Below are positions 1-64,000 of a DNA stretch of 64,000 nucleotides, one piece after another (positions within the stretch are counted from its first letter, which is position 1; each line of letters opens with the position of its first letter). Source of the DNA: a virus. The translations under genes were made by a program, and so were the position numbers. Where the stretch lies: the IMG/VR virus record IMGVR_UViG_3300044701_003572, positions 1 to 64,000 of that record; one strand, 5' to 3'. The notes under the pieces are model-generated. The model ran no database searches. It saw only the letters and a list, made by a program, of their open reading frames with translations, and was not told the DNA's origin.

Positions 1-153
1 AGAAAACCAAGCATATTCTTGATTGGCCTTTATGTCAAAAGGAACAGGCCCCCTAGTGAAAGATAAAGGGTCGTCTAGAGATCTCTGAACTTGAAAAGTT
101 TTAAGATTTCTAACTCGTTGTATAAAAGAACTGGCTAATTCTGCACTATTCAT
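1..153 (-). CDS. hypothetical protein, truncated by the window edge (MNSAELASSFIQRVRNLKTFQ...)
   Basis: Manual translation from ATG at 153; the frame stays open to base 1. Not in the ORF track. Confidence 0.6.
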   Translation of the reverse strand, partial: MNSAELASSFIQRVRNLKTFQVQRSLDDPLSFTRGPVPFDIKANQEYAWFS

Positions 154-162
154 TATAGTCTT

Positions 163-327
163 TTATTTTTGTTCTGCTTCTTGATCTTTACGGAACTGTT
201 CTTCTAGCCAGAGTCTTTTTTGATGTTGATACATATCTTCTGACAGACTGTGCCATCCGATACAATCTCCTGTAGGACTACGACCACAGCCACAGGTTCC
301 TTTTTTTAGTTCAGTTTGTTGATTCAT
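163..327 (-). CDS. 54-aa CDGSH-like iron-sulfur/metal-binding microprotein
   Basis: Manual translation MNQQTELKKGTCGCGRSPTGDCIGWHSLSE...; C-x-C-x2-S-x4-C-x-G-x-H resembles the CDGSH motif. AAGGA SD upstream. Confidence 0.65.
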   Translation of the reverse strand: MNQQTELKKGTCGCGRSPTGDCIGWHSLSEDMYQHQKRLWLEEQFRKDQEAEQK

Positions 328-335
328 AATTTTCC

Positions 336-1172
336 TTATCTAGGGGCAAAATCTTGTTGCAATTTGATATTATCAAAGAATTCTTTCTTTGTTCCTTGAT
401 CGTCTTTAAATGCACCTTTTAGTACAGTAGTCTGCGTTAGACTGCTATGTGCCATAATACCGCGATTCTCACAGCAGCCGTGAATTGCTTGAACATAAAC
501 GCCTACGTCTTTGGCTCCTGTGGCCTTGGCGATCTCGCGAGCAATATCATTAGCAAGTTCCTCCTGGAGAGTTCCGCGCCGGGCGCACCACTGTGCGATG
601 CGTGTGTACTTACTAAGTCCAATGAGCTTGGAAGCCGCAATAATACCAATATAGGCAACACCACTAACGGGCTGATGATGATGGCTACACATACTGCGAA
701 GCTCACTGCGAACAACCAACATACCTTCGTAGCGGTCTTCCGTATCGTTAGGGAATGCTGTGGCGTCTGGTGCTGGGTCATATCTTCCTGCCATTATTTC
801 GTTAAAATACATTTTAGCCAATCGACGAGCAGTGCCGTGACTATTAGGATCGTTTTCGCGATCAATTAGCAAACGATCAAGCACTGTTTCAAATGCTTCT
901 GTTGCTTCGTCAATAAGTTTCTCTTTATCGCCTTCGTGTAGAAAGTCACTAATGTTATCTCCAGCCCAAAAACGTTTGCCTTCACGTTTCATTTTAAAGC
1001 GAAGATGATCGCCAAGATATGCTTCTTCGTAGCCCTTGTCACTCATCATTTCCCCAGCTTTAACATAAACTTTCTGGGGAAGTGGAACATACTGATCTTT
1101 AAATTCGTCTTTTACGAATTCTGTGTTTACATTTTCATTTAATACAGGATCTGATTTAAATTTGTTTGTCAA
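336..1172 (-). CDS. folE: GTP cyclohydrolase I
   Basis: Motifs SMCSHHHQP, IGLSKYTRI, LQEEL and HGCCENRG. TTG start preceded by GGAG. Confidence 0.95.
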   Translation of the reverse strand: MTNKFKSDPVLNENVNTEFVKDEFKDQYVPLPQKVYVKAGEMMSDKGYEEAYLGDHLRFKMKREGKRFWAGDNISDFLHEGDKEKLIDEATEAFETVLDRLLIDRENDPNSHGTARRLAKMYFNEIMAGRYDPAPDATAFPNDTEDRYEGMLVVRSELRSMCSHHHQPVSGVAYIGIIAASKLIGLSKYTRIAQWCARRGTLQEELANDIAREIAKATGAKDVGVYVQAIHGCCENRGIMAHSSLTQTTVLKGAFKDDQGTKKEFFDNIKLQQDFAPR

Positions 1173-1207
1173 TTATAATTCTCCGAGTTATAGTCGTGGA
1201 TGACATT
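1173..1207 (-). promoter_or_regulatory. candidate small pseudoknot/hairpin in the folE leader
   Basis: Minus strand GTC-ATCCAC-GAC-TATAACTC-GGAG. The loop UCC is complementary to GGA of the SD. The stem is only 3 bp. Confidence 0.3.
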
Positions 1208-2308
1208 TTATTTTAACATCTCTAGCAGTTTATTACAACTAAAGAAGTTTTGTGTTAACGCATCTGCTTGTTTATTTAGACTAGGTAAAAACTGTCTGTA
1301 ATTTTCCATGTATTCAATAATCTGCGCCACAATGTAGTGTCTATTTGTTTTATAAGATTCAAATGATTCCGTCCATTCGCTAGGATATTTGAAATCATCT
1401 AACGCCATTTCACTGTAGCTCAAACGATCCGGAACCATAGGAATAGCATCTACTAATGCACCTTCATACCAACTGATACCCAGTGTTTCTTGTAAGTTGG
1501 CACTAAACACTAACTTAGCCTCGCCGAGTAAATTATGATATTCGTTTTTTGATAGCGGATACTCTTGACACACCTTAAAATCATATTGAGGAAGTTGTTG
1601 ACGCAGATCTTCAAAAATAGGCAGTTGTTTTTCCGGAGCCATTCGATGCGGAAACAATATAAGATCACGCTTAGGCATATTTTTGTACATCAATAGAGTG
1701 TCTTGCATATACTCCATTGGCCAGCCTGATCTTATTATACCAGAATATTCTCCTCTAAGAGCTTCTTGTATCTGGTCTTCAATCCAAGGATTTTCAAACA
1801 TTTCGTCATTAAGAAGATTACGTATAAACATCTCAATATGAAAGTCTGTGGCAAAATAATTATGATCAATAGCGTGAAAGAAACTCTTTTCAGCATTTCT
1901 TACCCAAGACTTGTTCCCGATAAGTCTACCTAAAAAGTCTTGAGGATCATAGCTGCCGGCATGCCATAGGGCATGAATGGTTACAGGAATCTGTAACAGT
2001 TCACTCATATACTTTAGATTTATGATACCCGGGTGCCAAGCATCAGTAAAAATAAAGTGATCGCCGGCATGAACGGCTCCGTTACAAAATAAACGGCCCA
2101 TCTGTTCAACTTGGTTAGACTTATAGATATTAGTGCCGCCAAAATTAAGAAAGGCGCCAGGAGTAGTGGCACTAGGAATATCCGCAGGGCCAGCAATAAT
2201 TTGAACATCGTGTCCTCTCTTTCGTAGTAACGCAGGCAAGTGGGTTTTCCACTCGCCTGTGTATCGTGTTTCTACTGCTTCTAGATCAACGAGAAAAATT
2301 CTGGCCAT
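1208..2308 (-). CDS. GT-B fold (GT4-like) glycosyltransferase
   Basis: FPHRMAPEKQ and the E-x7-E motif ETLGISWYE of retaining GT-B enzymes. Confidence 0.8.
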   Translation of the reverse strand: MARIFLVDLEAVETRYTGEWKTHLPALLRKRGHDVQIIAGPADIPSATTPGAFLNFGGTNIYKSNQVEQMGRLFCNGAVHAGDHFIFTDAWHPGIINLKYMSELLQIPVTIHALWHAGSYDPQDFLGRLIGNKSWVRNAEKSFFHAIDHNYFATDFHIEMFIRNLLNDEMFENPWIEDQIQEALRGEYSGIIRSGWPMEYMQDTLLMYKNMPKRDLILFPHRMAPEKQLPIFEDLRQQLPQYDFKVCQEYPLSKNEYHNLLGEAKLVFSANLQETLGISWYEGALVDAIPMVPDRLSYSEMALDDFKYPSEWTESFESYKTNRHYIVAQIIEYMENYRQFLPSLNKQADALTQNFFSCNKLLEMLK

Positions 2309-2558
2309 ATGGTCTGCGGTTTTGTCCGCGATCTCCGTTGTTGTCCCAGCGAGGCTTATTGCCTTGATATGGTCTGCGTGGACGCCTACTATTTAAGTAA
2401 GCCTGATAGTTTGCAGAATCTTTGCGATAAAGATCTGCAGGATTAAAATCGCAGAGTTCAAATCTGCAATAGTCGTGGTAGGCTTCAAGATCCTCCCACA
2501 CTTTAACAACATCAGGACGGTTAGTGAAATAAGAATAGTCCTTGTAGTTACGAGCCAT
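2286..2558 (-). CDS. hypothetical protein with an Arg/Pro/Gln/Asn-rich C-terminal tail
   Basis: ORF in operon context with an AGGA upstream; RRPYxG occurs twice. Confidence 0.75.
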   Translation of the reverse strand: MARNYKDYSYFTNRPDVVKVWEDLEAYHDYCRFELCDFNPADLYRKDSANYQAYLNSRRPRRPYQGNKPRWDNNGDRGQNRRPYGQNFSR

Positions 2559-2578
2559 TTTAGCTTCTTCCTTTTAGT

Positions 2579-2974
2579 TTAGTACTTGATAAATGAACCA
2601 TTTTCTCCATCTTCGGAGACCTCGATCCAAACCTCACGGTCTGGATACTTTGCATGAATCTGAGCATATAAGTCATCGCTCATCATCTCACAACTTTTAT
2701 AGTCTAGCGACAATACACCTTCGTTGCTAGAATACAGTTTTTCGAGCCATCGCTTGAATTGTATAAATTCCACATCTCTGTCATTGTGGGTGACACTAAG
2801 ATAAACCCTAAAATGAAAAATATGGCGATGGGGATTAGCCAAAAACGAAACATCATATTCATCTCCTGTTGCTAAGTTTGGATCAGTTGCGGCTGCGGGA
2901 TATTTGTGAATACCTTCTTTGCGAAAGGTAACCCAAATCATTTTGTTAGGTCGAATGTCTTGCTTGATAATCAT
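2579..2974 (-). CDS. QueD-like / PTPS-like T-fold protein
   Basis: EGIHKY, HRHIFHFRV, DVEFIQFK, SCEMM and VSEDGENG match the PTPS/QueD pattern (HxH, CE, C-terminal E). Close to folE. Confidence 0.7.
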   Translation of the reverse strand: MIIKQDIRPNKMIWVTFRKEGIHKYPAAATDPNLATGDEYDVSFLANPHRHIFHFRVYLSVTHNDRDVEFIQFKRWLEKLYSSNEGVLSLDYKSCEMMSDDLYAQIHAKYPDREVWIEVSEDGENGSFIKY

Positions 2975-3315
2975 CTCTTCAATGCCTCCATCATGACGAT
3001 TTGACCTAATGCTTTGCCGAGATCTTGATCTTCAGTGATAACGTGCATACTATTAAGATTACGATCTTTGTGACTATCGTAACTACGAGTTTCTACAACA
3101 TAGCCACCGCTGGCTCTATAGATCTGTAGACGCATACCGTCACTAGAAAGTCTGTCTGCCTCTACGACCTGTAGAGAGTCTTCTTCATAATCATCGCTGT
3201 TTATCCAATTGCGAATACGTTGTTTCAGTGTTAGCTTCACTTTCTTTGCCTTTCTTATTCTTCGCTGTTTATTTGCTGAGCCAATAGTAGCGATTGCCTG
3301 TCCATAACCACTCAT
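2971..3315 (-). CDS. hypothetical protein
   Basis: ORF with overlapping start/stop codons on both sides. Confidence 0.75.
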   Translation of the reverse strand: MSGYGQAIATIGSANKQRRIRKAKKVKLTLKQRIRNWINSDDYEEDSLQVVEADRLSSDGMRLQIYRASGGYVVETRSYDSHKDRNLNSMHVITEDQDLGKALGQIVMMEALKR

Positions 3316-3845
3316 TTGAGTATCTCATCCTTGCCATATTGGTCCCAGTCTGTGAAGCGATCTCTTCCCAGAAGGTCCTGTAGGTTATGGCACCATACCC
3401 CAGGATTAGTTGCTGAAAAATCTTTATCGTCGATTTTTAGTGTAGCATTATAGCCTAGTTGATTAATATAAGGTAATTTTACACTAATTTGCGGAATAAA
3501 TCTACGCTTTTCGGTAAGACCGCTCTCTAGCAATCCTTCCGTTTCGCTGACATCAAAATCTAGGGTACACCAAAACCCATCTTCGGCATCTAGGCAGACA
3601 TAGATCATATCTTCCCAAGGTCGCCAAGTTTCAGAATCATTGACACCTTGAGTTTTAAAACTTTGATTAGCGCCGAAATAGATATGCTGACATTTGTTAT
3701 TTCGAGCCAGTTCCATAATAATATACGGATCGTGAACACCTACAACAAACAAAGTTTTCATTCCAAAGGCAGGAGTTCTTTCAATTTCAGTGCCAACAAA
3801 GAATATAATATCCTCTTTAACACCAGATTCATAATTTCTTTTCAT
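3312..3845 (-). CDS. hypothetical protein within the deazaguanine cluster (HIYFGANQSF motif)
   Basis: ORF coupled to its neighbours; ATG at 3845. Confidence 0.75.
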   Translation of the reverse strand: MKRNYESGVKEDIIFFVGTEIERTPAFGMKTLFVVGVHDPYIIMELARNNKCQHIYFGANQSFKTQGVNDSETWRPWEDMIYVCLDAEDGFWCTLDFDVSETEGLLESGLTEKRRFIPQISVKLPYINQLGYNATLKIDDKDFSATNPGVWCHNLQDLLGRDRFTDWDQYGKDEILK

Positions 3846-4072
3846 TACCAAGTGCTTACATCAGTGATATCAACGGTAGTATCGATGTCCTTATCGCTAT
3901 CGTTGAATAGGTTAAACTTGACAACAACGGCAGGACCAATTCCGCTGCTATTACTTTCTTCTAAAGTAAACCACTCAACTTCTTTGAAGTGAGCAGCCAT
4001 TTTAGCAAGTTTTTCAATCTGTCCCCTGTTAAGAGAAAATTGACTGGGTTTATGTTTTTTATCTTTCGTCAT
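3845..4072 (-). CDS. hypothetical protein
   Basis: Probable start is ATG 4072 (MTKDKKHK). Confidence 0.65.
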   Translation of the reverse strand: MTKDKKHKPSQFSLNRGQIEKLAKMAAHFKEVEWFTLEESNSSGIGPAVVVKFNLFNDSDKDIDTTVDITDVSTW

Positions 4073-4268
4073 CGTAATCAACAGTTTCGTGATCCTGTTC
4101 CCATTGCAATTTAGTAAGTCTAGCAATTTCGTCTTTAAAAAGCAACTTCTGTTTCTTCAATTCAGACAATTTTTGATTATCAAAATTGCCATTTTTCTCT
4201 ATTTCGGATATTTGATTATCCAATAAACGATGGCTTTCGGTAAGCATTTTTATACGACTTTCATACAT
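4059..4268 (-). CDS. DUF465/YdcH-like small coiled-coil protein
   Basis: HRLLDNQI...LKKQKLLFKDEI pattern. ATG 4268 preceded by GAGGAGG. Confidence 0.65.
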   Translation of the reverse strand: MYESRIKMLTESHRLLDNQISEIEKNGNFDNQKLSELKKQKLLFKDEIARLTKLQWEQDHETVDYDDER

Positions 4269-4269
4269 A

Positions 4270-4680
4270 TCATACCTCCTCGAAAAAATTATTAAACATT
4301 GGATTGGTATACGAATACCTTTTTTTGTGATCTCCAAAAATTTTAGTTTTCTTGTTATGACAATTAGCACATAAAATTTTTAGATTTTCTTTAGAAGAAT
4401 TTAACTTATCTCCGTCGTGATGATCAATAGTTAAACTTTCTGTATGAGGGTCTTTACAGAACCATCCTAGGTAGCCGTGTTTATTTTCACAACCAACAGA
4501 CCGCATCCATTCGTTAACTTCGAAACGTAGTGCAGTTCTGTGGGGTTCACAAAATGTCTTCCATTTCCAAACAGGACTACCATCTAATTTATTACTTCGT
4601 CGATGGTATCCTACTTGATTACAACAATTTGGTAACGCACATTTAGGAGCATGAATTTTAGCTGTTGATTGTGATCGCAT
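4270..4680 (-). CDS. HNH endonuclease (probable homing endonuclease)
   Basis: LTIDHHDGDKLNSSKENLKILCANCHNKKT HNH motif, plus N-terminal Cys residues. Confidence 0.85.
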   Translation of the reverse strand: MRSQSTAKIHAPKCALPNCCNQVGYHRRSNKLDGSPVWKWKTFCEPHRTALRFEVNEWMRSVGCENKHGYLGWFCKDPHTESLTIDHHDGDKLNSSKENLKILCANCHNKKTKIFGDHKKRYSYTNPMFNNFFEEV

Positions 4681-6237
4681 TTATTCTACTTTCAATTTGT
4701 CAAGTTCTTCGTCTTCTCTCTCATCTGAGTAAGCAGATTTTTCTTCTTCGCCTTCTTCGTAGAAGTGTTGATTAAATGTACTCTTAACACCTCCGCGCAG
4801 TCTAGCACCTTCCACACCGTTCAAGAATCCTAGTGTAGTAGCAGTTTCGATCATTTCGAATGCTGCGGTTTTATCTTTACAGGCAAACAATTCTTCTACA
4901 AAGCTGTCAAAGTAAAGAATGTTTCTAGGAACCCAATCACTGATTTCGTCGCTGTAGTCATTGTCTTTGACTTTAGCACGATATGTTCTCCACGGCATTC
5001 TAGGTTTATTTTTTAGCTCGATATCCATTAAGTGATTTGCACGTTGTACCGCAACAATATGACAATACACATTATGACTCATCATCAGTGCATAGGCAAA
5101 TGAATCCCAAGAAGTTTTACCTTCTTTACCGATTTTGTTTAACATTCCTGGTGCATAGTGGCAGATATCAGCGATCGTAAGTCTGCGACCAACTTCGGAT
5201 TCGAAAGGAAAAGGTATATCGTGCCGTCCGGAAAGACTCTTATTATCCGGGGCTTTATCCATGATAACACTCCAGCGTTTAGGGGTATGTTGGGCGTTAG
5301 TGTATACCAATCCGTGAGCTGTTGCGATGAACGGTGATGCACAGTCAAAGGAGATAGTGAAGTTTTCATTGATATGTTTCCTAATTTGTCTCTGAATAGA
5401 CGTTAAGTAACAACTCCAGTCTAATTGTGCAGTACCCAAGAAGTGCATCCAATCTTTACCTTCTAGCATACCGTCAAACTTCATAGTGATAAGACGCTTT
5501 AAGGTTACTGGCATTTTACACATATTGGCACCACCCATAGCCCACCCTTCAGCAGCTTTGTCACCCCATACTGCTTTGTCGCTGAATTCTTTAACACCTT
5601 GATACCAAGCTTCTGCAGTTTCCCAATTAGAACCCTGTAAAACATTTAAAAATTTAGTACCACCATTATCAGAACCGACTCTATTTTCAATAAAGTATTT
5701 GTTATTGAATTGTGTCTTCTCAAGACAATCATCAAAGGTTTTTAAACCTGTTTTTTCAGTATGATTTTTATCACAGGCCCAGGTAGGGACGTCCAACATC
5801 ATTGACCAGTCTGCAGTAACATCTAACCAAGTTAAGATTTTTTCACGGACTTTGTTAGCAGCAGGGCCTTCGAAGTCTTGCCAGTCGAATTTAATAACAC
5901 CCTTACCAATCTGGTATCCACCAGAATCTCCTAAGATCATTGTTTTAGAACGATCTCTAGCCTGTATCATTAGTTCTTGATCAAGACTCTTTTCGATATC
6001 TAATTGTGCATGACCTGCTGAATACAAAGCATTTTTATAATAAAAATATCCTTGTTCTGGATTAAGAAAGTTCATACCTTCGATACCACGGTCAAATCCT
6101 TTAGGAATTCGATCATTAGGTATAAATTCTTCTTTTCGTTGTTTGTCTACATAGGTACTATAGAAAGAACTGATCGCAGGAAGATAAACTGCGTAGTCCT
6201 TTTGTAATGGTGTTAAGTCAACTGGTTGTTTGTTCAT
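4681..6237 (-). CDS. TGT-fold guanine transglycosylase (DpdA-like 7-deazaguanine insertase)
   Basis: TGT motifs in order: DSGGYQ, MMLDVP, NVLQG, GWAMGG, MHFLGT, ISFDCA (nucleophile Asp), SHN. No CxCxxC zinc site. Clustered with folE, a QueD-like gene and replication genes. Confidence 0.85.
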   Translation of the reverse strand: MNKQPVDLTPLQKDYAVYLPAISSFYSTYVDKQRKEEFIPNDRIPKGFDRGIEGMNFLNPEQGYFYYKNALYSAGHAQLDIEKSLDQELMIQARDRSKTMILGDSGGYQIGKGVIKFDWQDFEGPAANKVREKILTWLDVTADWSMMLDVPTWACDKNHTEKTGLKTFDDCLEKTQFNNKYFIENRVGSDNGGTKFLNVLQGSNWETAEAWYQGVKEFSDKAVWGDKAAEGWAMGGANMCKMPVTLKRLITMKFDGMLEGKDWMHFLGTAQLDWSCYLTSIQRQIRKHINENFTISFDCASPFIATAHGLVYTNAQHTPKRWSVIMDKAPDNKSLSGRHDIPFPFESEVGRRLTIADICHYAPGMLNKIGKEGKTSWDSFAYALMMSHNVYCHIVAVQRANHLMDIELKNKPRMPWRTYRAKVKDNDYSDEISDWVPRNILYFDSFVEELFACKDKTAAFEMIETATTLGFLNGVEGARLRGGVKSTFNQHFYEEGEEEKSAYSDEREDEELDKLKVE

Positions 6238-6589
6238 AATCTCTCGCTAAAATTGCTGTAAGTTCTAATTTTGTTTTTGCCTGTTCTAATTGGTCTAATG
6301 CAATACGAACTGCTTCGTTGTTTGATGCGAGCTCGTACCATTGTTTCTCTTGTTCAATTCTTTTCAACGCCCATTCTATGGCTTTCTCTGCATCTGGATT
6401 CATACTTACACTAGCCGAAGTCCCCGTCATCGGTCTCCAACTACTGCCGTCATACACTTCCATATTTCTTGTGTCGCCATTAAATCTCAACATACCAGCA
6501 CTTGGCGCCGACATACTGAAATAGGGATCGTTGTTAGATCCCATGTATGCAGTGACATACTTAGATGCTTGTGTAAAAGAATTAATCAT
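6218..6589 (-). CDS. hypothetical protein
   Basis: ORF coupled to the clamp gene; contains GMLRFNGD..MEVYDGSSW. Confidence 0.75.
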   Translation of the reverse strand: MINSFTQASKYVTAYMGSNNDPYFSMSAPSAGMLRFNGDTRNMEVYDGSSWRPMTGTSASVSMNPDAEKAIEWALKRIEQEKQWYELASNNEAVRIALDQLEQAKTKLELTAILARDYEQTTS

Positions 6590-7326
6590 CAAGCTGCCTG
6601 TGCAGGGATAATGTATTTGTAAGTAGCAAGTCCGCTATCGAGAGTGATCTGAATAGCACCTTCATTGCTCAAAGCCATCTTAGTGTTATTAACGTCTGCA
6701 ATTTTTAAAATGCTTAACACAGGTAACACTGGCCATGTCCAACCACGATCTAACTTACCTGCTACGTTCTGTGCAAATACAAATTCACCGCCGTGTGTGC
6801 TAGCGTCACCGAAGATAAACTTTAAGTTGCCGCCATCTGTCTTGGCTAAGAAAGTTGGATGTTCGTTGTTAGCACCTGCTTGGAAGTTAAAACGTTGTAC
6901 CGCAGCCACGCTAGGTTCAATTTCTACATCCCACTTAACCCCTCGGAACTTAACAGTCTTCATCTTTTCGTTGATGATTTCCTGATTCATAAAACGATAG
7001 TCATTCTTGAAGTCGCCATCTTTGTTTTCAAAGTGGATACCGACAGGAATAGTTTCACCGTTGCGTTCTGCAAACGTTACATTAATTTTAGAATCTTCTT
7101 TATACTCGGCACCGTCTAACAAATATTTCAATTTGTTGAGTTGCGGCATACCGAATGTGCCTAACATATCTGGATAGGGGTTTGCAGTTTCTCCTTCCAT
7201 GATCACTGAGCGATCGTCAGCCATAGAAAATACCTGCGTTTTATCTTCTGTGCCTGTGACTTTAACTGTTGTTAAGAAGCCTAGGTTTTGTGTGTGCGAC
7301 ACAATGTCTTGTAAAATATCTTTCAT
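6589..7326 (-). CDS. DNA polymerase sliding clamp (gp45/PCNA-like)
   Basis: 245 aa, directly downstream of polB. The C-terminal ITLDSGLATYKYIIPA beta-strand ending is typical of clamps. A clamp loader is present at 27144. Confidence 0.7.
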   Translation of the reverse strand: MKDILQDIVSHTQNLGFLTTVKVTGTEDKTQVFSMADDRSVIMEGETANPYPDMLGTFGMPQLNKLKYLLDGAEYKEDSKINVTFAERNGETIPVGIHFENKDGDFKNDYRFMNQEIINEKMKTVKFRGVKWDVEIEPSVAAVQRFNFQAGANNEHPTFLAKTDGGNLKFIFGDASTHGGEFVFAQNVAGKLDRGWTWPVLPVLSILKIADVNNTKMALSNEGAIQITLDSGLATYKYIIPAQAA

Positions 7327-7386
7327 TGAGAATTCTCCTTTATATTAAGATTATATTTAGATCTTGAATGAAAATCAACCTAGAAA

Positions 7387-10056
7387 TCACTCAAAATCAA
7401 ACAATTTGCTGAATGTGTTATCCGACCTTGTTGAACTGATGTCCCATTCCAAAACACCAATAAGATTTTCTAGCTTTTCGTCGATAACTGTATTTTCCAT
7501 CTCGGCATCGTCAAATGGCAGATCTTTGAACCATTGTGGAAGTCTTAATTCATCTACAGGGTAAGCCACTGATGTATAAGCCATTGGATTATCTTTAATT
7601 TTGCAGACGATAACCTTAGCACCGTCAGTGATATGCATACTATATTTGTCATCCATCATACGCTTTAAAGTATTCCAATTTAGGCTAGCACGAACGTGCC
7701 CAGGCATATTGGCCTTACCGGCTTTCTTTTCTTTGGCAGCATATTCTGTGATATTGTTAGCTCGCTTAGGCGAACCTTTCTCCCAACCAGGGCGTGTTTT
7801 AAATTCTGTACGGAAATCAGTAATGTATCCTAGTACTTCTTCTTTGCTTTGTCCTGTAAGGACTCTTTCTAGAACATTACTTAAGAATTCTTGGATAACA
7901 ACCGGGGTATCTGAACGTTTGAGATCGAGCCCCATAGCTTTGATCTTCCCTGGTTTGCCGTCAACATCTGTCCGTTTTCCTTCTTTGTCGTAGTAAAGTA
8001 CTGCGTATCGTTTCTTTGTAATGAATAGTCCTTTGGAAGCAACAATCTCGCGACCTGCTTTAATGACCTCTCCTCGGGATTTTGGGACATGGAAGGCGTC
8101 TTGCATGAATCTAATGAATGTTCCATTAACAGTTTCTCCTATAGTATCATAAAGTTCAACAACAGATTCCTTAGACCAAGGAATCGTATTCTTCTCAATA
8201 TCCTTCTTCAACGTAGTATACGCTGAGAAGTAACAAGAGTCTGTGTCACCGTATATGATAGATTTTCCAACGTGATCATATTCACCGGTGATAATTTCGT
8301 TAACTTTTGATGCCATATGTTTAGCAATGGCTCTACCAGTAAGAGTTGTGGATTGACCGATTCTATTATCAAAGAATCTACAGCCCGGGTTGAGAATAGC
8401 ACCATACAAGCTGTTCAAGTTAATTTTCTTAACTAGCTGACGCTTATCCCAGTATTCTTCTTCAATTTTGTTTCCTGCGGAAATACATTCTTTAAGTTTA
8501 GCCTGCATTTCTTTACGTTCAGCGTACCAACGCTTGAGCAAACCAGGAATAATACCTTCCTTTTCGTAGGTGAAGATAGTTCCATTTGCTGACAGTATCC
8601 AAGGCTGATTACTTTCAAATATCAAATCGTAGATCTGAGCAGCACTTAGAGTATCATTTTCTCCGTCTTCCCAGTCGATAGTGATTTCTCTTCCTACCTC
8701 ACGATTCATTACTGCGGTATATTCTAGTGATCCGAATACGCCTTCCCACGCCGATGCAAATGATTTTCCTTTAGCCATTTCTGCTTCGATATATGCCTTA
8801 GTTCCATCTGCACGTAGTTGACCTACGATAGTTTCCGGCCCCATATTCAACGCACGAATCGCTGAAGGATACAGCGAGTTAATATCCAACGAACCAATCC
8901 ATTCGTGAATACCTTTTTTAGGATAGGCAACATATGCCCCTGCTGCCTGGGTATTAACACTTTCGTCACGACCGATACGATTAGGCACAATCATACCACG
9001 CTTATGTGCTTCGTTAATAATAGCTTGTTCTGTAACGGCGACCGCACCCATAGTAGTCTGTAATAATACTGTACATTCGTGTGCCAGTGTATTAGCAAGA
9101 TCCATAAACTTTAACTTCTTATCAAGTTTATCTAGCAATGCACAGTCCTGTCTGTTATATTCGATAAACTTTTTAAAATCATTGTTGTAAAGTTGATCCA
9201 ATGTACCTTCATAGACAGTCTTGTTCTCGCCTATCTCCATTTCTCCGATAGCATCGAGTCTGTATGTATGGCGTTCTTCATAGGTGTATTTGCGGTACAA
9301 CTCGAGACTATCTAGATGAACACGACCAACAAGGTCATAAGTAACAGCCGCCTTTCCGTACTTTTCATATTCTCTCTTTTTTGGGAACTGATTCCATAGA
9401 CAAAATCTACGAGTATCTTCTTTGCTTAAAACTTTTGTTACTCTATTGACGGTATAGGGAATATCAAAACCTTCGCTGTTCCATCCCGACAATACATCTG
9501 CATCTTCAATTAGATCTAGGAATGTGTCTAACATATCTGCTTCGTTATCAAACAGCATAGTATTAGGAAATTCTTCAACTTGACGTTTTGCCTCTGCCAT
9601 TGAAATAGTTTTTGGCGGAATTGCCAAACAAACCATAGTGTCCATCCATTGTAAGTGAACAGCGATAGCAGTGATAGGCATAAATGCATCTTCCGGTGAT
9701 GCGTAGCCACGTTCTGGATCAAAGTCCACCTCAATATCGAACCAGGCTACATTTAGCTTAGGTGCATCCGCATTGAGATAGTTATCTTCTAGGCAGCGAT
9801 AGATTGGATTAATATCACTTTCGTATAGTTTTTTATTTGAATGGATTGCAAGTTCTTTCCGTAGTTCTTTTATATTCTTACAGGAAACTCGATTCAACGG
9901 ATCTCCGTGTATAGAAGTAAACTTGCCTTTGGAATCTTTGTAATAAAAAAGGTGTTTGGCAGGATAGTCTTTATAATGCCTATTACCTTTGCTGTCTCGT
10001 TCGACGATACGAATAATATCGTCGTTGCGATCATAGAATGCGTCAACGTAACTCAA
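7387..10056 (-). CDS. family B DNA polymerase (T4 gp43-like)
   Basis: Exonuclease motifs FDIE, GWNSEGFD and YNRQD. Polymerase motifs DINSLYPS, KINLNSLYG, YGDTDS and KKRY. C-terminal KLFDF clamp-binding tail. TTG start. Confidence 0.97.
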   Translation of the reverse strand: MSYVDAFYDRNDDIIRIVERDSKGNRHYKDYPAKHLFYYKDSKGKFTSIHGDPLNRVSCKNIKELRKELAIHSNKKLYESDINPIYRCLEDNYLNADAPKLNVAWFDIEVDFDPERGYASPEDAFMPITAIAVHLQWMDTMVCLAIPPKTISMAEAKRQVEEFPNTMLFDNEADMLDTFLDLIEDADVLSGWNSEGFDIPYTVNRVTKVLSKEDTRRFCLWNQFPKKREYEKYGKAAVTYDLVGRVHLDSLELYRKYTYEERHTYRLDAIGEMEIGENKTVYEGTLDQLYNNDFKKFIEYNRQDCALLDKLDKKLKFMDLANTLAHECTVLLQTTMGAVAVTEQAIINEAHKRGMIVPNRIGRDESVNTQAAGAYVAYPKKGIHEWIGSLDINSLYPSAIRALNMGPETIVGQLRADGTKAYIEAEMAKGKSFASAWEGVFGSLEYTAVMNREVGREITIDWEDGENDTLSAAQIYDLIFESNQPWILSANGTIFTYEKEGIIPGLLKRWYAERKEMQAKLKECISAGNKIEEEYWDKRQLVKKINLNSLYGAILNPGCRFFDNRIGQSTTLTGRAIAKHMASKVNEIITGEYDHVGKSIIYGDTDSCYFSAYTTLKKDIEKNTIPWSKESVVELYDTIGETVNGTFIRFMQDAFHVPKSRGEVIKAGREIVASKGLFITKKRYAVLYYDKEGKRTDVDGKPGKIKAMGLDLKRSDTPVVIQEFLSNVLERVLTGQSKEEVLGYITDFRTEFKTRPGWEKGSPKRANNITEYAAKEKKAGKANMPGHVRASLNWNTLKRMMDDKYSMHITDGAKVIVCKIKDNPMAYTSVAYPVDELRLPQWFKDLPFDDAEMENTVIDEKLENLIGVLEWDISSTRSDNTFSKLFDFE

Positions 10057-10060
10057 TTTT

Positions 10061-10140
10061 TCTCCATATGCGACTTAGGGCTCGCAAATACCAAATGTGC
10101 GGTTTATGGCCACGCCTACCATCTTTTACAGATTTATTTA
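10061..10140 (-). promoter_or_regulatory. polB leader: TAAATA promoter followed by two tandem H-type pseudoknot-like units next to the SD
   Basis: Unit 1 pairs ATGGT/GCCAT and GCG/CGC. Unit 2 pairs GGT/GCC and TGCGA/TCGCA. SD GGAGA follows 3 nt later. Confidence 0.55.
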
Positions 10141-10425
10141 TAACATACGGATTAATCCGACGGTATCTATGGTTACCAATAACAGGTAGTTAGCCAACAT
10201 GCCAAACGATTTCCTAGTATGAGCAGCCCAAGCATACATGGCACAGCCAGCGATCCAAATAGGGTACAAAATAAGTAAAGGTGGATTGGGGACAGTGAGC
10301 GCCATAGTGATGCTACATCCAATCGATATAGCCCATGCGACAATCTCCACCATAAAACGGAACGGGTGACTACGCCAATCATCTCTTATCCATTCTAGTG
10401 TAGGTCTAAATAATTCATTAATCAT
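10138..10425 (-). CDS. small multi-pass membrane protein
   Basis: Three hydrophobic helices. Confidence 0.75.
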   Translation of the reverse strand: MINELFRPTLEWIRDDWRSHPFRFMVEIVAWAISIGCSITMALTVPNPPLLILYPIWIAGCAMYAWAAHTRKSFGMLANYLLLVTIDTVGLIRML

Positions 10426-10692
10426 TTAATCCTTCTCGGGCAAATGTTTAGTAACACCTAAGATCATTTCAATTTCATCCCATTCTTCTTCATGAGATTT
10501 CCAATTATCTTTGTGTGCAATCTTAATTGCCTTATTGATAATACTGGGTTTTACTTGTAGTTCTTCAGCTACTGCTTTAACTGTTTCTTTAAGACCCTCT
10601 TGAAGATCCTCTACTTCTCGTAGAACATTTGAACCTTCATTGATGAGACGTTCTAGTTTAGCTCGTTCTTCAGGACCATACATTTTTGCCAT
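10426..10692 (-). CDS. small helical protein, possibly a T4 DsbA-like dsDNA-binding/transcription factor
   Basis: LKETVKAVAEELQVKPSIINKAIKIAHK pattern. Strong SD and a sigma70 promoter upstream. Confidence 0.55.
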   Translation of the reverse strand: MAKMYGPEERAKLERLINEGSNVLREVEDLQEGLKETVKAVAEELQVKPSIINKAIKIAHKDNWKSHEEEWDEIEMILGVTKHLPEKD

Positions 10693-10714
10693 ATACTATT
10701 CTCCTTATAAGACA

Positions 10715-10743
10715 ATTATATAGTCATAAAAAAAGCCAGTCAA
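10715..10743 (-). promoter_or_regulatory. sigma70-type promoter TTGACT-N17-TATAAT
   Basis: -35 at 10738-10743, -10 at 10715-10720, 17-nt spacer. Confidence 0.8.
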
Positions 10744-10761
10744 CCTAGGACTGGCTTTTTA
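10727..10761. terminator. bidirectional intrinsic terminator
   Basis: AAAAAAGCCAGTC-AACCTAG-GACTGGCTTTT inverted repeat with A/T tails. Confidence 0.85.
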
Positions 10762-10775
10762 TTTCCAACTTAAAT

Positions 10776-11846
10776 TTATTTTTGTTCTTCACTTAACACA
10801 TCGTACATTTCAAAACGGCCACCCATTCTTTCGTATACTAGGCCAGCATAAACTTCTGCTTTAGTTGATTCTGTAAACTTTCTCTGTGCTACTCTAGTAG
10901 CCCAATCAAACAATGCCTTGTCTAACGGATCGATAGCTTGCTGACCGCCGCTTTCGATAACAAGTTTCATTAGTTCTCTAAAGTTTGACGATGCTTCAAC
11001 GGATTCGGCAACAACTTTCTTTGAAGTTGAGACAGATTCGTTTTTCTTTCCAAAGTACTTAGCCTGTGCAGCACTCATACCTTTCTTACCACTGTCTTTT
11101 TTATCTCCGCCTTTGTCGGCAGCAGCTTTTTTCATTGGCTCTTTCTTGTTGCCGTCTTTGTCAAGATCTAAGAAATCAGGTTTCGAACCTTCGTCCATCT
11201 TCTTATCTTTCTTAGCCATTTTTTCTTTCTTAGCTTCTACCATAGAATCAAATTTCTTTTGGAAATTTTCTTTGTCTAATTCAGCGCCTTCCATCTTATG
11301 ACGAGTCACTGAACCTTTACCATGTTTCTTTTCATAATCTTTAGAAGCTTTGTCTTGTTCTTTATCTTTAGATTTTTGTTCGCGTCTTTCAGCACCAGTC
11401 ATACCGGATTTTTCTTTTTTCTTAGGGTCGTCTTGATGATCGCTGCCGTCGTAATCTGAACCGTATTTGCCTTTGTGAACATACTTACCATCTTTAGATT
11501 GGTATTCGTTTAATGCTTCGTCGTCGCCTTCAACAGATTCTTCTTTTTTCTTAGCGACCTTAGTAGCTGTGGCATGCATAACTTCTTCGCCTCGCTTACC
11601 GTATCTCTTTTCAAATCCGTCTTTGTCTTTTTTCATAGACTTTACTACTTCTTCTTTTTTATCTTTTTCTGCTTTAGTTAATTTCTTTTCAGCAATCAAA
11701 GATTCAGTAAGAGGAGTAAGACCAGCCAGAACTCTAAATTCTGTGTCTTCGTCTAATCTTAGAACTTCCTGTGCCTCTGCAGCAGGTTTTGACTCAATTG
11801 GTGTGTCTAATGAGCTGATTTTAGAAATAAGTGATTTGAAATCCAT
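10776..11846 (-). CDS. Lys/Asp/Glu-rich probable internal virion protein
   Basis: Highly charged, with many x-x-E-(S/G) sites, an RVLAG motif and an EF-hand-like DLDKDGNKKE. Confidence 0.6.
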   Translation of the reverse strand: MDFKSLISKISSLDTPIESKPAAEAQEVLRLDEDTEFRVLAGLTPLTESLIAEKKLTKAEKDKKEEVVKSMKKDKDGFEKRYGKRGEEVMHATATKVAKKKEESVEGDDEALNEYQSKDGKYVHKGKYGSDYDGSDHQDDPKKKEKSGMTGAERREQKSKDKEQDKASKDYEKKHGKGSVTRHKMEGAELDKENFQKKFDSMVEAKKEKMAKKDKKMDEGSKPDFLDLDKDGNKKEPMKKAAADKGGDKKDSGKKGMSAAQAKYFGKKNESVSTSKKVVAESVEASSNFRELMKLVIESGGQQAIDPLDKALFDWATRVAQRKFTESTKAEVYAGLVYERMGGRFEMYDVLSEEQK

Positions 11847-11847
11847 T

Positions 11848-12156
11848 TCAGTTTCCTTGTTTTTTGTTTAACCATTGTTCTGTAAGGCTATCTTTTACTT
11901 TAGCCTGAACAGCTTCTTCGAATTCTCTAGGGCCTAAATTAATCGATTCTCTAGACATTTTTTCATACTCTAAGTAATGATATACGCTAGAAATATAATC
12001 AGCAGCTTTGGTAATTTTAGCCTGTACCCAGCCGTCTAATTCTTCACCCTCTTTGATCATTTGAAATAATTTGGCAGAATATTCTGCCAATTTATAGCAA
12101 TCGGCTCTTGCCATTTTTGCTTCGTGATCGTCTGGTCTTGGTTTTTCGAGGTCCAT
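11848..12156 (-). CDS. hypothetical protein (probable late/virion)
   Basis: ATG 12156 lies 4 nt after TAAATA; contains WVQAKITKAADYISSV. Confidence 0.7.
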   Translation of the reverse strand: MDLEKPRPDDHEAKMARADCYKLAEYSAKLFQMIKEGEELDGWVQAKITKAADYISSVYHYLEYEKMSRESINLGPREFEEAVQAKVKDSLTEQWLNKKQGN

Positions 12157-12163
12157 ATTATAT

Positions 12164-12421
12164 TTATCTCTGTATGAAATTACCTTCACCGAACAAGCTA
12201 GTTGGTGTATCTAAGGCGTTTTTAGCTGTGCCGTCTTTGTTTTTTGGTTGAGAAACCTTGGGTTGCGGCGGAGCTTTAGTTCCACTTTTTCCCGGACTAC
12301 CTGTGTAGCTTTTCTTACCTCTGGCTTTTCCGGGGCTAATATGCGGGTTAACCACAGTACCTACATTTCCGGCGTTTGTGGCTCCTACAGTAGCAGATTC
12401 TAATATTTCTTTTAATTTCAT
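12164..12421 (-). CDS. probable internal virion protein
   Basis: N-terminus MKLKEILES; TAAATA 7 nt upstream. Confidence 0.65.
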   Translation of the reverse strand: MKLKEILESATVGATNAGNVGTVVNPHISPGKARGKKSYTGSPGKSGTKAPPQPKVSQPKNKDGTAKNALDTPTSLFGEGNFIQR

Positions 12422-12427
12422 AATCTA

Positions 12428-13048
12428 TTATTTATTACGTCCAGATTTCATATTAGCGCACCAGTGATACATTTTAGCTTTCTCACCAGATGCATTTTTA
12501 GCTTTACTACGCAGATCAGTTACAGATCCGTTGCAACTAGCCCCTGCATTTTTTACACGACCTGGACGACTTTTACCTTTAACTTTACCATCGGCAAAGT
12601 TTTCTACGTTATAGGTTGGATCTGTTTTTTGGCCTTTCTTTTTCTTATGTCCTGCAGGATCTATATCTGTAGTTGTTAGTCCCGTCTTTTTTAAGTTTTG
12701 AATATATTTGTGCTCTTCATCTTCGTCGCCAAACGACATTATTGCGCTAGGAGGACCTTTGCCAAAATCGTGTTTACCTAAACCTTTTAAATCACTGATG
12801 TGCTGTCCTAATTTATACCAATCATATACATCACTAACATCTACTCTAACTGTGCCCTTGGGCATTGTTGGTTTAGTTTCCGGCCCTCGCGGCCTTTCGT
12901 TAGGATGTTGATCTTCCCCTACATCGCCCCCGTCTCCACTATAGCCAGTAGCATATCCATACCCGCCAAACGGTCCTGGCCCGTATGCAGCCTGACGAGA
13001 TTTATGTTTCTTACGTTTTTTCTCAGTGACAAATTCGTGAGCTCTCAT
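12428..13048 (-). CDS. probable internal virion protein, modular
   Basis: N-terminus MRAHEFVTE; segments separated by VGE and NVE sites. Confidence 0.65.
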   Translation of the reverse strand: MRAHEFVTEKKRKKHKSRQAAYGPGPFGGYGYATGYSGDGGDVGEDQHPNERPRGPETKPTMPKGTVRVDVSDVYDWYKLGQHISDLKGLGKHDFGKGPPSAIMSFGDEDEEHKYIQNLKKTGLTTTDIDPAGHKKKKGQKTDPTYNVENFADGKVKGKSRPGRVKNAGASCNGSVTDLRSKAKNASGEKAKMYHWCANMKSGRNK

Positions 13049-13051
13049 GTG

Positions 13052-13378
13052 TTACACCGAAAAACTTGATCCACAACCACAGGTTGTCTGTGCATTAGGA
13101 TTCTTTATGCTAAAATTCGCCCCAGATAAATCTTCTGTATAATCTATAATAGCACCAGTCATGTACTGCATACTCATAGCATCAACAACTACTTTCCATT
13201 TATCATCTAATGCTATTTCAAAATCGTCCTCATTTTGTTCTTCGTCAAAAGTAAATCCGTATTGAAATCCTGAGCATCCTCCACCTTGGACAAATGTTCT
13301 TAATTTTAAATTAGGATTATTTTCTTCTAAAAGAAGATCTATAACTTTTGCTTTTGCTGATTCAGTTATCTCAACCAT
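13052..13378 (-). CDS. erpA: iron-sulfur cluster insertion protein, ErpA-like A-type carrier
   Basis: GGGCSGFQY and TTCGCGSSF motifs. Confidence 0.9.
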
Positions 13379-13584
13379 TTTTTATCTCCTACTGGTTTCT
13401 CGCCAGTCATGTAAGGCAAACTAAACCACAGTTGAAACCATTCACGAGTTCCGGGCTGTATATTATGCTTTTTTTCTATCTGACGCTTTTCGTTACCAGT
13501 AATACTTATATTACTACCTTCATAAGGTTGATAGCCTTTGAATTCTGTAATACCAGCAAGACGTTTTAATTCTGATAATTCCAT
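13366..13584 (-). CDS. hypothetical protein (probable virion)
   Basis: N-terminus [14 protein letters not shown]; contains [11 protein letters not shown]. Confidence 0.7.
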
Positions 13585-14120
13585 TATGCTGTCGGCGATT
13601 CGCCAGTTTTATACACTTCCCATTTTTTACCAGTCTGCTCAGATTTTTTACGTGCCCAATCTTTTAAACTGTAAAAATGTTTTTCTTCGTATTGGTCGTC
13701 GGCATATTGACCACGACCTTGAAATACTTTCCATTTCTTACCGTTGATGTAAACAGCAAAATTATTCGGAGGCTCAGTGTTACCCTCATCCCAATCTTCC
13801 GGATCTCGAATTCTTTCTGTCATACCTTTACTCTTTGCTTCTTTTTCTAAATCGTTTTTACGTTGAATTATAGCCTGTTTGATTTCTTTGTCTTGCGACG
13901 CAATAGGATCCATTTGCAAGTCTTGAAGTGCTTTTCGCTTTGCAATTAAATCTTCTTTATCTCTTAATTCGGTTTCAGTAACATCTTTGCTTTTATGTTT
14001 TTCGTAACCTTGTTTCTGCTCTTTTTTCTTATCACGATGGGCGCCTGCGCCTGCAGTTTTTTGATTCTTAGCTACAAAGTTTCTAGGCTTACTTGTTGGT
14101 ATAAATTCTTTTGCTTTCAT
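13584..14120 (-). CDS. probable internal virion protein, modular
   Basis: N-terminus MKAKEF; VTE and MTE junctions. Confidence 0.65.
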   Translation of the reverse strand: MKAKEFIPTSKPRNFVAKNQKTAGAGAHRDKKKEQKQGYEKHKSKDVTETELRDKEDLIAKRKALQDLQMDPIASQDKEIKQAIIQRKNDLEKEAKSKGMTERIRDPEDWDEGNTEPPNNFAVYINGKKWKVFQGRGQYADDQYEEKHFYSLKDWARKKSEQTGKKWEVYKTGESPTA

Positions 14121-14121
14121 T

Positions 14122-15660
14122 TTATTTCTCTATATGATCTAACATAGGATCAATTCCGCGACTACGTATTCCGCCTTTTTTACGAACTTTAGCAAGTTCT
14201 TCTAACGCATGACGTATTTGTTCTACATTCATTTTTAATTCATCGAATTGTCTAGCCATTGTTTGCCACTCGCTAGGGCTAGCATTATCTACACGACTAG
14301 CTAAATCTTTGATTTGCCCAGCGGCTCTCATCATACGATATTTCAGTTTAGCTGGATTTCCTCCAGCACCATATATCATAGGATCCATAGGATCAGTGGG
14401 GTCCATCTCGATAGGTGCTTCTTTGACTTCTTTCTTTTTAGGATATCCGTGTTTGATTTCTAATTGATAACCTTGTAAACCTTGCTTGTCTAAAACTCCA
14501 CTGATAAATTTTTCTGCCTCTTTGGCATTATCAAATTTATCACCAAGATTATATTTTCTAACCTCACCGTCTATCATTACATAGGCAATAGTAATAGGTT
14601 TAATTGGTTCTTCTGCTGCCTGAGCAGGACTGCCTAATAGATTCGCAGCAGCAAGGGCAGCACCAGCCATTTTGCTTTTCCAACCTTCTTCTACTGATTC
14701 AACATAATCTTTTTCTTTTTCTACTCCTAAAGACTGTCTTAGGATTCTCATAGCCCTCGCTTCGATTTGCCTTATCCTTTCAGGAGATAATTTCATCTTT
14801 TCGGAAACTTCATCTAAAGTCATACCGAGCCAGAATCTTGCTTTAAGCACTTTTCTTTGCTGATCATTTAATTTTTCAAAGTTTTTTGCAATGATTCTCT
14901 TTAATTCTTCCTTGCTGAAATCTGTTTCGTACGGCTCATTTTTTAAAATGTCTAACGGATCAGCATCATCTACAGGATCTTTTTCTAAGGATGGCATAGG
15001 TTGTTGTCTATAAGTTTTACCATCTGATTTGTATATTGATATTTGTTGATTAGGATTCGCTTCTAGAGTCGACTCGTTTATTCCCATCCCTTTTCTTACA
15101 GCGATGTAAAGTTTTTCTGCGTATTGTCCTGCCCCGGTCGCCTCTGCAAAACCTTCTAGGTCGCCTCCGGCTGCCATAGATCGTGCTCTACTGGCGCTGA
15201 TACCTGCAACACCTTCTGCTCCATCTTCTCTTTCACCACTACTTTTAAAATCTAAGACATCAAATTTATAATACCCGTGCGCCTTACCTTCGACTCCGTT
15301 ATACATTTCTAGCAGCTTCTTCATAGATTCTAATCTATCACTGCCAGCTACAAATGTTACTGCTCTATAACCTTGATCGTATAGATAGCTGGCAATTTTT
15401 ACAGGAGTATTAAGGCCGGGATCTTCGACTATCGCCTTGGCGTGTTCGGGTATGATTGCTTTGATAAATTTAATTTTGGTAGAATAATCTAAGGGATTAT
15501 CTTTTTTGTCTTGACTAGGACTAACAAATATTTTATAGTCCCCTCCAACTTTAGCAGCAGTATCTAGTAACTGTTTATGTCCGATGGTGGGGGGATTAAG
15601 TCTTCCGAATACGAAAGTTATATGTTTTGTGTCGGCTTCAAAAAGTTCTAAAAGTTTCAT
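14122..15660 (-). CDS. multidomain protein: HxGH nucleotidyltransferase, sigma-70 region-4 HTH and further modules
   Basis: FGRLNPPTIGH, VAGSDR and ISASRAR (cytidylyltransferase-like). LNDQQRKVLKARFWLGMTLDEVSEKMKLSPERIRQIEARAMRILR (sigma region 4). Confidence 0.8.
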   Translation of the reverse strand: MKLLELFEADTKHITFVFGRLNPPTIGHKQLLDTAAKVGGDYKIFVSPSQDKKDNPLDYSTKIKFIKAIIPEHAKAIVEDPGLNTPVKIASYLYDQGYRAVTFVAGSDRLESMKKLLEMYNGVEGKAHGYYKFDVLDFKSSGEREDGAEGVAGISASRARSMAAGGDLEGFAEATGAGQYAEKLYIAVRKGMGINESTLEANPNQQISIYKSDGKTYRQQPMPSLEKDPVDDADPLDILKNEPYETDFSKEELKRIIAKNFEKLNDQQRKVLKARFWLGMTLDEVSEKMKLSPERIRQIEARAMRILRQSLGVEKEKDYVESVEEGWKSKMAGAALAAANLLGSPAQAAEEPIKPITIAYVMIDGEVRKYNLGDKFDNAKEAEKFISGVLDKQGLQGYQLEIKHGYPKKKEVKEAPIEMDPTDPMDPMIYGAGGNPAKLKYRMMRAAGQIKDLASRVDNASPSEWQTMARQFDELKMNVEQIRHALEELAKVRKKGGIRSRGIDPMLDHIEK

Positions 15661-15998
15661 TCGGAATCGTAATTTTTATTTTTGATATGTATTTCTTGTT
15701 CTTCGGCAAATTTTTTCGCTAACCCGATCAAATCTTCTTTTGGAAATTTTTTCTCTCTATCACTGACTTGATATTTTTCACAATATGATTCGCAACTGCT
15801 TTCAATTGGTCTTATATAAATCTTATAGACATTAGGATTTCCTACATAATCTCTGTGTTTTTTTATAGCAGGAAAAAAATTCTTACTGAGAACAGTATCA
15901 TCGTTGTCGATGAAGAATTTTAAATCATTGATCCAATCAACATCTTGCTCTTTTTCATTCGGAGCACCGATTGGTGAAAACATTTCTCTTAATAACAT
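15657..15998 (-). CDS. hypothetical protein (probable virion)
   Basis: N-terminus MLLREMF; coupled ORF. Confidence 0.7.
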   Translation of the reverse strand: MLLREMFSPIGAPNEKEQDVDWINDLKFFIDNDDTVLSKNFFPAIKKHRDYVGNPNVYKIYIRPIESSCESYCEKYQVSDREKKFPKEDLIGLAKKFAEEQEIHIKNKNYDSE

Positions 15999-16729
15999 TA
16001 CCAGCTCCTACAAGACCAGTATCTTGCCTTATGACGCGGACCTGGATTCGCACAATTATGACGAGCACGGAATGACTTTCTACGTGCTGGATTTGATTTC
16101 TTAATACGCATTTTCTTGTCGCCAAAGTTTACTTTAACAACACGACCCTGTGGATTCTTTACATATACTTTTGATTTCTTAACATCACCTGGCATTTTCT
16201 TGCCTAGCTGTACTTTACGGCCTTGATATTCAGCTTCGTCTACTGCTGCATCTTCTTTTTTTAGATACTTGTCTTTGATGCGTCCTTTTTCTTCCTCGTC
16301 TGCACCTTCACGACCTGCTTTCTGCAGTGCTTCAAATCCGTCTTTGCCATATTTTTTAATACCTGTATAGCGTTGTAATCCGCTCTCGTCAAGATCTTCG
16401 CCCATCTTAACACAGTTGTCTACGGTCTTGCCGCCTTTCTGTTTGGTGCCCATACGCTTGTAGCCTTTCCAACAGGCTTTACCATCTACGCCTTTTTGCT
16501 TTTCTTCGTAGATCAGTTCGCCTTCTAGCATTATAGCACCGTTTTCAGTTAAGTGATTTAAGCCAGTTTCGTCTAATTCTACAACGATTCCGTCTTCTGT
16601 GAATCCGATAACCTCAGTAACTATTTCTAAATCAGGACTAAAACTAAATCCGATCGAGTCGCCTAGTTCTGGAACAATGGACTCTTGAGTGTTTTCGATT
16701 GATGTTAATTTGTTTAAAAGGTCTCTCAT
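15998..16729 (-). CDS. modular probable virion protein with a basic C-terminal domain
   Basis: Modules CWKGYKRMG..DNCVK and EAEYQGRKVQL...RKSFRARHNC...YWSCRSW, separated by x-x-E sites. Confidence 0.7.
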   Translation of the reverse strand: MRDLLNKLTSIENTQESIVPELGDSIGFSFSPDLEIVTEVIGFTEDGIVVELDETGLNHLTENGAIMLEGELIYEEKQKGVDGKACWKGYKRMGTKQKGGKTVDNCVKMGEDLDESGLQRYTGIKKYGKDGFEALQKAGREGADEEEKGRIKDKYLKKEDAAVDEAEYQGRKVQLGKKMPGDVKKSKVYVKNPQGRVVKVNFGDKKMRIKKSNPARRKSFRARHNCANPGPRHKARYWSCRSW

Positions 16730-16759
16730 AGTATCTTCCGTAAGGTGATACTATATTTA
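16728..16759 (-). promoter_or_regulatory. TAAATA late promoter overlapping an RBS-sequestering hairpin
   Basis: ATAGTATC...GATACTAT inverted repeat covers the RBS and the ATG; TAAATA at 16754-16759. Confidence 0.6.
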
Positions 16760-16773
16760 TCGATCTTTAAAGC

Positions 16774-17148
16774 TTAGTAAGTATATCGAACTTGTGTGAT
16801 AGTGCCTTGCATTAGCCTGTATGCAGCTCTTATCCACACAAAATTACCAGTAAAGTTACGTGTTTCGTTAGTTAGCAAAGGAGTACTGTCTAATGCCTGT
16901 ATTTCTGATCCAGTATCGTATTCCACATCAAACCAGTCATTAGAAGATGGATGCGTTTCTAATGTCGCTTGTATTTTGATATCGCCTAAAAAGTTATCAA
17001 ATTCAAATATAGCGGTATGTAGAGCTGAGGATTTTTTATGATATCCTGCAGCCTTTTGTTTATCGCTATACTGATACTCTATACCCGAAGTTCCATCCCA
17101 GGTTTCAACAGAAGTAGACGATAATAAAATAGTGTTTTCGTTGGACAT
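16774..17148 (-). CDS. hypothetical beta-rich protein (probable structural)
   Basis: TAAATA 4 nt upstream of the ATG; contains NFTGNFVWIRA. Confidence 0.7.
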   Translation of the reverse strand: MSNENTILLSSTSVETWDGTSGIEYQYSDKQKAAGYHKKSSALHTAIFEFDNFLGDIKIQATLETHPSSNDWFDVEYDTGSEIQALDSTPLLTNETRNFTGNFVWIRAAYRLMQGTITQVRYTY

Positions 17149-17151
17149 CTA

Positions 17152-17826
17152 TTATTTATCGACTATACTATATTCGTGTACTCTGCCCATAGATTCGCTA
17201 GATCTAAGTTTCAGTAATAGCAGGGTATGTTCGTCCTGCACATAGATGTACCGTCGATCCCAGTTCCAATTGGTATCTATAAACCACTTTTTAACTTTTT
17301 CAGAAATTAAAATTTTAGGACTTTGTTGATTGAGCCAAGACAGATAGTTGTTCTTAGCCTGTATATCGTTTTTAAGTTTGTGCGGTAATAGATAAACTTT
17401 ATATTTGTACGATCCGTGTGGAAGTTTTTGTACAGGTATTAATCCTGTATTGAGAATATCTAACTGATTGTTATCAGGCACCGAGATATAAACAATCTTA
17501 TCAGCTAGCTCTTTTTCAATACTATCGCATATAGATTTGTCATTTGTGTAAATGTCAATCCTATTGCTTTCGATCCTCTTAGCGTAAGAATCTTTCTGAG
17601 TTAAGTTTAGAATACATGCTAATTTACTGATATACGATTTATTGCTGTAGGCCTTGATCAGGCTACTTTGTCTATAACCATTGCCTTCGGGCATTTCTTC
17701 TTTATCAAAATTAATCAATTTTTCAATAGAATTTATTCTCATTATAGATACACCAGGTATCAATAGTGATACCTTGTATACCCATTTATTATAGAACTTT
17801 CTATTGGTGTATTTTATTTTAGTCAT
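17152..17826 (-). CDS. hypothetical protein
   Basis: 224-aa ORF overlapping the clpA stop. Confidence 0.75.
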   Translation of the reverse strand: MTKIKYTNRKFYNKWVYKVSLLIPGVSIMRINSIEKLINFDKEEMPEGNGYRQSSLIKAYSNKSYISKLACILNLTQKDSYAKRIESNRIDIYTNDKSICDSIEKELADKIVYISVPDNNQLDILNTGLIPVQKLPHGSYKYKVYLLPHKLKNDIQAKNNYLSWLNQQSPKILISEKVKKWFIDTNWNWDRRYIYVQDEHTLLLLKLRSSESMGRVHEYSIVDK

Positions 17827-20140
17827 TTTCTAGTAATGGGATCGGTTCCCCTCTTTTCAATGCCTTGCGCTGTTCTTTAGTCAGAGTCACTTCTTTTTTA
17901 AGAAATGTGAAAGAAATTTCGTTCCCGTTTAAGTTTACGACTGCCTTTCCGCCTTCTTTTAACTCTCCGAATAGGACTTGTCTACTTAGAGGAGATTTAA
18001 TTTTGTTATCAATCAATCTCGCTAACGGTCTTGCACCCATCTTACTGTCGTAGCCTTTTTCGGCTAACCAGCTAATCACAGATTGATCAGCGACGATCTC
18101 GATGTTCTTTTCTTTGATCTGTTGATTTAAATCAGAAATAAATTTTTCAACGATCTTACGCACAGTTTCTTGTGATAATTTTGTAAACTTGATAGTCGCA
18201 TCTAATCTATTACGGAATTCGGGAGCGAAGAATTTTTTAACTGCTTTGTCATCTTCCCCTTCTCGAGATAAATCTCCAAAACCGATAGTATTTTTTTCGT
18301 TATCAGCAGCACCTAAGTTGCTGGTCATAATCAAAATAGTATTCCTACCATCTGCTACTTTTCCATTGCTACCAGTAACGAATCCGTTGTCCATAAATTG
18401 TAATAGAATATTAGTAACATCCGGATGAGCTTTTTCAATTTCGTCTAATAGTAAAACACAATTTGGTGTTTCCTGTAATTTCGTGATAAGTTGACCAGCA
18501 TTATCTTCGTAACCTACATATCCTGGAGGTGCACCGATAAGTTTGGCGACGCTGTGTTTTTCTTGATATTCACTCATATCAAATCTAACCAACGGCAATC
18601 CCATTTTTAAACTTAGTTGTTTAGCAGTTTCTGTTTTACCGCAACCCGTCGGACCTGCAAATAAGAAACATCCAACTGGTTTATTAGGTAACTTCATACC
18701 AGCCTGTGCTACAAAAATTTTATCTAATAAGTTATCTACAGCACCATCCTGACCGTAGACAACTTCTTTCATTCCGGATTCTAGATCTGCAAGATTTTTG
18801 CTCTCTTTCTGCGCTACAGTTTCCAAAGGCATATTGATCATCTTGCTAAGTTCGTAGGTTACCTGCTCAACGTCTACGATCTGCTCAATACCTTCCATTG
18901 TTTCGTCGTCTCGAAGTTTATATCTAGCAGATGCACAATCAATAATATCGATAGCCTTATCTGGAAGTTTTTTGTCTGGCATATACTTCACAGATAGTTT
19001 AACCGCTTGTTCAATTGCTGCTTCTGTAATCTTTACATTATGATGCTTTTCATAATATTTTTTAATTCCTTTGATGATCTTAACGGTAATTTCGCTGGTC
19101 GGTTCGTCGATAGTAACACGTTGGAATCTGCGCATCAACGCACGATCCTTTTCAAAATGCTTGCGATATTCTTCCCAGGTAGTAGATGCTATCAGTTTAA
19201 TAACACCCTTGGTCAATATAGGTTTAAGAATGTTGGCCAGATCGTTGCTTGATTGATTGGCTGCGCCCGCACCTTGCATCATATGTGCCTCATCAATGAA
19301 AAGAATAATCTTGCCTTTTCTTTCTAGTGCGGTTAATACAGCCTTGATGCGTTCTTCAAAGTCTCCTCGATATTTAGATCCTGCTAACAACGAACTAATG
19401 TCTAGTGTATATACCTGGTGATCTTGAATAAACTTAGGAACTTTCTTTTCAAATATCTTACGTGCTAGACCTTCTGCGATCGCAGTCTTACCTACACCTG
19501 GCTCGCCAACCATTAGTACATTACACTTATTTCTGCGAGCCAAAATTAGTTGAATGTTTTCAAGTTCTTCATCTCGTCCAATTACAGGATCTATTTTACG
19601 TTGTTTAGCTAATAGGCTTAGATTAGTACAAAATTGATTGATAATTTTTTCGATTTGATTTGGATTCACTACAGCGTTCTCATTGTCGTTTTCTTCATCA
19701 TCTCCTGTGAGTTGATCATGAAAGTGTTGGATGAATTTTTCTTTGCTGACTCCGCCTTTGCTTAAAAAATAAAAAGCGAAAGAATTCTTTTCATTAAGAA
19801 TACTTAAAATAACATCTATAATTTCAATTTTTTGACGCCCACTGAATAGTACCTGTGAGAAACATCTGTTTAATACTCGTTCCACCGAATTGGTTTTTTT
19901 AGGTCTTAGATTTTCATCTTCGGTCTTAATGTCGCTGAGATTGTTAATGACGTAATTTTCTAAATTGTTTTTAATAAAATTAACATCAGCACCGAACTGT
20001 TCTAGATGATTATAGGAATTTTCATCTAACATTATGCTATAAACAATATGTTCTAGTGTTATGTATTCGTGTTGATTCGATTTAGCTACTTCGATAGCAG
20101 TTTCGAAAACACCCTGAAGGCTCTTACTAGGTTCGATCAT
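17819..20140 (-). CDS. clpA: ClpA-like AAA+ chaperone
   Basis: Clp N-domain, Walker A motifs GEPGVGKT and GPTGCGKT, LLAGSKYRGDFEER, DMSEYQEKH, GAPPGYVG, and an IGF ClpP-binding loop. No ClpB M-domain. Confidence 0.93.
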   Translation of the reverse strand: MIEPSKSLQGVFETAIEVAKSNQHEYITLEHIVYSIMLDENSYNHLEQFGADVNFIKNNLENYVINNLSDIKTEDENLRPKKTNSVERVLNRCFSQVLFSGRQKIEIIDVILSILNEKNSFAFYFLSKGGVSKEKFIQHFHDQLTGDDEENDNENAVVNPNQIEKIINQFCTNLSLLAKQRKIDPVIGRDEELENIQLILARRNKCNVLMVGEPGVGKTAIAEGLARKIFEKKVPKFIQDHQVYTLDISSLLAGSKYRGDFEERIKAVLTALERKGKIILFIDEAHMMQGAGAANQSSNDLANILKPILTKGVIKLIASTTWEEYRKHFEKDRALMRRFQRVTIDEPTSEITVKIIKGIKKYYEKHHNVKITEAAIEQAVKLSVKYMPDKKLPDKAIDIIDCASARYKLRDDETMEGIEQIVDVEQVTYELSKMINMPLETVAQKESKNLADLESGMKEVVYGQDGAVDNLLDKIFVAQAGMKLPNKPVGCFLFAGPTGCGKTETAKQLSLKMGLPLVRFDMSEYQEKHSVAKLIGAPPGYVGYEDNAGQLITKLQETPNCVLLLDEIEKAHPDVTNILLQFMDNGFVTGSNGKVADGRNTILIMTSNLGAADNEKNTIGFGDLSREGEDDKAVKKFFAPEFRNRLDATIKFTKLSQETVRKIVEKFISDLNQQIKEKNIEIVADQSVISWLAEKGYDSKMGARPLARLIDNKIKSPLSRQVLFGELKEGGKAVVNLNGNEISFTFLKKEVTLTKEQRKALKRGEPIPLLEND

Positions 20141-20634
20141 TATTTAAATTTCCTTAATTTCTTCATAGCTAATTGTAACTTTAATTGAGATACTTTGTCA
20201 ACGAAACATACGCCATCTAGATGATCGTATTCATGTTGAAAACATTTTGATAGATACCCATCTACTTTAATTTCTTTAATATTACCTTTGCTGTCTTGAT
20301 ATTCAGCAATGACCCATTGAGGTCTTTTAATCATTAAAAACAGTCCAGGATAACTTAAACATCCTTCTTTATCCAGAACTGTTTCTTTGCTAGATTCTAT
20401 AATTTTAGGATTGAACACAGCAAATGGTTTCGGAAAACCTGGTATATTCTCGCTGCCTATAACAAATACTCTTTTAGCAATATTGATTTGATTGGCCGCA
20501 AGGCCTATTCCGTTGTTAGATATCATGAATTCGCACATAAATTTTTCAATTAATTCTGCGTCGCCGTCGGAATTAAAATCCCATCCTATGCTCTTTTCGA
20601 TTAGACTTTCGTGCGGCCCTAGATTAAATTGCAT
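20140..20634 (-). CDS. def: peptide deformylase
   Basis: GIGLAANQ, EGCLS and QHEYDHLDG motifs. Confidence 0.95.
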   Translation of the reverse strand: MQFNLGPHESLIEKSIGWDFNSDGDAELIEKFMCEFMISNNGIGLAANQINIAKRVFVIGSENIPGFPKPFAVFNPKIIESSKETVLDKEGCLSYPGLFLMIKRPQWVIAEYQDSKGNIKEIKVDGYLSKCFQHEYDHLDGVCFVDKVSQLKLQLAMKKLRKFK

Positions 20635-21463
20635 TTTTTCTTATCGTTTCTATTAGGTTTTTCTGTGCAGCATCGAGATTTCTTGGAATATCGATTTTTA
20701 TTTTCATTAACAGATTACCCCTTTGCCTAGTTCGCATATTAGGTAATCCTTCCCCTCGACAGCTTAACACGGTTTCCGGCTGAGTCCCGGGTGGAATTGT
20801 TATTGTAATAATCTTGTTATCTATAGTTGAAATATTTAAATTTGTTCCGAGAATAGCATCCCAAACACTGATAACTTTTTCAATAGCCAGAGCATCACCC
20901 TCTCTTCTAAACACAGAATGCGGTCTAACTCTTACATTAACAATCAAATCACCTGCCCTTAAGTCAGGAATAGAATCGTCACCCATTCCTGAATATTTTA
21001 TTTGTTGACCGTTATCTATCCCAGGCGGGATTTGAATATTGATTACTTTTTTCTTTCCTCCCGGAATTCCGACTTCTGCGTTTATTTCCTTACCAGATAG
21101 TACATCTTCCAGAGTGACATCTATAGTAATGTTTAAAGATTTATTTCTTCTCATTGGTCGTTGATTGAATCCAAATCCGAATTGATTAAAAATATCGTGT
21201 ATATTATCAGAGCCGAAATGAAATTCAAACGGTCCCTGATTCCAATTATGACCTTGATTTTGAGAGTTGGGATCGACTCCAGCATCTACTAGTCTTTTCT
21301 TTTCAGGATCGCTTAGTGTCCGATAGGCCTCTTCTATCTCTTTGAATTTTTTTTCATCACCTCCGCGATCTGGATGATGTTTCATCGCGAGGCTTCGGTA
21401 GGCCTTTTTAATGTCTGACTCCGAAGACCCTCTGTTTAACCCTAATGTTTTATAATAATCCAT
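20624..21463 (-). CDS. DnaJ-class co-chaperone without zinc finger (CbpA-like)
   Basis: MDYYKTLG...KHHPD J-domain, G/F-rich region and C-terminal domain; no CxxCxGxG. Start at ATG 21463. Confidence 0.92.
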   Translation of the reverse strand: MDYYKTLGLNRGSSESDIKKAYRSLAMKHHPDRGGDEKKFKEIEEAYRTLSDPEKKRLVDAGVDPNSQNQGHNWNQGPFEFHFGSDNIHDIFNQFGFGFNQRPMRRNKSLNITIDVTLEDVLSGKEINAEVGIPGGKKKVINIQIPPGIDNGQQIKYSGMGDDSIPDLRAGDLIVNVRVRPHSVFRREGDALAIEKVISVWDAILGTNLNISTIDNKIITITIPPGTQPETVLSCRGEGLPNMRTRQRGNLLMKIKIDIPRNLDAAQKNLIETIRKNAI

Positions 21464-21470
21464 ACAGTAT

Positions 21471-21499
21471 ATTATACGAAAAAAATAGGACTGAATCAA
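21471..21499 (-). promoter_or_regulatory. sigma70-type promoter TTGATT-N17-TATAAT giving a leaderless dnaJ transcript
   Basis: -10 at 21471-21476; the ATG starts 7 nt downstream and has no SD. Confidence 0.65.
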
Positions 21500-21510
21500 T
21501 CAGTCCTATT
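21479..21510 (-). terminator. intrinsic terminator after the lysis/membrane operon
   Basis: AATAGGACTGA-TTGAT-TCAGTCCTATT followed by a T-run on the minus strand. Confidence 0.8.
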
Positions 21511-21534
21511 ATTTACTTCGCTGTTACTGAGCTG

Positions 21535-21765
21535 TTATTTTTTCTTTTCAGGGACTGCTGTACCTTCGTGTTTCTTGTGTACCTTTACTTCTTTGCAGTT
21601 CTGTTTAGGTTTTTTAGTTTTTGGATCAATAACGGGCTTACCGTCTTTGCCCTGTGCGTCTACACAGACTTTTTTGGTTTCTGGTTGTTTATCATGGTTA
21701 TCTGCATAAACAGCAGGATATGATAATGCTAGAGCTAAACCTGCTACAAAAATAATGTGTTTCAT
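21535..21765 (-). CDS. small secreted/periplasmic protein with a signal peptide and 2 Cys
   Basis: Signal peptide MKHIIFVAGLALALSYPAVYA; strong SD. Confidence 0.75.
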   Translation of the reverse strand: MKHIIFVAGLALALSYPAVYADNHDKQPETKKVCVDAQGKDGKPVIDPKTKKPKQNCKEVKVHKKHEGTAVPEKKK

Positions 21766-21774
21766 ATATTCTCC

Positions 21775-22365
21775 TTAAAGTTCTGGATGATCGGGTTGTT
21801 CAGGCATAGGTTTGCCTGTACTACTCATTAATGGTGCTGCTGACATCGCTCCGAAGCCTGTTGATGCCGGAGGAACTGCACCAAAACCTGGACTGGTTGT
21901 ACCAAAGCCTCCTGTTTGGGGTGCGCCAAATGCAGAAGTTGGGGATTTGAATGTAGCATTAAATCCACCTATGTTAGCAGATGCACTAAATCCGCCACCA
22001 CTTGGACCTGCACCTGGAGCCGGGCTCACAGTTGGTGCTTTATTAGCTGATTCAAGGGCCTTGGCTTTTAGATCTTTATCGTTGCCTGCTAACATAATCC
22101 CTGACAGTGTTCCTGTAAGGAATGTTGCAATAGGTATAATCAATTCAAAAAACTTTTGATCGATTGGACTGATAGCATTTAGTGGTTGTGTGACAAAAAT
22201 AATCGAATACAACACAACAAAAACAATGCCTGTTAGTGTTAAGGCTAGACAGATTCCGATAAAGAATCTGAGTCTAGCCATTAATTGGTCTTCTGTATAG
22301 ATAAAGTATTCGCCTGTTTCTTTATCTTCTTTTTTAAATCTGGTTAAAAGTTCCATTATCTGCAT
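21775..22365 (-). CDS. two-TM membrane protein with an FG/Pro-rich disordered tail
   Basis: Two hydrophobic helices; GGF/GFG repeats; ends PEQPDHPEL. Confidence 0.75.
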   Translation of the reverse strand: MQIMELLTRFKKEDKETGEYFIYTEDQLMARLRFFIGICLALTLTGIVFVVLYSIIFVTQPLNAISPIDQKFFELIIPIATFLTGTLSGIMLAGNDKDLKAKALESANKAPTVSPAPGAGPSGGGFSASANIGGFNATFKSPTSAFGAPQTGGFGTTSPGFGAVPPASTGFGAMSAAPLMSSTGKPMPEQPDHPEL

Positions 22366-22631
22366 CCTTTATTATCGACTACGGGGGGTTGAGCTATAGA
22401 AGCCGGAGTTCCATCTTTAGGAGGTCCTAATCTAGGATCTCTTTGTCCTTTGAATATATGCTCAGGACAGGTTCTCGTTACATCACATAATGGAAGTTTG
22501 CACATATCTTTGTCCCAATTAGCTGGATCTTGACAAGGATAACGGAAACTATCTCCTCCGAAAATAGCTAGACCTAAAGGTAGGGCAAGCAAAATAATTA
22601 CCCATTTAAATAATTTTAAATCACTGTTCAT
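22356..22631 (-). CDS. membrane-anchored Cys-rich protein
   Basis: N-terminal TM followed by FRYPCQDPANW..C..P.C....CP. Confidence 0.75.
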   Translation of the reverse strand: MNSDLKLFKWVIILLALPLGLAIFGGDSFRYPCQDPANWDKDMCKLPLCDVTRTCPEHIFKGQRDPRLGPPKDGTPASIAQPPVVDNKGCR

Positions 22632-22711
22632 ACCGCTCCTTTTGCTCTAACATAAAATACAATGTTATTTACCCAAAAAAGTTGTAAAGTGCTGCCTTGA
22701 ATAAACTGCTA

Positions 22712-23077
22712 TTATAATTCAGGCTCAGCTGGTTGGGGTACACGTTTTGGACCAGGAGCCGGGGAAATTCTGCCGACCACTGAGCTCTGCCCTTTGCTCA
22801 TCCAGGCAGTTACTCCCATATAGGCACCTACTACTCCGGCCTGTGCAATATAAAACAGTCCTAGTAAATCTGCCAACGCTTCGACCCTACTGTCGGATAC
22901 AACAGGACTGAATAGTAAGACAGTAAACACGATCATGGAAATAATAGCTACCCAAGCCATTCTGCGCTGGCTGTCTGCTTTTTCTTCTCTAAGTTCTAAT
23001 TCTAACAGTTGAGTACTGTTTTCTATATCACGTCGACCTATCTTACCGTCGTTGTCTAGATCTGCAACTGAAACCAT
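22712..23077 (-). CDS. holin-like two-TM protein
   Basis: Two TM helices; last gene of the endolysin-spanin cassette; N-terminal EF-hand-like DLDNDGKI. Confidence 0.55.
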   Translation of the reverse strand: MVSVADLDNDGKIGRRDIENSTQLLELELREEKADSQRRMAWVAIISMIVFTVLLFSPVVSDSRVEALADLLGLFYIAQAGVVGAYMGVTAWMSKGQSSVVGRISPAPGPKRVPQPAEPEL

Positions 23078-23078
23078 A

Positions 23079-23351
23079 TTATTTCACTTCGTCGAAAATT
23101 TTCTTCTGCGCATTATACCATTCGACCCAGCCGTCGACTTTAATCTTACATTCGTGATATTGTGCGTAATTATCAGCTACTACACCTATGACCTTTGATA
23201 GTTGTTCTGTACCAGGCTCTACGGTTTTCAGTGCAGGACAGGCTTTCATTAATTCTTCTGGAACACCTGGAAAGTTTCTTTTTACTGGTGCAGTAGTTCC
23301 TAGACAACCTGCTAATAAAAATACTGGAAGAATTAAAATTAGTTTTTTCAT
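23079..23351 (-). CDS. o-spanin (Rz1-like lipoprotein)
   Basis: Lipobox LLAGC; Pro/Cys-rich mature part; follows the i-spanin. Confidence 0.8.
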   Translation of the reverse strand: MKKLILILPVFLLAGCLGTTAPVKRNFPGVPEELMKACPALKTVEPGTEQLSKVIGVVADNYAQYHECKIKVDGWVEWYNAQKKIFDEVK

Positions 23352-23815
23352 TTCTTTTCTTCCTTTAACTGTCCGGTAGCTGCCATATTAAGTATGTCGA
23401 TAGCTTCAGGTGCAACCTTGCATTGTGCATCGATTATCTTTTCTTTTTCAACAATTATATTTCTAACAACTTCTTGTACTACTTTAACTTCTTTGATTTT
23501 TTCTACAATCTTAGTGCGTATCTCGATATTCTTTTCTTTGGCTTTCTGTTCTGAGATCGCTACCTTTTCTTCTAGTTCACGAACACGTTCACGCCAATCC
23601 ATTTCAGTTCCATAGCTGCCAAATACATAGGCACCTACAGTTAATAGTAGGACACCCAAGATTTCTGCAGGAAATTTATATTGGCTTAAAAGAGGTAGCC
23701 ATTGAATAACTTTGCTAAGAATATATAATGCTACCCCTAGACCAACCAGTGCATAGCTTACCCAGACAAAAAACGTATCCGGTATAAAACTTAGCATCCA
23801 GCCAGTTAACCACAT
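23348..23815 (-). CDS. i-spanin (Rz-like)
   Basis: N-terminal TM segments, a periplasmic coiled coil and a C-terminal Cys; lies between the endolysin and the lipoprotein. Confidence 0.75.
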   Translation of the reverse strand: MWLTGWMLSFIPDTFFVWVSYALVGLGVALYILSKVIQWLPLLSQYKFPAEILGVLLLTVGAYVFGSYGTEMDWRERVRELEEKVAISEQKAKEKNIEIRTKIVEKIKEVKVVQEVVRNIIVEKEKIIDAQCKVAPEAIDILNMAATGQLKEEKK

Positions 23816-23817
23816 TT

Positions 23818-24447
23818 TTAGTGTGCTCCAAAAATATGTAAAGCGTGTTGATAGTGTTTCTGGCGATCCTCTAGACCGATAGTACCACCATTGATACGCT
23901 TGGTCAGTGTGAGTATGTCACCTGCGTCCGCCCACTTATTTAGATTATTTTGTTCCCAGAAGAAACAGGCTGACTGCACAGCACCTTCGAAGGTCTGTAG
24001 ATACTCGCTGGCTTCTTCTACAGGAATATCTAAACTTGCTGCGAAGAATGTATAATTGTCTTTACCAGTCAACTGGATCAATCCTCTACCACAGTAGCGC
24101 CATCCGTCTCCAGATGATTCATCACCGTTGCCCATACGACTAGCATAAACTCTGTTAGCGATCTTTTCTGGCTTGTTAGCGTAGGCCGCTGCTGTTGCAT
24201 CGTCTGGAAAATACTTAGGAAACACTTTGCGTAAACTTGCTGCTTTGTAATTTAGATTTTCTTTTAGGAAAATAAAACCACCTGATTCGTGAGCGCATTG
24301 TGCTAAAAATGCTGCAACTCTCTGTGGAGTGTTTATTTCGTATTCCGGAAGAATTTCAGATATGGCTTTGTACCAGTTATCCAAATATGGATTTTTCGGA
24401 ATCATTTCTTTAAGTTGATCTTTGGTAAAGTTGAATGTAAAACTCAT
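23818..24447 (-). CDS. glycoside hydrolase family 19 endolysin
   Basis: AAFLAQCAHESG, ENLNY, GRGLIQLTGKDNY and TKRINGG. Confidence 0.92.
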   Translation of the reverse strand: MSFTFNFTKDQLKEMIPKNPYLDNWYKAISEILPEYEINTPQRVAAFLAQCAHESGGFIFLKENLNYKAASLRKVFPKYFPDDATAAAYANKPEKIANRVYASRMGNGDESSGDGWRYCGRGLIQLTGKDNYTFFAASLDIPVEEASEYLQTFEGAVQSACFFWEQNNLNKWADAGDILTLTKRINGGTIGLEDRQKHYQHALHIFGAH

Positions 24448-25193
24448 TAGTCTATCCTTTGTAGTAACATGGCTCGCCCCTTGTTATCGAACAAGAAGTT
24501 CTCGCCAATTTTAGTAATGTTATAATCCCCTAATACTTTAGTTAACCAAAAAACTTCACTGGTTGATGTTTGATCTACTGTAGTTGTATCTTCGGTATTT
24601 TCTAAAATGTGTTGAGTATTGTCTTCGCCTATTATTTTTAATCTAACAAATTTATTGAAAGGTTTTTTAATTGTGATAACATCGTTTTCTAAAACTAAAT
24701 CATCCATTAAGGTTTTGTTGAAGAATTTTTTAATACTTTCAGTTTTGGTTTTATTCATAAATCCTTCGTAGGCCATTGGAGTTTCCGGAACGATTCTTCT
24801 CAACATTTCCTGATTAGCCTCGTGTACAGCAGAATCTTTATGATATTTAAATTTCCACTGATCATTGCCGGTAAGTTTATTGATACCGTAGGTTAGTTCT
24901 TTAATGTTTTCTGATAACTTTTCGTTTCGTGAAAGTTCTATAAAAACAAAATATTCTCCCTGATCGTTTTCACCAGAGCTAACATCTGCATCTAAAACAA
25001 AAGAGTAACCTTTTTCAACGAATTCCATTAGGTCTTTTGCCGGAGCTCTGTCTTTAACCTTAAAAGAAAGAACGCAAACATCTCGATCCTCTCCCATTTT
25101 TGATCTGTAGGTATCTATATCAAAAATAGGATGAACTAGATTAAGTAGATCATCTGATCTTAATCCTTCATTAAGCTGCTGGTTGTTCTGCAT
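24447..25193 (-). CDS. hypothetical protein (probable virion)
   Basis: Probable start ATG 25193 (MQNNQQLNEG...). Confidence 0.7.
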   Translation of the reverse strand: MQNNQQLNEGLRSDDLLNLVHPIFDIDTYRSKMGEDRDVCVLSFKVKDRAPAKDLMEFVEKGYSFVLDADVSSGENDQGEYFVFIELSRNEKLSENIKELTYGINKLTGNDQWKFKYHKDSAVHEANQEMLRRIVPETPMAYEGFMNKTKTESIKKFFNKTLMDDLVLENDVITIKKPFNKFVRLKIIGEDNTQHILENTEDTTTVDQTSTSEVFWLTKVLGDYNITKIGENFLFDNKGRAMLLQRID

Positions 25194-25704
25194 TAGCTTG
25201 ATCCTGTACTTGTGTTTCTGATGCGTCAACATTAGTGTTAACAACGCCGAACTGATTTATGATATCTTCTACTTTATTTTTGTCTAAATTCTTATAACCA
25301 CGATTAATGTCCTGCATTAATTTTTTAGGCATCAAAATTTTAACTAACCAGATATCTTCGATATCGATTTTACCTTTGCGTGTTCCTGGTCTTATATCAT
25401 CAGGAGTTTTAATTTTTCTTACTTTTTTTAGGGTCGATTCTGCAAATTTAACTTTGCACCCGTAATCTAATAATCTCATTCCGCCTCTAGGCTCGGGCAT
25501 ACGATCTTTTGGCCACATAAAGGTACACTCTACAAAATACCTGTGTTCCTTAGGACCCGCCACTAATTGCCCGTCTAACCAATTATCATAGACATAGGTA
25601 TCTAGCTCGTCTATAACACGTTCAAAATCTTTAAGTAAATTTAAGCTATTATTAGAACCGTAGATTTGTTCTATATTGCTTATGATATCTTTTATATCTG
25701 CCAT
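25171..25704 (-). CDS. hypothetical protein
   Basis: ORF with GGGAGA SD and TAAATA upstream. Confidence 0.75.
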   Translation of the reverse strand: MADIKDIISNIEQIYGSNNSLNLLKDFERVIDELDTYVYDNWLDGQLVAGPKEHRYFVECTFMWPKDRMPEPRGGMRLLDYGCKVKFAESTLKKVRKIKTPDDIRPGTRKGKIDIEDIWLVKILMPKKLMQDINRGYKNLDKNKVEDIINQFGVVNTNVDASETQVQDQANAEQPAA

Positions 25705-25772
25705 GGAGTTCTCCCAATGTATTTATTCCGCCTAAAACTTAAACATAACTTATAATAAAATAGGCTTCCGGT

Positions 25773-25850
25773 TAAATACGTTTGTGTTCGGCTACGGACA
25801 CTACGGTTTGAGGTCCGTGCCTAACACGTTTAAAGGAGGGCTAACCTTAT
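25773..25850 (+). promoter_or_regulatory. phoH leader: TAAATA promoter, long hairpin and SD
   Basis: Stem 25784-25827 pairs GTGTT/AACAC, GGC/GCC and ACGGAC/GTCCGT; AAGGAGG follows. Confidence 0.55.
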
Positions 25851-26585
25851 ATGAAGCGTAAAAGAGCAGCAGTACTGAAAGCTACTAATTATCAAGAAGA
25901 GTCTAATGTAATAAAGCTAGTTGATAAAAATTATCAAAAGCGCCCGAAAGTCCAGTTATACCCAAAAAATCTTAATCAAGAAAACTACCTGTTAAAACTT
26001 AACAATGAGCAAAAAATGATAATTTTTGCCATAGGTCCAGCAGGCACGGGTAAAACTATGTTAGCTGTACAGTGGGCGATAGACCAGTTGAAATACGGGT
26101 CAACTACGAAAATTGTTATTACTAGACCAGCTGTTTCAGTAGATGAACAACACGGATTTTTACCGGGAGACCTACAGCAAAAAATGGAACCTTGGACTAA
26201 ACCGATAATGGATGTTTTCGCCGAGAACTACAATGCTAGAGAAATTACTAACATGATAACCGAGGGGGTGATTGAAACCAGTCCTTTAGCATATATGAGA
26301 GGCCGAACATTTAAAAATGCTGTAATCATCGCAGATGAGATGCAGAATGCTACACCTAGTCAAATGAAGATGCTGCTTACTAGGTTAGGTCAGGGTTCTA
26401 AGATGATTGTTACTGGAGATTTGCAACAGGCAGACCGTCCTTCAAACAACGGACTGCTCGAGTTCCTTGGGTTGTATAACAACTTTGCAAATCACAGATA
26501 TGTAGATATCTGTCACTTCACAGTAGGTGACGTTGAACGCCACGAGGCGGTTAAGGAGATACTAGCAATATACGGAGATGATTAA
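25851..26585 (+). CDS. phoH: PhoH-like ATPase
   Basis: GPAGTGKT, TRPAV, GFLPG, LAYMRGRTF, DEMQN and TGDLQQ. Confidence 0.95.
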   Translation: MKRKRAAVLKATNYQEESNVIKLVDKNYQKRPKVQLYPKNLNQENYLLKLNNEQKMIIFAIGPAGTGKTMLAVQWAIDQLKYGSTTKIVITRPAVSVDEQHGFLPGDLQQKMEPWTKPIMDVFAENYNAREITNMITEGVIETSPLAYMRGRTFKNAVIIADEMQNATPSQMKMLLTRLGQGSKMIVTGDLQQADRPSNNGLLEFLGLYNNFANHRYVDICHFTVGDVERHEAVKEILAIYGDD

Positions 26586-26824
26586 TCTTTAGGAAGATAG
26601 GGGGTCAATTGATCCCCTAACAATCTTTTATAGAATTCTAACATATCATCGAAGCCAGCCTGAGGATTGATAGAATTCATAATACACTTCTTCTCTTTAA
26701 AATCTAAAATGACTTTAGAAGTTTGGTAGTGCCGAGTTTTTAGACTATTTTTAAAATCGGTAATTTCGTCCCATTTGCCGTTGGGTTTCTGGATGTACGA
26801 AACTAACATATATCTATATTTCAT
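26582..26824 (-). CDS. hypothetical protein
   Basis: Coupled ORF. Confidence 0.7.
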
Positions 26825-27144
26825 TCTTCCAACAATGGTAACTTATTAGGTTTACCATCCCATTCTTCAGAATCCGGTAACGACGATTTCTTTTTAGTGA
26901 TATTCGGCCATTTAGAGCTTAGTCTACGATTTAAATCTGTCCAAAATACTATATCAATGTCTTTATCGTTGTCTGGAACGATAGCATCAACAGGACACTC
27001 AGGAACACACACCGCACAATCAATACATTCGTCTGGATTGATTGCTAAAAAATTTGGACCTTCGTAAAAACAATCAACTGGACATACTTCTACACAATCA
27101 GTATGTTTGCATTTAATACAGTTTTCTGTAACCAAATAACTCAT
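26821..27144 (-). CDS. fdxA: 7Fe ferredoxin (FdxA-like)
   Basis: [18 protein letters not shown] and [13 protein letters not shown], with the C-terminal WPNIT extension. Confidence 0.92.
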
Positions 27145-28061
27145 TATACTATCCTTGCAAGTTTGACTAAAGTAGCAGATAAATTTATTTCTGGATCAAC
27201 TATCAAAGTATGATCCACTAATCCTTGTTTGATAATCAAAATAGCTTTGTCCTGATTGTCTTCTGAACCAAAAATATCTAAATTGTTATATAACCAAACA
27301 AATACTTCTTCCATTTCCTCTGCTCGAAGTTTTCCGCAGAGCATTTTTCGAGCCTCGTTGATTTTTCCTTCTTTGAACAATTTTACCATGTCAAATTTCC
27401 AATCGGCTTCACCTGCATCTCCCTTATTAGGAGCTGCCAATTTATTATCTTGAACATTTTGTTGGATCAGATTAATACATTTGCGAAGATCAGGATAAGT
27501 TACTTTGACATAATTATCTAGAGTTTCAAGATCGAACTCCACAGCCTCTTCAACAAGAACAGTAGCAACACGAGCGGTAAACTCAGTAAGATCCGTTCGC
27601 TCAACGTGAAATCCTTGACATCGTGAGTGTATAGCAGGGATAATACGATTAGGGTAGTTACAGGTGAGGATGAAACGAGAAGTTGCATGGTACTCCTCCA
27701 TGACCCCACGTAACGCTGCCTGAGCGTTCGGACTAAGATAATCAGCTTCATCTAATAGCACCACCTTGAATGGTCCAAATGGAATCATCTGGACAAAATT
27801 TGTAATTTTATCACGCACATCATCTACCGAATTGGTACGACTTGCGTTAATTTCTAATACATCATAATCTTCAATTCCTAACTCTTGGATAAGAATCTTA
27901 GCAAGAGTAGTCTTACCTATGCCAGCTGTTCCGCTTAGTAATAGATGCGGAATGCTTTTGTCTTTGATCCAGGTTGCGATCTGTTTACGCTGATGGTCAT
28001 CTCTAAAGACATAACCATCAATTGTTTTCGGACGATACTTCTCTACCCATAGTTCTTTCAT
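27144..28061 (-). CDS. clamp loader AAA+ subunit (RFC/gp44-like)
   Basis: [27 protein letters not shown] and SRC motif. Start at ATG 28061. Confidence 0.93.
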
Positions 28062-28139
28062 TTTTTTCCTCTGTGTCTTTAGCCCAGTCGCCTTCAATTA
28101 TATAGCAAGGTTCGGGCGGTTCGTGATATTCATCATCGT

Positions 28140-28307
28140 TCATACCAATTCCTCAGCGATACCTAGAACTTCGGCTAATACAATACATAAACCAGCTAAC
28201 CAAAAGTTTCCAGCCATTAATACACCACCGGCAAATATTCTGATTCCACTTTTTGCAAGACTCACATAAAAGTGTCCTTTGCTGGTATCTTTAGGCTGTA
28301 TGTTCAT
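28140..28307 (-). CDS. 55-aa membrane microprotein
   Basis: Manual translation MNIQPKDTSKGHFYVSLAKSGIRIFAGGVLMAGNFWLAGLCIVLAEVLGIAEELV; coupled to its neighbours. Confidence 0.7.
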   Translation of the reverse strand: MNIQPKDTSKGHFYVSLAKSGIRIFAGGVLMAGNFWLAGLCIVLAEVLGIAEELV

Positions 28308-28498
28308 TTATGTTCTTTCTTTAGTTCTTGAGGTTCTGCAAATCTTACGTTCGGGTCTATTATTTTGTAGATTCCCACAGGCTTCCAATATTTGTGTACA
28401 AGATTATTAATAATTAAAATAGCGATTACCCATACTATTGCGGCTAACATAGTTAAAATACTACTGGCTAAAAACATAGCCGCATGGTCCATATTCAT
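28304..28498 (-). CDS. small membrane protein
   Basis: Single long hydrophobic helix. Confidence 0.65.
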   Translation of the reverse strand: MNMDHAAMFLASSILTMLAAIVWVIAILIINNLVHKYWKPVGIYKIIDPNVRFAEPQELKKEHK

Positions 28499-28929
28499 TG
28501 TTTTAATCCTTTTTCTACTTCTGCGGCTACTACACGATTCCGCAATTCTGTTGTTGAAAAACTGTGTTGGCGCCTGTTGAAATAAAATTCAATTCCTTTA
28601 GCAATACATTCGTACTTTCCAGTGAATTCTTTTTCTTGATATTCATCTCCTAATATTCTAACAGTAATAGGATAAGAAAGCAAGATGTCTACTAATTCTT
28701 TTTCAGTAGAATAGGGGATTACTTCGTCGATATACTTGCAGGCTTTAAGTTGTACGAATCTTTCAAATACACTTTGTACAGGCTTGTTTTTTTCTGTCGG
28801 TCTATCTATAGTAGGATCTGTTTGTAAACCTACAATGAGATAGTCGCATTGTTTTTTGGCTTCTTCTAACATCAAAAGATGTCCGGCATGAAACAGATCA
28901 AAGGTTGAGCAGGTAAATCCTATCTTCAT
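28495..28929 (-). CDS. glycerol-3-phosphate cytidylyltransferase-like (TagD family)
   Basis: TFDLFHAGH (HxGH), LIVGL and FSTTELR. Start at ATG 28929. Confidence 0.88.
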   Translation of the reverse strand: MKIGFTCSTFDLFHAGHLLMLEEAKKQCDYLIVGLQTDPTIDRPTEKNKPVQSVFERFVQLKACKYIDEVIPYSTEKELVDILLSYPITVRILGDEYQEKEFTGKYECIAKGIEFYFNRRQHSFSTTELRNRVVAAEVEKGLKQ

Positions 28930-29336
28930 AGGATATCCATTTCCGGCGAGATCCATCCATTACCGTTATCTTTAGAAACAAAAGGTTTTAAGTTAGGAGG
29001 TTCCCAGCCCAATGGTTTGAGAACTTTACCATCTTCACGTTTACGAACTTTGCCTGTTTCTTTGTCAATCTTGGCAAAGTTAGTACGCATTACTTCTTTC
29101 CAGGCGCCTTCAGCGTCTGCACCCATAGAATGAATAGTGCCGATGGTAACAACAAGAATATCTATTAGTGCATCTAACGTTTCTACTTTGTCATTATTAT
29201 CAACAGCTACGGCTAATTCTCTATGTTCTTCTTGAATGAGTTTAAGATACATATTGAATTGATCTTGATTGAATGTGTCGGTGCTTTGATCACAGGCTCT
29301 CATGAACTTTTCTTGATCTCTAAAAGCATTGGTCAT
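28926..29336 (-). CDS. MazG-like/all-alpha NTP pyrophosphohydrolase
   Basis: LIQEEHREL, DALIDILVV, TNFAK and REDGKVLKP. Confidence 0.85.
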   Translation of the reverse strand: MTNAFRDQEKFMRACDQSTDTFNQDQFNMYLKLIQEEHRELAVAVDNNDKVETLDALIDILVVTIGTIHSMGADAEGAWKEVMRTNFAKIDKETGKVRKREDGKVLKPLGWEPPNLKPFVSKDNGNGWISPEMDIL

Positions 29337-29345
29337 TTGATTTCC

Positions 29346-29585
29346 TTAGGACTTTAGAATGTTAATAATACGCTTCTTTTCTTGTTCTTGCAACCAGTCT
29401 TTTTCCAACTGGCCGAAATCAGGAGCATCGTTTATTGATTGGTCTATGATATTTTTAAGAATGTATAATTCTTTTTTGAATTCAAAAGAAGTGAAACCGT
29501 CGTTATATGCACTGTTACATTCTCTTGATAGGGAATGTATCTGGTTGACTATGTCAGCCAAATCCCAACTCTTTTTTAATCCCAT
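29346..29585 (-). CDS. hypothetical protein
   Basis: Coupled ORF. Confidence 0.7.
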   Translation of the reverse strand: MGLKKSWDLADIVNQIHSLSRECNSAYNDGFTSFEFKKELYILKNIIDQSINDAPDFGQLEKDWLQEQEKKRIINILKS

Positions 29586-29983
29586 TATTTTATAAAATCT
29601 TCTGGGCGTATAGTTGTACTGGATCCGTGACCAAATTCTTGTCCTATGTAGGCATCATTGGGTCTTTCGTCAGCAACGGCTAGAATACTAGAAACTTCTA
29701 CCTTTTGAATCTCTTTCTCACTGTCACCGTCGTTGATTTTTATTTTTCTGGTCCAACGACCGTGTTCTATCAAGATCCATTGACCTTCTTTGATATCTTC
29801 TTGCTTGGGACCTACTTTGTATACTTTACCCCATCTAGGTTTAACACCGTGAGCCTTACCGTCATCGCTTAGAATTACGATACCACCCATAGTTGTTTGT
29901 TCTCCCAGATCCATATCTGTGATGATTACGTCATCGTGTAACGCACGAATTTTTATATGTTTTACATCGTAGGCAGTGACCAT
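29585..29983 (-). CDS. GroES-like co-chaperonin
   Basis: IRALHDDVII, TTMGGIVI mobile loop, GKVYKVGP and ILAV. Confidence 0.8.
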   Translation of the reverse strand: MVTAYDVKHIKIRALHDDVIITDMDLGEQTTMGGIVILSDDGKAHGVKPRWGKVYKVGPKQEDIKEGQWILIEHGRWTRKIKINDGDSEKEIQKVEVSSILAVADERPNDAYIGQEFGHGSSTTIRPEDFIK

Positions 29984-29985
29984 AA

Positions 29986-30216
29986 TTACCTCTTGTTACC
30001 TCGAGATCCCAATTCTTCTTTGATTGCTCTAGGATTATTTTTATAATAATCTTGTAGAATTTCTTCTCTAGTTTTAACGACTTTACCACCGGTTCCGATG
30101 ATATCCCCGCGAGCATTCATTTTAGCATTTCCTACAGCAGGTTCTTTTTCATTTTTAAGAGCTAGCTTTTCTAGATCAACTTCTTTGCCTCGCATACTTG
30201 TGTATGATTTACCCAT
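29986..30216 (-). CDS. hypothetical protein
   Basis: ORF with an AGGAGA SD. Confidence 0.7.
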   Translation of the reverse strand: MGKSYTSMRGKEVDLEKLALKNEKEPAVGNAKMNARGDIIGTGGKVVKTREEILQDYYKNNPRAIKEELGSRGNKR

Positions 30217-30217
30217 T

Positions 30218-30688
30218 TTATATCTCCTTGAAGAATTCTTCTATTGGTAATTTGTATTTAACACTGTCTATCCTGTGTACCCCTATCAAATAGAGTACAT
30301 AACTAGCTACGCTCGAACCTCGCCCTACACCCCAGACTATATTGTTAGCACGAAGTGTGTCAACTATATATTTCATAGTTTTTAACATAGGAATCATATT
30401 GTATTTGGCAAATAATCTAAGTTCTTCAACTACTCGTTCTTTAGTTTCAGGAGTAGGGCAACGTTGGTATAACCAATCTAAAATATCCATCGTTTGGTAT
30501 TTCTCTGGAATAAACCAATTTGATGGATCGATACTAGCTGGAGGGATTGGATAACTTAAATGCTCTTGATATACTCGATCTATATATTTCTCGAGATCGT
30601 CAGAACAGAGACAATGGTCTAGGATTTCTGGACCATGTTTTAGTATGCCTTTGATTAATTGTTCTTCAGTGTTAATTTCAGTCCACAT
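30218..30688 (-). CDS. stand-alone fragment of DNA polymerase III alpha (DnaE palm N-part)
   Basis: ERVVEEL...IVWGVGRGSSVASYVLYLIGVHRID matches the DnaE GRGS region; ends before the PDID motif. Confidence 0.8.
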   Translation of the reverse strand: MWTEINTEEQLIKGILKHGPEILDHCLCSDDLEKYIDRVYQEHLSYPIPPASIDPSNWFIPEKYQTMDILDWLYQRCPTPETKERVVEELRLFAKYNMIPMLKTMKYIVDTLRANNIVWGVGRGSSVASYVLYLIGVHRIDSVKYKLPIEEFFKEI

Positions 30689-30911
30689 TAATTAGTTGAT
30701 CCAAGTCAGTATCAGTTTGTCCTTGATTTTTTCTAAGATATCTCTTAGACATCTCTTCTCTATATATTGTAACAAACGTACCTAATTGTGTCAACAGGTC
30801 AGTCTTACCTAATCTTGCTGCTGCGTGGTATTTTTTGGTAACTTCTAACAGCTTAGATTCTACTTCAGAATCCTTTAGATCGGATAAGTCATTGACAAAT
30901 GGATGAAACAT
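30678..30911 (-). CDS. hypothetical protein
   Basis: Coupled ORF. Confidence 0.7.
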   Translation of the reverse strand: MFHPFVNDLSDLKDSEVESKLLEVTKKYHAAARLGKTDLLTQLGTFVTIYREEMSKRYLRKNQGQTDTDLDQLINVD

Positions 30912-30912
30912 A

Positions 30913-31527
30913 TTAACTAAAGCTACCTAGATAATTTAGGAAAATATTATCAGAATCGTGTTGCCAAACTTCTATAATTACAGGATTGGTTTTTGATGTT
31001 AATGTAATTTGAGGACTAGCACCTACTACCGGAAAAGTAGCATTTTTCTTAAAAACAGTACCGCCTTCTGTGGTAAAGATAATCGTTTTATTTTCCGTGG
31101 CTGCTGTATCCAAATATATCTCTAAGGTTATCTTGCCAACTCCTGATACAACATTAGTATCTGGATCGTCTAAGGTAGGAAAATTTCTAAATACTAGATT
31201 TGAGTTTTCTTGTATACTTACAATTTGATATTGTCCTTGCTCAAAATCTATTTCCCTATTAGCTGATGTTACAACTATCTGTCGTTTTCTAGTGATAAAA
31301 TTTTGAGTATAAGCTTCATTTAAGAGTTTATAGTTAAAGCTATTGTCAGTGTCTGTCTTAGCTGTATTTTCTAGTAAGTCAGACAGCTCTCTATTAGCTT
31401 CGTAGAGTCCGTTATAAATGGTATCAAAGTTATCTCTAAATGTCTGTGTGTCGTTGTCCTGTCCTGCTACAGGAAAGTTCACATCAATATTATAAATGAC
31501 TCTGCTGGTTGTTAGTCTTTCTGTCAT
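30913..31527 (-). CDS. probable baseplate/tail-associated protein
   Basis: FPVAGQDNDTQTFRDNF N-terminus; located in the structural block. Confidence 0.6.
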   Translation of the reverse strand: MTERLTTSRVIYNIDVNFPVAGQDNDTQTFRDNFDTIYNGLYEANRELSDLLENTAKTDTDNSFNYKLLNEAYTQNFITRKRQIVVTSANREIDFEQGQYQIVSIQENSNLVFRNFPTLDDPDTNVVSGVGKITLEIYLDTAATENKTIIFTTEGGTVFKKNATFPVVGASPQITLTSKTNPVIIEVWQHDSDNIFLNYLGSFS

Positions 31528-34286
31528 GGTAATTTTTCTCCGCGTTGTGGGAACGCAAGGTATTTATTCTCTATCTCACCCTCTAAAACGTCAATTAGAT
31601 AACGATCAGCTGTGAAATCTATTTTTTTGAAATCAAAGCCATTGGCTTTAATTCTGCTAATAATATAGTCCGCTCTACCCGATTTAGCATAGCAAAGTAC
31701 TAGAGCTTTTGTATAACCTAGCTCTACCGGTGAAGTAATTTGAGTAGAACGCATCCAAAGAGGTAAAAAATCTCTATCTCGATCTCCAACTGATCTAATT
31801 CGCTTCCTCATATTTTTTATTGAATTTGGAAATAACCGCTGATGATCACTGTCGCTGACAAACGGTATGTCGCTGTCTACTTTAATAGCATCATAGCTAA
31901 TAAGCACTTTGCTGTTTATGTTATCGGGTAAGTTAATAGTGTCGCTGATACTAATTCCGCCTTCTTCAAATTCATCTACAATTTCTACATATATTGCTTC
32001 GTAGACAACTTCTTGAGTAGTAGGATCTTTAGCCAGGGCCTTTTTTATTTCACCGAACCTAATCTGTTTTCTATAATGATTTCTGCTCATTGCCTGCACA
32101 AACTTTACCGCATCTACACTTTCTATCCCTGCAAACACCAATACTTTTATTTCCGATTGAACTCCGAAATTAGAATCACCGTACCTATAGATATCTTCTA
32201 TTTTGAAAATATTGGCATCCGTGATAAAGTTAAACCAATTCAATCTATTTAACTTGGACTGCAAAGCGACCATGTATAGGTTGGCAAATGTTTTTTGATT
32301 ATCGGCTACAACAGTAATAGAAAATTCTTTGATAGATTCGGCGTAATTGGCTGTATCCCTGGCTTTAACTCTGAAAGTAAATTTCTTATCAAAAGTCGTA
32401 GTCTCATCATCGAATGTAGTGGTGTAAGCACGTGATCCTGTAGAACTATCTTCGTTGACATTTATACTATCAGTACGTTCGTAGAATCGAGTAAGACCAG
32501 TAATGCCGTTGTTTATATCACCGAATTGTCTAACCTTACCAACTATTAACCCAGTACCTAGTAAGTTTAATCCTGGAGGTAAATTGCCGCTGACTAATTC
32601 ATAGATCGCTAAATTTCCGTATAATAAACTATTTGCTATTAATTGTTTTCTGCTAGGCTGATTAGGTTTAATAGTTCCTAAATCGCCGTCAGTAACCCAT
32701 TCGATAGCACTTTCTATTTCTCCTATGATATCTATAGTAAATGTTTTTTCTGCTGTAGAAACACCTAATCGCCAGTAGTCTGTCGAAACGTCCGGAATTT
32801 GATTTTGATTATCTGAAATAGCCACATAGATAAAACCTTCGTACCTTACAGATTCACCTTCGAAATACGTAGAAGTCCCGTCCCAGTCTCCTTGAAGAGT
32901 TGATTCTGTAAGGTCAGCAGGGAAATTTACAGCCAACATTGTGAATTTATAAGTCTTGGTAACTGCTGACTGATAAGGAATCTTACCCGCTAGGTCACCT
33001 GATAGACTATCTAATGTTAATCCAGGAGGAAATATACTGTCTGTTTCTTTCTCAGTTACAGTCCAGTAGGACGGACTGGGAGCCGTGAATTTTCCTAGCT
33101 GTGTGTTTATTAATTCGTTTGACCAATAGGAGCCTTCTATCGGAGTTTGATTCAAATGATTTGAAATACAAACCCAGGTTAATCTGTTATAAATTACAGC
33201 ATCCCCTACTTTGTAATTAATGACACTCGACCAATTACCTTTTAGGTTATAAGTGAATTTAGGCAATATGTCTGAAATTTCGTATTTCCCGTCAGTGATG
33301 GTTTCCCCAGTTTCTTTTAAGATGTAAGTACCAGGATTAGTATCAGATTTATAATAAACTATAGTTCCAGTGAATTCAGCAGGATCGTATACATCTAAGA
33401 AAATTGTTAGATAATTATTAGCCCTTCTACGACCAAGATACCCTGGAGTGATCCATTGAGGTACACGGTCTCCTGCTGAGTCTGCTCTGAATAGATTAGT
33501 ATCTACTTGAACTATGCTGTTGTCTGCTCTAAGAAATTCTTCAGTTACTACATAAATTTTAAAAAGTCTTCGAATTTCATTGCGCCCATCTGTTGCAGAA
33601 ACTACAAAAGCGTATGGTCGACTGATACGTCTTGGAGCTCTAACTGGTTCATTATAATCAAAAGTTACGGCATCATAAAAGTAACTATCAAATCCGTTAG
33701 ACCTAGCTTGGGGAACATCTAACGGTAGCACATCAAATGCGCTGGTATCGTAGGCGCCTGTAGGGTTTTCGCTATATTCTACAGCGAAGATAGGATCAGT
33801 AAATCCGTATATTCTTCCTTCAGCGGTAAGAGTCAATCCGGGAGGTAGTTCCCCACCATTAGGAATTAGATAGTATTCTAAGCTATCTCCGGCTATTTCG
33901 TCAGTGTCTCTGGCTTCTAATTGAAAATCAATATAGCTGTTATCTAAAGCATAGTAAGCTTCGCCTTGTCCAACCTGTAGAAATCCTTCCTCAGTAATCC
34001 ATCGGGGTGCGTCTGAGCCATCTATAGATATAGAAAATGTTCTATCTTCAAGATCGGAAGAATCTCTAGCTCTGATTACAAATCTACTTTCTGTAAATTT
34101 TCTTACTTCTGTGGGAGTTCCAACAATAGCAGATCCGCTAAGTCGTAGACCTCGTGGCAATGATCCTGAAATCACTTCAAACGATACAGCTCCAACATCT
34201 GATGATGCCTGTAATTGTACAGATATTGTCTGTCGTTCTTGAAAAGTTCCTAAACTGCCAGCTGCCGTTGTCCAGGATATGGTCAT
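31524..34286 (-). CDS. large baseplate-like structural protein with Ig-like repeats and CBM5/12-like inserts
   Basis: Repeated G-x-LP-x-GL-x-L Ig-like motifs; two W-x5-Y-xx-G-x2-V-x-Y chitin-binding-like modules. Confidence 0.7.
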   Translation of the reverse strand: MTISWTTAAGSLGTFQERQTISVQLQASSDVGAVSFEVISGSLPRGLRLSGSAIVGTPTEVRKFTESRFVIRARDSSDLEDRTFSISIDGSDAPRWITEEGFLQVGQGEAYYALDNSYIDFQLEARDTDEIAGDSLEYYLIPNGGELPPGLTLTAEGRIYGFTDPIFAVEYSENPTGAYDTSAFDVLPLDVPQARSNGFDSYFYDAVTFDYNEPVRAPRRISRPYAFVVSATDGRNEIRRLFKIYVVTEEFLRADNSIVQVDTNLFRADSAGDRVPQWITPGYLGRRRANNYLTIFLDVYDPAEFTGTIVYYKSDTNPGTYILKETGETITDGKYEISDILPKFTYNLKGNWSSVINYKVGDAVIYNRLTWVCISNHLNQTPIEGSYWSNELINTQLGKFTAPSPSYWTVTEKETDSIFPPGLTLDSLSGDLAGKIPYQSAVTKTYKFTMLAVNFPADLTESTLQGDWDGTSTYFEGESVRYEGFIYVAISDNQNQIPDVSTDYWRLGVSTAEKTFTIDIIGEIESAIEWVTDGDLGTIKPNQPSRKQLIANSLLYGNLAIYELVSGNLPPGLNLLGTGLIVGKVRQFGDINNGITGLTRFYERTDSINVNEDSSTGSRAYTTTFDDETTTFDKKFTFRVKARDTANYAESIKEFSITVVADNQKTFANLYMVALQSKLNRLNWFNFITDANIFKIEDIYRYGDSNFGVQSEIKVLVFAGIESVDAVKFVQAMSRNHYRKQIRFGEIKKALAKDPTTQEVVYEAIYVEIVDEFEEGGISISDTINLPDNINSKVLISYDAIKVDSDIPFVSDSDHQRLFPNSIKNMRKRIRSVGDRDRDFLPLWMRSTQITSPVELGYTKALVLCYAKSGRADYIISRIKANGFDFKKIDFTADRYLIDVLEGEIENKYLAFPQRGEKLP

Positions 34287-34295
34287 TAATACTCC

Positions 34296-34886
34296 TTAGA
34301 TCAACGGTGCTGCGACCGTTCCGAAATCTACAGATATCCTACTAGGAATTGGAACAGTTCCGAAATCAATATTAGATGCAGATAAATTAAATTGCACGAC
34401 ACTGTCGTAGTCGTTGGACACTGGTCCAAAATCAACATTTCTTAAAATGTTAGTTACTGGTAAGTCAGTATCTATAGTGATAACATTGTTTGCAGCGGTA
34501 ACACTTATATTATTACCACCTTGCATGGTTAAAACTGTGTTTGCCGAGACGCTAGTTCCGCTAGGTACTGCAGATGCTATACCGCTTTCAGTTATAACTT
34601 TGGTAAATGCATCTGGAGTGTTATTTGAAATTACAACAGTATCTGAAGTTGATGAAAGTAAGATCTTGTTATTTCCAGCAATTAATTTTTTAAATTCTAG
34701 ATTAAGACCATTCTTTTGTTTAAAAATGCCTTCACCGTTTACAGTTTCTGGTATGTTTTTTCCTGTAACCGATAGTTCTGCATCTAATGACGAGAAGTTT
34801 GCATTGACCTTTTGAAACGCTGACCGTAGATCATCGCCTAGGCCATCATTTACCACGTTTCCGATATTAATTGTTTGTATAGTCAT
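34296..34886 (-). CDS. gp9/gp10-like baseplate-fibre connector
   Basis: INIGNVVNDGLGDDLRSAFQKVNANF N-terminus resembles T4 gp9/gp10. Confidence 0.7.
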   Translation of the reverse strand: MTIQTINIGNVVNDGLGDDLRSAFQKVNANFSSLDAELSVTGKNIPETVNGEGIFKQKNGLNLEFKKLIAGNNKILLSSTSDTVVISNNTPDAFTKVITESGIASAVPSGTSVSANTVLTMQGGNNISVTAANNVITIDTDLPVTNILRNVDFGPVSNDYDSVVQFNLSASNIDFGTVPIPSRISVDFGTVAAPLI

Positions 34887-34920
34887 AACACGCTCTCTTT
34901 AGTATATTTACCCTATTGTA

Positions 34921-36009
34921 TTATCTTACCCAATACCAAATAACGCCCGGGCTACCGCCATCTTGGATTGTGGCCAACCACGGTGCTGGTTCCCATCCGC
35001 CACACGAGATCAATGTTCCCCACCAACCGCCACGGAATCCATCTGTGGTCAACCAACCGTGATTGATACCAATGCCTACCCAAGGCATACGTGCTTCCAT
35101 AGCATCGTAATGATAATCCCACGTTTTATCATTGTAACCAAAGCGAGCTAGTTCTGTAATGTTCTTGCGCCAGCCAGGTGTACCTAAATGTTCATCACCC
35201 ATGTCAGCACTTTCATGAGTTTGAGTAAATGAGTATGCTTCGTTGGCAGTCCAAGCACCGCCCAGTGATCCGTGTTCGCGAGCAGTGATCATAAAATCAA
35301 ATCCTGTCTCTGCACGTTTGATCTTGTTAGCCCAACTTAATATGCTGTAGTTTTGTTCAACTGAACGATTGTTGTATGCAGCCAGTTGAGTAGGGCAAGT
35401 GGTAGCGTTGCGACTAAACACTTGTTCTTCTGTCCAGTTACTAATAGAATTTTGTAAAATCAATGTCCAACCACCACCAAGTGTAGTCATATCACAATAG
35501 ACTTGGAACGGATCGCCATTATTGATTGCGTCATTCTGTATCCAGTATACACTATCTTCACTGTCCGGGTAGTCTTGTTTGATCTGCCACGCACTAGTGC
35601 TGTATTCTTCTCTAGTCTTGCCGTTAGGTACGCCTAATGCTTGATTACGTGCTATAAGTTCTGCCTTTTCACGTGCTAGAATAGTCTGTTCTTCTGTGCG
35701 TATTGCGGCAACTAATGCTGTACGATCAGTAATGCTTAATGTTTCGTAATAATCTAAAACAGTTTCGTTGTCTACAACTGCGTCAGTGTTGTTGATGGTA
35801 TCCGCATTTTGCAAAGAGTCGTGTAGCGTATCAAAGTTTTCATTGACAGTATTGATAACTTCGACTAGTGGATTAGCAGGATGTAAATCTTTTAGTTCTA
35901 ATTTCTTAAATGTCATAGGATTCTCAAAGTTTTCGTTAACCGTATTAATAACTTCAACTAACGGATTAGCAGGATGTAAGTCGTAGAGTTCTATTTTCTT
36001 AACGGACAC
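34921..36009 (-). CDS. tail-associated protein with a duplicated N-terminal anchor and a fibrinogen-C/intelectin-like domain
   Basis: FQVYCDMTTLGGGWTLI fibrinogen-related motif; 31-aa N-terminal tandem repeat; GTG start. Confidence 0.75.
   Translation of the reverse strand: MSVKKIELYDLHPANPLVEVINTVNENFENPMTFKKLELKDLHPANPLVEVINTVNENFDTLHDSLQNADTINNTDAVVDNETVLDYYETLSITDRTALVAAIRTEEQTILAREKAELIARNQALGVPNGKTREEYSTSAWQIKQDYPDSEDSVYWIQNDAINNGDPFQVYCDMTTLGGGWTLILQNSISNWTEEQVFSRNATTCPTQLAAYNNRSVEQNYSILSWANKIKRAETGFDFMITAREHGSLGGAWTANEAYSFTQTHESADMGDEHLGTPGWRKNITELARFGYNDKTWDYHYDAMEARMPWVGIGINHGWLTTDGFRGGWWGTLISCGGWEPAPWLATIQDGGSPGVIWYWVR
35831..36000 (-). repeat. 93-bp in-frame tandem duplication (KKxELxDLHPANPLVEVINTVNENF x2)
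   Basis: Copies start at 35831 and 35924 and differ mainly at synonymous positions. Confidence 0.9.
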
Positions 36010-36020
36010 AGTATTTCCTT

Positions 36021-37157
36021 TTACCAGCTAGTGCCAGTCCACGCTACACGGACCCAAATGTCAGTGGTGTTATTAACGTAGTTTTGTTTACAATAGTATA
36101 TGTACGGGTCAGTGAATACCACCATTCCTTCTAGGTCTCCGGCAGCACCATAACTGTGTTCTGGCACAGTTCCATTGGGGAATATCATCCTGCCGTCAGG
36201 AGAAAATGTAAAAGTAGTACTGCCTAAAAGTGTTTGTGCAATAATCTCGGTAGTACCGTCGGAATTTATTAAAATTCCTCCTAGCGGCTCGAGTAATGGG
36301 CCATCTGCACCGGCGGCTCTCAACTGTATATATTTGTTAGAGGCACCCCAGATATTGGTATTACCAGCGACATCGCTTTCTACTCGGACTCCGCTAGGAA
36401 ATGTTAGACTACCGTCATTGTCATCAAAGTGCCAAGGATACGATGGTGTGCCTATCGTAAGTATTCCGCCGGAAGCCGGCGAAAGACCAAGACCACCGGA
36501 AGTTGATATAACACTACCGCCTGGGAGTGTCAGTCCACCGTAACTATCAAATGTCCAAGACTTTAGTGTAGTTAGTGCATTAGTATTAACCACAACAGAG
36601 TCAGATGATGTAATTGCCACGGCTCCATTAGCAGATGCTATTTCAGCGCCTTGGATAATGATATTTTCACCAGATGCTACTGTTGGAAAAGTCACATATG
36701 GATTAGCACCACCAGTTAATACTACCTCCTTAGCACCAACTGCTAATTTATCAGTTGAAGAAACTAATGTGCCGTTGACTGTTAATTGCCCGCTACCGTT
36801 TACACTTAGGGGAGTTTCACCTAGATAGATAGTGTTGTTGCTGACATATAAACTCTTCCAAGGTTTAGCAGCACTACCTAAGTTACCACCGAGAGCAGTC
36901 TGTGGAACAACATCCCCGCCTACATTTAAGTCGCTAGTAACAGTAACAGCCTGGTCAATGGTGATCGCTGAACTGTCTGTGGTGCTGATAGTGCTGCCGG
37001 TAAATTCAAATGCGCCAATATTTAAAGGAGCAACATCTAATCCTAGTGCTGTATAAAGTTCAGTGAAGTTGGCATTTACTTTTTGGAACGCAGCACGTAG
37101 GCTATCACCTTGTTTATCATTTGATGTTATGCCTACGTTAATTGTTTGCTTAGTCAT
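36021..37157 (-). CDS. tail fibre protein with a gp9/10-like N-terminal anchor
   Basis: NDKQGDSLRAAFQKVNANFTELY; repeated WxFxxxGxLxxP shaft motifs. Confidence 0.75.
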   Translation of the reverse strand: MTKQTINVGITSNDKQGDSLRAAFQKVNANFTELYTALGLDVAPLNIGAFEFTGSTISTTDSSAITIDQAVTVTSDLNVGGDVVPQTALGGNLGSAAKPWKSLYVSNNTIYLGETPLSVNGSGQLTVNGTLVSSTDKLAVGAKEVVLTGGANPYVTFPTVASGENIIIQGAEIASANGAVAITSSDSVVVNTNALTTLKSWTFDSYGGLTLPGGSVISTSGGLGLSPASGGILTIGTPSYPWHFDDNDGSLTFPSGVRVESDVAGNTNIWGASNKYIQLRAAGADGPLLEPLGGILINSDGTTEIIAQTLLGSTTFTFSPDGRMIFPNGTVPEHSYGAAGDLEGMVVFTDPYIYYCKQNYVNNTTDIWVRVAWTGTSW

Positions 37158-37168
37158 TTATACGCCCC

Positions 37169-39283
37169 TTATGCCAACGCTGCTATTGCTGATTGGAATG
37201 CAGCATAACTGCCAGCTGCCGCCACCAATACTTTTAATTCTGCTATACTAATCGCAGCACCAGTTTGATACCTAGAATCGGGGAATTGAATTTGACCGTT
37301 AGTATCAAACACCCATTCTTTCTGTGTTGGTCCAACTCCAGTAACAACTCCCACAACTCGATTTGATGTTAATGTAACTGATTCTGTTCCAGCCCCAGAA
37401 TATATAGAAATGCCAGTGTCTTTAGCCCAGTTGGAGTAAATGTTTAGCTCTTCGTTAACACCTTCTATTTCTGCAATAGCTAATCTTTTCTCAAGAATTA
37501 AATTATCTTTGAGTGTGATATTACCGTCAACTGTGATTGAAGTTTGGAATATAACTGGACTGTCAAACTGGATGGCACTGGAATCACTAGTCGAAACAGT
37601 GCTGCCTATAAATTCCAATACACTGCTTGAAAATAGTTCGCTGGTAGCTGTGTCATACATCAATGGTCGACCGTTGCCGGACGATCGTATTGGATTAACA
37701 AAGAATCCTGCAGCCGCAGCTTCTACTGCAACACCGCTGGCATTAAGTACAATTGAACTGGCATTTTGATTAGTAAAGCCTGCTCGGTATCCAATAGCGA
37801 TTGAGTAGGCACCTTGATTAGTTTGACCAGCACTCCATCCTATGGCCACTGCTGAAGTACCTTGTGTAATCTGTGCAGCGGTATAACCTAGTGCAATTGA
37901 ACCTGCGCCCTGAGTAGTTTGACCAGCAGTATAACCCATAGCAATTGAATTACTTCCTTGCGTATTATAACCTGCTGTAGGACCAATAGCTATTGATTGC
38001 GAGCCTTGTGATATTTCTCCAGCAATGTGTCCTATTGCTACTCCGTAGGTACCCTGCGAAGTTTTACCAGCTTCAAATCCAATAGCCACTGCACCTTGGC
38101 CTTGCGTAGTTGTGCCAGCCTGATAACCAATTGCTGTTGCCCATTGTCCTTGTGTAGCACTTCCTGCAAGATAGCCAACAGCTACAGCTAATGTCCCTTG
38201 TGTGGTTTTCCCTGCTTCTTGACCAATAGCTATTGAATACGTACTTTGGGAAGTTTTGCCAGCATCACTACCTAATGCAATTTGAGATTCTACTGTTCGT
38301 AGTGTTGTGGCTGAAACATTGCCGTAAATGTAATTGCTGACAGCATCAACTAAGATTGAACTGTCATCGCCGAACACTGACCCTTTGAGATCAAAACTTG
38401 TAGTAGATGAGATAGTGATCGTATCAGTACCAGGAACAGTAGTGATAAAAATATTTGTACCTGCTGTTAAAGTAAGAGTATCTTCACGAACCTCAGCAAC
38501 CACAGAACTTTGTCCAGTGACTGCTATAGTTCTAAAACCAAACGTGTCCGGTAAATCGTTAGTAATCGTTACAGCACCTGTGCCTCCTACTGGACTGATT
38601 GAAATACCTGTACCTGCTGCGATACTGGTTACTCCTAGGTTAGTCAGTGTTACCTGACCCCTACCACCTGTTAGTGTTCCGCTAATTCCTATCTGTCCTG
38701 CAGTACCTACAAGCTGTGTGACACCTAAATTAGTTAATGTAACATTACCTTTGCCAGTACCGCTAACTCCTATTTCATTAGCAGTGCCGTTAAGTTGCGT
38801 TACACCATTGTTAACAAACGTAACAGTATCTGTTGTGGCGTTGGTTGTGATATTGATATCTGTGCCAGCAAATGTAACGGTATCAGTGTAGTTGTCTGCT
38901 GATACAGTAGTTTGACCGCTGACCGCGATGTTTTTAAAACTTGCTTCTGCAGGATTTTTTATTAATTCACCGCCTACTGTTGATCCTGCAGGAAGATTAA
39001 CAGCAGCGCCATCTGGGCTAAAAACCACTGCTCCACCTATATCGATACCGTCTGTGGTAAGATACAGTGCTTTCCATCTGTTGTCACTAGATCCTAGAAA
39101 AAATGCTCCTGATGTATTTGGACTTAAGTTACCTGCTAGGTTTTCTAAATCTACAGCACCGGAACTACCGCCGGATATAGTCAAATATAGTTCAGTGAAA
39201 TTTGCATTAATTTTATCAAATGCATCGCTGACAGAGCTCCACAGTATAGGAGCCGAACCAGGAGTTATATTTTGTTGTGCCAT
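37169..39283 (-). CDS. tail fibre with YadA-head-like 14-aa repeats
   Basis: AFDKINANFTELY anchor, GVT/VT shaft repeats and QGxxAxAIGxxAG repeats. Confidence 0.8.
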   Translation of the reverse strand: MAQQNITPGSAPILWSSVSDAFDKINANFTELYLTISGGSSGAVDLENLAGNLSPNTSGAFFLGSSDNRWKALYLTTDGIDIGGAVVFSPDGAAVNLPAGSTVGGELIKNPAEASFKNIAVSGQTTVSADNYTDTVTFAGTDINITTNATTDTVTFVNNGVTQLNGTANEIGVSGTGKGNVTLTNLGVTQLVGTAGQIGISGTLTGGRGQVTLTNLGVTSIAAGTGISISPVGGTGAVTITNDLPDTFGFRTIAVTGQSSVVAEVREDTLTLTAGTNIFITTVPGTDTITISSTTSFDLKGSVFGDDSSILVDAVSNYIYGNVSATTLRTVESQIALGSDAGKTSQSTYSIAIGQEAGKTTQGTLAVAVGYLAGSATQGQWATAIGYQAGTTTQGQGAVAIGFEAGKTSQGTYGVAIGHIAGEISQGSQSIAIGPTAGYNTQGSNSIAMGYTAGQTTQGAGSIALGYTAAQITQGTSAVAIGWSAGQTNQGAYSIAIGYRAGFTNQNASSIVLNASGVAVEAAAAGFFVNPIRSSGNGRPLMYDTATSELFSSSVLEFIGSTVSTSDSSAIQFDSPVIFQTSITVDGNITLKDNLILEKRLAIAEIEGVNEELNIYSNWAKDTGISIYSGAGTESVTLTSNRVVGVVTGVGPTQKEWVFDTNGQIQFPDSRYQTGAAISIAELKVLVAAAGSYAAFQSAIAALA
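37780..38285 (-). repeat. 42-bp coding tandem repeats (YadA-like beta-roll, about 12 units)
   Basis: The translation shows periodic (S/A)xA(I/V/M/L)GxxAGxxxQG units. Confidence 0.85.
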
Positions 39284-42200
39284 TATGCTCTCCCTACAGC
39301 AAGTTCAATAGTTCCAATATGATCACTGTCATAATCTGCTAGTGCCTTACCTAAAATTGTTCCTGATGATGCAGAGCCTTTGGCAGAAACAGCCACCCCT
39401 GGAATATTGCTAGTTACCATTAAATCTCCTTTGTTGACTTTGCCCACTACTTTGCAAGGAACTCGACCTTGTAACGCAATTAAATTTTTGTATCCAGGAC
39501 AAGCACCGTTCATCACGTACCCTGCATTGTCGCTGATGATACCCGCTACTCTATGATCTCTTTCTTTGGTAGATACTGTAACTTCTTTGTCACCGCCAAA
39601 CACCAGTACTGTTCCTACTTCATATTCTCGATCACCTTCGTAATATTCTGCTAAGTCAGCGGAATATGTTGCTTGGAATCTCGCACCAGCGTTCAAAGTC
39701 CATGTTCCCGAAACTGTAGCAGTTGATCCCGTATTACCTGCAGATAAAGAATAAACACTTACTGTACCTGTAGAAGTAACGTTTCCGCAAGTTATAGGAG
39801 CATTCGATAAACCGTTTTGAGTATAGAAAATATGAGATTCGTTGTAATATAATGTTTTCTTATCATTTGCAACTGTGCCATCGCCTACGAATATTGCTCC
39901 CACAGATGCTCCTGAGCCGTTATAACCATATAACTGAGTATAACCTCCTGTGCCTGCACCTGTTAAGTCCAATATAGTCTGAGCTACCGGTGTTACTGCA
40001 TCGTTGTTCAGCAACAGTCTATTAGCTGTAACATCAGAAAATGCGATGTTCCCTCCGGAACTTCTTACGGCAACTGTGCTGCCAGTCGCTAGATCCGTGC
40101 CAGCGATCATTCCGTAATCCGATGCACCCGCTCCAGTTTTTCTTAAAAATCCTAAACTACTGTATTGACTCTTAAGAATAGCCCCACCCTCTTCTACTAT
40201 AGTTGTGAATGCCACTGCGGCAACGTTATCTGTGCCTGCCGAGTTATTAGCCAATGCAGTCTTCGTGGTAATCTGTTGCAGTTTTCCTGTAGGTATACCA
40301 TTGGTTTTCAGTGAAGCCCAACCGTTAGTTACATCAAATTGACTGGAGTCGAATCCTGATATGCCTTTAAGAGCAGTTACTGAACCTCCCGATTCAGATC
40401 CTGTTTTTGTTCCCGCATAGGTGATTTGAGTTGCTGTGCAGGTTGATACAGTATAGATTCCATTATAACTAGGTGTACCTGCAGCAAATCCTGATACTAT
40501 GATTTTCTGTCCTGCTGTGAATACCGCAGTAGTTGTTGAAGCGAACGATAATGTTACTACAGATCCAGTGCCGGTAGCCGATACTGATAAAATACTAGCT
40601 ACAGATGTAGCATAAGCATTGTTTAAAGACAGTTTAGATTGATCGATAGCTGCTGCAGAATTAATCTGAGAGTTAACAATTTTATCATTCTGTACATTCA
40701 GGGTTACTGAATGAGCAGTACTATCTAGAGATAGAGTGATATCTCCGCCGGAAGATATTTCAGCATTGGTAATAATAGATTCGGCACCGGTAAAGATAGC
40801 TAAATCACCGCCTCTAATATTGTCTAGATCAAAATCATCTATATTGGAAATAGTAAGACTTCTAAGATTTACAGCATCTTGAGGATTTTCAGGATCGGCG
40901 AGATTAACGATCTTGTAATTAGACATTTTCAGATTGTCTGGCCCTTCCCAATCGAGTATACCACTCAGTGCTAAAAAGCCTCCTGTATTGTTAGGAATTC
41001 TTGATTCAGCGGCAACAGCAGCCCCACTTGCTGCTCTTGTACCTAATCTTCTTTCTATGTAACCAACTATAGCCGACTCTGTAGGAACAGTATCCTGTTG
41101 AGGATCGGCCATGTTGTCGTCTGTAGAAAATTCAGCGATTGTAGCTCCACGCTTAAATCCTAGACCGTCAAGATTACTCAATGCCAAAGATGCTGCAAAC
41201 GTAACAGATCCAGTTCCTTGGTCAACTCTGAAATATGGTCCTACCGAGAAGTTACCAAACTGATCAGTGGTTACAAAAAACACACGACCCGAACCTCTTT
41301 CTTGTGTCTGTGCTCTAGTCACAGCGTTACCTTCTTCGTCGATGCTGGTCGCTGCGAGCGGAACACTATCTATGCTATTCACTGCCTGGCCGTAAATTTC
41401 ATTAGGATAGTTGGTGTCGGCATACGAGCCTGTACCAATATCTAACAAATCGTGAGATGTCACACGAGTAAGAGAAATCCTAATAGTCAGTGTACCTAAA
41501 GCAAAACTAGAATAAACAGGAATTCCAGCTTTTAATGTTATCTGTGAGTCGAATGAAATAGGACTTATATCAAAAGCAGGAGAAACAGTAATTAATCCGT
41601 AGAGAGTTCCTAGAGATGCTTTACTCTGATAATTGGTTATTTGATATGTGGTTCCTTGATAAACAAACTCATATTCTGTTCCCGCCGCTATGCCGTTGTT
41701 AACTCGCTGAGCATCAAGAATCGAAAGATCTCCCACGGCCAAGGTAGTTGAGTTTTGGCCTCCTATGAGGGTACCATACACCTGTGTTCCTACTCCTGTA
41801 GTAGATACATTTAACTCAGGTTTTTCAATATTAAAGACCACAGTACCATTCGAAGGACTAGTAGAGTCGATAGTAATCGAAGTTTCGCTGACGATAGTTA
41901 AAACAGTTGGGTCAGTGCCTAGGCTTCCTGTTGCTACAACAGTAATAGTACCTCCGCTGGCTGAAGCTACAATAGTGCTGTTAGCATAGGTTACTGTAGT
42001 AGTTGTACAGCTTATTACAGTTTTTGTACCGTTTAAACTAGTACCACCTCCACCAAATCCACTAACGGTAATTGATTGATTAGCTAGATATGGAGGTCGA
42101 GGCTGTTTGATAAAAGTAAGAGTAGCTAGAGTAGCGGTACTAACGCCACTTACGCTGGTGATATTTGGTCTCGAAACTAATCTATCACCAGCAGCTATAT

Positions 42201-45200
42201 TTTCAGTACAGGCTAATCCTGTTATAGTCGTTCCTGATAATGTACCGCCTACTCCTATCAATGTGCTGTCAATAGGAGGCTCATTAGAAACTTTAAAGGA
42301 ATCTGCGGCTAGATCTTGAGACACTACCCAGTAATAACTATCGATACTGCCAATACCAGAAGGCAAACTAGATCCAGTACCACTGGAATTAAATTTCAGC
42401 ATAGTACCTGCCGTTAGACCGTGGGCTACTTTATTAAATACTCCAGGAGTTCCCGGAGTAACAGTATAGGTTACAAGACTACTGGGAGTAGAATAGGGTT
42501 GGGAAATATACGCACCAACATCAACATAATTATAATTTTCACGAAGCTGGGTCAAGGCCAACCCAAACGGAATCATATATACAGTACCTGACAGAGTGAT
42601 AACATCTGCAGATGTGTTCACCGGTGTTCCGCCGTCAACAGCAGAGATAGTAAATGTATAATCACTAGGAACAGATGTTATATAATATTCAGTAGCGAAG
42701 TCCGGATCAACATCCGCATCGATTGATTCTGGAACTGTGGCTCCAGAAGTGGCCTTAATAATTTTAACCTTATATCCTATTTGCTGTCTATGTGCAATAT
42801 CTGTAGTAATCACTCCCGGATTAGCGATCGAAATTCCTGTTATGGTAAATGTATCCCCGTCGTAGGCTGAATCGTATGCTGAAAAATCTAAAACACGATA
42901 GATGTCATTGGAGTCTGCTAGTTTAAGAGCTGTACTAGGGCGTGTAGCAACATCTACAACATCTCCTGTGAGCACAACATAACTATTCTGTCTGATAGTA
43001 CATATCGCACCATTAGGAACACTGAACTGCAATCCTCCACTGCTGCTGATATTTAATTTGGTAAACTTAGTAGCTGCATTGACAATCTCCACAGTGGATA
43101 TTGAATATTTTACCAATGCACCGTTGTGATTTATTTCTAATTCGGATCCGTTTAACGGATTATAATCTTCATAATATCCGTAGATCGCAGTGCTAGCTTT
43201 TCGATTACTATACTGACTAGGAGTAGTAACCACAGTAAATCTCTGTGACAGTTTGTGGTATAAACTAACAGGAGTAGGTACTTCTAGTGGATCTGCTCCT
43301 TCAGCAACTAGAGCAAAGTTACCGTGAGAGCTAGATCCTCCGATCGATCTAATTTGTCCGCCGTTGATTGAATAATAGGATACATGACAGTAATAGGTAA
43401 ACATCGATACCGCTTCAGTTAATCCACCGTTAGTAGCGATTAAACCATAACCTAAGTCGTTGACCTGTGTAAAGTCATTGCTTAACATAGATCTATTACC
43501 AGGCATCAGCACTTCGTATATTCTTTCGTAGTTCAGTGTACCAGAACCCGTGCTAGTTATTTCTACCGGGTCACCGTCCGGCTCGTCTGAAAATCTAAAT
43601 GTATTTGCAGTTTTACCACCTAACAATACATAATAGTCCTGACCGGCGGTGATACCGCTAGGTAAGACTCCGCCTGCTCCTAATGCGAATCGTATAGTCG
43701 CTCCACTTTGTAATCCATGACCTGTTTTATTGACAGTGGCTATATTTGAAGGATTAGTAAAAGTGAATGCCAGTGCACCATAAGTTAAAGAAAATGGAGT
43801 TGTTTCGTCTAATTCAAACTGTGCAGTTGATCCTGCCGGGTCAAAAATATACTGTCTGAGATAATTAATTCTATATACTTCGTCGTTGACGATAAATGAA
43901 CAAGGCAGCTGCGGGGGTCTAATTAGCCCTGAGATCGCCAATCTTGTAGAAGTTATAGCATTAGTGATACGGAATTGTAGGTTACCGGTAAATCCGTCAA
44001 CAAACATACCTCCACCGAATTTTTTGTAGCCGGTGCTTTTGCTGAATACAGCACCTTCTTGTGCGTACGGCGACTTAGCAAGAATTTGTCCTTCCGGGTC
44101 AAGTACCAACGCAAAACCACCATGGCCTTGCATAGTCATTGCTCTAAGTATTACAGCATCGTTACACAGGAATACATCGAGTTCGTCATTATTTTTCGGT
44201 AAATTACTAGGAGAATTTTCAATTATATCTAGAAGAACATCTATTAATATACCTACAGCCCCACCTTGAGGTGTAACAGTTCCTCCGCTACCTGGTACAT
44301 AAGCAGTAAATCCAGCGCCATTTACACTGGTAGTAAGATTAAAATCTGTATATAAATCTATTCTAGTCGGTTGATTGGCGACAGTTTTCACATAATAGGT
44401 ATTGCCATTGAGATTGGTCATGCTGCCGCCGGCTATTCCGGAAATGTCTATTTTTTCTTTGTCTGCATAACCGTGTGCTGCGGTAAAGGTTAATCTCACG
44501 GGATTGGCTTGAGATGCTGCGCTGATACTTCTTGGCAGAGCACCTGCTCCCCGTTCTGCTTGATACGCAGCATCGGCAATCTGTGTAGCGGTGCTATAGA
44601 TCTGTGACTCGTCTAATTCTATATTTTGTATAATTCGTTGAACTAGGTACTCTAATCTTTCAATAGCAGCTAGTGTTTCATCTAGCTGACTACTTATAGC
44701 TAGAGCTGCACTTTCATTATATGGGTCTCTGTACTTCAATGCAGCAGAAACAGTTCGATTATAACCTCCGTATTTCAAATCGTATATCATTGAATCGATG
44801 ATTAATCCTACATCTCGTTTACAGATTTCACTATTGTAGGAGAATGAACTAGTAAAGGGTGCTAGGTTTTCTTCTATTTGATAATCGATCCAAGATACTA
44901 CTTCTGTTTGTAAAAATAATTTATTGCGGCTTAATAGTTCTGCAGCACTATTAAAAGACCCTTTATTGTTTACTATAGGATAGATAGGACTGTCTGAATT
45001 TTCCAAATAATGATAACCGAACAGTCTGTCTGATGTTACAAGACTGTCAATGCTTCTATCTCTTCTAAAATTTATTAATGCCCATGGGCTAGTGCTAAAT
45101 CCTAATTTAGGTCTTATTATAGTTCTTCTAAATTCATCACCGATAACAGCAACGTTTTGTGGAATTTTTATAGGTAAGTTTTCTTCATAAATACCGCTTT

Positions 45201-46866
45201 CTATGAACACAGATATCTGTACATTTCTAGTGATATCGCCATAGGCTATTCTTTCACCTTCTTGAAACGAACCGTAAATGATATCAACATCAAATACTTC
45301 AGATAAATTACCGAATTCCGAAGTTCCGTCTAATGCACCTGTATGCGCTAAAATCTGAGCCAGAGCACCGGATGCTTCTCCATAAAGATACAACCCTTCT
45401 CTGATGTCTCTTCCACGTATAGCTTCCGGGGTACCTGTTAAAACATCGCCAGTAAAATCAGTTCTCTGACCATTAGTAAAGATTAAAAATCTCGGCAAGT
45501 CTACCACGCAGGTTGGGATTCCGGTGAACCCTGAACCTCTACTAGTGATAGTAAGTGTATCGATGCTGCCATCTATTTGATTTACAGTTGCAGTTCCAAA
45601 AGCGTTACTTCCTCCTCCGCCTACGAATCTCACTGATACTAGTGTATAACCTGTACCTGCACCTCCTTCATCAATCTCGACACTGTTAACGTTGAATGTG
45701 GTATTAAATGTAGCACCACTACCTGGTGTTGAACCACCATTGGAATTTGTTGCAGTGGTGCTTAATCTAACCGAACCACTTATAACGCTGCCAGGGATTA
45801 CTCTGTATTTTCCTGCGCTCAACTGCTTTATAGATAAAATTGGCCCTCTTCCGCCGCTGCCTTCGAATGCATCTACATCTAATACTTCATACCTTGCCTG
45901 AAGACCTGTACCGCCAGATACTGTTAGTATGTCACCGATGGCATAGTTAGCACCGCCAAAATGTATAGAAATTTCATCTATGCTTACAAAAGTCGTACCC
46001 AAAAATCCCGAACCAGACAGGGGAGAAGTGCTAATATCAGTTAGATAACAAAAGTTAGCTCCGTCGTTATATGTTAGAACTTTTTTGTAAGGTCCTATTT
46101 CTAATGGACTTTCGTTAATAATCTCTTCGGCTCGTTTTAATGCAGCTTCTATAGTTCTATATGCATATGCTAATGCTCTTCCTTGCAATGCGTTCGATAC
46201 ACCAACTCTAGAATCTTCTCCAGAAGTTGCAACATATAAGTTTGCTACACTGCCGAATGCAGACGCATCTACATATCTTTTAGTAGCTGCGATCAGTCCG
46301 TTATAAGTTTCGTCGTCGTCTGGTTCGGGGTCTCTAGATAAAATTAATGGACCGGTCATTCTACCAAACGCTGAAGTAGGTTGACCACCATCTGGATCTA
46401 TAGCTTCCACGCCCGCTAGAGATATTTTTGTATCAACATATCCTTTATTAGCAGCCTCGTCGCTGGTCACAGGAGTTGCAAGATCTTGAATACGGAATTG
46501 AGTATTGGCTGATTGCGCTGAAAGATTACCACCTAATTGTGGATTTTTATCTCCGGATATGGAAGAAAATAGCGAGGATATAGATATAGATGAAGGAGTA
46601 TTATTGATACTAACACCATTACCCCCAACAATAGATTTAAAAACTACCTGTCCGCCCCCTTCTTCACTAACAGCCAGTACTCTATTATCTTGTCCTTGAA
46701 ATGAATTTGGTGTTTGATCTAGCCCTGTAAAGGACAATCTTTCACCTAGTCCCAATGAACCGTAGAGTTCTCTAAAATTATCATTAACTTTTCGGAACGC
46801 ATCGCGGATACTATCGCCGGTGCCGTCATTGCCTAGTGTACCAATATCTATCGAGTTTCTTGCCAT
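39283..46866 (-). CDS. giant (2527 aa) tail fibre/tailspike with a C-terminal intramolecular-chaperone (peptidase G2-like) domain
   Basis: NDGTGDSIRDAFRKVNDNFRELY anchor; repeated xHGLxxGxxI modules; C-terminal ADLAEYY...GRVPCKVVG. Confidence 0.82.
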   Translation of the reverse strand: MARNSIDIGTLGNDGTGDSIRDAFRKVNDNFRELYGSLGLGERLSFTGLDQTPNSFQGQDNRVLAVSEEGGGQVVFKSIVGGNGVSINNTPSSISISSLFSSISGDKNPQLGGNLSAQSANTQFRIQDLATPVTSDEAANKGYVDTKISLAGVEAIDPDGGQPTSAFGRMTGPLILSRDPEPDDDETYNGLIAATKRYVDASAFGSVANLYVATSGEDSRVGVSNALQGRALAYAYRTIEAALKRAEEIINESPLEIGPYKKVLTYNDGANFCYLTDISTSPLSGSGFLGTTFVSIDEISIHFGGANYAIGDILTVSGGTGLQARYEVLDVDAFEGSGGRGPILSIKQLSAGKYRVIPGSVISGSVRLSTTATNSNGGSTPGSGATFNTTFNVNSVEIDEGGAGTGYTLVSVRFVGGGGSNAFGTATVNQIDGSIDTLTITSRGSGFTGIPTCVVDLPRFLIFTNGQRTDFTGDVLTGTPEAIRGRDIREGLYLYGEASGALAQILAHTGALDGTSEFGNLSEVFDVDIIYGSFQEGERIAYGDITRNVQISVFIESGIYEENLPIKIPQNVAVIGDEFRRTIIRPKLGFSTSPWALINFRRDRSIDSLVTSDRLFGYHYLENSDSPIYPIVNNKGSFNSAAELLSRNKLFLQTEVVSWIDYQIEENLAPFTSSFSYNSEICKRDVGLIIDSMIYDLKYGGYNRTVSAALKYRDPYNESAALAISSQLDETLAAIERLEYLVQRIIQNIELDESQIYSTATQIADAAYQAERGAGALPRSISAASQANPVRLTFTAAHGYADKEKIDISGIAGGSMTNLNGNTYYVKTVANQPTRIDLYTDFNLTTSVNGAGFTAYVPGSGGTVTPQGGAVGILIDVLLDIIENSPSNLPKNNDELDVFLCNDAVILRAMTMQGHGGFALVLDPEGQILAKSPYAQEGAVFSKSTGYKKFGGGMFVDGFTGNLQFRITNAITSTRLAISGLIRPPQLPCSFIVNDEVYRINYLRQYIFDPAGSTAQFELDETTPFSLTYGALAFTFTNPSNIATVNKTGHGLQSGATIRFALGAGGVLPSGITAGQDYYVLLGGKTANTFRFSDEPDGDPVEITSTGSGTLNYERIYEVLMPGNRSMLSNDFTQVNDLGYGLIATNGGLTEAVSMFTYYCHVSYYSINGGQIRSIGGSSSHGNFALVAEGADPLEVPTPVSLYHKLSQRFTVVTTPSQYSNRKASTAIYGYYEDYNPLNGSELEINHNGALVKYSISTVEIVNAATKFTKLNISSSGGLQFSVPNGAICTIRQNSYVVLTGDVVDVATRPSTALKLADSNDIYRVLDFSAYDSAYDGDTFTITGISIANPGVITTDIAHRQQIGYKVKIIKATSGATVPESIDADVDPDFATEYYITSVPSDYTFTISAVDGGTPVNTSADVITLSGTVYMIPFGLALTQLRENYNYVDVGAYISQPYSTPSSLVTYTVTPGTPGVFNKVAHGLTAGTMLKFNSSGTGSSLPSGIGSIDSYYWVVSQDLAADSFKVSNEPPIDSTLIGVGGTLSGTTITGLACTENIAAGDRLVSRPNITSVSGVSTATLATLTFIKQPRPPYLANQSITVSGFGGGGTSLNGTKTVISCTTTTVTYANSTIVASASGGTITVVATGSLGTDPTVLTIVSETSITIDSTSPSNGTVVFNIEKPELNVSTTGVGTQVYGTLIGGQNSTTLAVGDLSILDAQRVNNGIAAGTEYEFVYQGTTYQITNYQSKASLGTLYGLITVSPAFDISPISFDSQITLKAGIPVYSSFALGTLTIRISLTRVTSHDLLDIGTGSYADTNYPNEIYGQAVNSIDSVPLAATSIDEEGNAVTRAQTQERGSGRVFFVTTDQFGNFSVGPYFRVDQGTGSVTFAASLALSNLDGLGFKRGATIAEFSTDDNMADPQQDTVPTESAIVGYIERRLGTRAASGAAVAAESRIPNNTGGFLALSGILDWEGPDNLKMSNYKIVNLADPENPQDAVNLRSLTISNIDDFDLDNIRGGDLAIFTGAESIITNAEISSGGDITLSLDSTAHSVTLNVQNDKIVNSQINSAAAIDQSKLSLNNAYATSVASILSVSATGTGSVVTLSFASTTTAVFTAGQKIIVSGFAAGTPSYNGIYTVSTCTATQITYAGTKTGSESGGSVTALKGISGFDSSQFDVTNGWASLKTNGIPTGKLQQITTKTALANNSAGTDNVAAVAFTTIVEEGGAILKSQYSSLGFLRKTGAGASDYGMIAGTDLATGSTVAVRSSGGNIAFSDVTANRLLLNNDAVTPVAQTILDLTGAGTGGYTQLYGYNGSGASVGAIFVGDGTVANDKKTLYYNESHIFYTQNGLSNAPITCGNVTSTGTVSVYSLSAGNTGSTATVSGTWTLNAGARFQATYSADLAEYYEGDREYEVGTVLVFGGDKEVTVSTKERDHRVAGIISDNAGYVMNGACPGYKNLIALQGRVPCKVVGKVNKGDLMVTSNIPGVAVSAKGSASSGTILGKALADYDSDHIGTIELAVGRA

Positions 46867-46935
46867 AATAATTCCTAAGAATATGAATTTCTAAGTATTT
46901 AGCCCAAAATTCTGTAAGCCTAATGTAAATACTTG

Positions 46936-47223
46936 ATGTTTCTAAAAACAGAAATTGAATCTACAGAATATGTTCGAGTCAGCAAGTTAGGCAAAGAACA
47001 TAGGTATAAAAGAAAAAAGACCTTAGCGGTCTTTAGATGTGATAACTGTGATCAAATTTTTAAGAGAGAACTTAAAAAAATACACAGTAAAAGATTAAGT
47101 AACAATTATTTTCATTGTTGTTCAAACTGCGATGCAAAGAAATTTGCTCAACGAAAAGGAGTGGAGCGAAAGAAAATATGGGATATGCCAGCTAGTTTAG
47201 AGTGGCCAGTGTCTAAATTCTAA
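46936..47223 (+). CDS. small zinc-binding protein (CxxC...CCxxC)
   Basis: CDNC and HCCSNC motifs; TAAATA 4 nt upstream of ATG 46936. Confidence 0.7.
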   Translation: MFLKTEIESTEYVRVSKLGKEHRYKRKKTLAVFRCDNCDQIFKRELKKIHSKRLSNNYFHCCSNCDAKKFAQRKGVERKKIWDMPASLEWPVSKF

Positions 47224-47533
47224 AACTTTCGCCGCAGCCACAGCGGTCTCGTTCGTTAGGATTAATAAAATCAAAACCTTCGTTTAAGCCTTTTTTTAGC
47301 CAATCCATAGTCAAACCGTTTAGATAAGGCATAGCTTTAGGATCTACGAATATATGTATCCCTTCGCTAACAAAGCTAAGATCTTCCTGTATAGGATTGT
47401 CGACGTATTCTATAGTATATGCAAGTCCGCTACAGCCTGTGGTTTTTACACCGATTTTAATTCCGTGTCCTTTGCCTCTATGTTCTAGATGATGTTTTAC
47501 TTTGTTAGCTGCTAACGGTGTTAGTGATATCAT
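47213..47533 (-). CDS. iscA: iron-sulfur cluster assembly protein IscA
   Basis: GVKTTGCSGLAY and CGCGESF. Confidence 0.92.
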   Translation of the reverse strand: MISLTPLAANKVKHHLEHRGKGHGIKIGVKTTGCSGLAYTIEYVDNPIQEDLSFVSEGIHIFVDPKAMPYLNGLTMDWLKKGLNEGFDFINPNERDRCGCGESFRI

Positions 47534-47909
47534 GTTTGGCTTTATAATCAGCTACTGCGGCTTTGATCGCATCTTCGGCTAGAATACTACAGTGTATTTT
47601 AACTGGCGGCAAGGCTAGCTCTTCGGCGATAGCGGAGTTTTTAATTGTTCCTGCTTCGTCGAGGGTTTTTCCTTTGAGCCATTCTGTAACGAGGCTCGAG
47701 CTTGCGATAGCCGATCCGCAGCCATACGTTTTAAATTTTGCATCTGTAATAATACCTGTATCATCATCGACCTTAATCTGTAGTTTCATAACATCTCCGC
47801 AGGCAGGAGCACCAACCATACCGGTGCCCACCTCCGGATCATTCTTATCAAAGCTACCCACGTTACGAGGGTTCTCGTAGTGGTCAATAACTCTGTCAGA
47901 ATATGCCAT
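47505..47909 (-). CDS. iscU: Fe-S scaffold IscU
   Basis: DHYENPRNVG, APACGD, GCGSAIASSS and LPPVKIHCS. Confidence 0.96.
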   Translation of the reverse strand: MAYSDRVIDHYENPRNVGSFDKNDPEVGTGMVGAPACGDVMKLQIKVDDDTGIITDAKFKTYGCGSAIASSSLVTEWLKGKTLDEAGTIKNSAIAEELALPPVKIHCSILAEDAIKAAVADYKAKHDITNTVSS

Positions 47910-47918
47910 ACTATCTCC

Positions 47919-48038
47919 TTATTGTTTCTTAGCAATCATTGCCTGAATTTTTTCCTGTACGATCTTAGCCCAAAATGGCTGTGGAAAATTCCATCCAATA
48001 AATGCCCCGACTGCTACCCATAATAGTGTATCTAACAT
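47919..48038 (-). CDS. 39-aa membrane microprotein
   Basis: Manual translation MLDTLLWVAVGAFIGWNFPQPFWAKIVQEKIQAMIAKKQ; AAGGAG SD; fills the gap between sod and iscU. Confidence 0.7.
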   Translation of the reverse strand: MLDTLLWVAVGAFIGWNFPQPFWAKIVQEKIQAMIAKKQ

Positions 48039-48039
48039 T

Positions 48040-48597
48040 TTACGCTCCTTGTAAACGGATATCAACAACTTCCCAGTTGATGATTCTCCATATATTATTT
48101 AAGTACTTTGCTTTGTCTTGTTGATAATCCAGTGCCCAAGCGTGTTCCCAAGCATCTATCAACAGAGCAATTTTCATATTCTTTTTATATTCGTGATTAT
48201 GTATTGTGTGCAGTTTGCCGGAGGTATCCATATAGATCCAATTGGATCCTTGAGCGGCCATGAACTCTTTTTCAAAAGCCTCTTTAAACTTTTCAAAATT
48301 TCCATAATTATCTTCGATTAGGGTCTTACTGATCCCCTCTGGTTTATTAGCAGCTCTAGGTGGGGTAAGATTAGCAAAGAAAATATTATGTAACATAGCA
48401 CCACCGTAGTTAAAATCCGGGTCGCCTTCACCTTTGTTGTAACGTTCAGAGTATTTGGCAGCTAATCCGTCGTAATGATATTTAACGGTATCTTCGCTCA
48501 TCACAGGCTCTAACTCGTTTTTATCAAACTTGAGTTTATCTTGACGGATTTCGCTCTTGTCTTTGTTTTCTGTTATACTTTTAATAAAATGTAGCAT
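48040..48597 (-). CDS. Fe/Mn superoxide dismutase
   Basis: LEPVMSEDTVKYHY, FNYGGAMLH and DAWEHA metal ligands. Start at ATG 48597, 5 nt after TAAATA. Confidence 0.88.
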   Translation of the reverse strand: MLHFIKSITENKDKSEIRQDKLKFDKNELEPVMSEDTVKYHYDGLAAKYSERYNKGEGDPDFNYGGAMLHNIFFANLTPPRAANKPEGISKTLIEDNYGNFEKFKEAFEKEFMAAQGSNWIYMDTSGKLHTIHNHEYKKNMKIALLIDAWEHAWALDYQQDKAKYLNNIWRIINWEVVDIRLQGA

Positions 48598-48640
48598 ATG
48601 CATATTTACCGTGCTAAATAAACCACAAGGAGAAAAACCT

Positions 48641-48949
48641 ATGGAAATCGTACTTCTAGCAATCGCCGCAGTGGTAATTGGTGCTTTTGTTTATTACAAT
48701 CGTTCTTCAAAAGGACTCGATGTAAACAATGATGGCAAAGTTGACGCTGCTGATGCCAAGGCTGCTGTTCAAAATGTCGTTGAGGGTGTAAAAGCCACCG
48801 CCGATGTTAACAAGGACGGAAAAGTTGATTCTGCAGATGTAGCAGTGGTAAAAGAAAAGGTCAAGACAGTTGCCAAAAAGACAACAGCCAAGGCCAAAGA
48901 AACTGTTACGAAAGCAACAACTCGCGGTCGCAAGCCAAAGGCTCAATAA
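48641..48949 (+). CDS. membrane-anchored protein with two EF-hand/dockerin-like loops and a basic tail
   Basis: N-terminal TM; DVNNDGKVDAAD and DVNKDGKVDSAD; AGGAG SD and TAAATA upstream. Confidence 0.8.
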   Translation: MEIVLLAIAAVVIGAFVYYNRSSKGLDVNNDGKVDAADAKAAVQNVVEGVKATADVNKDGKVDSADVAVVKEKVKTVAKKTTAKAKETVTKATTRGRKPKAQ

Positions 48950-49964
48950 TCTTTTGAGCCTCTTCGTAAAGTGCAAATGAAGCTAGATTCTTAGCTTTGC
49001 TTTCGCACATTATATCGAAGTCATCCCTAAAACTCAGTGCCCATTGATTCGCTGCTGTATTCCAGTAGAAGTTTGAATGCGCTCTGAGTTTTGCTTTTTT
49101 GTGTCCGGATTCTAGTAGCGTCCGAAGATCGGGACGGATGTGTCTGGGATGGTCATTAAGATGCTCTTCCCGTGAAACACTATAATGTATGACAGGACGC
49201 ACACCACGCCAGCTATCAATAATCCTTTTAACACGGTCGTCATTCGCATTTATATATTCTCCTGTGTGTATCCAATGATGGTGTATGTCTAATACTAGAG
49301 CACAATGATCGACTAGTTCTAGGCTAGAATCAATACCCCAACTAATTTCGTCGTTCTCAATAGTTAGTGTATTGCGAGCCTCTGGAGTCATGCGAGCCAA
49401 CGCAGCAACGATTCCCATTGGGCCTTGTCTACCTGCGATATGAACGTTGATTTTAAAGTCTTGAAACGTTCGGCCAAATCCCATCCAGCGAGCCATGTCC
49501 ACATGATATTCAAACTCCTCTATACTTCTATTTACAATATCTGGATTATCGCTAGCAAGGACAGTAAACTGCCCAGGATGAAAACTAAGGCGAACACCCC
49601 TCTTGCGAGCCAAATCCCCCACGGCTCGAAATGCTGTTTCACAATAGGCTCGGACATCGGAAGTCCGCCAAAACCAACTCCAAGTTGGCTCAGTGTACAC
49701 AGGAAGGATATCGCTGCTGAGTCGTACCATTCTAAGATTTTCATCTAGTTCTCCTACTCGTTCCACAAGCAAGCGGCACGATTCAATGTTCTGTTCCATA
49801 AGGGACCAGAGTTTTTCAGTAGCCACGTCCTTAGTCTGTCTATTTAACCAGGCTACGGTGGTACTACCGGTATTGTATTTTTTACAATCATCTTTGGGTT
49901 TAATGCCGTCTACTTGATCGGAACGGTCGATCCATTTGCAGGCAAAGCCAATACGCTTGATCAT
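48906..49964 (-). CDS. uvsE: UV damage endonuclease
   Basis: RLSSDILP, RLSFHPGQF, LTIENDE, LVLDIHHH, RAHS and MCESKAK. Confidence 0.92.
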   Translation of the reverse strand: MIKRIGFACKWIDRSDQVDGIKPKDDCKKYNTGSTTVAWLNRQTKDVATEKLWSLMEQNIESCRLLVERVGELDENLRMVRLSSDILPVYTEPTWSWFWRTSDVRAYCETAFRAVGDLARKRGVRLSFHPGQFTVLASDNPDIVNRSIEEFEYHVDMARWMGFGRTFQDFKINVHIAGRQGPMGIVAALARMTPEARNTLTIENDEISWGIDSSLELVDHCALVLDIHHHWIHTGEYINANDDRVKRIIDSWRGVRPVIHYSVSREEHLNDHPRHIRPDLRTLLESGHKKAKLRAHSNFYWNTAANQWALSFRDDFDIMCESKAKNLASFALYEEAQKIIEPLACDRELLLS

Positions 49965-50132
49965 TTAATGTACCGCTTTCTTAGCATCTACTTCGCACTC
50001 AACTACCCAATTATTAAATTCGGTAAATTTGTTTACTTCAACTCCTAGTCCAACGGCTTCATTTACAAAGTGCTGCAGAAGTGCATTATAAAGCTCGTCG
50101 GGCATTGTGTTTTTATCAAATTTAATTTTCAT
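49965..50132 (-). CDS. 55-aa hypothetical protein (leaderless)
   Basis: Manual translation MKIKFDKNTMPDELYNALLQHF...; the ATG sits at the predicted +1 of the adjacent promoter. Confidence 0.7.
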   Translation of the reverse strand: MKIKFDKNTMPDELYNALLQHFVNEAVGLGVEVNKFTEFNNWVVECEVDAKKAVH

Positions 50133-50138
50133 AATACA

Positions 50139-50167
50139 AGTATAACACCATCAGCACCAGTTGTCAA
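50139..50167 (-). promoter_or_regulatory. sigma70-type promoter TTGACA-N17-TATACT
   Basis: -35 at 50162-50167, -10 at 50139-50144. Confidence 0.75.
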
Positions 50168-50939
50168 CAACAAACTTGTCTCTAACGTCTTGAGGTTTTG
50201 GATCACCGTGGAATACTGCCACGCAGCATTCTGGACTTATATTGAGATTATCCTGAGTGTCTTTAAAAAATCGTTTACCCTTTTCATAGATCAGCTCTTC
50301 TCTTTTTCGTATTTCCCACTTGTAACTTAATATCCAATCGGTGGGCCAATATTTGATTTTATTGAAACTTACTTTATAGATCCAATCTTGGTCACCCTGC
50401 AATCTTTGAGCCTCAGATGGGTTAACCATAAATTTTTCATATATTTCTGTTTGGGAACCGTGTCTCCAAGACATCACAGAACTGTTAACAATTTTCCAAT
50501 TGTTATAAAATTTTCTATTAAAATCTTGTATACCGTAAAAACCGTTACCTAAATTTGTCACTAACTTATTGATGTTAGCGTGTATTACAACATCCAAATC
50601 AAAATATAAGATTCTACCGTGTACCGGTAATCGAGAATCGAACATATGAACTTTGTGCCACCAAAGTTTTTTATAAGGACCTGTTGGTTGATAGATGTTT
50701 CTAACTCCGTCAATTGTGTGACGATCGTCAGTTAGACAAACAAATTCATAGGGAACAGTAAGATGTCTTGCGACCATGTTGCGGAGACGTTCAACATATT
50801 CTCTACCGTATCGTGTACCAAATCTCACACAGAGAACGGTGACTTTATCATCTTCAGCTGAAATTACAGATTGTTGATTAAATTTTTCTGCACGTTTTTC
50901 CGCTTTAAGACGTCTACGTTCTTCTTTTGACAATTCCAT
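50151..50939 (-). CDS. GT-A (GT8-like) glycosyltransferase
   Basis: [15 protein letters not shown] (DxD), NSSVM, GDQDWI and VFHGDPKP. Confidence 0.8.
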
Positions 50940-51744
50940 CGATAGCCACCAATTCTTCTAATAGTTCTTTTAATTTATCTAGACGAACCATATTTGGACC
51001 GTCGCTTGGAGCATTGTCTGGATTTTCGTGAGTTTCGATAAAAACTCCAGCAACACAACCTGTAGCTACAGCAGCTCTCGCCAGGTAGGGTACCATGGTC
51101 CGATCTCCACCAGATCGTTCTCCCATTCCTCCAGGTTGCTGTACACTATGAGTGGCATCAAAGACCACTGGATACCCGGTGCTTGCCATAATAGGCAAAC
51201 TGCGCATATCCACAACAAGATTGTTATATCCATGGGTGTATCCTCTTTCGCATAACATAACTCGATCATTCCCGGTAGATGCTATTTTTTCTGCGACATT
51301 TTTCATGTCGTGCGGTGCTAAGAATTGTCCCTTCTTAACATTAACAGCCTTACCGGTACTACCTGCTGCTAGTAGCAAGTCAGTTTGTCTACATAAAAAA
51401 GCTGGTATCTGTAACACATCTGTGCCAGCACTGGCAACTAACTCTGCCTGCCAGCACTCATGAATATCAGTCAATATAGGCATACCAAAAAGATGTTTAA
51501 CAGAATTTAATATTTGTAAACCCTTTTCTAATCCGACACCTCTTTTAGTGTTTATACTGGATCTGTTAGCTTTATCGAAACTGCTTTTATAGATCAAACC
51601 AATATTAAGATCATCGCAGATTTCTTTAATTGATCCTGCTGTTTGATGAGCATGATCTTGACTTTCTATTTGACAAGGGCCAGCGATTAAAAATATTTTG
51701 TTCTTATTGCTGATCTCTACGTGGTTGATTGAAAATGTATGCAT
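50914..51744 (-). CDS. kdsA: KDO-8-phosphate synthase
   Basis: [33 protein letters not shown] and [10 protein letters not shown]. Confidence 0.96.
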
Positions 51745-51752
51745 ATTATTAT

Positions 51753-51944
51753 TTACCAGTGTCTAATGACATTGGCAATAATGAACAGGCAAGTAACTAC
51801 GTGGATAACTACCCAAAAAGTTTTTAGAAACAAAGCTATTCTAGCTTCTCGAATAGTGAGAATAGGCACATCTGGCCTATCCTCGTCAGTTCTGCCCATT
51901 AAATGGCCAGTAGCCCTAGCCCAGATTTTTTCTAAACTGTTCAT
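51753..51944 (-). CDS. small membrane protein
   Basis: C-terminal TM helix; coupled to queD. Confidence 0.7.
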
Positions 51945-52468
51945 CCCTCGTACACTGCCGAGTTTCCTGCGTGTTCAAATACTTCGGCGGATTTTAGTCT
52001 AACACCTTGTCCGACTGGATAACGTGCTTCAAATACACGACCATCCGGATGCGTCCAACCGCGACCTTCTTGATAAGCAGTTAAAATTTCATTCATAGTT
52101 TTGTAAACTAATTCAGCGAACATTTCACAGCCAACACCGTCTACAATACGTAGATCGATGATGCCCATGTTTTTAAATCCGCCTTGGATTTTGTTTAGTT
52201 CTACAAATGTGCCGCGTTCCGGATCGTCTTTGCCGATGACCATAGTATGATCAAACTGCCATTCGCTCCATTCTTTAAAAGCTTTAAGTCCGCCAAAGTC
52301 CATGACCCAATTCCGATCATCTAAGGTTTCAGATTCAAAGATTAGTTTGATGCCAATGGAATAACCATGTAGCAGTGAGCAATGGCTGTGTGTTGAACGC
52401 CATTGTCTAAAACAGCATGACAGGCCTCTGTCGTTACCGTAAGTTTTTGTTGAAAGATATTTCGCCAT
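51941..52468 (-). CDS. queD: 6-carboxytetrahydropterin synthase / PTPS family
   Basis: SHCSLLHGY, VMDFGGLK, FDH, GCEMFA and VFEHAGNSA. Start at ATG 52468 after GGAGG. Confidence 0.85.
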   Translation of the reverse strand: MAKYLSTKTYGNDRGLSCCFRQWRSTHSHCSLLHGYSIGIKLIFESETLDDRNWVMDFGGLKAFKEWSEWQFDHTMVIGKDDPERGTFVELNKIQGGFKNMGIIDLRIVDGVGCEMFAELVYKTMNEILTAYQEGRGWTHPDGRVFEARYPVGQGVRLKSAEVFEHAGNSAVYEG

Positions 52469-52554
52469 CTCTTGCCTCCTATAAAATGCATAAGCGAGTA
52501 AGTTTGATGACACGCAGAGTATTTAAAGAGGGGTGAGCGTCATAGAAGTCCTCT
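52469..52554 (-). ncRNA. candidate riboswitch in the queD leader (preQ1-I-like H-type pseudoknot plus SD-sequestering hairpin)
   Basis: P1 AGAGG/CCUCU; loop AUGACGC pairs with downstream GUGUCAU; A-rich linker. Begins at the predicted +1 of TTGCAC-N17-TAATAT. Confidence 0.6.
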
Positions 52555-52560
52555 ATATGT

Positions 52561-52589
52561 ATATTACACGATATTTAGCTGAAGTGCAA
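52561..52589 (-). promoter_or_regulatory. sigma70-like promoter TTGCAC-N17-TAATAT with a TAAATA in the spacer
   Basis: -35 at 52584-52589, -10 at 52561-52566, TAAATA at 52572-52577. Confidence 0.55.
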
Positions 52590-53211
52590 GACCTTGATCG
52601 ATATTCTTGAAATTCTCTATCTCCATAAAAGAAACATTGTCTAAAATCCACTCTTTAGGCATTTTCCAATCTTTATAATTGACAATGATATATTCTTTAT
52701 GGGTATGATGTTTGAACGTTTCGGATATTTGATAGATCCAAAAACTAGGATCTACTGGTAAAGAATCGGTACTGTTATAATTTTTTGTACCTTTATAGAT
52801 ATTATTAAATTTGTTATTAGTTGAATAAAGATCAAAACCTATGAGATAGATTTGATCATGATCTAATAAACTGGCTACTAATATTGCATACGGACCGCTG
52901 CCCCAATGTTCAGGGTTATCTCTTTTGATATTGCCATTTGTAGGCACTGCAGGAAGTTGACATATATTTTTATTTTTTTGTATCTTTTTGAAAGATTTAT
53001 AAAATCTTTCTCTTACATATATTTTTGTTGATAGATTGTTTTTATTTTCTAATGACTCAAAGACCATTCGATGATCGCAACAAATTAGATGATCGACAGT
53101 AATATCTCTGTGTATAGCGTTGCAACCTACTATCGGATATATCTTCTTGAGATTGTCGATATCAACGGCTGACCTGCTTTCGCCGTTGCCTAAAACTATT
53201 ACCGAGTTCAC
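52564..53211 (-). CDS. DUF115/MptE-like or sialyltransferase-like Rossmann protein
   Basis: VIVLGNGESR, VGCNAI, WGSG and IYLIGFD pattern. Confidence 0.55.
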   Translation of the reverse strand: MNSVIVLGNGESRSAVDIDNLKKIYPIVGCNAIHRDITVDHLICCDHRMVFESLENKNNLSTKIYVRERFYKSFKKIQKNKNICQLPAVPTNGNIKRDNPEHWGSGPYAILVASLLDHDQIYLIGFDLYSTNNKFNNIYKGTKNYNSTDSLPVDPSFWIYQISETFKHHTHKEYIIVNYKDWKMPKEWILDNVSFMEIENFKNIDQGLALQLNIV

Positions 53212-54365
53212 AGTGTAGGTTTAATATCACCAAATGGTAACCATATCCCGGGTGCGCCTGCAGAAATACAGACCCAGCCAATATAAGATCCGGGTCTTGG
53301 TTCAGTGTTCCAGACCACGTCCCCTTTATTGTAATTGCCGCTGCTAGGAAATCTTTCTCCGTATTGATGTAATCTGTCGTCGAACTTTATAGATCCCTGA
53401 ACGTGTAATGCAGCACGATCGTCGGGATTTTTAGCACCGATAGATAATTTGCCATGAACAAAAACTTTACTTGGAAATTGATTTTGATTACCAAGAATTA
53501 TATCGCCGTTTGGTTGTACGGTAATTCTAGCTGTGTTATCAGTAACGATGTCGAAAGGTAAACTTGCGTAAGTTCCTACGATACCTCTGGTCTGATCTTT
53601 AGTGCCTAACAATACTTCAACACCATCTTCCATTACAGATAAAGCGGCATTGGGTTCTTCGGTTCCTAGACCTAACCTATTACTATTAGAACTATAAACA
53701 ATATACTGATCGATTATTACATCACCGTCTACTATTAAACCTTTTAATCTTCCTAGCTCTCGGAGAGAACTTTTAGTCACTGAGTTACCTAATTCATTAG
53801 GAGCCAATACAGGAACTCCATTAATAGCGTAATGTTTGTCTTTGTGGATATCGATTATTTCTGTACTGAAGAATCTATCAGGATATGGTTTGTAAACAAA
53901 TTGTTTAGCATAGCCTTCACCGATCCACCAAAGTCCTTTGTTTTCTAAAGACTCAGTTTCAGTTTTTTTAAACTCTAAAGAAGCAGACCTTTCTATTCTA
54001 GTATCTGATAAAATTTCAGTTACTTCAATAGTTGCTGCTTTGAGATGCCCACTGATAGTTAGATTTTTGGCTGTTATATTCTCGGAAACATTGAGGTTTC
54101 CTTGTAATGTGCCTACACTTAAAACGTCGATTTTAATACCGTCGTTGCCTACTACTAGCTTAGTAGAAGTAGCATCATCTTTAATACCTAGGCTAGAAAA
54201 TGCAGTTATTGTTCCGCCCGTTATATGATCTCCGCTTAGACCTCTTTTCGGTATCGATTTAACGATATCGTTAAAGTCAAAAACAGGTTTGGTGTTATTG
54301 GCCAGGTCTTTTAGAGCTGTGCCAAGGTATGCGATTGCTTTATCTAGATTGTTTTGGTCTGTCAT
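53208..54365 (-). CDS. probable tail-fibre-like structural protein
   Basis: RLGLGTEEPNAAL, LSIGAKNP..LHVQG and C-terminal GDVVWNTEP..YIGWVC...GIW modules; late promoter upstream. Confidence 0.65.
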   Translation of the reverse strand: MTDQNNLDKAIAYLGTALKDLANNTKPVFDFNDIVKSIPKRGLSGDHITGGTITAFSSLGIKDDATSTKLVVGNDGIKIDVLSVGTLQGNLNVSENITAKNLTISGHLKAATIEVTEILSDTRIERSASLEFKKTETESLENKGLWWIGEGYAKQFVYKPYPDRFFSTEIIDIHKDKHYAINGVPVLAPNELGNSVTKSSLRELGRLKGLIVDGDVIIDQYIVYSSNSNRLGLGTEEPNAALSVMEDGVEVLLGTKDQTRGIVGTYASLPFDIVTDNTARITVQPNGDIILGNQNQFPSKVFVHGKLSIGAKNPDDRAALHVQGSIKFDDRLHQYGERFPSSGNYNKGDVVWNTEPRPGSYIGWVCISAGAPGIWLPFGDIKPTL

Positions 54366-54395
54366 AGTCTAGTATTTATTTAGAACTATGACAGA
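54358..54395 (-). promoter_or_regulatory. hairpin sequestering the start codon, with a TAAATA late promoter in its loop
   Basis: TCTGTCATAGT (54358-54368) and ACTATGACAGA (54385-54395) form a perfect 11-bp inverted repeat; TAAATA at 54373-54378. Confidence 0.7.
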
Positions 54396-54407
54396 TCAAG
54401 AATTGAA

Positions 54408-55592
54408 TTACAAAGTTTTAAGTAGAATTGTATCTTCGTTGATGCGACCGTTGAGCTTGATATCTACTGCTTTAATGTCCTCTAAGAACTTACGCAGGGC
54501 TACTTTACCTGCCGCTTTGAACTCTTTGAGTTGCTCTTCGGGCTTGCGCAAGGTCTTCTGCACAGATCGATTTTCGTCAAAACCCGTGATAGAAGTACCC
54601 TTAACTCCGAGCTCACCAAATTCGCTGGTAACATATTTGCCTAACTTACGGGTCTTGATATTGAAGATCCATAGTTCTTTGGCACCCACGATATCTGCAG
54701 GGCTAATAGAAACCAGTTTGAGCTTATCATCTTGCTTCAAATATTTGAGCTTTTCGACGATCTTCTCTACGGGTTTAGACTTCTTAGCACGTGGCTTACG
54801 ATTAACTTTGGCTTCCTGCATCAGCATATCGCAGGCCGACAGTATTTCTTGATAGAAGGTTACGATTTTTTTGACCTGTGCTTTGCTTAGGTGACGATAG
54901 GCTTCTTTGAGCTGTTCGCATTTACCTTCTTGAAGCTCTAGATATTCGTTATATTGGCGCTGATAATAATCTTTAATGATGCGAGCGTGAGCAGCCTTGG
55001 TCTGTTTTCCACGCAGAAGATTAAGTACCTTAAATGCTTTAGGATCAAAAGCTTCGGGATCTTGACTAAATGATTCGATAGTGTCCTCGATCTCTTCGGT
55101 CATTACAAAGGTAGCTTCGCGAACACGTTCTTGGATAGTTATCTGAGGTACAGCAGCCTTTTCCTCAGTAACTTCTGGTTCGTAGTCGTCTTTGCCTTCT
55201 TCGATAATTTTAGAAATCTGTTCCCCTAGCCATTGAGCGGTATTTCTGCCTTCATTAAAGTCTGCTCGAACTGGAGGCATTCCTCTGAGAAGATTAGCAG
55301 CTATAGCTCCCATAGTTCCGCCGCAACGAAAGTCTTTGGTATCTTTAAAGGCTTTAACTTGGTCCTTAGTATAACCATTAACTCCCATCCAATTGATTAC
55401 TTTAGGTTTAAGATCTCTCCCGCTAAACTCTACACGATAGTAATCCATTGATCGACGAAAGTGCATATAAAACTCGTCCGTGGACATAGTTTCGTATCCG
55501 TCCCATTTTGGACTTAGATCGCGCTTTGAATTTGCACGATGTGCCGCTACGTCTTTAGCGGTAACACGAGTCTTAGTAGAGAGTTTGGCCAT
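54408..55592 (-). CDS. hypothetical phage protein (early)
   Basis: 394-aa ORF with an AGGAG SD, behind a consensus sigma70 promoter. Confidence 0.8.
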   Translation of the reverse strand: MAKLSTKTRVTAKDVAAHRANSKRDLSPKWDGYETMSTDEFYMHFRRSMDYYRVEFSGRDLKPKVINWMGVNGYTKDQVKAFKDTKDFRCGGTMGAIAANLLRGMPPVRADFNEGRNTAQWLGEQISKIIEEGKDDYEPEVTEEKAAVPQITIQERVREATFVMTEEIEDTIESFSQDPEAFDPKAFKVLNLLRGKQTKAAHARIIKDYYQRQYNEYLELQEGKCEQLKEAYRHLSKAQVKKIVTFYQEILSACDMLMQEAKVNRKPRAKKSKPVEKIVEKLKYLKQDDKLKLVSISPADIVGAKELWIFNIKTRKLGKYVTSEFGELGVKGTSITGFDENRSVQKTLRKPEEQLKEFKAAGKVALRKFLEDIKAVDIKLNGRINEDTILLKTL

Positions 55593-55624
55593 CAATTGCT
55601 CCTAGTGTTTAACAGTATGTATAT

Positions 55625-55653
55625 ATTATAATGCCAATCTGTCATGCTGTCAA
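55625..55653 (-). promoter_or_regulatory. consensus sigma70 promoter TTGACA-N17-TATAAT
   Basis: -35 at 55648-55653, -10 at 55625-55630. Confidence 0.85.
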
Positions 55654-55830
55654 CCGTTCGATTTCTTCATAGTCGCCGTCGGCAGTTTCTCTAAATACTT
55701 TGGAAACTTCTGCACCTTCATTAATGGCTTTTTTGGCTAATTGAATAGCCTCTTTACGACTTTTGGTTGTGTCAATAAGTTCTTCGTGTCCGTCAACTTC
55801 GGACCAGACCTCATAAAGTTCCCAGGTCAT
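55642..55830 (-). CDS. hypothetical protein
   Basis: ORF in the operon. Confidence 0.65.
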   Translation of the reverse strand: MTWELYEVWSEVDGHEELIDTTKSRKEAIQLAKKAINEGAEVSKVFRETADGDYEEIERLTA

Positions 55831-55855
55831 TTTAGTTTACTTTTCTCCTATTAGG

Positions 55856-56440
55856 TTAAACAAATTTAAGCCAATCTCCATCAGGCGCCACTGCCCAACC
55901 AAGACGTTGGAGATCATTCCGGATCTCGTCGGTTATAAGGCCTTCCGGCACATATCTGTTAACCATTTCTATTCTAGCCATTTGTTCTTCAGTGAGTTCT
56001 TTTGGCTCTTCGTCCGCCGGAGGATATATACCGATATCTCGAATACCAGAACAGTACCAATCGATGTAATCGCCTTTTTGTTGCATATCTGCGATTATGC
56101 CGCCCGCTGATCTCCAAGAGCAACCCCATTCTTCTTCTTTAAGAATAGGAATGATATCCATTTTAATAAAACCGTTGTTACACATAGCCGCATATAAATT
56201 CTGTGCATAGGCATCGTCAGCACGAACTTTCTCCAGAATCCAATCAGTGGTTAGGAGATCGTATTCCATATTGTTGATTCTGCTTTTGGGATCGTCGAAT
56301 TTACGCTTATGATCGTCGATTATTTTTTCAAACCAATCGATATAATCTTCGTTGACAGATTCACCTTTTTCTGCCTGACGGTTGACATAGCCCTCTTTTT
56401 GGAAGCTGTGTCGTTCAGGGCTTTTTGAAATCTTTGACAT
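55856..56440 (-). CDS. hypothetical protein
   Basis: Contains YAQNLYAAMCNN and DYIDWYCSG. Confidence 0.75.
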   Translation of the reverse strand: MSKISKSPERHSFQKEGYVNRQAEKGESVNEDYIDWFEKIIDDHKRKFDDPKSRINNMEYDLLTTDWILEKVRADDAYAQNLYAAMCNNGFIKMDIIPILKEEEWGCSWRSAGGIIADMQQKGDYIDWYCSGIRDIGIYPPADEEPKELTEEQMARIEMVNRYVPEGLITDEIRNDLQRLGWAVAPDGDWLKFV

Positions 56441-56744
56441 CTTTAATTGCTGATTTTAAAGTTTCTGCATAGTTTAGAGCAGTCTGCTCATTCATTGTTA
56501 ATACAGTTTGATGTTCAAGATAGCCTTTAGCAAGTAAGGTCCAGATCTGTTTAAACCTATTCATAGACCACCAAGGTGATTTCACTGTGGCATAGATTGT
56601 AACAGTAATACCAACATCTTCGGCTTCGATCCAAAGATCGTGAGTGTGATCTTCTGAGCCGCAGTCACAGACCACATGATATGTTTTGGCATCACCCCAA
56701 TCATTCTTTTTAAGAATACCCTCCGCCGGTGTCTGTAATTCCAT
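56415..56744 (-). CDS. hypothetical protein (CDC...H motif)
   Basis: Probable start ATG 56744 (MELQTPAEG). Confidence 0.7.
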   Translation of the reverse strand: MELQTPAEGILKKNDWGDAKTYHVVCDCGSEDHTHDLWIEAEDVGITVTIYATVKSPWWSMNRFKQIWTLLAKGYLEHQTVLTMNEQTALNYAETLKSAIKDVKDFKKP

Positions 56745-56745
56745 A

Positions 56746-56970
56746 TTAATCATTAAATGTTTTAACTTGATCTCGTTGGTCGTAAATGCTTTTGACCATT
56801 CGTTGATAATCTTCTTCACTCATACAGGTTCTATATAGACTCAGCGCCTGTATAGCCATTATACCTGCTATTTCCATAGCATCATATTCTTCTAACATCA
56901 CACCGGTGAATTGAAGATATTTTGCATACAGGTCTTCTGTACTGTGTTTATAATTATCAAGCAAGCTCAT
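56746..56970 (-). CDS. hypothetical protein
   Basis: Coupled ORF. Confidence 0.7.
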   Translation of the reverse strand: MSLLDNYKHSTEDLYAKYLQFTGVMLEEYDAMEIAGIMAIQALSLYRTCMSEEDYQRMVKSIYDQRDQVKTFND

Positions 56971-56972
56971 TA

Positions 56973-57791
56973 TTATGTCCAGAGTGATTGACGTATCTTG
57001 ATTAAACGAATCATCATTTCTTCGTCTTCTTGTTCGTATTTTGCTTCCAACTCACGACTCTTGTCAAGAGCAGTCTTACACATTTCTGCTTCTTCTGGAG
57101 TTTTATCTTCCATATCAAGGAGGTGATATCCTTTTTCGCGACGCATATCGCAGTAGGCACTCCAACCGCTAGCGTCATAAACATCGGGGCGATTTGGGTA
57201 GATTTCTTTCCACCAGGTGTAAAGCTCTAAGATTTCTTTAGCAGCCTTAGCCTGATGAGTAGGATCTTCTTGTTCGCCTTCTTCGATGAAATCTTTATTG
57301 GTAAGAGTCATTGCCCATTTTAGATGAGCGACGCCTGCTTCTGGACAGCGCCAAGTTCTCCAACGTAGCCAACCACTGCGCCACCAAGGCGGAGAATACT
57401 TTTTACGTGCTTCATCGTCCCACATACAGGTATGCCAGGCCTGTTCTACTTCAACAAAATCAACAAGCTCATTAAACAAACATGGAAGAAAACGGTTGCC
57501 AACATCACGCCACTCGCCGCGAGGAATATCGCTTGGATGAGCAGTAAGAGCGTGGGTTTTAGTGATCCAGCGATTGTTGATATAGTAGCGTACATCATTG
57601 ATCCTTTCAGGAATGTAACACCAAACATCTTGAATTTTATCCAAACCTTCTTCAGCAATCCACCAACGGATCGGATATTTGTCTTTAGCAGCCTTCTCCC
57701 ATTCGTGCCATTCTTTTCCAGTACCGCACTTTAACTTAGTAGTGCCACGAATCCAATCAGCAAATGGTGAACAAGTCCAATAATTTCTCAT
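56973..57791 (-). CDS. Trp-rich hypothetical protein
   Basis: 272-aa ORF behind a sigma70 promoter. Confidence 0.8.
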   Translation of the reverse strand: MRNYWTCSPFADWIRGTTKLKCGTGKEWHEWEKAAKDKYPIRWWIAEEGLDKIQDVWCYIPERINDVRYYINNRWITKTHALTAHPSDIPRGEWRDVGNRFLPCLFNELVDFVEVEQAWHTCMWDDEARKKYSPPWWRSGWLRWRTWRCPEAGVAHLKWAMTLTNKDFIEEGEQEDPTHQAKAAKEILELYTWWKEIYPNRPDVYDASGWSAYCDMRREKGYHLLDMEDKTPEEAEMCKTALDKSRELEAKYEQEDEEMMIRLIKIRQSLWT

Positions 57792-57818
57792 AATATATTC
57801 TTTCTGTCGAACATTTTA

Positions 57819-57865
57819 ATTATACGATCTTTTAAAAAACTCGTCAATAAGATTCTTTTTTGACG
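57819..57865 (-). promoter_or_regulatory. terminator-like hairpin whose 3' arm is the -35 of a TTGACG-N17-TATAAT promoter
   Basis: CGTCAA...TTGACG stem followed by AGTTTTTT; -35 at 57842-57847, -10 at 57819-57824. Confidence 0.7.
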
Positions 57866-57869
57866 TATT

Positions 57870-58223
57870 TTATTTTACAAGATGTTGGGACAGCACCATA
57901 CAAGCTAGCCAAATCCAAAGTGTGTTAAATCCTACCAATGTTGGTAGTAGTTTTTTATTACTGGCCCAAATTAATGTCATGCTAGTGGCCAGTGCTACAA
58001 AATATAATTGCCAAATTTGTATTCCAAATATCAAACCTGGAACGATAATAGACGCTTTAGCTAACCAACTAGCAGCTTCTATGATATTGTAGTTTGTCCA
58101 ATAAGATCTAGTGAACCACATCTTGTAGCAGTTTACAACATTTTTCCATCCTGTAAAAGAATATATCAAGGATGTGCAAAAAATAAAAGCTAAAAATGCG
58201 AATAGGATTTGATCTGCGTTCAT
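57870..58223 (-). CDS. multi-pass membrane protein
   Basis: Four hydrophobic segments. Confidence 0.75.
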   Translation of the reverse strand: MNADQILFAFLAFIFCTSLIYSFTGWKNVVNCYKMWFTRSYWTNYNIIEAASWLAKASIIVPGLIFGIQIWQLYFVALATSMTLIWASNKKLLPTLVGFNTLWIWLACMVLSQHLVK

Positions 58224-58607
58224 TTAAAATCTCTTTTGATATCCAGCCATATTTAACATTATAGAGTACTGCTCGTAGGATTTTTGGACAGCAGGATTAG
58301 TGTTACGATAAAAAGATTCTTCTCGCTCCTTGTCCATAAGAGTTTGAAATAGATCAACTTCGCTTCTAGTATGATGTTGCCATTTGAAAAACTTACGTTC
58401 TAACTCTATCAGTGTTCGTAGGCGACTTTCCGGAATCTCTAAAGTGATTACTTTTTCGGTTTCGTATTCTACAATATCATTACGAATAATATCAGCACGT
58501 TCGGGGTCTGTAAAAAATCTAGGAGGATGATACCGTGCCCTACGCTTTTGATCGTTTAGGACACGTACCTCATAATTTTCACAAAACTGAGAAACTTCTT
58601 TATCCAT
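58224..58607 (-). CDS. hypothetical protein
   Basis: Coupled ORF; C-terminal NPAVQKSYEQY. Confidence 0.75.
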   Translation of the reverse strand: MDKEVSQFCENYEVRVLNDQKRRARYHPPRFFTDPERADIIRNDIVEYETEKVITLEIPESRLRTLIELERKFFKWQHHTRSEVDLFQTLMDKEREESFYRNTNPAVQKSYEQYSIMLNMAGYQKRF

Positions 58608-59286
58608 TATTAACTAGACTTTCAGTCATCGGAAAGATTGCAGCAATAGCTTTGGCACATGCCAGTGCTACTAACTGATGTTCTTTTTGTGTACCATTAG
58701 CTGATCGCAATTCAATAAAGTGTACCCAAGACCGTAAGGTACCATTCATATAAAGTTTACTTTCAATGTTTCCTTCGGGTAGAACAGCACGAGCTTGCTC
58801 TTTGGCTATACCGTTTGACACAGCCCAAGTGTAGGCCTCTCGAGCGGCTCTAATAACAGCCTGTTGTTTTTCTTCCCATAGACGTGCAAGCTCTCTCTGC
58901 TCAGGGTCTGCCATGTCCAATTCGACAGAATTTTGTCTGTTTTTTGTGTCCTGCAACCGTGCTTCTCTAATGACGAAGTTAAGATCTTTTGTAGGGTCAG
59001 CGTATCGTTGACTAAACTCTTGGAAGGCAAAGCTTCTGTGTCGTAGGATCTGTCTTGCGATGTCTCTGGTTGTGGTGATTTCAACGCAGGCTGAAACCAT
59101 TTCCAAGGGACTCCAGTGTGCGTGTTTAACAAGATATCGAATAAGCTTCTCTGATGTCTCTGTATTGAGTTGGTTGCTTGGGTTGCTGACACGGGCGCAA
59201 TACGCAATGAGTTCTTGTGCATCGTCGACACCCAATCCGGCAAATTCTGCTGTTGGTTGTGAATAGGATACCAGTTTAACATTCAT
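58600..59286 (-). CDS. thyX: flavin-dependent thymidylate synthase
   Basis: HWSPLE, RQILRHRSFAFQEFSQRY (RHRx7S) and EQARAVLP. Start at ATG 59286. Confidence 0.95.
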   Translation of the reverse strand: MNVKLVSYSQPTAEFAGLGVDDAQELIAYCARVSNPSNQLNTETSEKLIRYLVKHAHWSPLEMVSACVEITTTRDIARQILRHRSFAFQEFSQRYADPTKDLNFVIREARLQDTKNRQNSVELDMADPEQRELARLWEEKQQAVIRAAREAYTWAVSNGIAKEQARAVLPEGNIESKLYMNGTLRSWVHFIELRSANGTQKEHQLVALACAKAIAAIFPMTESLVNNG

Positions 59287-59773
59287 CTTTCTCTTCTTTC
59301 TCGTCTGGGAAACACAATGATTCCATTGTTTTATAATGTTCGTAGGCTTTTTTGAGAGCTTCAAACTTTTCAAGTTTTTCTGGATCGGGAACCAGTATAG
59401 CTAATCTTTGCTCCATCTTTGAGATAAAATCTTTAAGACTAACATTACCAATTTTAAGATCGCCACCTTCTTTTATATTAACACCATCAGTGTCTATGTT
59501 TACGGTGGGTGCATAATTTTGAGTCCAAGTGTAACCACTAGTCCCGTTCGTTGTGTATACTCCCCCGCCACCTCCACTAATTGTATAAGTTGAGGATGGA
59601 AAAGTTATAGTCGATGAAGTCATATTTAAATCATCCAAGGTGATAGTTTGCACACCATCCAGTTCCAGAGCTGCACCAACAGCACCAATGTCAAGATCCA
59701 AAGTTATTGTATCAGTGACTGTGATGCTGTCAGTTTCGCTACCGCTAAGGATGTAATTATCCTTATCGTCCAT
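59276..59773 (-). CDS. hypothetical protein
   Basis: Thr/Gly-rich middle; C-terminal FEALKKAYEHYK. Confidence 0.75.
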   Translation of the reverse strand: MDDKDNYILSGSETDSITVTDTITLDLDIGAVGAALELDGVQTITLDDLNMTSSTITFPSSTYTISGGGGGVYTTNGTSGYTWTQNYAPTVNIDTDGVNIKEGGDLKIGNVSLKDFISKMEQRLAILVPDPEKLEKFEALKKAYEHYKTMESLCFPDEKEEKDEC

Positions 59774-59774
59774 A

Positions 59775-59975
59775 TTAGGCCTTTGTTACTTTTGCTTCTT
59801 TGCGAGCGTTCTTTTCTGCAGTGATTTCGTTACGGCGAGCCTTTACACTCTTAGCCACTTCTTGTAGGGCTTTACGAGCGCGAGTACCTGCTGCCGAGTT
59901 ACCTGCTGTAAACTTTGCATCTTCTGCTAAAAATGTTTCGAAGTCTGCTTTTAGTTGTTCTACTGTATTTGACAT
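59775..59975 (-). CDS. histone H1-like (Hc1-family) small basic DNA-binding protein
   Basis: KFTAGNSAAGTRARKALQE..K..R.EI motif. Confidence 0.75.
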   Translation of the reverse strand: MSNTVEQLKADFETFLAEDAKFTAGNSAAGTRARKALQEVAKSVKARRNEITAEKNARKEAKVTKA

Positions 59976-60018
59976 AATTGTTTCCTTTAAGTTATGTTAT
60001 TCTACTTATTCTAGAATT

Positions 60019-60131
60019 TGGTGTGGTCGGTAGGTTTCGAACCTACAAAGGCTGCGAGTTATACTCAGCGCCCCGTCCCCATTCTCGACTATGAGTCGAG
60101 CGGGAGGTCTGCCTATTCCACTCACGACCAC
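60019..60131 (-). tRNA. atypical 113-nt tRNA-like RNA with anticodon CAT, extended anticodon arm and long variable arm
   Basis: Acceptor stem GTGGTCG/CGACCAC + A + CCA; T-arm GTAGG-TTCGAAA-CCTAC; D-loop with GG; anticodon stem-loop CTCGA-CTCATAG-TCGAG. Confidence 0.8.
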
Positions 60132-60137
60132 AAGTAT

Positions 60138-60166
60138 ATTATATAACCTTAATCTTAAAAATACAA
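60138..60166 (-). promoter_or_regulatory. sigma70-type promoter TTGTAT-N17-TATAAT for the tRNA-like RNA
   Basis: -10 at 60138-60143, -35 at 60161-60166; predicted +1 at about 60131. Confidence 0.6.
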
Positions 60167-60194
60167 TATATGATAGGTTAAATAATAGCAGTTT

Positions 60195-61178
60195 ATGACA
60201 CACGACTTTCAAAAAATACCTTTTCAAAATATAATTAAATTTGGACAGAGAACTATGTTAGAAAGACCTTTGTTCTCTGTAAGTTGGATATTAGGACGAT
60301 TTTGTAATTATAGTTGTTCATATTGCTGGCCGTATGCAAGATCGGATAGAATTGATCACCAATCACTAGACATCTATAAAAATACAGTAGACGAAATTAA
60401 AAGACAAGCAAGACAGAATGGATTTACAGAGTTTCATTGGAGCTTCAGTGGTGGCGAACCAACGGCCTATAAACAACTATTAGATCTAGCAAGACATTTA
60501 GAAAATGATTTAGAAAGTCCGTATCAGAGCATACATATGACTACCAATTTAAGTCCGGGAAGCAAATGGTGGAAAAATTGGTCGAATACTACTGCTAATT
60601 TGCAGAGAAGAAGTATTACAGCAAGCTATCATTCTGAGTTCGCTAAAGAACAGGAATTTGGTGATAAATGCCTTCAGCTTATGTACGACAACGTATATGT
60701 TACAATCAATCAAGTAATGGTGCCGGATCAATTTTTTCAATTATACGAACGCTGTGAAAGACTGCATAAAAGAGGAATCAATGTAACTCTGAAGCCTCAG
60801 AGTGATCCTACGGCCAGCGGCGTTGTAGATGGATATACCAAGGAAATGATTAACCTGATGCAGACAGGTTTTCCTCAGCAGGCCAACGCCGAAGAATTAT
60901 ATCAAATTGTACTTTATGATACTAATGATAAAGAGTATTTGTTTGATCAGGCAGAAAGATTTAACGCTTATGATTTTAATAAGTTTCAAGGATGGCATTG
61001 TAATTCTGGATACCAAAGTGTTATAATTCGCAGCGATGAAGTAAAAAGATCCTATAGTTGTCATGATCAACTGTTAGGAACTTTAACAGAAGGATTTAAT
61101 TTGTTTAATAAACCTCGACGCTGCATTACACCTAGTTGTGTAAGTTCAGCTGATAGTAAAGTACCAAAATGCAAATAG
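60195..61178 (+). CDS. radical SAM protein with a C-terminal Cys-rich (SPASM/twitch-like) region
   Basis: CNYSCSYC, SGGEP and C-terminal Cys residues. Confidence 0.9.
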   Translation: MTHDFQKIPFQNIIKFGQRTMLERPLFSVSWILGRFCNYSCSYCWPYARSDRIDHQSLDIYKNTVDEIKRQARQNGFTEFHWSFSGGEPTAYKQLLDLARHLENDLESPYQSIHMTTNLSPGSKWWKNWSNTTANLQRRSITASYHSEFAKEQEFGDKCLQLMYDNVYVTINQVMVPDQFFQLYERCERLHKRGINVTLKPQSDPTASGVVDGYTKEMINLMQTGFPQQANAEELYQIVLYDTNDKEYLFDQAERFNAYDFNKFQGWHCNSGYQSVIIRSDEVKRSYSCHDQLLGTLTEGFNLFNKPRRCITPSCVSSADSKVPKCK

Positions 61179-61777
61179 ATACAGAACATTTACATTACTG
61201 GATGCAGGCTATCCGGCAAAGCCCGAATCCTATGCGAACCATGGATGCATTCTGGAGAGGACAACTTAAAAGCAAAGAATGGTTAATCGAAAATTTACGT
61301 AAGCACGTAAACAAATTTGTAACAGTAGATATTCACGGAGGATGGGTTGGAGTATTAGCTAGTATGTTGTTCCAGAGCGAAATTCCTATCATTAATATTC
61401 GTAGTATTGATATTGATCCAACGTGCGAACCTATCGCTGTTAATATGAATAAGATTGAAGAAATGGTAGGGAAGTTTCGAGCAGTCACTGCCGATATGTG
61501 TGTTATTAGCAGTAATGCAGATGTTATCATTAATACCAGCTGTGAACATATTACACAGTACGATTATGATACGTGGCTAAATGGTATTCCATCTAGCTCA
61601 TTGCTTGTTTTACAAAGTAATAATTATCAAATTCCGGAGCACGTTCGAACAGCAAAAACATTAGATGAATTTAAAGAACAATCTAATATTAACATATTGT
61701 GGTCCGGAGAACTAGAATTGCCCTTATACAACCGATATATGATCATTGGAAGAAAGAATGTTACCTTATCCACATAA
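61169..61777 (+). CDS. class I SAM-dependent methyltransferase-like protein
   Basis: VDIHGGWVG motif I, SIDID and IINTSCEH. Confidence 0.7.
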   Translation: MQIDTEHLHYWMQAIRQSPNPMRTMDAFWRGQLKSKEWLIENLRKHVNKFVTVDIHGGWVGVLASMLFQSEIPIINIRSIDIDPTCEPIAVNMNKIEEMVGKFRAVTADMCVISSNADVIINTSCEHITQYDYDTWLNGIPSSSLLVLQSNNYQIPEHVRTAKTLDEFKEQSNINILWSGELELPLYNRYMIIGRKNVTLST

Positions 61778-62858
61778 TATAAAATCAGTTCATATCGAAT
61801 TAACTGACAAATGTCAAGCAGCCTGTCCTATGTGTTCGAGAAACGAGTTCGGCGGCAAAGAACGCAGTCATATTAAAAATACTGAAATTACTTTAGAACA
61901 GTTTGTTCAATGGTTCCCTAGAGAATTCTTAATGAAACTTGATAGTTTTTATGCTTGTGGAAATAACGGAGACCCTTTACTGGCTAAAGATTGTTTAGAA
62001 ATATTCGAATATCTGGCTAATAACACTACTGATGATTGTAGACTTGCCATTCACACTAACGGAAGTTTGAGAAATAAAGAGTGGTGGACGAATCTTGCTA
62101 GAGTTCTGGGTAATAAAGGTTTGGTAGTTTTTGCTATCGATGGATTTAAAGGTCAGCATGAAATGTATAGGCGAAACACTAGTTGGGATAAAATTATTGA
62201 GAATGCTAAGACATTTATAGCTGCTGGCGGCAAAGCAAGATCAGATACTTTGTTATTCAAACACAACGAAGATGAGGCAGAAAATCTAAAAGAATATCTA
62301 CTTAGCATCGGGTTTGAAGAAGTTATTCTAAAACCAACACAAAGGTTTCACGGATTACCTCAGTTCCCAGTAAAAGATCAATATGGTAACGTGGAATACT
62401 ATATCGAAGGACCTACGAAACCGCAGTATAAAGAATACATTATGCAACCAAACATGGTTAAGTTAGTAGAAAAAGAAACTTATAATGCTCTAATTAAAAA
62501 TTCTGAAATTGATCCGAAGTGTCAAACTGGTCGAGACTTATTTGTTAATACTTTTGGTAATGTGTGGCCCTGCTGTTTTGTACAGGCATTAAATGTCACT
62601 GACGGACTTGACTGGCAAGGTGCCGAATATGTTATTAGGGAAAGATTAAGACTATCCGCTGTAGATGTAGCAGATGATATTGGTATTCCAAATTTGCACG
62701 GAACTAATATCGTTGATATTTTGAATTCTTGCGGTTGGGGCGAAAGTCTTCCTAAACATTATACCACTGATAAAAAATTAGTTTGTGTTAAAAGTTGTTC
62801 TACAAACTTACGAAAGTTGGTTGAAGATAATAACAAACCTCAAATACAATACTGGTAA
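61758..62858 (+). CDS. radical SAM/SPASM protein
   Basis: CQAACPMC, GNNGDP, HTNG, GNVWPCC and CVKSC. Start at ATG 61758. Confidence 0.9.
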   Translation: MLPYPHNIKSVHIELTDKCQAACPMCSRNEFGGKERSHIKNTEITLEQFVQWFPREFLMKLDSFYACGNNGDPLLAKDCLEIFEYLANNTTDDCRLAIHTNGSLRNKEWWTNLARVLGNKGLVVFAIDGFKGQHEMYRRNTSWDKIIENAKTFIAAGGKARSDTLLFKHNEDEAENLKEYLLSIGFEEVILKPTQRFHGLPQFPVKDQYGNVEYYIEGPTKPQYKEYIMQPNMVKLVEKETYNALIKNSEIDPKCQTGRDLFVNTFGNVWPCCFVQALNVTDGLDWQGAEYVIRERLRLSAVDVADDIGIPNLHGTNIVDILNSCGWGESLPKHYTTDKKLVCVKSCSTNLRKLVEDNNKPQIQYW

Positions 62859-63520
62859 TCTAAAATAACACCTGCTCGGGTAATTGATTCAAAAGCACCT
62901 GTAAATGTATCTGGAGTCAGCGTGTTTAAATAAACTTCCTTTTCGCTGATTGCTTTGAAACCTGTAATTGTATTATTTTTTACACCTGCATTGATCAATG
63001 TCATAATCGGTGTGTACGCCAATTGCTTCCAATCATAGTCGCCTTCGATAATTTTAATTTTAAGAAAAGGATCTTGTTCGTTGTATCTCGGTAAAAGAAC
63101 ACGCACATTAAGATGTATTCTAGTTCGAGGTCCCCAATTTGCCGCAACGTGTATTTTGCCTGTGTTCATATACCATAGTTGTCCGTCGGCAGGCAGATGG
63201 TATAATTTGTTGTCAGTTATATCAACTAAAAAACTGTAAGGATTGGTAATAATAGCAAGATGTATTCGATCATCTGGATCAGCGTGTGCAGTATATGACT
63301 CCGCAGATTCTAGTTTAAGAAGTCTAGCCTGCCCAATATTTCCTAAAGACTTTAATACCTCACCTAACGGAGTTGATTCAAACTCCGGCAAAATTATCCA
63401 AGGATCATGAAAGAAAGATCCAGAAGGTTTATTCAAGTCTAGACGTTTTTCAAATACCAAATCATCAACTTGTTGTATAATGGGTTCTATAGAAAATTTT
63501 TGGTCGAGTTTAGTAAGCAT
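62840..63520 (-). CDS. 2OG-Fe(II) oxygenase, aspartyl/asparaginyl beta-hydroxylase-like
   Basis: HAD...H triad (YTAHADPD, KIHVAAN) and a downstream RIHL. Confidence 0.7.
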   Translation of the reverse strand: MLTKLDQKFSIEPIIQQVDDLVFEKRLDLNKPSGSFFHDPWIILPEFESTPLGEVLKSLGNIGQARLLKLESAESYTAHADPDDRIHLAIITNPYSFLVDITDNKLYHLPADGQLWYMNTGKIHVAANWGPRTRIHLNVRVLLPRYNEQDPFLKIKIIEGDYDWKQLAYTPIMTLINAGVKNNTITGFKAISEKEVYLNTLTPDTFTGAFESITRAGVILDYQYCI

Positions 63521-63530
63521 AATTATACTT

Positions 63531-64000
63531 ATGAAAGTAGATATACCGTTTGATAATAATTGGAAAAGTGTTGCTATTGCGGTAAGTGGCGGCGCTGATA
63601 GCGCATTACTGACATTTCTAGTTTGTCAAACAGTAACAGAAAGAAATATTAATCCTTTTACTGTACACGTTATTAATAACATTAGATGCTGGAAGACTAA
63701 GCCCTGGCAACAAAGCGATTTTAAAAAAGTTTATAATTGGTTAGTTCAACGATTTCCAAAAATTAATTTTCAAATACACACAAATTTCGTACCTCCTGAA
63801 CTAGAATGGGCCAATAAAGGTCCTAGCATTATCGATGAATACGGTAAGTTAGTCAGTGGAGACACACTAGAATTAAGATCCTTTGCAGAATTTGTATGCA
63901 TCAATCAGGATGTTGATGCATATTTCAATGGCGTTACACGAAATCCAAAAGGCGTTGATTTTCAGGGAATGCATACTAGAGATATAGAACCTACCGAAGA
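63531..64000 (+). CDS. PP-loop ATPase (QueC/TilS-superfamily-like), truncated by the window edge
   Basis: Manual translation MKVDIPFDNNWKSVAIAVSGGADSALL...; the frame stays open to the window end. Confidence 0.75.
   Translation, partial: MKVDIPFDNNWKSVAIAVSGGADSALLTFLVCQTVTERNINPFTVHVINNIRCWKTKPWQQSDFKKVYNWLVQRFPKINFQIHTNFVPPELEWANKGPSIIDEYGKLVSGDTLELRSFAEFVCINQDVDAYFNGVTRNPKGVDFQGMHTRDIEPTE

Follow-up and report, generated by a model that had tools for sequence, protein, structure and literature searches.

A conserved tandem RNA element with H-type pseudoknot architecture in the DNA polymerase leader of uncultured aquatic phages

Results

Organization of the polB leader

The window, by which we mean the whole analyzed stretch of 64,000 nt from the viral record IMGVR_UViG_3300044701_003572, carries on its minus strand a gene for a family-B DNA polymerase, polB (7387-10056, 889 aa), with the Pfam domains DNA_pol_B and DNA_pol_B_exo1. 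The gene begins with a TTG codon at 10056-10054. This start is regarded as sound, because the reading frame meets a stop at 10077-10075 without any further start codon before the TTG and because polB homologues align from residue 1. A Shine-Dalgarno (SD) sequence, GGAGA, is located at 10061-10065 on the same strand, 4 nt before the start. The next gene upstream, also on the minus strand, is a 95-aa ORF (10138-10425) encoding a hydrophobic protein without family match. It ends with the stop codon TAA at 10140-10138, which leaves a gap of 81 nt to the polB start, and its homologues were found by tblastn in 134 related loci.

Two similar units of 25 nt each lie between the two genes on the minus strand, unit 1 (AUGGUAGGCGUGGCCAUAAACCGCA, 10098-10122) and unit 2 (UGGUAUUUGCGAGCCCUAAGUCGCA, 10069-10093). 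Read in the direction of polB, the order is TATAAATA, 12 nt, unit 1, ACAU, unit 2, UAU, GGAGA, AAAA and UUG. The initial annotation had described a tandem leader structure here, and its letters and coordinates proved correct on re-reading of the window; unit 2 indeed ends 3 nt before GGAGA and the weak TTG start, as had been stated. The whole tandem element of 54 nt (10069-10122, minus strand) is matched by covariance model R1, built from 28 gap-free tandem leaders (alignment A2), with 46.6 bits and an E value of about 1e-9, and this is the sole match of the model within the 64-kb window.

The TATAAATA box (10135-10142, minus strand) overlaps the stop codon of the 95-aa ORF and has what we take to be the letters of a T4-type late promoter. 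Counting both strands, two copies only are present in the 86-kb contig to which the window belongs. Relatives carry AT-rich boxes of TAAATA-like or TATAAT-like sequence upstream of the element, at a varying distance from unit 1. With two copies in 86 kb and such a variable spacing, a role of the box as late promoter stays a lead. In relatives, the A two bases 5' of GGU is near-invariant (134 of 138).

Architecture of the two units

Each unit can be drawn as a short helix, S1, interleaved with a hairpin stem. In unit 1, S1 is formed by GGU (10120-10118) and GCC (10110-10108), and the hairpin by GCG(U)G (10115-10111, with U10112 bulged) and CCGC (10102-10099), with the loops L1 (AG, 10117-10116) and L3 (AUAAA, 10107-10103). 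Unit 2 has the same plan on the same strand: S1 consists of GGU (10092-10090) and GCC (10081-10079), L1 is AUU (10089-10087), L3 is CUAAG (10078-10074), and the hairpin of 5 bp with an 8-nt loop pairs UGCGA (10086-10082) with UCGCA (10073-10069). The calculated energies of the hairpins are -3.7 kcal/mol for unit 1 and -6.2 kcal/mol for unit 2.

The earlier drawing of unit 2, UGCGA:UCGCA together with GGU:GCC, holds, and that of unit 1 had to be revised in two places. A helix AUGGU:GCCAU of 5 bp had been proposed, of which the three pairs GGU:GCC are conserved and the additional A-U and U-A pairs are not kept; in 67 of 99 rows the base at position -1 is an A, which faces a loop A that is invariant, and the extension of S1 to 5 bp was rejected. 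The second helix of unit 1, read earlier as GCG:CGC with 3 bp, is rather GCG(U)G:CCGC, a 4-bp stem with the bulged U10112 that is homologous to the perfect stems of 4-5 bp in relatives.

In general form, a unit is composed of GGU, an L1 of 1-3 nt, a stem strand of 4-5 nt, GCC, an L3 of 5-6 nt and the closing strand. The AA of L3 is invariant in 100 of 100 rows having a letter at this place. The 8-nt hairpin loop reads GCCA(U/C)AA(A/G/U) in unit 1 and GCCNNAA(A/G) in unit 2, and L1 appears as AUU, AUA, UUU, GUA, A, U, AG and others across units and clades. Since no nucleotide separates the first stem strand from GCC (L2 = 0), the arrangement is that of a classical compact H-type pseudoknot, and loops of such lengths can span such stems.

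The likeness of the two units to each other, also noted before, is supported by an alignment score that none of 2000 shuffles reached. Neither TRF nor a repeat finder calls the two units as a repeat. The minimum free energy (MFE) of the leader is no better than that of shuffled sequences (z = 0.20) and the conserved helices are absent from the MFE fold, so that the window alone does not put the structure above chance. The structural evidence comes from sequence comparison with relatives and not from the window alone. A search of Rfam 15, which the initial annotation had proposed together with an alignment of related leaders, assigned the element to no family: there was no match on it at E up to 10 (window 9500-10700), and ten related loci, searched at E up to 1, likewise gave none; preQ1-I/II/III, SAM-II/V and guanidine-II/III are among the families whose models it does not match.

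Occurrence of the element in related phages

Scanning of IMG/VR with the polB of the window gave at least 598 stretches with a match. Both units precede polB in all of the best 80 of these at least 598 matches, which have amino acid identities of 86-99%, and these 80 loci contain 53 distinct leader versions. A scan of IMG/VR with the unit-2 consensus pattern gave at least 120 stretches, with 116 new loci among the matches listed. The inner stem is fully complementary in 109 of the 116, and all of these but one (L113) share the polB leader context; the other seven have broken stems and unrelated contexts. A third set of loci was fetched by means of a polB that is 71% identical to that of the window (L176), and the motif was not used in this selection. 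Of its 42 distinct leaders, 26 have the tandem, 15 have only one unit, which directly adjoins the SD, and one (L276) has none.

A terminator-like hairpin with a T run takes the place of unit 1 in one leader (L127), and a different GC-rich hairpin followed by GCAUGUAGA does so in one clade. In the single-unit clade the 3' strand of the unit runs directly into the SD, for example in CAACGAGGAG, and perfect TTGACA-17-TATAAT promoters are located just upstream (L280, L240). The clade and L127 together indicate that unit 2, the SD-proximal unit, is the core of the element.

The carriers form a globally distributed group of large freshwater and marine phages with contigs of up to 372 kb, and the element is spread over hundreds of uncultured aquatic phages. 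The nearest polB proteins of cultured phages are those of Sinorhizobium phage Phosso (51%) and Agrobacterium phage Atu_ph07 (47%), followed by jumbo phages of the 121Q and RaK2 type at about 43%. Among cultured phages, no polB more than 51% identical and no carrier of the motif was found. Inspection of the polB leaders in Phosso, Atu_ph07, Vibrio phage 2.275.O and 121Q, with polB proteins 43-51% identical, revealed no such motif; blastn of the region against cultured phages gave nothing, and the 86-nt leader of a relative gave two chance-level matches only.

Covariation analysis

The pairing was evaluated on alignment A4, which was built from the homology-only set, with a structure of two hairpins and two pseudoknot stems. 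Standard pairs fill 95.9% of its cells against 79.0% after shuffling, a level that none of 500 shuffles attained, and the covariation score is 0.394 against 0.123. When the partners were slid by 1-3 columns, pairing fell to 28-46%. In the hairpin of unit 2 all cells (100%) form pairs, and four of the five pairs show double changes; 16 distinct versions of this stem were counted in the unit-2 contexts described below. The unit-1 hairpin has double changes at all five pairs and is paired in 87% of cells, which is an underestimate because the one-base bulge of the window-type stem is unevenly aligned by the model. The same picture was obtained from alignment A3. As A3 comes partly from pattern-selected loci, the invariance of unit 2 in it is built in, and since both A3 and A4 were fitted to the hairpins of the model, both lean towards them. 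RNAalifold applied to a plain MAFFT alignment (A1), which is free of that bias, predicts GGU:GCC of unit 1 and the hairpin of unit 2.

Compensatory change is also found in the S1 columns of unit 1, which are GC in 71 and AU in 7 cases and UG in 73 and CG in 5. Every unit was then parsed in 202 candidate leaders for the upstream triplet and the loop start, and the combinations GGU/GCC (275), GGC/GCC (18) and AGU/GCU (7) were counted, with zero cases of AGU/GCC or GGU/GCU. AGU/GCU occupies unit 1 of seven distinct leaders (L042, L116, L203, L204, L208, L211 and L217). The polB of L042 and L116 is 89% and 77% identical to that of the window, and the other five are from the set fetched with the L176 polB; L176 itself has AGC/GCU. 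Near-identical neighbours keep GGU/GCC (L137 beside L116, L185 beside L042), and we count the seven leaders as about three events.

Unit 2 keeps GGU and GCC in all of these leaders and in L176. Since AGU and GCU change together in unit 1 and unit 2 stays constant, the pairing is within the unit and not between units. Cross-pairing, with GGU of one unit joined to GCC of the other, is excluded by this co-change. S1 of unit 2 has no variation (72 of 72) and is therefore neither supported nor contradicted. The U·G wobble in S1 and the G·U pairs of the hairpins fit the sense strand of polB only. Two interleaved helices per unit, as drawn in the initial annotation, are thus borne out in unit 1, where both helices of an H-type pseudoknot show compensatory change; in unit 2 the hairpin covaries and S1 is invariant. 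The annotation had also named loss of the pairings in homologues among the outcomes that would speak against it, and the alignment of leaders gave conserved hairpins in both units and a conserved S1 in unit 1.

Gene specificity and operon context

In the window and 99 loci (910 kb), model R1 gave one strong match per source, always in the polB leader. In the homology-only set (95 sources, 634 kb) strong matches were obtained in 79 sources, which is every tandem leader; seven single-unit leaders matched weakly, and nine sources were without match at E up to 1. A weak R1 match of 20.7 bits before the clamp-like gene of one locus (L149:6550-6609) was set aside as a chance match, with stems that pair poorly, and the motif is absent from the spacer of the window that corresponds to it (7386-7327).

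A descriptor scan of the 86-kb contig found unit 2 only, against 0.03 matches per shuffle. No further copy of the motif was found in this contig, and none outside the leaders in 1.63 Mb of loci. A relaxed descriptor gave 26 matches outside the leader in the 1.63 Mb, which were read from their flanks as coding sequence, several of them within polB. In prokaryote genomes, the unit-2 pattern has a complementary stem in three of 120 among the matches listed, and none of these 120 is a leader-context copy, as chance predicts. Across the contig itself, 1.6 Mb of related phage DNA and the prokaryote matches listed, the head of the polB operon is thus the one place where the motif occurs.

A total of 159 distinct unit-2 contexts were compared, one of which (L113) is a chance match. 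In 152 of the 159 an SD and a polB-type start follow, with 106 ATG and 46 TTG codons, and the gap between unit 2 and the SD core in relatives is 0-6 nt, with 2 nt as the commonest value. Another ORF is found between the motif and polB in six of the 158 real contexts. Four of the insertions are Cys-rich ORFs of 53-63 aa whose end meets the polB start. The remaining two have no such end-start coupling: a 204-aa ORF in L194, and a 76-aa ORF plus a further stretch of about 550 nt in L200. The insertions fit an operon-leader element better than an element bound strictly to the ribosome-binding site (RBS) of polB.

The operon had been annotated earlier as polB, clamp and dpdA. The gene order of polB, a 245-aa clamp-like ORF and a 518-aa ORF was found in 41 of the 41 loci whose downstream flank measures 4.5 kb or more, and the dpdA label is unconfirmed. 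The clamp-like ORF belongs to phrog_12062, and the syntenic gene of Phosso is annotated as sliding clamp. The 518-aa protein has no sequence match in Pfam or PDB; an Atlas search leads to a cluster with the TGT family in 17% of its members, which is taken as a lead only. An HNH gene and FolE are located further downstream in the window. Three RNA-labelled runs, with small shares, gave scattered contigs only, including one exact piece (9761-9927) and nothing over 9940-10159; such contigs cannot show transcript ends or expression.

Comparison with known regulatory RNAs

In T4, gp43 binds a hairpin together with the RBS and so represses translation of its own mRNA (PMC3014915). The loop sequence is UAAC in T4 and RB69, CAAC in a SELEX variant and UAAA in RB49, of which the bases AC/AA matter most (PMC3014915). 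According to the same source, no pseudoknot is known for the T4 operator, and some T4-related polymerases do not autoregulate (PMC3014915). The single short hairpin of these operators comprises 18 nt in T4 and 16 nt in RB69. In the leaders themselves, T4 has AGCCU-AAUAACUC-GGGCU followed by AUAAAC and the SD, and RB69 has AGAC-AAUAACUC-GUCU; in RB49 the SD forms the 3' strand of a 6-bp stem, and the loop contains UAAA. In all three the stem has 4-6 bp and the loop 6-8 nt, and the hairpin immediately precedes the SD or overlaps it.

The element resembles these operators in its position at the SD in the leader of a family-B polymerase, adjoining the RBS. Its hairpins are likewise small, with loops ending in (U/C)AA(A/G); the loops of the operators contain (U/C)AA followed by C or A, and their A's are critical. 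The gene downstream is also a gp43 homologue: the polB of the window is 27% identical to T4 gp43 over 691 residues (BLASTP, E 6e-62). Instead of a single hairpin with UAAC or UAAA, however, there are two units with hairpins of 4-5 bp and 8-nt loops, and the first three loop bases pair with the upstream GGU. The (U/C)AA is in a different register, with UAA at loop positions 5-7 here and 3-5 in the gp43 operators. Between polymerases of such low identity, only the geometry and the loop tetranucleotide are common to both systems.

The gene 32 leader contains an H-type pseudoknot that is the nucleation site of a translational repressor (PMC3014915). As in T4 and T2 gene 32, an H-type pseudoknot precedes a replication gene in the present case. 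In gene 32 the protein coats a long A/U-rich stretch without structure, and the pseudoknot is located far upstream of it. The pseudoknots described here occur as a pair directly at the SD, and the gene that follows them is a different one.

Compact H-type pseudoknots of 25-35 nt with an A-rich third loop, sometimes in tandem, are characteristic of the preQ1-I, SAM-II, SAM-V and preQ1-II riboswitches. The element shares with the preQ1-I type the compact H-type fold, the A-rich third loop, the place next to the SD and the tandem layout. It differs in the inverted stem lengths (3 bp, then 5 bp), in having no L2 that could hold a ligand-pairing base and in an SD that is not inside a helix; it is also phage-only, polB-only and without Rfam match. 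Guanidine-II (mini-ykkC) RNAs consist of tandem hairpins with an ACGR tetraloop and loop-loop pairing. Two small covarying hairpins with fixed loop letters, a short variable linker and a position just before the SD are common to both, but the loop found here is an 8-nt GCC..AA loop that pairs with its own 5' flank and not with the other loop.

Discussion

The element is conserved with compensatory change in more than 150 distinct leaders, and its position at the head of the polB operon is exclusive. This strict polB specificity and the likeness to gp43 operators make a protein-bound operator the best reading, and we tentatively consider the element, with slightly less than even confidence, to be a translational operator that is probably autogenous and gp43-like. 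The initial annotation had proposed an autoregulatory operator or, alternatively, a tandem aptamer. Its tandem interleaved structure by the SD is present and covaries, and the operator that it proposed would fit the polB-only linkage, the gp43-like geometry and the gp43 homology. No positive evidence was obtained for the aptamer; apart from the helices, the loop AA is the sole invariant part, and L1 differs between units and clades.

The putative operator would act in cis, as a 54-nt part of the 5' leader of polB that is folded into two compact H-type pseudoknots. In each of them, the 3-bp GGU:GCC helix would be interleaved with a variable stem of 4-5 bp, and an A-rich loop of 5-6 nt would cross the short stem. 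A protein, most likely the DNA polymerase, may bind the folded units when it is in excess over its DNA substrate. With only 0-6 nt between the end of unit 2 and the SD, access of the 30S subunit to the RBS would be blocked by the bound protein, and unit 1 may add affinity or cooperativity. The binding of a protein, its identity with polB and the repressive effect are what we infer from the specificity and the likeness given above. The weak TTG start in 46 of 152 contexts is in favour of an operator. On the other side, the SD is outside the helices at a distance from unit 2 that varies within 0-6 nt, and the stability of a pseudoknot could by itself account for the invariance of the G-C-rich short stem and the loop AA.

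The last point leads to a reading that we consider unlikely but worth weighing, in which the element is a ligand-free structure of the mRNA that protects the 5' end from decay or fixes a low ribosome loading as a standby site or steric brake. Its invariant letters correspond to what a stable H-type pseudoknot needs, a short stem rich in G-C and loop adenines, and in pseudoknots of this type loop adenines lie in the minor groove of the short stem through A-minor contacts. The near-invariant A and the AT-rich promoter-like boxes upstream suggest that the RNA may start at unit 1, perfect promoters lie just upstream in the single-unit clade, and the element stays at the operon head despite an ORF inserted before polB. 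Such a structure leaves unexplained, however, the polB-only occurrence in 86 kb and 1.6 Mb of related DNA and the fixed loop letters beside drifting stems. A tandem riboswitch is rather improbable; its small aptamers, for a nucleotide or dNTP or for a 7-deazaguanine precursor, would be stabilised in their fold by the ligand beside the SD and so tune translation of the polB operon. The size, the H-type topology, the A-rich third loop and the tandem layout do recall preQ1-I, and the constant company of polB, the clamp-like ORF and the 518-aa ORF (41 of 41), the TGT lead for the latter and FolE downstream would suit it. Against it are the lack of an Rfam match at the thresholds given above, a single gene type, an SD that takes part in no alternative pairing, and no true copy among the 120 pattern matches listed in prokaryote genomes. 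With L2 = 0 and an L1 whose length and sequence change from unit to unit and from clade to clade, a pocket would have few conserved unpaired positions to draw on. A new phage-only riboswitch class that senses a metabolite of the nucleotide pool or of the 7-deazapurine pathway, sets translation of the operon of polB, clamp and a putative DNA transglycosylase, and so couples replication to the supply of normal or modified bases, is to be viewed with the same doubt.

The element could also serve as operator for another RNA-binding protein, which might be a RegA-like translational repressor of the phage or a factor of the host and might read the two similar units as a dimer; we regard this as still a little less probable. 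Two similar units about 29 nt apart would suit a dimeric or cooperative binder, and T4-type phages encode general translational repressors; RegA sites are described as unstructured (PMC3014915). Of a general repressor one would moreover expect several targets, and neither the same contig nor the related loci gave a second copy; a single unit is all that one clade and L127 have. A chance similarity in an AT-rich spacer, without function, would agree with a single-sequence fold no better than shuffles and with the absence of a repeat call, but it is contradicted by the covariation, that is, by conservation and compensatory change over the more than 150 leaders, and its probability is negligible.

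The tandem polB-leader element is a new and unnamed RNA motif that is not in Rfam 15, and a literature search, at the level of search results, found no description of it. An operator in the leader of a replication gene is of an already known kind; new are the tandem-pseudoknot architecture and the wide distribution in uncultured aquatic phages of the jumbo type. To our knowledge, autogenous translational control of a replicative DNA polymerase is limited to a handful of T-even-type coliphages, and we know of no structure of a gp43 operator RNA-protein complex. The element offers a compact, sharply defined RNA with abundant natural covariation, 54 nt long as a tandem and about 25 nt as a single unit. 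If the polymerase binds it, autoregulation would have an early origin and a wide distribution in the gp43 lineage, and structural work would gain an RNA that behaves better; if a small molecule binds it, it would constitute a new riboswitch class controlling replication. Either way, it could serve as a new RNA database family and as a marker of the polB operon start in metagenomes. The stretch of the window itself was found in 17 DNA runs labelled as freshwater, lake-water or fungus metagenome.

Variation of the polB leader

A clade of related IMG/VR phage loci (L233, L239, L240, L246, L254, L256, L257, L261, L263, L267, L269, L271, L274, L275 and L280) possesses one pseudoknot unit only in the leader of polB, the family-B DNA polymerase gene. 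About 70 nt 5' of polB, unit 1 is replaced there by a variable GC-rich hairpin (GCC...GGC) with the conserved GCAUGUAGA after it, and the lone unit is continuous with the SD (CAACGAGGAG). TTGACA-17-TATAAT-like promoters are located close upstream in L280 and L240. In L127, polB is likewise preceded by unit 2 only, and a terminator-like hairpin followed by a seven-T run (L127:95-168, minus strand) occupies the place where unit 1 would stand.

Genes were also found inserted between the motif and polB. In four loci (L097:4839-4997, L105:4646-4816, L106:2045-2227 and L130:409-597, all minus strand) the gap contains a small ORF, Cys-rich and 53-63 aa long, whose end meets the polB start; an example sequence begins MEEFNTCTECIRPEVCTVRCECS. 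The L105 ORF, the one tested, matched nothing in Pfam or PHROG. In L105, L106 and L130 the motif is not followed by GGAG. A 204-aa ORF is present in the same gap of L194 (2820-3431, minus strand), and its matching PHROG is labelled ferrochelatase, of the auxiliary metabolic gene class.

Genes downstream of polB

A 518-aa ORF (window 4681-6237, minus strand) lies 3' of polB and the clamp-like gene, and this arrangement was found in 41 of 41 loci. Pfam and PDB sequence searches with the 518-aa protein returned no match; as a lead, the Atlas points to clusters with the TGT family in 17% of members. An HNH gene (4270-4680) and FolE (336-1172) are also encoded in the window.

The tandem covariance model gave a second, weak match in L149 (6550-6609, minus strand; 20.7 bits, E 0.009), 44 nt upstream of the clamp-like gene. 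It was judged a chance match rather than a further motif copy, as its stems pair poorly, and the corresponding spacer of the window contains nothing similar.

Promoter-like sequences upstream of the motif

A near-consensus sigma-70-type promoter (TTGACT-17-TATAAT, 11/12) was identified at window 10715-10743 on the minus strand. The 88-aa ORF downstream of it (10692-10426, minus strand) has matches to Phage_DsbA in Pfam and to a transcriptional regulator in PHROG, and the promoter may drive a transcript of dsbA, the 95-aa ORF and polB. The sequence TATAAATA has only two copies on both strands of the whole 86,378-base contig (38% G+C), against about 15 expected by base composition in a rough hand estimate. 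One of them falls exactly on the stop codon preceding the motif.

Follow-up and report, generated by a model that had tools for sequence, protein, structure and literature searches.

A phage-borne pseudoknot in the leaders of QueD-like genes, a candidate translational ON riboswitch related in fold to preQ1-I

The leader of a QueD-like gene in the window, as the whole 64,000-nucleotide stretch of viral DNA analysed here is called, contains an RNA element for which the comparative data give good support as a real, conserved and structured cis-regulatory RNA. Across more than 200 loci of uncultured phages, an H-type pseudoknot is kept in this position by compensatory changes. The leader probably combines an aptamer with an expression platform, the two forming a translational ON riboswitch related in fold to preQ1-I, and there is a strong case for considering it an ON-type riboswitch candidate that phages carry and that is as yet undescribed. 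No description of the motif was found in full-text searches of the openly accessible literature.

In the proposed mechanism, the mRNA leader of the QueD-like gene would encode an H-type pseudoknot aptamer of ~65 nt. Its first helix (P1) comprises 5 bp closed by two invariant G-C pairs, and its second (P2) is built of a near-invariant C-G and A-U pair, a U/C mismatch and then four to seven variable pairs. When no stabilising factor is present, the 3' strand of P2 would hide the ribosome binding site (RBS) and leave queD untranslated. Stabilisation of the knot, for which a small guanine-like heterocycle recognised through an invariant cytosine is the likeliest agent, would capture this strand, free the ribosome site and turn translation on. 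Translational ON riboswitches such as those of the adenine (add) class operate in this manner, with a ligand-stabilised aptamer that competes with a helix hiding the Shine-Dalgarno (SD) sequence or the start codon. The add aptamer is a three-way junction, whereas the candidate is an H-type pseudoknot, and the genes under control are different.

The leader covers 95 nt of the minus strand (52469–52563) ahead of the QueD-like gene, and the element is intergenic, because the upstream ORF ends with its stop at 52564 (Table 1). This upstream ORF matches phrog_30607 and has an N-terminus that weakly resembles CST-I. The QueD-like ORF is 175 aa in length; its product matches phrog_2389 (3.2e-32) and scores 35.1 bits with the NCBIfam QueD model, which is under the cut-off of 89.25. 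An earlier note on this DNA had described a P1 helix of AGAGG and CCUCU and a loop, AUGACGC, that pairs with GUGUCAU downstream. Both helices are present at the positions given in Table 1, the second with 7 bp that include one G-U.

Table 1. Features of the QueD-like leader and its neighbourhood, in window coordinates
Feature	Positions	Strand	Partner or remark
P1 5' strand AGAGG	52550..52554	-	partner 52527-52531
Loop 1 ACUUCU	52544..52549	-	variable first nt, then invariant C and U
P2 5' strand AUGACGC	52537..52543	-	partner 52507-52513
U, then CA extending P2	52534..52536	-	partner of CA is UG 52515-52516
Loop 2 CC	52532..52533	-	second C (52532) invariant, directly 5' of P1 3' strand
P1 3' strand CCUCU	52527..52531	-	partner AGAGG
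Loop 3 UUAAAUACUC	52517..52526	-	three invariant alternating A, then YUC
UG, then invariant C	52514..52516	-	partner of UG is CA 52534-52535
P2 3' strand GUGUCAU, switching sequence	52507..52513	-	partner is the loop (P2) or the start region
Shine-Dalgarno AGGAGG	52475..52480	-	partly paired in platform MFE structure
GAUGGC, start codon (52466-52468) with flanks	52464..52469	-	alternative partner of P2 3' strand
QueD-like (PTPS-family) gene, putative target of the element	51941..52468	-	Pfam PTPS 6.7e-13
Putative -35 hexamer TTGCAC	52584..52589	-	3/6 consensus positions
Putative -10 hexamer TAATAT	52561..52566	-	overlaps upstream ORF stop codon; 6 nt before P1

On the window sequence alone, neither the fold nor the promoter is better than chance, and the evidence that goes beyond chance is comparative. 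The minimum free energy (MFE) of the leader was −16.8 kcal/mol, compared with −17.6 ± 2.9 kcal/mol for its shuffles (z +0.28), 118 of 200 of which fold as well as the leader itself, and the MFE structure is without P1. The hairpin of CUUAUG and UAUAGG that had been proposed to bury the SD sequence does occur in the MFE structure, nested within a longer helix that joins the P2 3' strand and the AUG. The promoter TTGCAC-N17-TAATAT named in the same proposal is present in the sequence, with a −10 hexamer ending 6 nt before P1; the match is weak, at 7/12 consensus positions, and a sigma-70 scan of 52300–52800 returned 0 promoter sites. In relatives, the region −14 to −7 ahead of P1 is 78–91% A+T, which may lend weak support to a promoter, and the best −10-like hexamer ends 6–9 nt ahead of P1 in 40 of 138 unique upstream sequences. 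The leader is presumably transcribed, from a start that is likewise predicted. A terminator-like hairpin at 52419–52432 lies inside the queD-like coding region and was taken as a chance occurrence.

Searches with the QueD-like protein found 592 relatives among 598 candidate IMG/VR stretches, and the best 80 loci of these (73–99% identity, on contigs of up to 357 kb) were kept; the leaders of these best 80 loci share the motif. A MAFFT alignment of 48 unique cores fetched through the protein (A1) had P1 paired in 240/240 cells, with different bases in its third pair (CG 31, AU 9, UA 8) and its first (AU 43, UA 4, GU 1). The whole knot was 87.7% paired in A1 vs 33–51% in slid registers, and RNAalifold predicted the P1 helix unaided. 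Over the compared loci, P2 was 83–87% paired, and as many as six pair types occurred at a single position. A degenerate 23-letter pattern spanning loop 2, the P1 3' strand and loop 3, which leaves the P1 5' strand unconstrained, retrieved at least 120 further stretches; among the pattern matches listed, P1 paired at 5/5 positions in 115/120 and at 4/5 in the other five. When the register was fixed at the junction, P2 was paired in 614/710 cells over its first five positions, as against 138/426 to 352/710 in shifted registers, and all four Watson-Crick types were found at the first position (TA 75, CG 20, AT 20, GC 13).

Two further alignments extended these observations. A2 consists of 136 sequences chosen in advance because their P1 is perfect, which leaves the P2 counts as the only unbiased ones; pairing was seen in 89.4% of cells vs 74.1% in shuffles and 32–52% in slid registers, and the covariation score was 0.383 vs 0.125 for shuffled sequences. 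The two top P1 pairs are G-C in 136/136 of these sequences, and the second pair is swapped in one further variant, ACCGG/CCGGU. A3, which was fitted to the model and contains 30 distinct sequences from loci that another QueD-like subtype had retrieved, was 91.2% paired. Covariation among homologous queD leaders, named by the earlier note as a check on its proposal, is therefore present: 0/500 shuffles reached the covariation score of A1, the pairing or covariation values of A2, or the pairing of A3, although these shuffle controls overstate the significance because the instances are related to one another.

P2 reaches further than had been proposed. The CA of loop 2 pairs with a UG towards the end of loop 3, on the inner side of P2 beyond a U/C mismatch, which in the window adds the pairs C52535-G52515 and A52534-U52516 and sets U 52536 opposite C 52514. 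The CA and UG bases are almost invariant, and their exceptions are compensatory. The added C-G pair is C-G in 134 sequences of A2 and U-A in 1 (L054), and the added A-U pair is A-U in 26 sequences of A3, G-C in 4 and unpaired in 0; G-C replaces A-U in the L300 group, which lies before canonical QueD, and in L374, L404, L393 and L396. Formation of these pairs shrinks loop 2 to 2 nt, a variable base followed by an invariant C. This cytosine, which immediately precedes the P1 3' strand, is conserved in 136/136 sequences of A2, and the base before it is U in 99, C in 25 and A in 15 instances (139 of the 142 unique instances, those with a 5-nt loop 2). The first nucleotide of loop 1 is variable (T 52, A 46 and C 43 in 141 instances), while the second is C and the third T in 141/141. 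Invariant columns of loop 3 in A2 are A32, A34, A36, T38 and C39 in the numbering of the window row.

A second pairing is open to the P2 3' strand. Within the MFE structure of the window, GUCAUC (52511–52506) pairs with GAUGGC (52469–52464) and covers the start codon, and this anti-start duplex and the P2 duplex are isoenergetic at −8.7 kcal/mol each. Among unique instances of the motif, at least four of the first seven bases of the P2 3' strand pair with the region −14 to +6 around the AUG in the MFE structure of the platform alone in 133/141 cases, compared with 481/1410 when this strand is shuffled. To open the ribosome site takes 8.57 kcal/mol, and this cost falls to 4.91 kcal/mol when five bases of the P2 3' strand are sequestered; the mean drop is 3.66 kcal/mol, and it exceeds 1 kcal/mol in 132/141. 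The P2 3' strand also covaries with the start region, the pairings observed being CAUC/GAUG, CAUUG/CAAUG, AAGUCAUC/GAUGACUU and UGUCAUA/UAUGACA, and in another subtype a CCUAUG/CAUAGG hairpin, with this strand as its 5' arm, covers the SD sequence. Cognate duplexes of P2 strand and RBS have −8.19 vs −6.28 kcal/mol for non-cognate ones, a moderate advantage because most start regions are alike.

The arrangement, a covarying aptamer in the leader of a metabolic gene followed by mutually exclusive platform pairings, is of the riboswitch type. Since the P2 3' strand is the alternative partner of the start codon or SD sequence, stabilisation of the knot should free the ribosome site, and since the knot and the anti-RBS pairing exclude each other, the switch is predicted to be ON. 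The feedback control suggested in the earlier note, in the sense of repression, is not supported, given that the strand pairs with the start codon or SD sequence in the alternative fold (133/141).

R1, a covariance model derived from A2 in which P2 serves as the structure, found one match in the window (58 bits, E 3.8e-12). Five genomes were searched with it, namely the 86-kb record to which the window belongs and four contigs of 282–382 kb, two of them 100% complete by CheckV. Exactly one strong match per genome was obtained in 5/5, always ahead of the sole PTPS-family gene. R1 matched 76 of the 80 loci of the QueD-like type of the window (the best 80 of 592); L031, L059, L065 and L072 gave no match, and L020 is cut at the locus end. 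It also matched 100/100 further loci found by the pattern, never twice per locus. In a distant QueD-like subtype, 39/79 loci gave a match at E <= 1, and for 34 of these loci E was < 0.001; among loci fetched through canonical QueD the motif stood directly upstream in 11/80. At L046 it precedes a canonical QueD gene with an HGH motif, and the QueD-like gene comes next.

The motif is exclusively linked to QueD-type genes. A QueD-type ORF was present in 160/160 motif loci examined, and at least five divergent subtypes of QueD-like genes, all of them phrog_2389, are represented behind the motif. A pattern scan of 185,579 species genomes gave 55 matches, 48 of which were set aside as chance, having neither P1 or P2 pairing nor a QueD-type start. 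The other 7 are real and all lie on MAG contigs of <=32 kb, two of them in a marine 'Rickettsiales' MAG. Among cultured phages, blastn with the region gave coding matches only, and tblastn with three QueD-like subtypes gave nothing above 56% identity. R1 run with filters off on 11 cultured-phage queD loci, out of more than 100 records with a QueD-like match, scored 10 bits at best, and most of these 11 loci are without any leader. The source listing names freshwater and lake metagenomes and no RNA run.

The relation of the element to preQ1 riboswitches is one of fold. Like preQ1-I, it folds as a small H-type pseudoknot and belongs to the leader of a gene for queuosine precursors, with a P1 of 5 bp closed by G-C, a P2 formed between the loop and a 3' tail, an invariant C directly 5' of the P1 3' strand that is preceded by U, A (or C), and an A-rich loop 3 along P1. 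In contrast to preQ1-I, in which P2 has 3–4 layers, the P2 of the candidate has 7–10; its loop 3 is 10 nt long and ends in YUC rather than A; its first loop-1 base is not a conserved U; its P2 does not bury the SD sequence, with predicted ON logic; and it has been found only in uncultured phages.

The binding pocket tells a similar story. According to a review, preQ1-I has four pocket features, a G-C floor, a specificity cytosine, a loop-1 uracil and a terminal loop-3 adenine (PMC11625349). Two of these are kept in the candidate. The G-C floor corresponds to the top two P1 pairs (G-C in 136/136), and the specificity cytosine is retained, although the same source gives UC (type I) or AC (types II and III) before the P1 3' strand, and 25 instances with a preceding C fit neither. 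The other two are not kept: U6, the first loop-1 position, which reads the N9-H of preQ1 (PMC11625349), has a variable equivalent (T 52, A 46, C 43 of 141), and where preQ1-I has A30, the last loop-3 adenine, which lies right ahead of the P2 3' strand and reads ligand N3/N2 (PMC11625349), the candidate has an invariant U-C preceding the UG that pairs with loop 2. In preQ1-I, the P2 3' strand holds SD bases or favours a terminator, so that the ligand turns the gene off (PMC11625349). No P2 3' strand of this OFF type was found here; the strand begins 16–45 nt before the AUG and is anti-RBS.

Database models agree with this placement. No Rfam family reached its gathering score, whether in the window or in any of 20 diverse relatives, and a scan of the 251-nt region 52400–52650 with all of Rfam at E <= 10 gave no preQ1 family, its only match being a snoRNA that was taken as chance. 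The preQ1-I model RF00522, run alone on the 86-kb record, gave four matches at E <= 10, none at the leader and the best at 12.8 bits, where the gathering score is 39 bits. Neither preQ1-II (RF01054) nor preQ1-III (RF02680) gave a match in the all-Rfam scans of the window, the 251-nt region and the 20 relatives. The comparison with Rfam preQ1 models put forward in the earlier note thus came out negative at the leader. Of its preQ1-I-like variant, the fold, the enlarged P2, the invariant C and the A-rich loop 3 hold, whereas membership in preQ1-I does not; with no Rfam score and two of the four pocket features lost, the element is a preQ1-I-type knot that falls outside the class. Like preQ1-II and preQ1-III, the candidate would be a pseudoknotted aptamer associated with queuosine genes in which, as described for those classes, a cytosine reads a guanine-like face (PMC11625349). 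Their folds, unlike that of the candidate, are of the HLout type and include additional helices; the candidate aptamer contains no embedded hairpin. A term search of the review found the word 'phage' absent, and 'riboswitch' occurs 0 times in the accessible text of Hutinet 2019 (PMC6884629). In the portion of the review at hand, SD burial and termination are the only mechanisms described for preQ1 riboswitches (PMC11625349). None of the preQ1 riboswitches described there turns a biosynthetic gene on (PMC11625349), an observation that counts against the preferred explanation.

Several other explanations have to be weighed against a novel ON riboswitch. It is unlikely that the element is an ordinary, divergent member of preQ1-I that binds preQ1 or preQ0 and regulates queD by the end product of the pathway. 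The topology, the 5-bp P1 closed by G-C, the invariant C and the A-rich loop 3 are those of preQ1-I, and QueD genes, which the motif precedes, are also targets of bacterial preQ1 riboswitches (PMC11625349). Set against this are the missing RF00522 match at the leader and missing Rfam matches in relatives, the variable U6 equivalent and the YUC that ends loop 3 in place of A, and an SD sequence that lies outside P2, with the logic reversed. Slightly less likely still is a translational operator or enhancer at which a phage or host protein, possibly the QueD-like protein itself, sets the balance between the two pairings. Such an element would resemble the 5' pseudoknot of T4 gene 32 mRNA. Structure and alternative pairing suit a protein effector as well as a metabolite, and the motif is confined to phages, the 7 real species-genome matches included, which all lie on MAG contigs of <=32 kb. 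However, the same knot stands before five divergent QueD-like subtypes and canonical QueD, on contigs from ~15 kb to 382 kb, so that a shared non-host protein partner is not obvious, and the invariant unpaired bases in loops 1, 2 and 3 are of the kind found in ligand pockets.

An element that works without any ligand is improbable, be it a stabiliser of the 5' end, a kinetic timer or a thermosensor whose knot would form early in transcription and later yield to the anti-RBS helix. The two helices are isoenergetic in the window, the aptamer would be transcribed ahead of the platform, and temperature varies in the lake-water habitat, all of which would suit a device of this kind, but it leaves the strict conservation of unpaired bases and the exclusive association with QueD unexplained. 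Conservation at the level of DNA, as a promoter or operator whose RNA pairings are incidental, is very improbable. Loop 3 does resemble AT-rich promoter boxes, and in one large subtype TTTACA-N18-TGCTATAAT spans loop 3 and the platform (43/49 vs 2/92), so that part of the conservation in that subtype could reflect a promoter. Yet compensatory changes preserve P1, P2 and the added pairs while the sequence changes, and the subtype to which the window belongs is without a −10-like box and was negative in the promoter scan.

What the proposed riboswitch might sense can be narrowed by its genomic surroundings. FolE is encoded in the window at 366–899. Two complete relatives carry FolE followed by a QueE-like radical SAM gene (phrog_2076, 1.5e-52) and one QueD-like gene, and the QueD-like gene is the only member of the PTPS family in each of the five genomes. 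By the established pathway, a FolE-QueD-QueE set leads to CDG. TGT/DpdA was detected in 0/5 genomes, two of them complete, with PF01702 and with DpdA of phage Iggy as queries, and the QueC of Iggy likewise found no counterpart in any of the five; PF06508 gave weak partial matches in 3/5 genomes and no match in the 86-kb record of the window. A PP-loop ORF at 63480–64253 of the record was considered as QueC and rejected, its only match being ATP_bind_3 at 20.3 bits, below cut-off. In the flanks of the 160 motif loci, QueE-like genes occur 28–29 times, FolE 34 times, QueC once and DpdA 0 times. No QueC or DpdA was found near the motif in the 11 canonical-QueD loci that have it, and the 69 canonical-QueD loci that are without it lie mostly in QueE/QueC/FolE clusters, a few of which include DpdA. 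It is thus phages with a FolE-QueD-QueE set that the motif marks, and not DNA modifiers of the DpdA type.

The earlier note had tied the element to precursor supply for a DNA-modification pathway. With TGT/DpdA in 0/5 genomes and neither a clear QueC nor DpdA detectable in complete relatives, this link is unsupported. The absence of DpdA does not by itself exclude DNA modification, since dPreQ1 has been reported in the DNA of a virus that has no DpdA (Hutinet 2019; PMC6884629).

Small-molecule binding by the candidate riboswitch is predicted, as are the molecule and the direction of switching in vivo. The ligand could be a pterin such as the QueD substrate 7,8-dihydroneopterin triphosphate, which is possible but doubtful, and a 7-deazapurine such as preQ0, preQ1 or CDG stands on a par with it; another purine is quite unlikely. 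The level ranking of pterins and 7-deazapurines follows from the presence of QueD alone behind the motif together with the predicted ON logic. A more specific and tentative proposal, with the odds against it, is a phage-only class built on the preQ1-I scaffold that acts as a feed-forward ON valve and responds on the substrate side of QueD, to 7,8-dihydroneopterin triphosphate or another pterin akin to it. Such a valve would sit at the branch between folate and 7-deazaguanine and would divert the pterin pool once the phage FolE has filled it. If this is true, the pterin intermediate would have a natural riboswitch of its own, and the preQ1 family a relative with ON wiring.

Whatever its ligand, the preferred ON riboswitch would, if confirmed, represent a new riboswitch class carried by phages and abundant in lake viromes, in which the smallest known riboswitch scaffold is wired in the opposite sense. 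It would indicate that phages regulate their own auxiliary metabolic genes through metabolite sensors, and it could point to the key metabolite in FolE/QueD/QueE phages, with neither QueC nor DpdA detectable, that rewire 7-deazapurine or pterin metabolism. Synthetic biology would also gain a compact aptamer of the ON type. Ready-made compensatory mutants exist in the two pair swaps that occur naturally in the extended P2.

The genes behind the pseudoknot motif (the candidate riboswitch aptamer) encode divergent PTPS-family proteins, the QueD-like subtypes, all of which carry the motifs C-x3-HGY and (F/Y)RQ(W/P), as in the protein encoded at window 51941-52468 (-) and at the compared loci L086, L087, L097 and L114. 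These subtypes score about 30-37 bits on the NCBIfam QueD model, whose cut-off is 89. On visual inspection, other residues seem to stand in for two of the three histidines presumed to bind zinc in canonical QueD.

A single motif copy precedes tandem canonical QueD and QueD-like genes at L046 (2576-3525), which lies on the same contig as L319, and the same tandem behind one motif copy occurs in L290, L291, L298 and L322. The tandem partners differ, in that canonical QueD has the HGH zinc motif while the QueD-like protein has HGY, with FRQW replacing the first His region. The presence of both genes behind one motif copy suggests that the role of the QueD-like family differs from that of canonical QueD. 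In the window, sugar genes surround the QueD-like gene (50151-53211, minus strand), which does not belong to a que cluster. The terminator-like hairpin within its coding region is probably due to chance.

Features in the window, its record and related loci
Feature	Position	Strand	Match or remark
FolE (GTP cyclohydrolase I)	window 366-899	-	2.0e-40; very start of record
Kdo-8-P synthase-type DAHP_synth_1 gene	within window 50151-53211	-	7.2e-70
phrog_1962 glycosyltransferase	within window 50151-53211	-	
ORF upstream of QueD-like gene	within window 50151-53211	-	weak CST-I-like N-terminus
Terminator-like hairpin, then T run	window 52419-52432	-	within queD-like coding region
PP-loop ORF	record 63480-64253		weak match (ATP_bind_3); within radical SAM island
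-35-like box, TTTACA or TATACA	loop 3		one large subtype, e.g., L021, L042, L090, L094
-10-like box, TGCTATAAT or TGCTAAAAT	loop of SD-hiding hairpin; platform, between P2 3' strand and AUG		same subtype, e.g., L021, L042, L090, L094

In one large subtype of the related loci, the sequences of loop 3 and of the SD-hiding hairpin's loop, taken together, closely match the consensus of a sigma-70 promoter, an extended -10 included. Where loop 3 contains ACAAA, 43 of 49 instances have both boxes, compared with 2 of the 92 that lack ACAAA; as a pair, the boxes are absent from the window's own subtype. Judged from sequence, the pair could provide a second transcript start within the switch, independent of the candidate riboswitch.

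In two related phage contigs rated 100% complete by CheckV, FolE is followed by a 124-aa ORF, unmatched in Pfam, NCBIfam and PHROGs, and by a QueE-like gene; counterparts of both would lie past the contig end in the window record. Radical SAM genes are densely grouped at window 60195-64000, continuing to record position about 69400 (L449, the stretch reaching beyond the window); they account for six of the ten ORFs scanned in this island, one with an N-terminal SPASM domain.

What the first reader, a model, noticed from the sequence alone, without database searches (positions are those of the whole stretch)
60019..60166. Oversized tRNA-like RNA (113 nt, CAT anticodon) with a lengthened anticodon arm, apparently transcribed without a leader
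Seen: a perfect 7-bp acceptor stem, encoded CCA and a canonical T-arm. The normal 5-bp/7-nt anticodon stem-loop (CTCGA-CTCATAG-TCGAG) sits on an extra helix (CCCG/TGGG with an AA bulge). It is followed by a long variable hairpin (GGC-GC-T-GAGT-ATA-ACTC-GC-A-GCC). Established: Met and Ile2 tRNAs are about 76 nt with short variable loops, and initiator tRNA has an unpaired 1:72 and three G-C pairs in the anticodon stem, which this RNA lacks. Inference: the longer arm should not fit the ribosome normally. It may be a tRNA mimic or decoy (for anticodon nucleases, synthetases or tRNA-sensing defences), an aminoacyl donor for non-ribosomal chemistry, or a processed RNA. The upstream promoter places +1 at G1, suggesting RNase P-independent maturation.
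Basis: partly seen in the sequence, partly recalled or inferred. Interest (0 to 1): 0.84.

Follow-up and report, generated by a model that had tools for sequence, protein, structure and literature searches.

The report
Anticodon-less leucine-tRNA mimic of giant phages
A large uncultured freshwater phage carries a strongly promoted 113-base RNA gene built like a leucine tRNA, but a closed rod-like hairpin replaces the codon-reading loop, so it probably behaves as a tRNA in the cell without translating, and its job is unknown.

Summary
The RNA is real: window 60131..60019 (minus strand), 113 nt, with a 7-bp acceptor stem, T arm, A73 and an encoded CCA.

It belongs to a conserved family in IMG/VR. 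46 loci share its T arm and acceptor, and 74 of 80 loci found through the neighbouring Hc1 gene carry it. Covariation supports every helix.

The "CAT anticodon" is not a family feature. Of 60 distinct members, 24 have a CYCATAG-like loop and only 7 have the window's exact loop. The other 36 carry closed hairpins capped by GNRA, U5 or CTAG loops. A 5-bp anticodon-type stem is kept, and a hairpin replaces the loop.

The body is leucine-type. U8, A14, A15, G18, G19, A20a, U48, T54, T55, C56, A58 and A73 are invariant in 60 of 60. Phage tRNA-Leu genes are the nearest canonical tRNAs in 3 of 5 comparison sets.

A sigma-70 promoter puts +1 on nucleotide 1 in 49 of 52 distinct upstream sequences. The Hc1 histone-like gene follows in 41 of 41 RNA-anchored loci.

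Best reading: a leaderless, non-decoding tRNA-Leu mimic, possibly charged by host LeuRS. Its function is unknown. The closest known RNAs are T4 RNAC and T5 RNA1.

This scan has already reported the same family on other DNA.

The parts
60161..60166 (-). -35 box (TTGTAT) of the sigma-70-type promoter
   Evidence: Direct reading. A TTG-type -35 box lies 16-17 nt upstream of the -10 box in the 52 distinct upstream sequences. The simple scan did not list this promoter; its rule requires 9 of 12 matches and here 9 are reached only with a 17-nt spacer.
60138..60143 (-). -10 box (TATAAT), 6 nt upstream of RNA nucleotide 1
   Evidence: The -10 box is TATAAT or TATACT and lies exactly 6 nt before nucleotide 1 in 49 of 52 distinct upstream sequences, so the predicted +1 is G 60131.
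60019..60131 (-). The tRNA-shaped RNA gene, 113 nt, ending in the encoded CCA (60021-60019)
   Evidence: Model R1 scores it 125.8 bits and RF00005 scores it 31.5 bits.
60125..60131 (-). Acceptor stem, 5' strand (nt 1-7). It pairs with 60023-60029. A73 is at 60022.
   Evidence: 100% of cells pair. G1-C72 changes to A-U in 2 sequences and to G.U in 9. U5-A68 changes to C-G in 2. A73 is kept in 60 of 60 and CCA in 59 of 60.
60106..60124 (-). U8 and the D region (nt 8-26), with a Leu-type D loop (AA..GG.A.A) and a weak D stem
   Evidence: U8, A14, A15, G18, G19, A20a and A21 are invariant in 60 of 60. The G11-C pair is invariant. The next D-stem pair is a standard pair in only 10 of 60.
60077..60105 (-). 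The 'anticodon' arm. The 5-bp base helix is nt 27-31 with nt 51-55. The inserted hairpin is nt 32-48 (CTCGA / CTCATAG / TCGAG). The AA bulge is nt 49-50.
   Evidence: In the base helix, pair 28-54 changes C-G to G-U in 6 sequences and to G-C in 4. The hairpin stem pairs change on both sides in 8 to 30 of 60 sequences. The loop is not conserved across the family.
60047..60076 (-). Long variable arm (nt 56-85). It has an outer 4-bp stem, a 3x3 internal loop, an inner stem, a loop containing TA, and then U48.
Evidence: The outer and inner stems pair in 100% of cells, with both-side changes at 4 pairs. U48 is kept in 60 of 60.
60030..60046 (-). T arm (5-bp stem, loop TTCGAAA)
   Evidence: 100% of cells pair. 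One pair changes U-A to C-G in 2 sequences. T54, T55, C56 and A58 are kept in 60 of 60.
60003..60009 (-). Conserved ATAAGTA motif in the 43-nt spacer between the CCA end and the Hc1 start codon
   Evidence: The motif is present in most family members. It occurs only 6 times in the window against 16.7 expected, so it is not a general promoter word. Its role is unknown.
59775..59975 (-). Hc1 histone-H1-like gene (66 aa), always the next gene downstream on the same strand
   Evidence: PF07432, E 2.2e-14. Hc1 follows the RNA in 41 of 41 RNA-anchored loci that have at least 250 nt of downstream sequence.

Best explanation
This is a real, conserved gene for a non-decoding mimic of a class II leucine tRNA.

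Host RNA polymerase with sigma-70 starts transcription at the first nucleotide of the acceptor stem (G 60131). No 5' leader has to be removed by RNase P, and the RNA should keep a 5' triphosphate (inferred).

The RNA folds into the tRNA L-shape using the standard hinge contacts: U8-A14, A15-U48, G18G19 with the T loop, and T54-A58. Its 3' end is trimmed to A73-CCA (inferred).

Where a tRNA has a 7-nt anticodon loop on a 5-bp stem, this family has an extra closed hairpin plus a 1-2-nt bulge. The arm is therefore about twice the normal length and has no conserved anticodon. It cannot read codons in the ribosomal A site (inferred from geometry).

The invariant positions are the set that bacterial LeuRS uses. 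LeuRS ignores the anticodon. The most likely molecular event is therefore that host LeuRS binds the RNA and probably leucylates it, after which it acts off the ribosome.

What it does there is not shown. My ranking is:
(a) It engages or titrates a tRNA-Leu-handling or CCA-end-handling host factor early in infection.
(b) It carries leucine for a non-ribosomal reaction.

Sub-confidences:
- real conserved RNA gene: 0.97
- non-decoding: 0.85
- tRNA-Leu-derived body: 0.75
- leaderless start: 0.7
- actually leucylated: 0.4
For: Family and structure:
- 46 IMG/VR loci share the T arm plus 3' acceptor 24-mer.
- 74 of 80 Hc1-anchored loci match model R1 at E <= 1e-17.
- There are 60 distinct sequences. 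93.4% of cells pair and 14 pairs show changes on both sides. The covariation score is 0.289, against 0.115 in shuffles and at most 0.056 in slid controls.

Non-decoding:
- Arm types among the 60 are 24 A, 24 C and 12 B/other. 36 of 60 have no 7-nt loop at all.
- The window's exact loop occurs in only 7 of 60, and 17 of 24 type-A loops lack U33.
- The alternative Rfam-style D stem, which would give normal tRNA dimensions, pairs in only 59.1% of cells with no covariation.
- Related phage records hold 10-35 canonical tRNAs. Two arrays have 34 genes each and cover all 20 amino acids, including Met, Ile and three Leu.

Leucine type:
- U8, A14, A15, G18, G19, A20a, A21, U48, T54, T55, C56, A58 and A73 are invariant in 60 of 60.
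- Passages of the identity review PMC9976931 say that E. coli leucine identity rests on A73, A15-U48, G18G19, A20a and the D/T-loop contacts. They say it does not rest on the anticodon or the variable arm. They also say the anticodon arm is dispensable for charging.
- With model R1, the best canonical tRNAs are the five tRNA-Leu genes of arrays L140 and L142 (36.3-30.5 bits), ahead of Ser at 29.9 and Tyr at 29.8.
- T4 tRNA-Leu scores 40.0 bits, against Ser at 26.1.

Leaderless:
- The -10 box lies 6 nt before nucleotide 1 in 49 of 52 distinct upstream sequences. Nucleotide 1 is a purine in 60 of 60.
Against: - No expression data exist for the RNA. The two RNA-seq runs that hold part of the stretch cover only the Hc1 gene.
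- Aminoacylation is untested.
- The leucine affinity is not exclusive. In array L141, tRNA-Ser(GCU) ties with tRNA-Leu(CAA) at 29.9 bits. In T5, tRNA-His scores 32.7 bits, ahead of tRNA-Leu at 29.6.
- The only bacterial genome with the T-arm/acceptor pattern holds an ordinary tRNA-His.
- The D stem is weak: its second pair is a standard pair in 10 of 60.
- Within type A, the loop CYCATAG is kept while its stem covaries. That loop therefore has some sequence-specific role which this account does not explain.
- The strict linkage to Hc1 (41 of 41) is not explained by a LeuRS-centred role.
- The long, conserved variable arm is not needed by E. coli-type LeuRS.
- The A4 alignment was fitted to the model, which inflates the paired percentages.
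Confidence: 0.6

Rival explanations
1. It is a cis-acting 5' element of the Hc1-ThyX operon. The tRNA-shaped fold sits at the very 5' end of the early transcript. It is cut off by host tRNA-processing nucleases, which sets the 5' end, stability or dosage of the downstream mRNA. The released RNA would have no job of its own.
For: - The RNA always lies directly between the promoter and Hc1 on the same strand. In 41 of 41 RNA-anchored loci the Hc1 gene follows it, and the downstream order Hc1, cluster-0 gene, ThyX and so on is conserved.
- The spacer is a constant 40-45 nt in most loci.
- No intrinsic terminator was found between the RNA and Hc1 in the window.
- The upstream neighbour varies: it is a radical SAM gene in 29 of 40 loci.
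Against: - A mere processing signal would not need A73-CCA (59 of 60) together with the full leucine hinge set invariant in 60 of 60.
- Five of 80 Hc1 loci have a full-length upstream region with no such RNA (L066, L068, L069, L073, L090). A sixth, L058, is cut off inside the RNA's 3' end. So Hc1 does not require the RNA.
- Seven loci carry a G+C-rich hairpin between the CCA end and Hc1, which suggests separate transcription units.
Confidence: 0.15
2. It is a sponge or decoy for a host anti-phage effector that attacks the tRNA body or the CCA/aminoacyl end, for example enzymes that modify or cleave the acceptor end. Because it is made early and abundantly without any processing, it would spare the real tRNA pool.
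For: - The promoter is strong and early-type, with a leaderless design.
- The acceptor end and L-shape are invariant while the anticodon arm is free to vary.
- These phages invest heavily in tRNAs, with about 34 genes in an array.
- That phage tRNAs counter tRNA-targeting defences is recalled knowledge. It was not checked in a paper here.
Against: - No defence gene or partner protein was identified.
- A stoichiometric sponge against catalytic enzymes is inefficient.
- A decoy for anticodon nucleases is unlikely without a conserved anticodon loop (36 of 60 lack one).
- The Hc1 linkage remains unexplained.
Confidence: 0.12
3. It is an RNA partner of the co-transcribed Hc1 histone-like protein. 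The RNA would bind or buffer the basic, potentially toxic nucleoid-condensing protein. The layout would resemble type III toxin-antitoxin loci: promoter, structured RNA, small hairpin, protein gene.
For: - RNA-Hc1 adjacency is strict (41 of 41).
- The gene order is promoter, RNA, short spacer with a conserved motif, then Hc1.
- Hc1 belongs to PF07432.
- That chlamydial Hc1 is toxic and is controlled by a small RNA is recalled knowledge, not checked here.
Against: - Nothing in the RNA explains why an Hc1 ligand should keep a leucine-tRNA hinge, A73 and CCA.
- 5 of 80 Hc1 loci lack the RNA.
- No binding test was possible with these tools.
Confidence: 0.08
4. It is a genuine decoding tRNA with anticodon CAU (Met, or Ile after lysidine formation) and an enormous variable region, as in the Rfam alignment. 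Alternatively it is an intron-bearing tRNA-Pro(CGG), as ARAGORN -i proposes.
For: - RF00005 aligns CTCGA/CTCATAG/TCGAG as the anticodon arm at 31.5 bits, just above the cut-off of 29.
- ARAGORN in intron mode calls tRNA-Pro(cgg) with an 18-nt intron.
- The loop CYCATAG is kept in 21 of 24 type-A members, and 2 have TAT, which would also read AUA.
- A weak PP-loop (PF01171) hit lies 3.3 kb away, at 20.3-21.2 bits, below the cut-off of 27.
Against: - The D stem that the Rfam alignment needs pairs in 59.1% of cells and shows no covariation.
- The competing base helix covaries: pair 28-54 has 10 both-side changes.
- The ARAGORN intron model pairs the 5' strand with the second G run. That pairing breaks in type B sequences (read).
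- 36 of 60 homologues have no anticodon loop.
- 17 of 24 type-A loops have C33.
- The homologue in record G001 scores 21.8 bits, below the cut-off.
- The phages already have tRNA-Met and tRNA-Ile.
Confidence: 0.04
5. It is a decaying pseudo-tRNA or a chance fold.
For: ARAGORN in default mode and the first Rfam search did not call it.
Against: - The family has dozens of distinct sequences with compensatory changes in every helix and invariant hinge nucleotides.
- The promoter geometry is conserved.
Confidence: 0.01

Closest known systems
Class II tRNA-Leu of bacteria and phages (within Rfam RF00005)
   Same: - It has a 7-bp acceptor stem, a 5-bp T stem, A73-CCA and a long variable arm.
- It has a Leu-type D loop with A14, A15, G18G19 and A20a, and it has U48.
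- Phage tRNA-Leu genes are the best canonical matches to the family model in arrays L140 and L142 and in T4.
   Different: - The 7-nt anticodon loop is replaced by a closed hairpin plus a bulge.
- The D stem is reduced to 1-3 pairs.
- The variable arm is about 30 nt with a conserved 3x3 internal loop.
- It is a stand-alone gene, 28 kb from the tRNA array in record G001, with its own promoter and no 5' leader.
- Its RF00005 score is only 31.5 bits, and 21.8 bits for a homologue.
Phage T5 RNA1 (AY692264 30504-30647, annotated misc_RNA 'RNA1')
   Same: It has the same design when folded: a tRNA-like acceptor stem, a D loop with the same Leu-type AA..GG.A.A signature, an over-long closed arm in place of the anticodon arm, a variable hairpin and a T arm. 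No function is given in the record.
   Different: - It is 144 nt long.
- It lies inside the T5 tRNA cluster, next to RNAI and RNAIII.
- Model R1 finds no significant similarity (10.4 bits, E 0.057).
- It is not next to an Hc1 gene.
Phage T4 RNAC (species 1 RNA, AF158101 70908-71046)
   Same: - It is an oversized (139 nt) tRNA-shaped stable RNA with a T arm, a long inner arm and a long variable hairpin.
- Its biological role is stated as unknown in PMC3014915 and PMC9697503 (passages read).
   Different: - It lies in the T4 tRNA cluster.
- It is classified as a late RNA there (PMC9697503 passage).
- Its acceptor stem has mismatches, and the annotated RNA has no encoded CCA.
- R1 scores it only 14.7 bits.
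tRNA-like domain of tmRNA
   Same: It is a tRNA-shaped acceptor/T-arm module with a poor D stem, joined to a long helix instead of an anticodon arm. It is aminoacylated by a synthetase that ignores the anticodon (recalled knowledge).
   Different: - There is no G3.U70: G3-C70 is kept in 60 of 60.
- There is no tag reading frame.
- It is 113 nt long.
- ARAGORN's tmRNA search finds nothing, and there is no Rfam tmRNA hit.
Leaderless tRNAs transcribed from nucleotide 1 (Nanoarchaeum equitans tRNAs, eukaryotic tRNA-Sec; recalled, not read here)
   Same: The promoter is placed so that transcription begins at position 1 of the acceptor stem, which makes RNase P unnecessary.
   Different: Those are decoding tRNAs of cells. 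Here the arrangement is inferred from the spacing of a bacterial-type promoter and has not been mapped.

Membership tests
Canonical decoding tRNA (RF00005) | Acceptor stem, T arm with a TTCRA loop, and G18G19 | tested here: met
   These features are invariant or covarying in the 60 distinct sequences.
Canonical decoding tRNA (RF00005) | Scores above the Rfam gathering threshold and is called by a tRNA finder | tested here: inconclusive
   - RF00005 scores 31.5 bits against a cut-off of 29.
- There was no hit in the 401-nt search or the whole-window search.
- The homologue in G001 scores 21.8 bits.
- ARAGORN in default mode finds 0 genes.
Canonical decoding tRNA (RF00005) | A 5-bp anticodon stem closed by a 7-nt loop with U33, a conserved anticodon and a purine at position 37 | tested here: not met
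   The 5-bp stem carries an extra hairpin. 36 of 60 have no 7-nt loop, 17 of 24 type-A loops have C33, and the loop triplet varies (CAT 21, TAT 2, CAC 1).
tRNA-Leu / substrate of bacterial LeuRS | Discriminator A73 | tested here: met
   60 of 60. The identity rule comes from PMC9976931 passages.
tRNA-Leu / substrate of bacterial LeuRS | Hinge set: A15-U48, G18G19, A20a, U8-A14, and the T54-A58 and D/T-loop contacts | tested here: met
   All these nucleotides are invariant in 60 of 60. The pairings themselves are inferred from position.
tRNA-Leu / substrate of bacterial LeuRS | Closest canonical relatives are tRNA-Leu genes | tested here: inconclusive
   - Leu ranks first in L140 and L142 and in T4.
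- Leu ties with Ser in L141.
- tRNA-His ranks first and Leu second in T5.
tRNA-Leu / substrate of bacterial LeuRS | Is actually leucylated | not testable with these tools
   This needs in vitro charging or acid-gel Northern blots.
tRNA-Met / tRNA-Ile2 (CAU) | A conserved CAU anticodon in a standard loop, with Met- or Ile-type identity elements | tested here: not met
   CAT is present in 21 of 60. The body is Leu-type.
Intron-bearing tRNA (ARAGORN -i: Pro-CGG with an 18-nt intron) | An anticodon stem formed with the second G run, and a consistent mature anticodon across homologues | tested here: not met
   Covariation supports pairing with the first G run (pair 28-54). The implied mature loops differ in every subtype (read).
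tmRNA | G3.U70, a tag reading frame and pseudoknots | tested here: not met
   G3-C70 is kept in 60 of 60. ARAGORN -m finds none. There is no Rfam hit.
Phage oversized tRNA-like stable RNAs (T4 RNAC, T5 RNA1) | A tRNA-type acceptor and T arm with over-long closed inner arms, and no usable anticodon | tested here: met
   Folds, compared.
Phage oversized tRNA-like stable RNAs (T4 RNAC, T5 RNA1) | Detectable sequence/structure homology | tested here: not met
   R1 scores 14.7 bits on T4 RNAC and 10.4 bits on T5 RNA1.
Phage oversized tRNA-like stable RNAs (T4 RNAC, T5 RNA1) | Located inside the phage tRNA gene cluster | tested here: not met
   In record G001 the tRNA array spans 61.4-75.3 kb and the RNA lies at 103.5 kb. 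In the window there is no other tRNA within 86 kb.
Phage oversized tRNA-like stable RNAs (T4 RNAC, T5 RNA1) | Accumulates as a stable small RNA | not testable with these tools
   The RNA-seq contigs did not cover the RNA.

The most novel reading that the evidence does not exclude
The RNA is a dedicated off-ribosome aminoacyl carrier. Host LeuRS would charge it. Charging might proceed without proofreading, because the review passages say the tRNA-Leu anticodon arm is needed for editing but not for charging. The lineage-specific rod-like arm and the conserved variable arm would then dock it to a phage protein that uses or modifies the tethered amino acid. One candidate partner is an enzyme of the adjacent island, which holds 12 radical SAM enzymes and several oxygenases. 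That would be a tRNA-scaffolded chemistry private to giant phages.
Probability: 0.07. Interest if true: 0.9.

Novelty: new variant of a known kind. Interest (0 to 1): 0.6.

Why it matters
Phages T4 and T5 have carried unexplained oversized tRNA-shaped RNAs in their annotations for decades. This family gives the same puzzle much better comparative leverage. There are dozens of distinct sequences from abundant freshwater giant phages, and they divide cleanly into a kept part and a free part:
- Kept: the LeuRS recognition set, the CCA end, the variable arm, and a leaderless promoter.
- Free: the former anticodon arm, which comes in three interchangeable modules.

That pattern turns "function unknown" into concrete tests: charging by LeuRS, a 5' triphosphate, and partners of the variable arm and of Hc1.

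If the RNA is charged but cannot decode, it would be a viral device that taps or diverts the host's aminoacylation system outside translation.

It also shows that standard tRNA finders and Rfam filters miss such genes.

Tried and rejected
- ARAGORN in default mode found no tRNA or tmRNA in the window or in the 86-kb record. Its intron mode forced a tRNA-Pro(CGG) with an 18-nt intron. I rejected that on covariation (reading).
- Rfam gave no tRNA hit in a 401-nt E-value search or a whole-window gathering search. The hit at 31.5 bits appeared only with 131 nt and in the genome search. The D stem in Rfam's alignment is not supported.
- blastn (distant mode) of 59700-60300 against 50,697 phage records found no match.
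- Expression: the look-up of sequencing runs gave two RNA runs with small shares. When laid, their single contigs cover only 59771-59963, which is Hc1. That is no evidence either way for the RNA.
- R1 found nothing in the five records whose Hc1 lacks the RNA. These records are 2-12% complete fragments, so the result is uninformative.
- PF03588 (L/F-transferase) and PF00133 (class I synthetases including LeuRS) gave 0 of 5 partial records each. This is uninformative.
- Pfam on 30 neighbouring and island proteins found radical SAM (12), Asp/Arg-hydroxylase-like proteins, an aminotransferase and a weak PP-loop hit. It found no known aminoacyl-tRNA-dependent transferase.
- The scan of genome contigs with the degenerate T-arm/acceptor pattern gave one hit, an ordinary tRNA-His in a Tokpelaia MAG. 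It gives no host clue.
- ATAAGTA as a general promoter word is rejected: 6 matches against 16.7 expected.
- A post-CCA hairpin is weak (-1 to -5 kcal/mol) and its register is inconsistent.
- PHROGs and a tblastn of the ClpA-like protein only place the phage among distant jumbo-phage relatives, at about 42% identity.
- Literature: four searches found no description of this family. I saw passages only of PMC7609411, PMC5389517, PMC3014915, PMC9697503, PMC10690425 and PMC9976931.
Full report
**What is there**

On the minus strand, 60131..60019 encodes a 113-nt RNA. Its parts are:
- a perfect 7-bp acceptor stem
- a D region with the GG dinucleotide
- a long arm
- a long variable hairpin
- a 5-bp T stem with a TTCGAAA loop
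- A73 and an encoded CCA

The MFE fold gives this cloverleaf at -45 kcal/mol (z = -3.0).

ARAGORN in default mode calls nothing in the window or in the whole 86,378-base virus record. IMG/VR and CheckV rate that record 24% complete, so the phage is probably very large.

Rfam found nothing when 401 nt or the whole window were searched. It does report RF00005 at 31.5 bits, against a cut-off of 29, when only 131 nt are given and in the genome search pipeline. The RNA is therefore a borderline tRNA by standard tools.

**It is a family**

A search of IMG/VR for the 24-base T arm plus 3' acceptor returned 46 loci. These gave 23 distinct RNAs.

A second search, anchored on the neighbouring Hc1 protein, found at least 477 loci. 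The best 80 were kept. A covariance model, R1, matched 74 of those 80 at E 1e-17 to 1e-31. The six misses are one locus that is cut off (L058) and five with a different upstream region (L066, L068, L069, L073, L090).

From 60 chosen sources I obtained 60 distinct sequences of 107-114 nt. On that alignment:
- 93.4% of cells form standard pairs.
- 14 of 31 pairs change on both sides.
- The covariation score is 0.289, against 0.115 in shuffles and at most 0.056 when partners are slid.

The alignment was fitted to the model, so the percentages lean towards it. The compensatory changes are nevertheless plain in the rows. In the acceptor stem, G1-C72 becomes A-U and U5-A68 becomes C-G. In the T stem, U-A becomes C-G. 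In the variable arm, G-C becomes A-U. In the base helix, C-G becomes G-C or G-U.

**The arm is not an anticodon arm**

The lower helix is 5 bp (T27.G55, N28-N54, C-G, C-G, G.T). It corresponds to a normal anticodon stem.

Where the 7-nt loop should be, the family has an inserted hairpin followed by a 1-2-nt bulge. Three module types occur among the 60:
- **Type A (24), including the window.** A 5-bp stem that covaries freely and a loop of CCCATAG (14), CTCATAG (7), CCTATAG (2) or CCCACAG (1).
- **Type C (24).** A bulged C, a helix with a kept C.C mismatch, and a GNRA-type cap inside TTGNGAAA.
- **Type B/other (12).** A longer hairpin capped by GAAA, GTAA, TTTTT or CTAG. One member (L017) is degenerate.

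The window's "CAT anticodon" is thus a subtype feature. 17 of the 24 type-A loops lack U33.

The Rfam alignment would give normal tRNA dimensions. It needs a D stem that pairs in only 59.1% of cells and shows no covariation. The ARAGORN intron model is contradicted in the same way.

Related phage records carry 10-35 ordinary tRNAs in arrays. Two arrays have 34 genes each and cover all 20 amino acids, including Met, Ile(GAU) and three Leu isoacceptors. In record G001 the array lies at 61-75 kb and the odd RNA at 103.5 kb. No decoding gap needs filling.

**The body is leucine-type**

The following positions are invariant in 60 of 60: U8, A14, A15, G18, G19, A20a, A21, U48, T54, T55, C56, A58 and A73. 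CCA is kept in 59 of 60.

Passages of the identity review PMC9976931 state the following for E. coli tRNA-Leu:
- A73 is crucial, but the anticodon and the long variable arm are not.
- A15-U48, G18G19 and A20a are essential, and the D/T-loop contacts are needed.
- Truncated forms remain active.
- The anticodon arm is dispensable for charging but needed for editing.

What this family keeps is therefore that recognition set, and what it varies is what LeuRS ignores.

Scoring canonical tRNAs with R1 gives these results:
- The five tRNA-Leu genes of arrays L140 and L142 rank first (36.3-30.5 bits), ahead of Ser at 29.9 and Tyr at 29.8.
- T4 tRNA-Leu ranks first in T4 (40.0 bits, against Ser at 26.1).
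- Against this, in array L141 tRNA-Ser(GCU) ties with tRNA-Leu(CAA) at 29.9 bits.
- Also against this, in T5 tRNA-His (32.7 bits) beats tRNA-Leu (29.6 bits).
- The one bacterial genome with the T-arm/acceptor pattern has a plain tRNA-His.

The phage tRNA-Ser genes end in G73. With A73 invariant here, Leu remains the best fit.

**Promoter and neighbours**

In 52 distinct upstream sequences, a TATAAT or TATACT box lies exactly 6 nt before nucleotide 1 in 49, 7 nt in 2 and 5 nt in 1. A TTG-type -35 box lies 16-17 nt further up. Nucleotide 1 is G in 58 and A in 2 of the 60. A constant spacing over otherwise variable sequence is good comparative evidence that transcription starts on nucleotide 1, so no RNase P step is needed. 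This has not been mapped.

Downstream, the Hc1 histone-H1-like gene (PF07432) follows in 41 of 41 RNA-anchored loci that have enough sequence. The spacer is usually 40-45 nt and holds a kept ATAAGTA word. That word is rare in the window (6 against 16.7 expected). After Hc1 come a 165-aa protein, ThyX and further conserved genes.

Upstream, the divergent neighbour is a radical SAM gene in 29 of 40 loci and something else in 11. The link to the tailoring island is therefore loose, while the link to Hc1 is strict. The island holds 12 radical SAM proteins and no recognisable aminoacyl-tRNA-dependent transferase.

**Mechanism**

Shown:
- It is a conserved, structured, tRNA-Leu-like RNA gene without a conserved anticodon.
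- It lies behind a precisely placed promoter and ahead of Hc1.

Inferred:
- It starts leaderless with a 5' triphosphate.
- It folds into an L-shape.
- Its 3' end is matured to CCA.
- Host LeuRS recognises it and possibly leucylates it.
- It cannot decode, because the arm is about twice the normal length.

Not known: what it does off the ribosome.

The rivals I keep open are:
- a cis-acting 5' element of the Hc1 operon
- a sponge for factors that act on the tRNA body or CCA end
- an RNA partner of Hc1

Expression could not be checked. The only two RNA-seq runs holding part of the stretch cover Hc1 alone.

**Comparison with what is known**

T4 RNAC (139 nt) and T5 RNA1 (144 nt) fold into the same kind of object: a tRNA-type acceptor and T arm, an over-long closed arm, and a variable hairpin. 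T5 RNA1 also has a Leu-type D loop.

The roles of T4 RNAC and RNAD are called unknown in PMC3014915 and PMC9697503 (passages).

R1 finds no significant similarity to either (14.7 and 10.4 bits). Both lie inside tRNA clusters, unlike this RNA. I therefore file it as a new variant of that known but unexplained kind.

No cultured phage in the 50,697-record collection matches the locus. The nearest cultured relatives of a ClpA-like protein are jumbo phages at about 42% identity. Four literature searches found no description of the family.

**Earlier notes of this scan**

After I had reached the tRNA-Leu reading, look-ups showed that follow-up agents had already reported the same family in other genomes as an anticodon-less tRNA-Leu mimic. 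One of them named T5 RNA1 as closest known, and I then checked that myself.

This report adds:
- the three arm modules and their counts
- the 5-bp stem reading
- the test against the Rfam fold
- the promoter-spacing tally
- the 60-of-60 identity-set tally
- the strict Hc1 linkage, contrasted with the loose radical-SAM linkage

Noticed in passing
L140:4327-4418 and L142:5306-5397 (tRNA arrays of related phage records G001 and G002): ARAGORN calls a 92-nt 'tRNA-Ile(tat)' with a 6-bp anticodon stem, a tiny D arm, a long variable arm and a G.T first acceptor pair. This is an irregular, possibly allo-tRNA-like, AUA decoder sitting among normal tRNAs.
   Followed up: no
L141:4029-4127 (record G003 48028-48123): A 96-99-nt element scores 59.7 bits with RF00005 and 27.7 bits with R1. 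ARAGORN does not call it. That array otherwise lacks a tRNA-Tyr call.
   Followed up: no
window 60003-60009 and 63526-63532 (minus strand): The word ATAAGTA is depleted in the window (6 against 16.7 expected). It nevertheless sits just upstream of two gene starts, Hc1 and the 226-aa hydroxylase-like gene. It is kept in most family members between the CCA end and Hc1. It may be a phage-specific regulatory or promoter word.
   Followed up: partly
L064, L072, L075, L088, L089, L100, L106 (and L003), just 3' of the RNA: A G+C-rich hairpin of about 20 nt is inserted between the CCA end and the ATAAGTA word. This lengthens the spacer to 63 nt. It may be a terminator that separates the RNA from Hc1 in that lineage.
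   Followed up: no
window 60047-60076 (variable arm) and homologues: The 3x3 internal loop of the variable arm often has the same three letters on both strands (for example GCA/GCA, AAC/AAC, GTA/GTA, ACC/ACC). The hairpin loop always contains TA. This looks like a conserved non-Watson-Crick motif, and possibly a protein-binding site.
   Followed up: partly
window 60195-64000 and G000 64001-86378 (L145, L146): 12 of 23 island proteins scanned carry a radical SAM domain. Four of these have SPASM domains and one has a B12-binding domain. The island also has Asp/Arg-hydroxylase-like proteins, a class III aminotransferase and a weak PP-loop protein. No precursor peptide or tRNA-dependent transferase was seen.
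   Followed up: partly
window 59771-59963: Contigs from two metatranscriptome runs cover the Hc1 gene at 96-99% identity. One run is from lake water (2017) and one is labelled marine (2022). These are low-depth contigs, and the libraries may contain DNA.
   Followed up: no
window 59978-60227 and homologous loci: Long spurious ORFs run antisense across the RNA and Hc1 (for example 60006-60227 in the window, and 'cluster 4'). They can mask the 63-66-aa Hc1 gene in automatic gene calls.
   Followed up: yes
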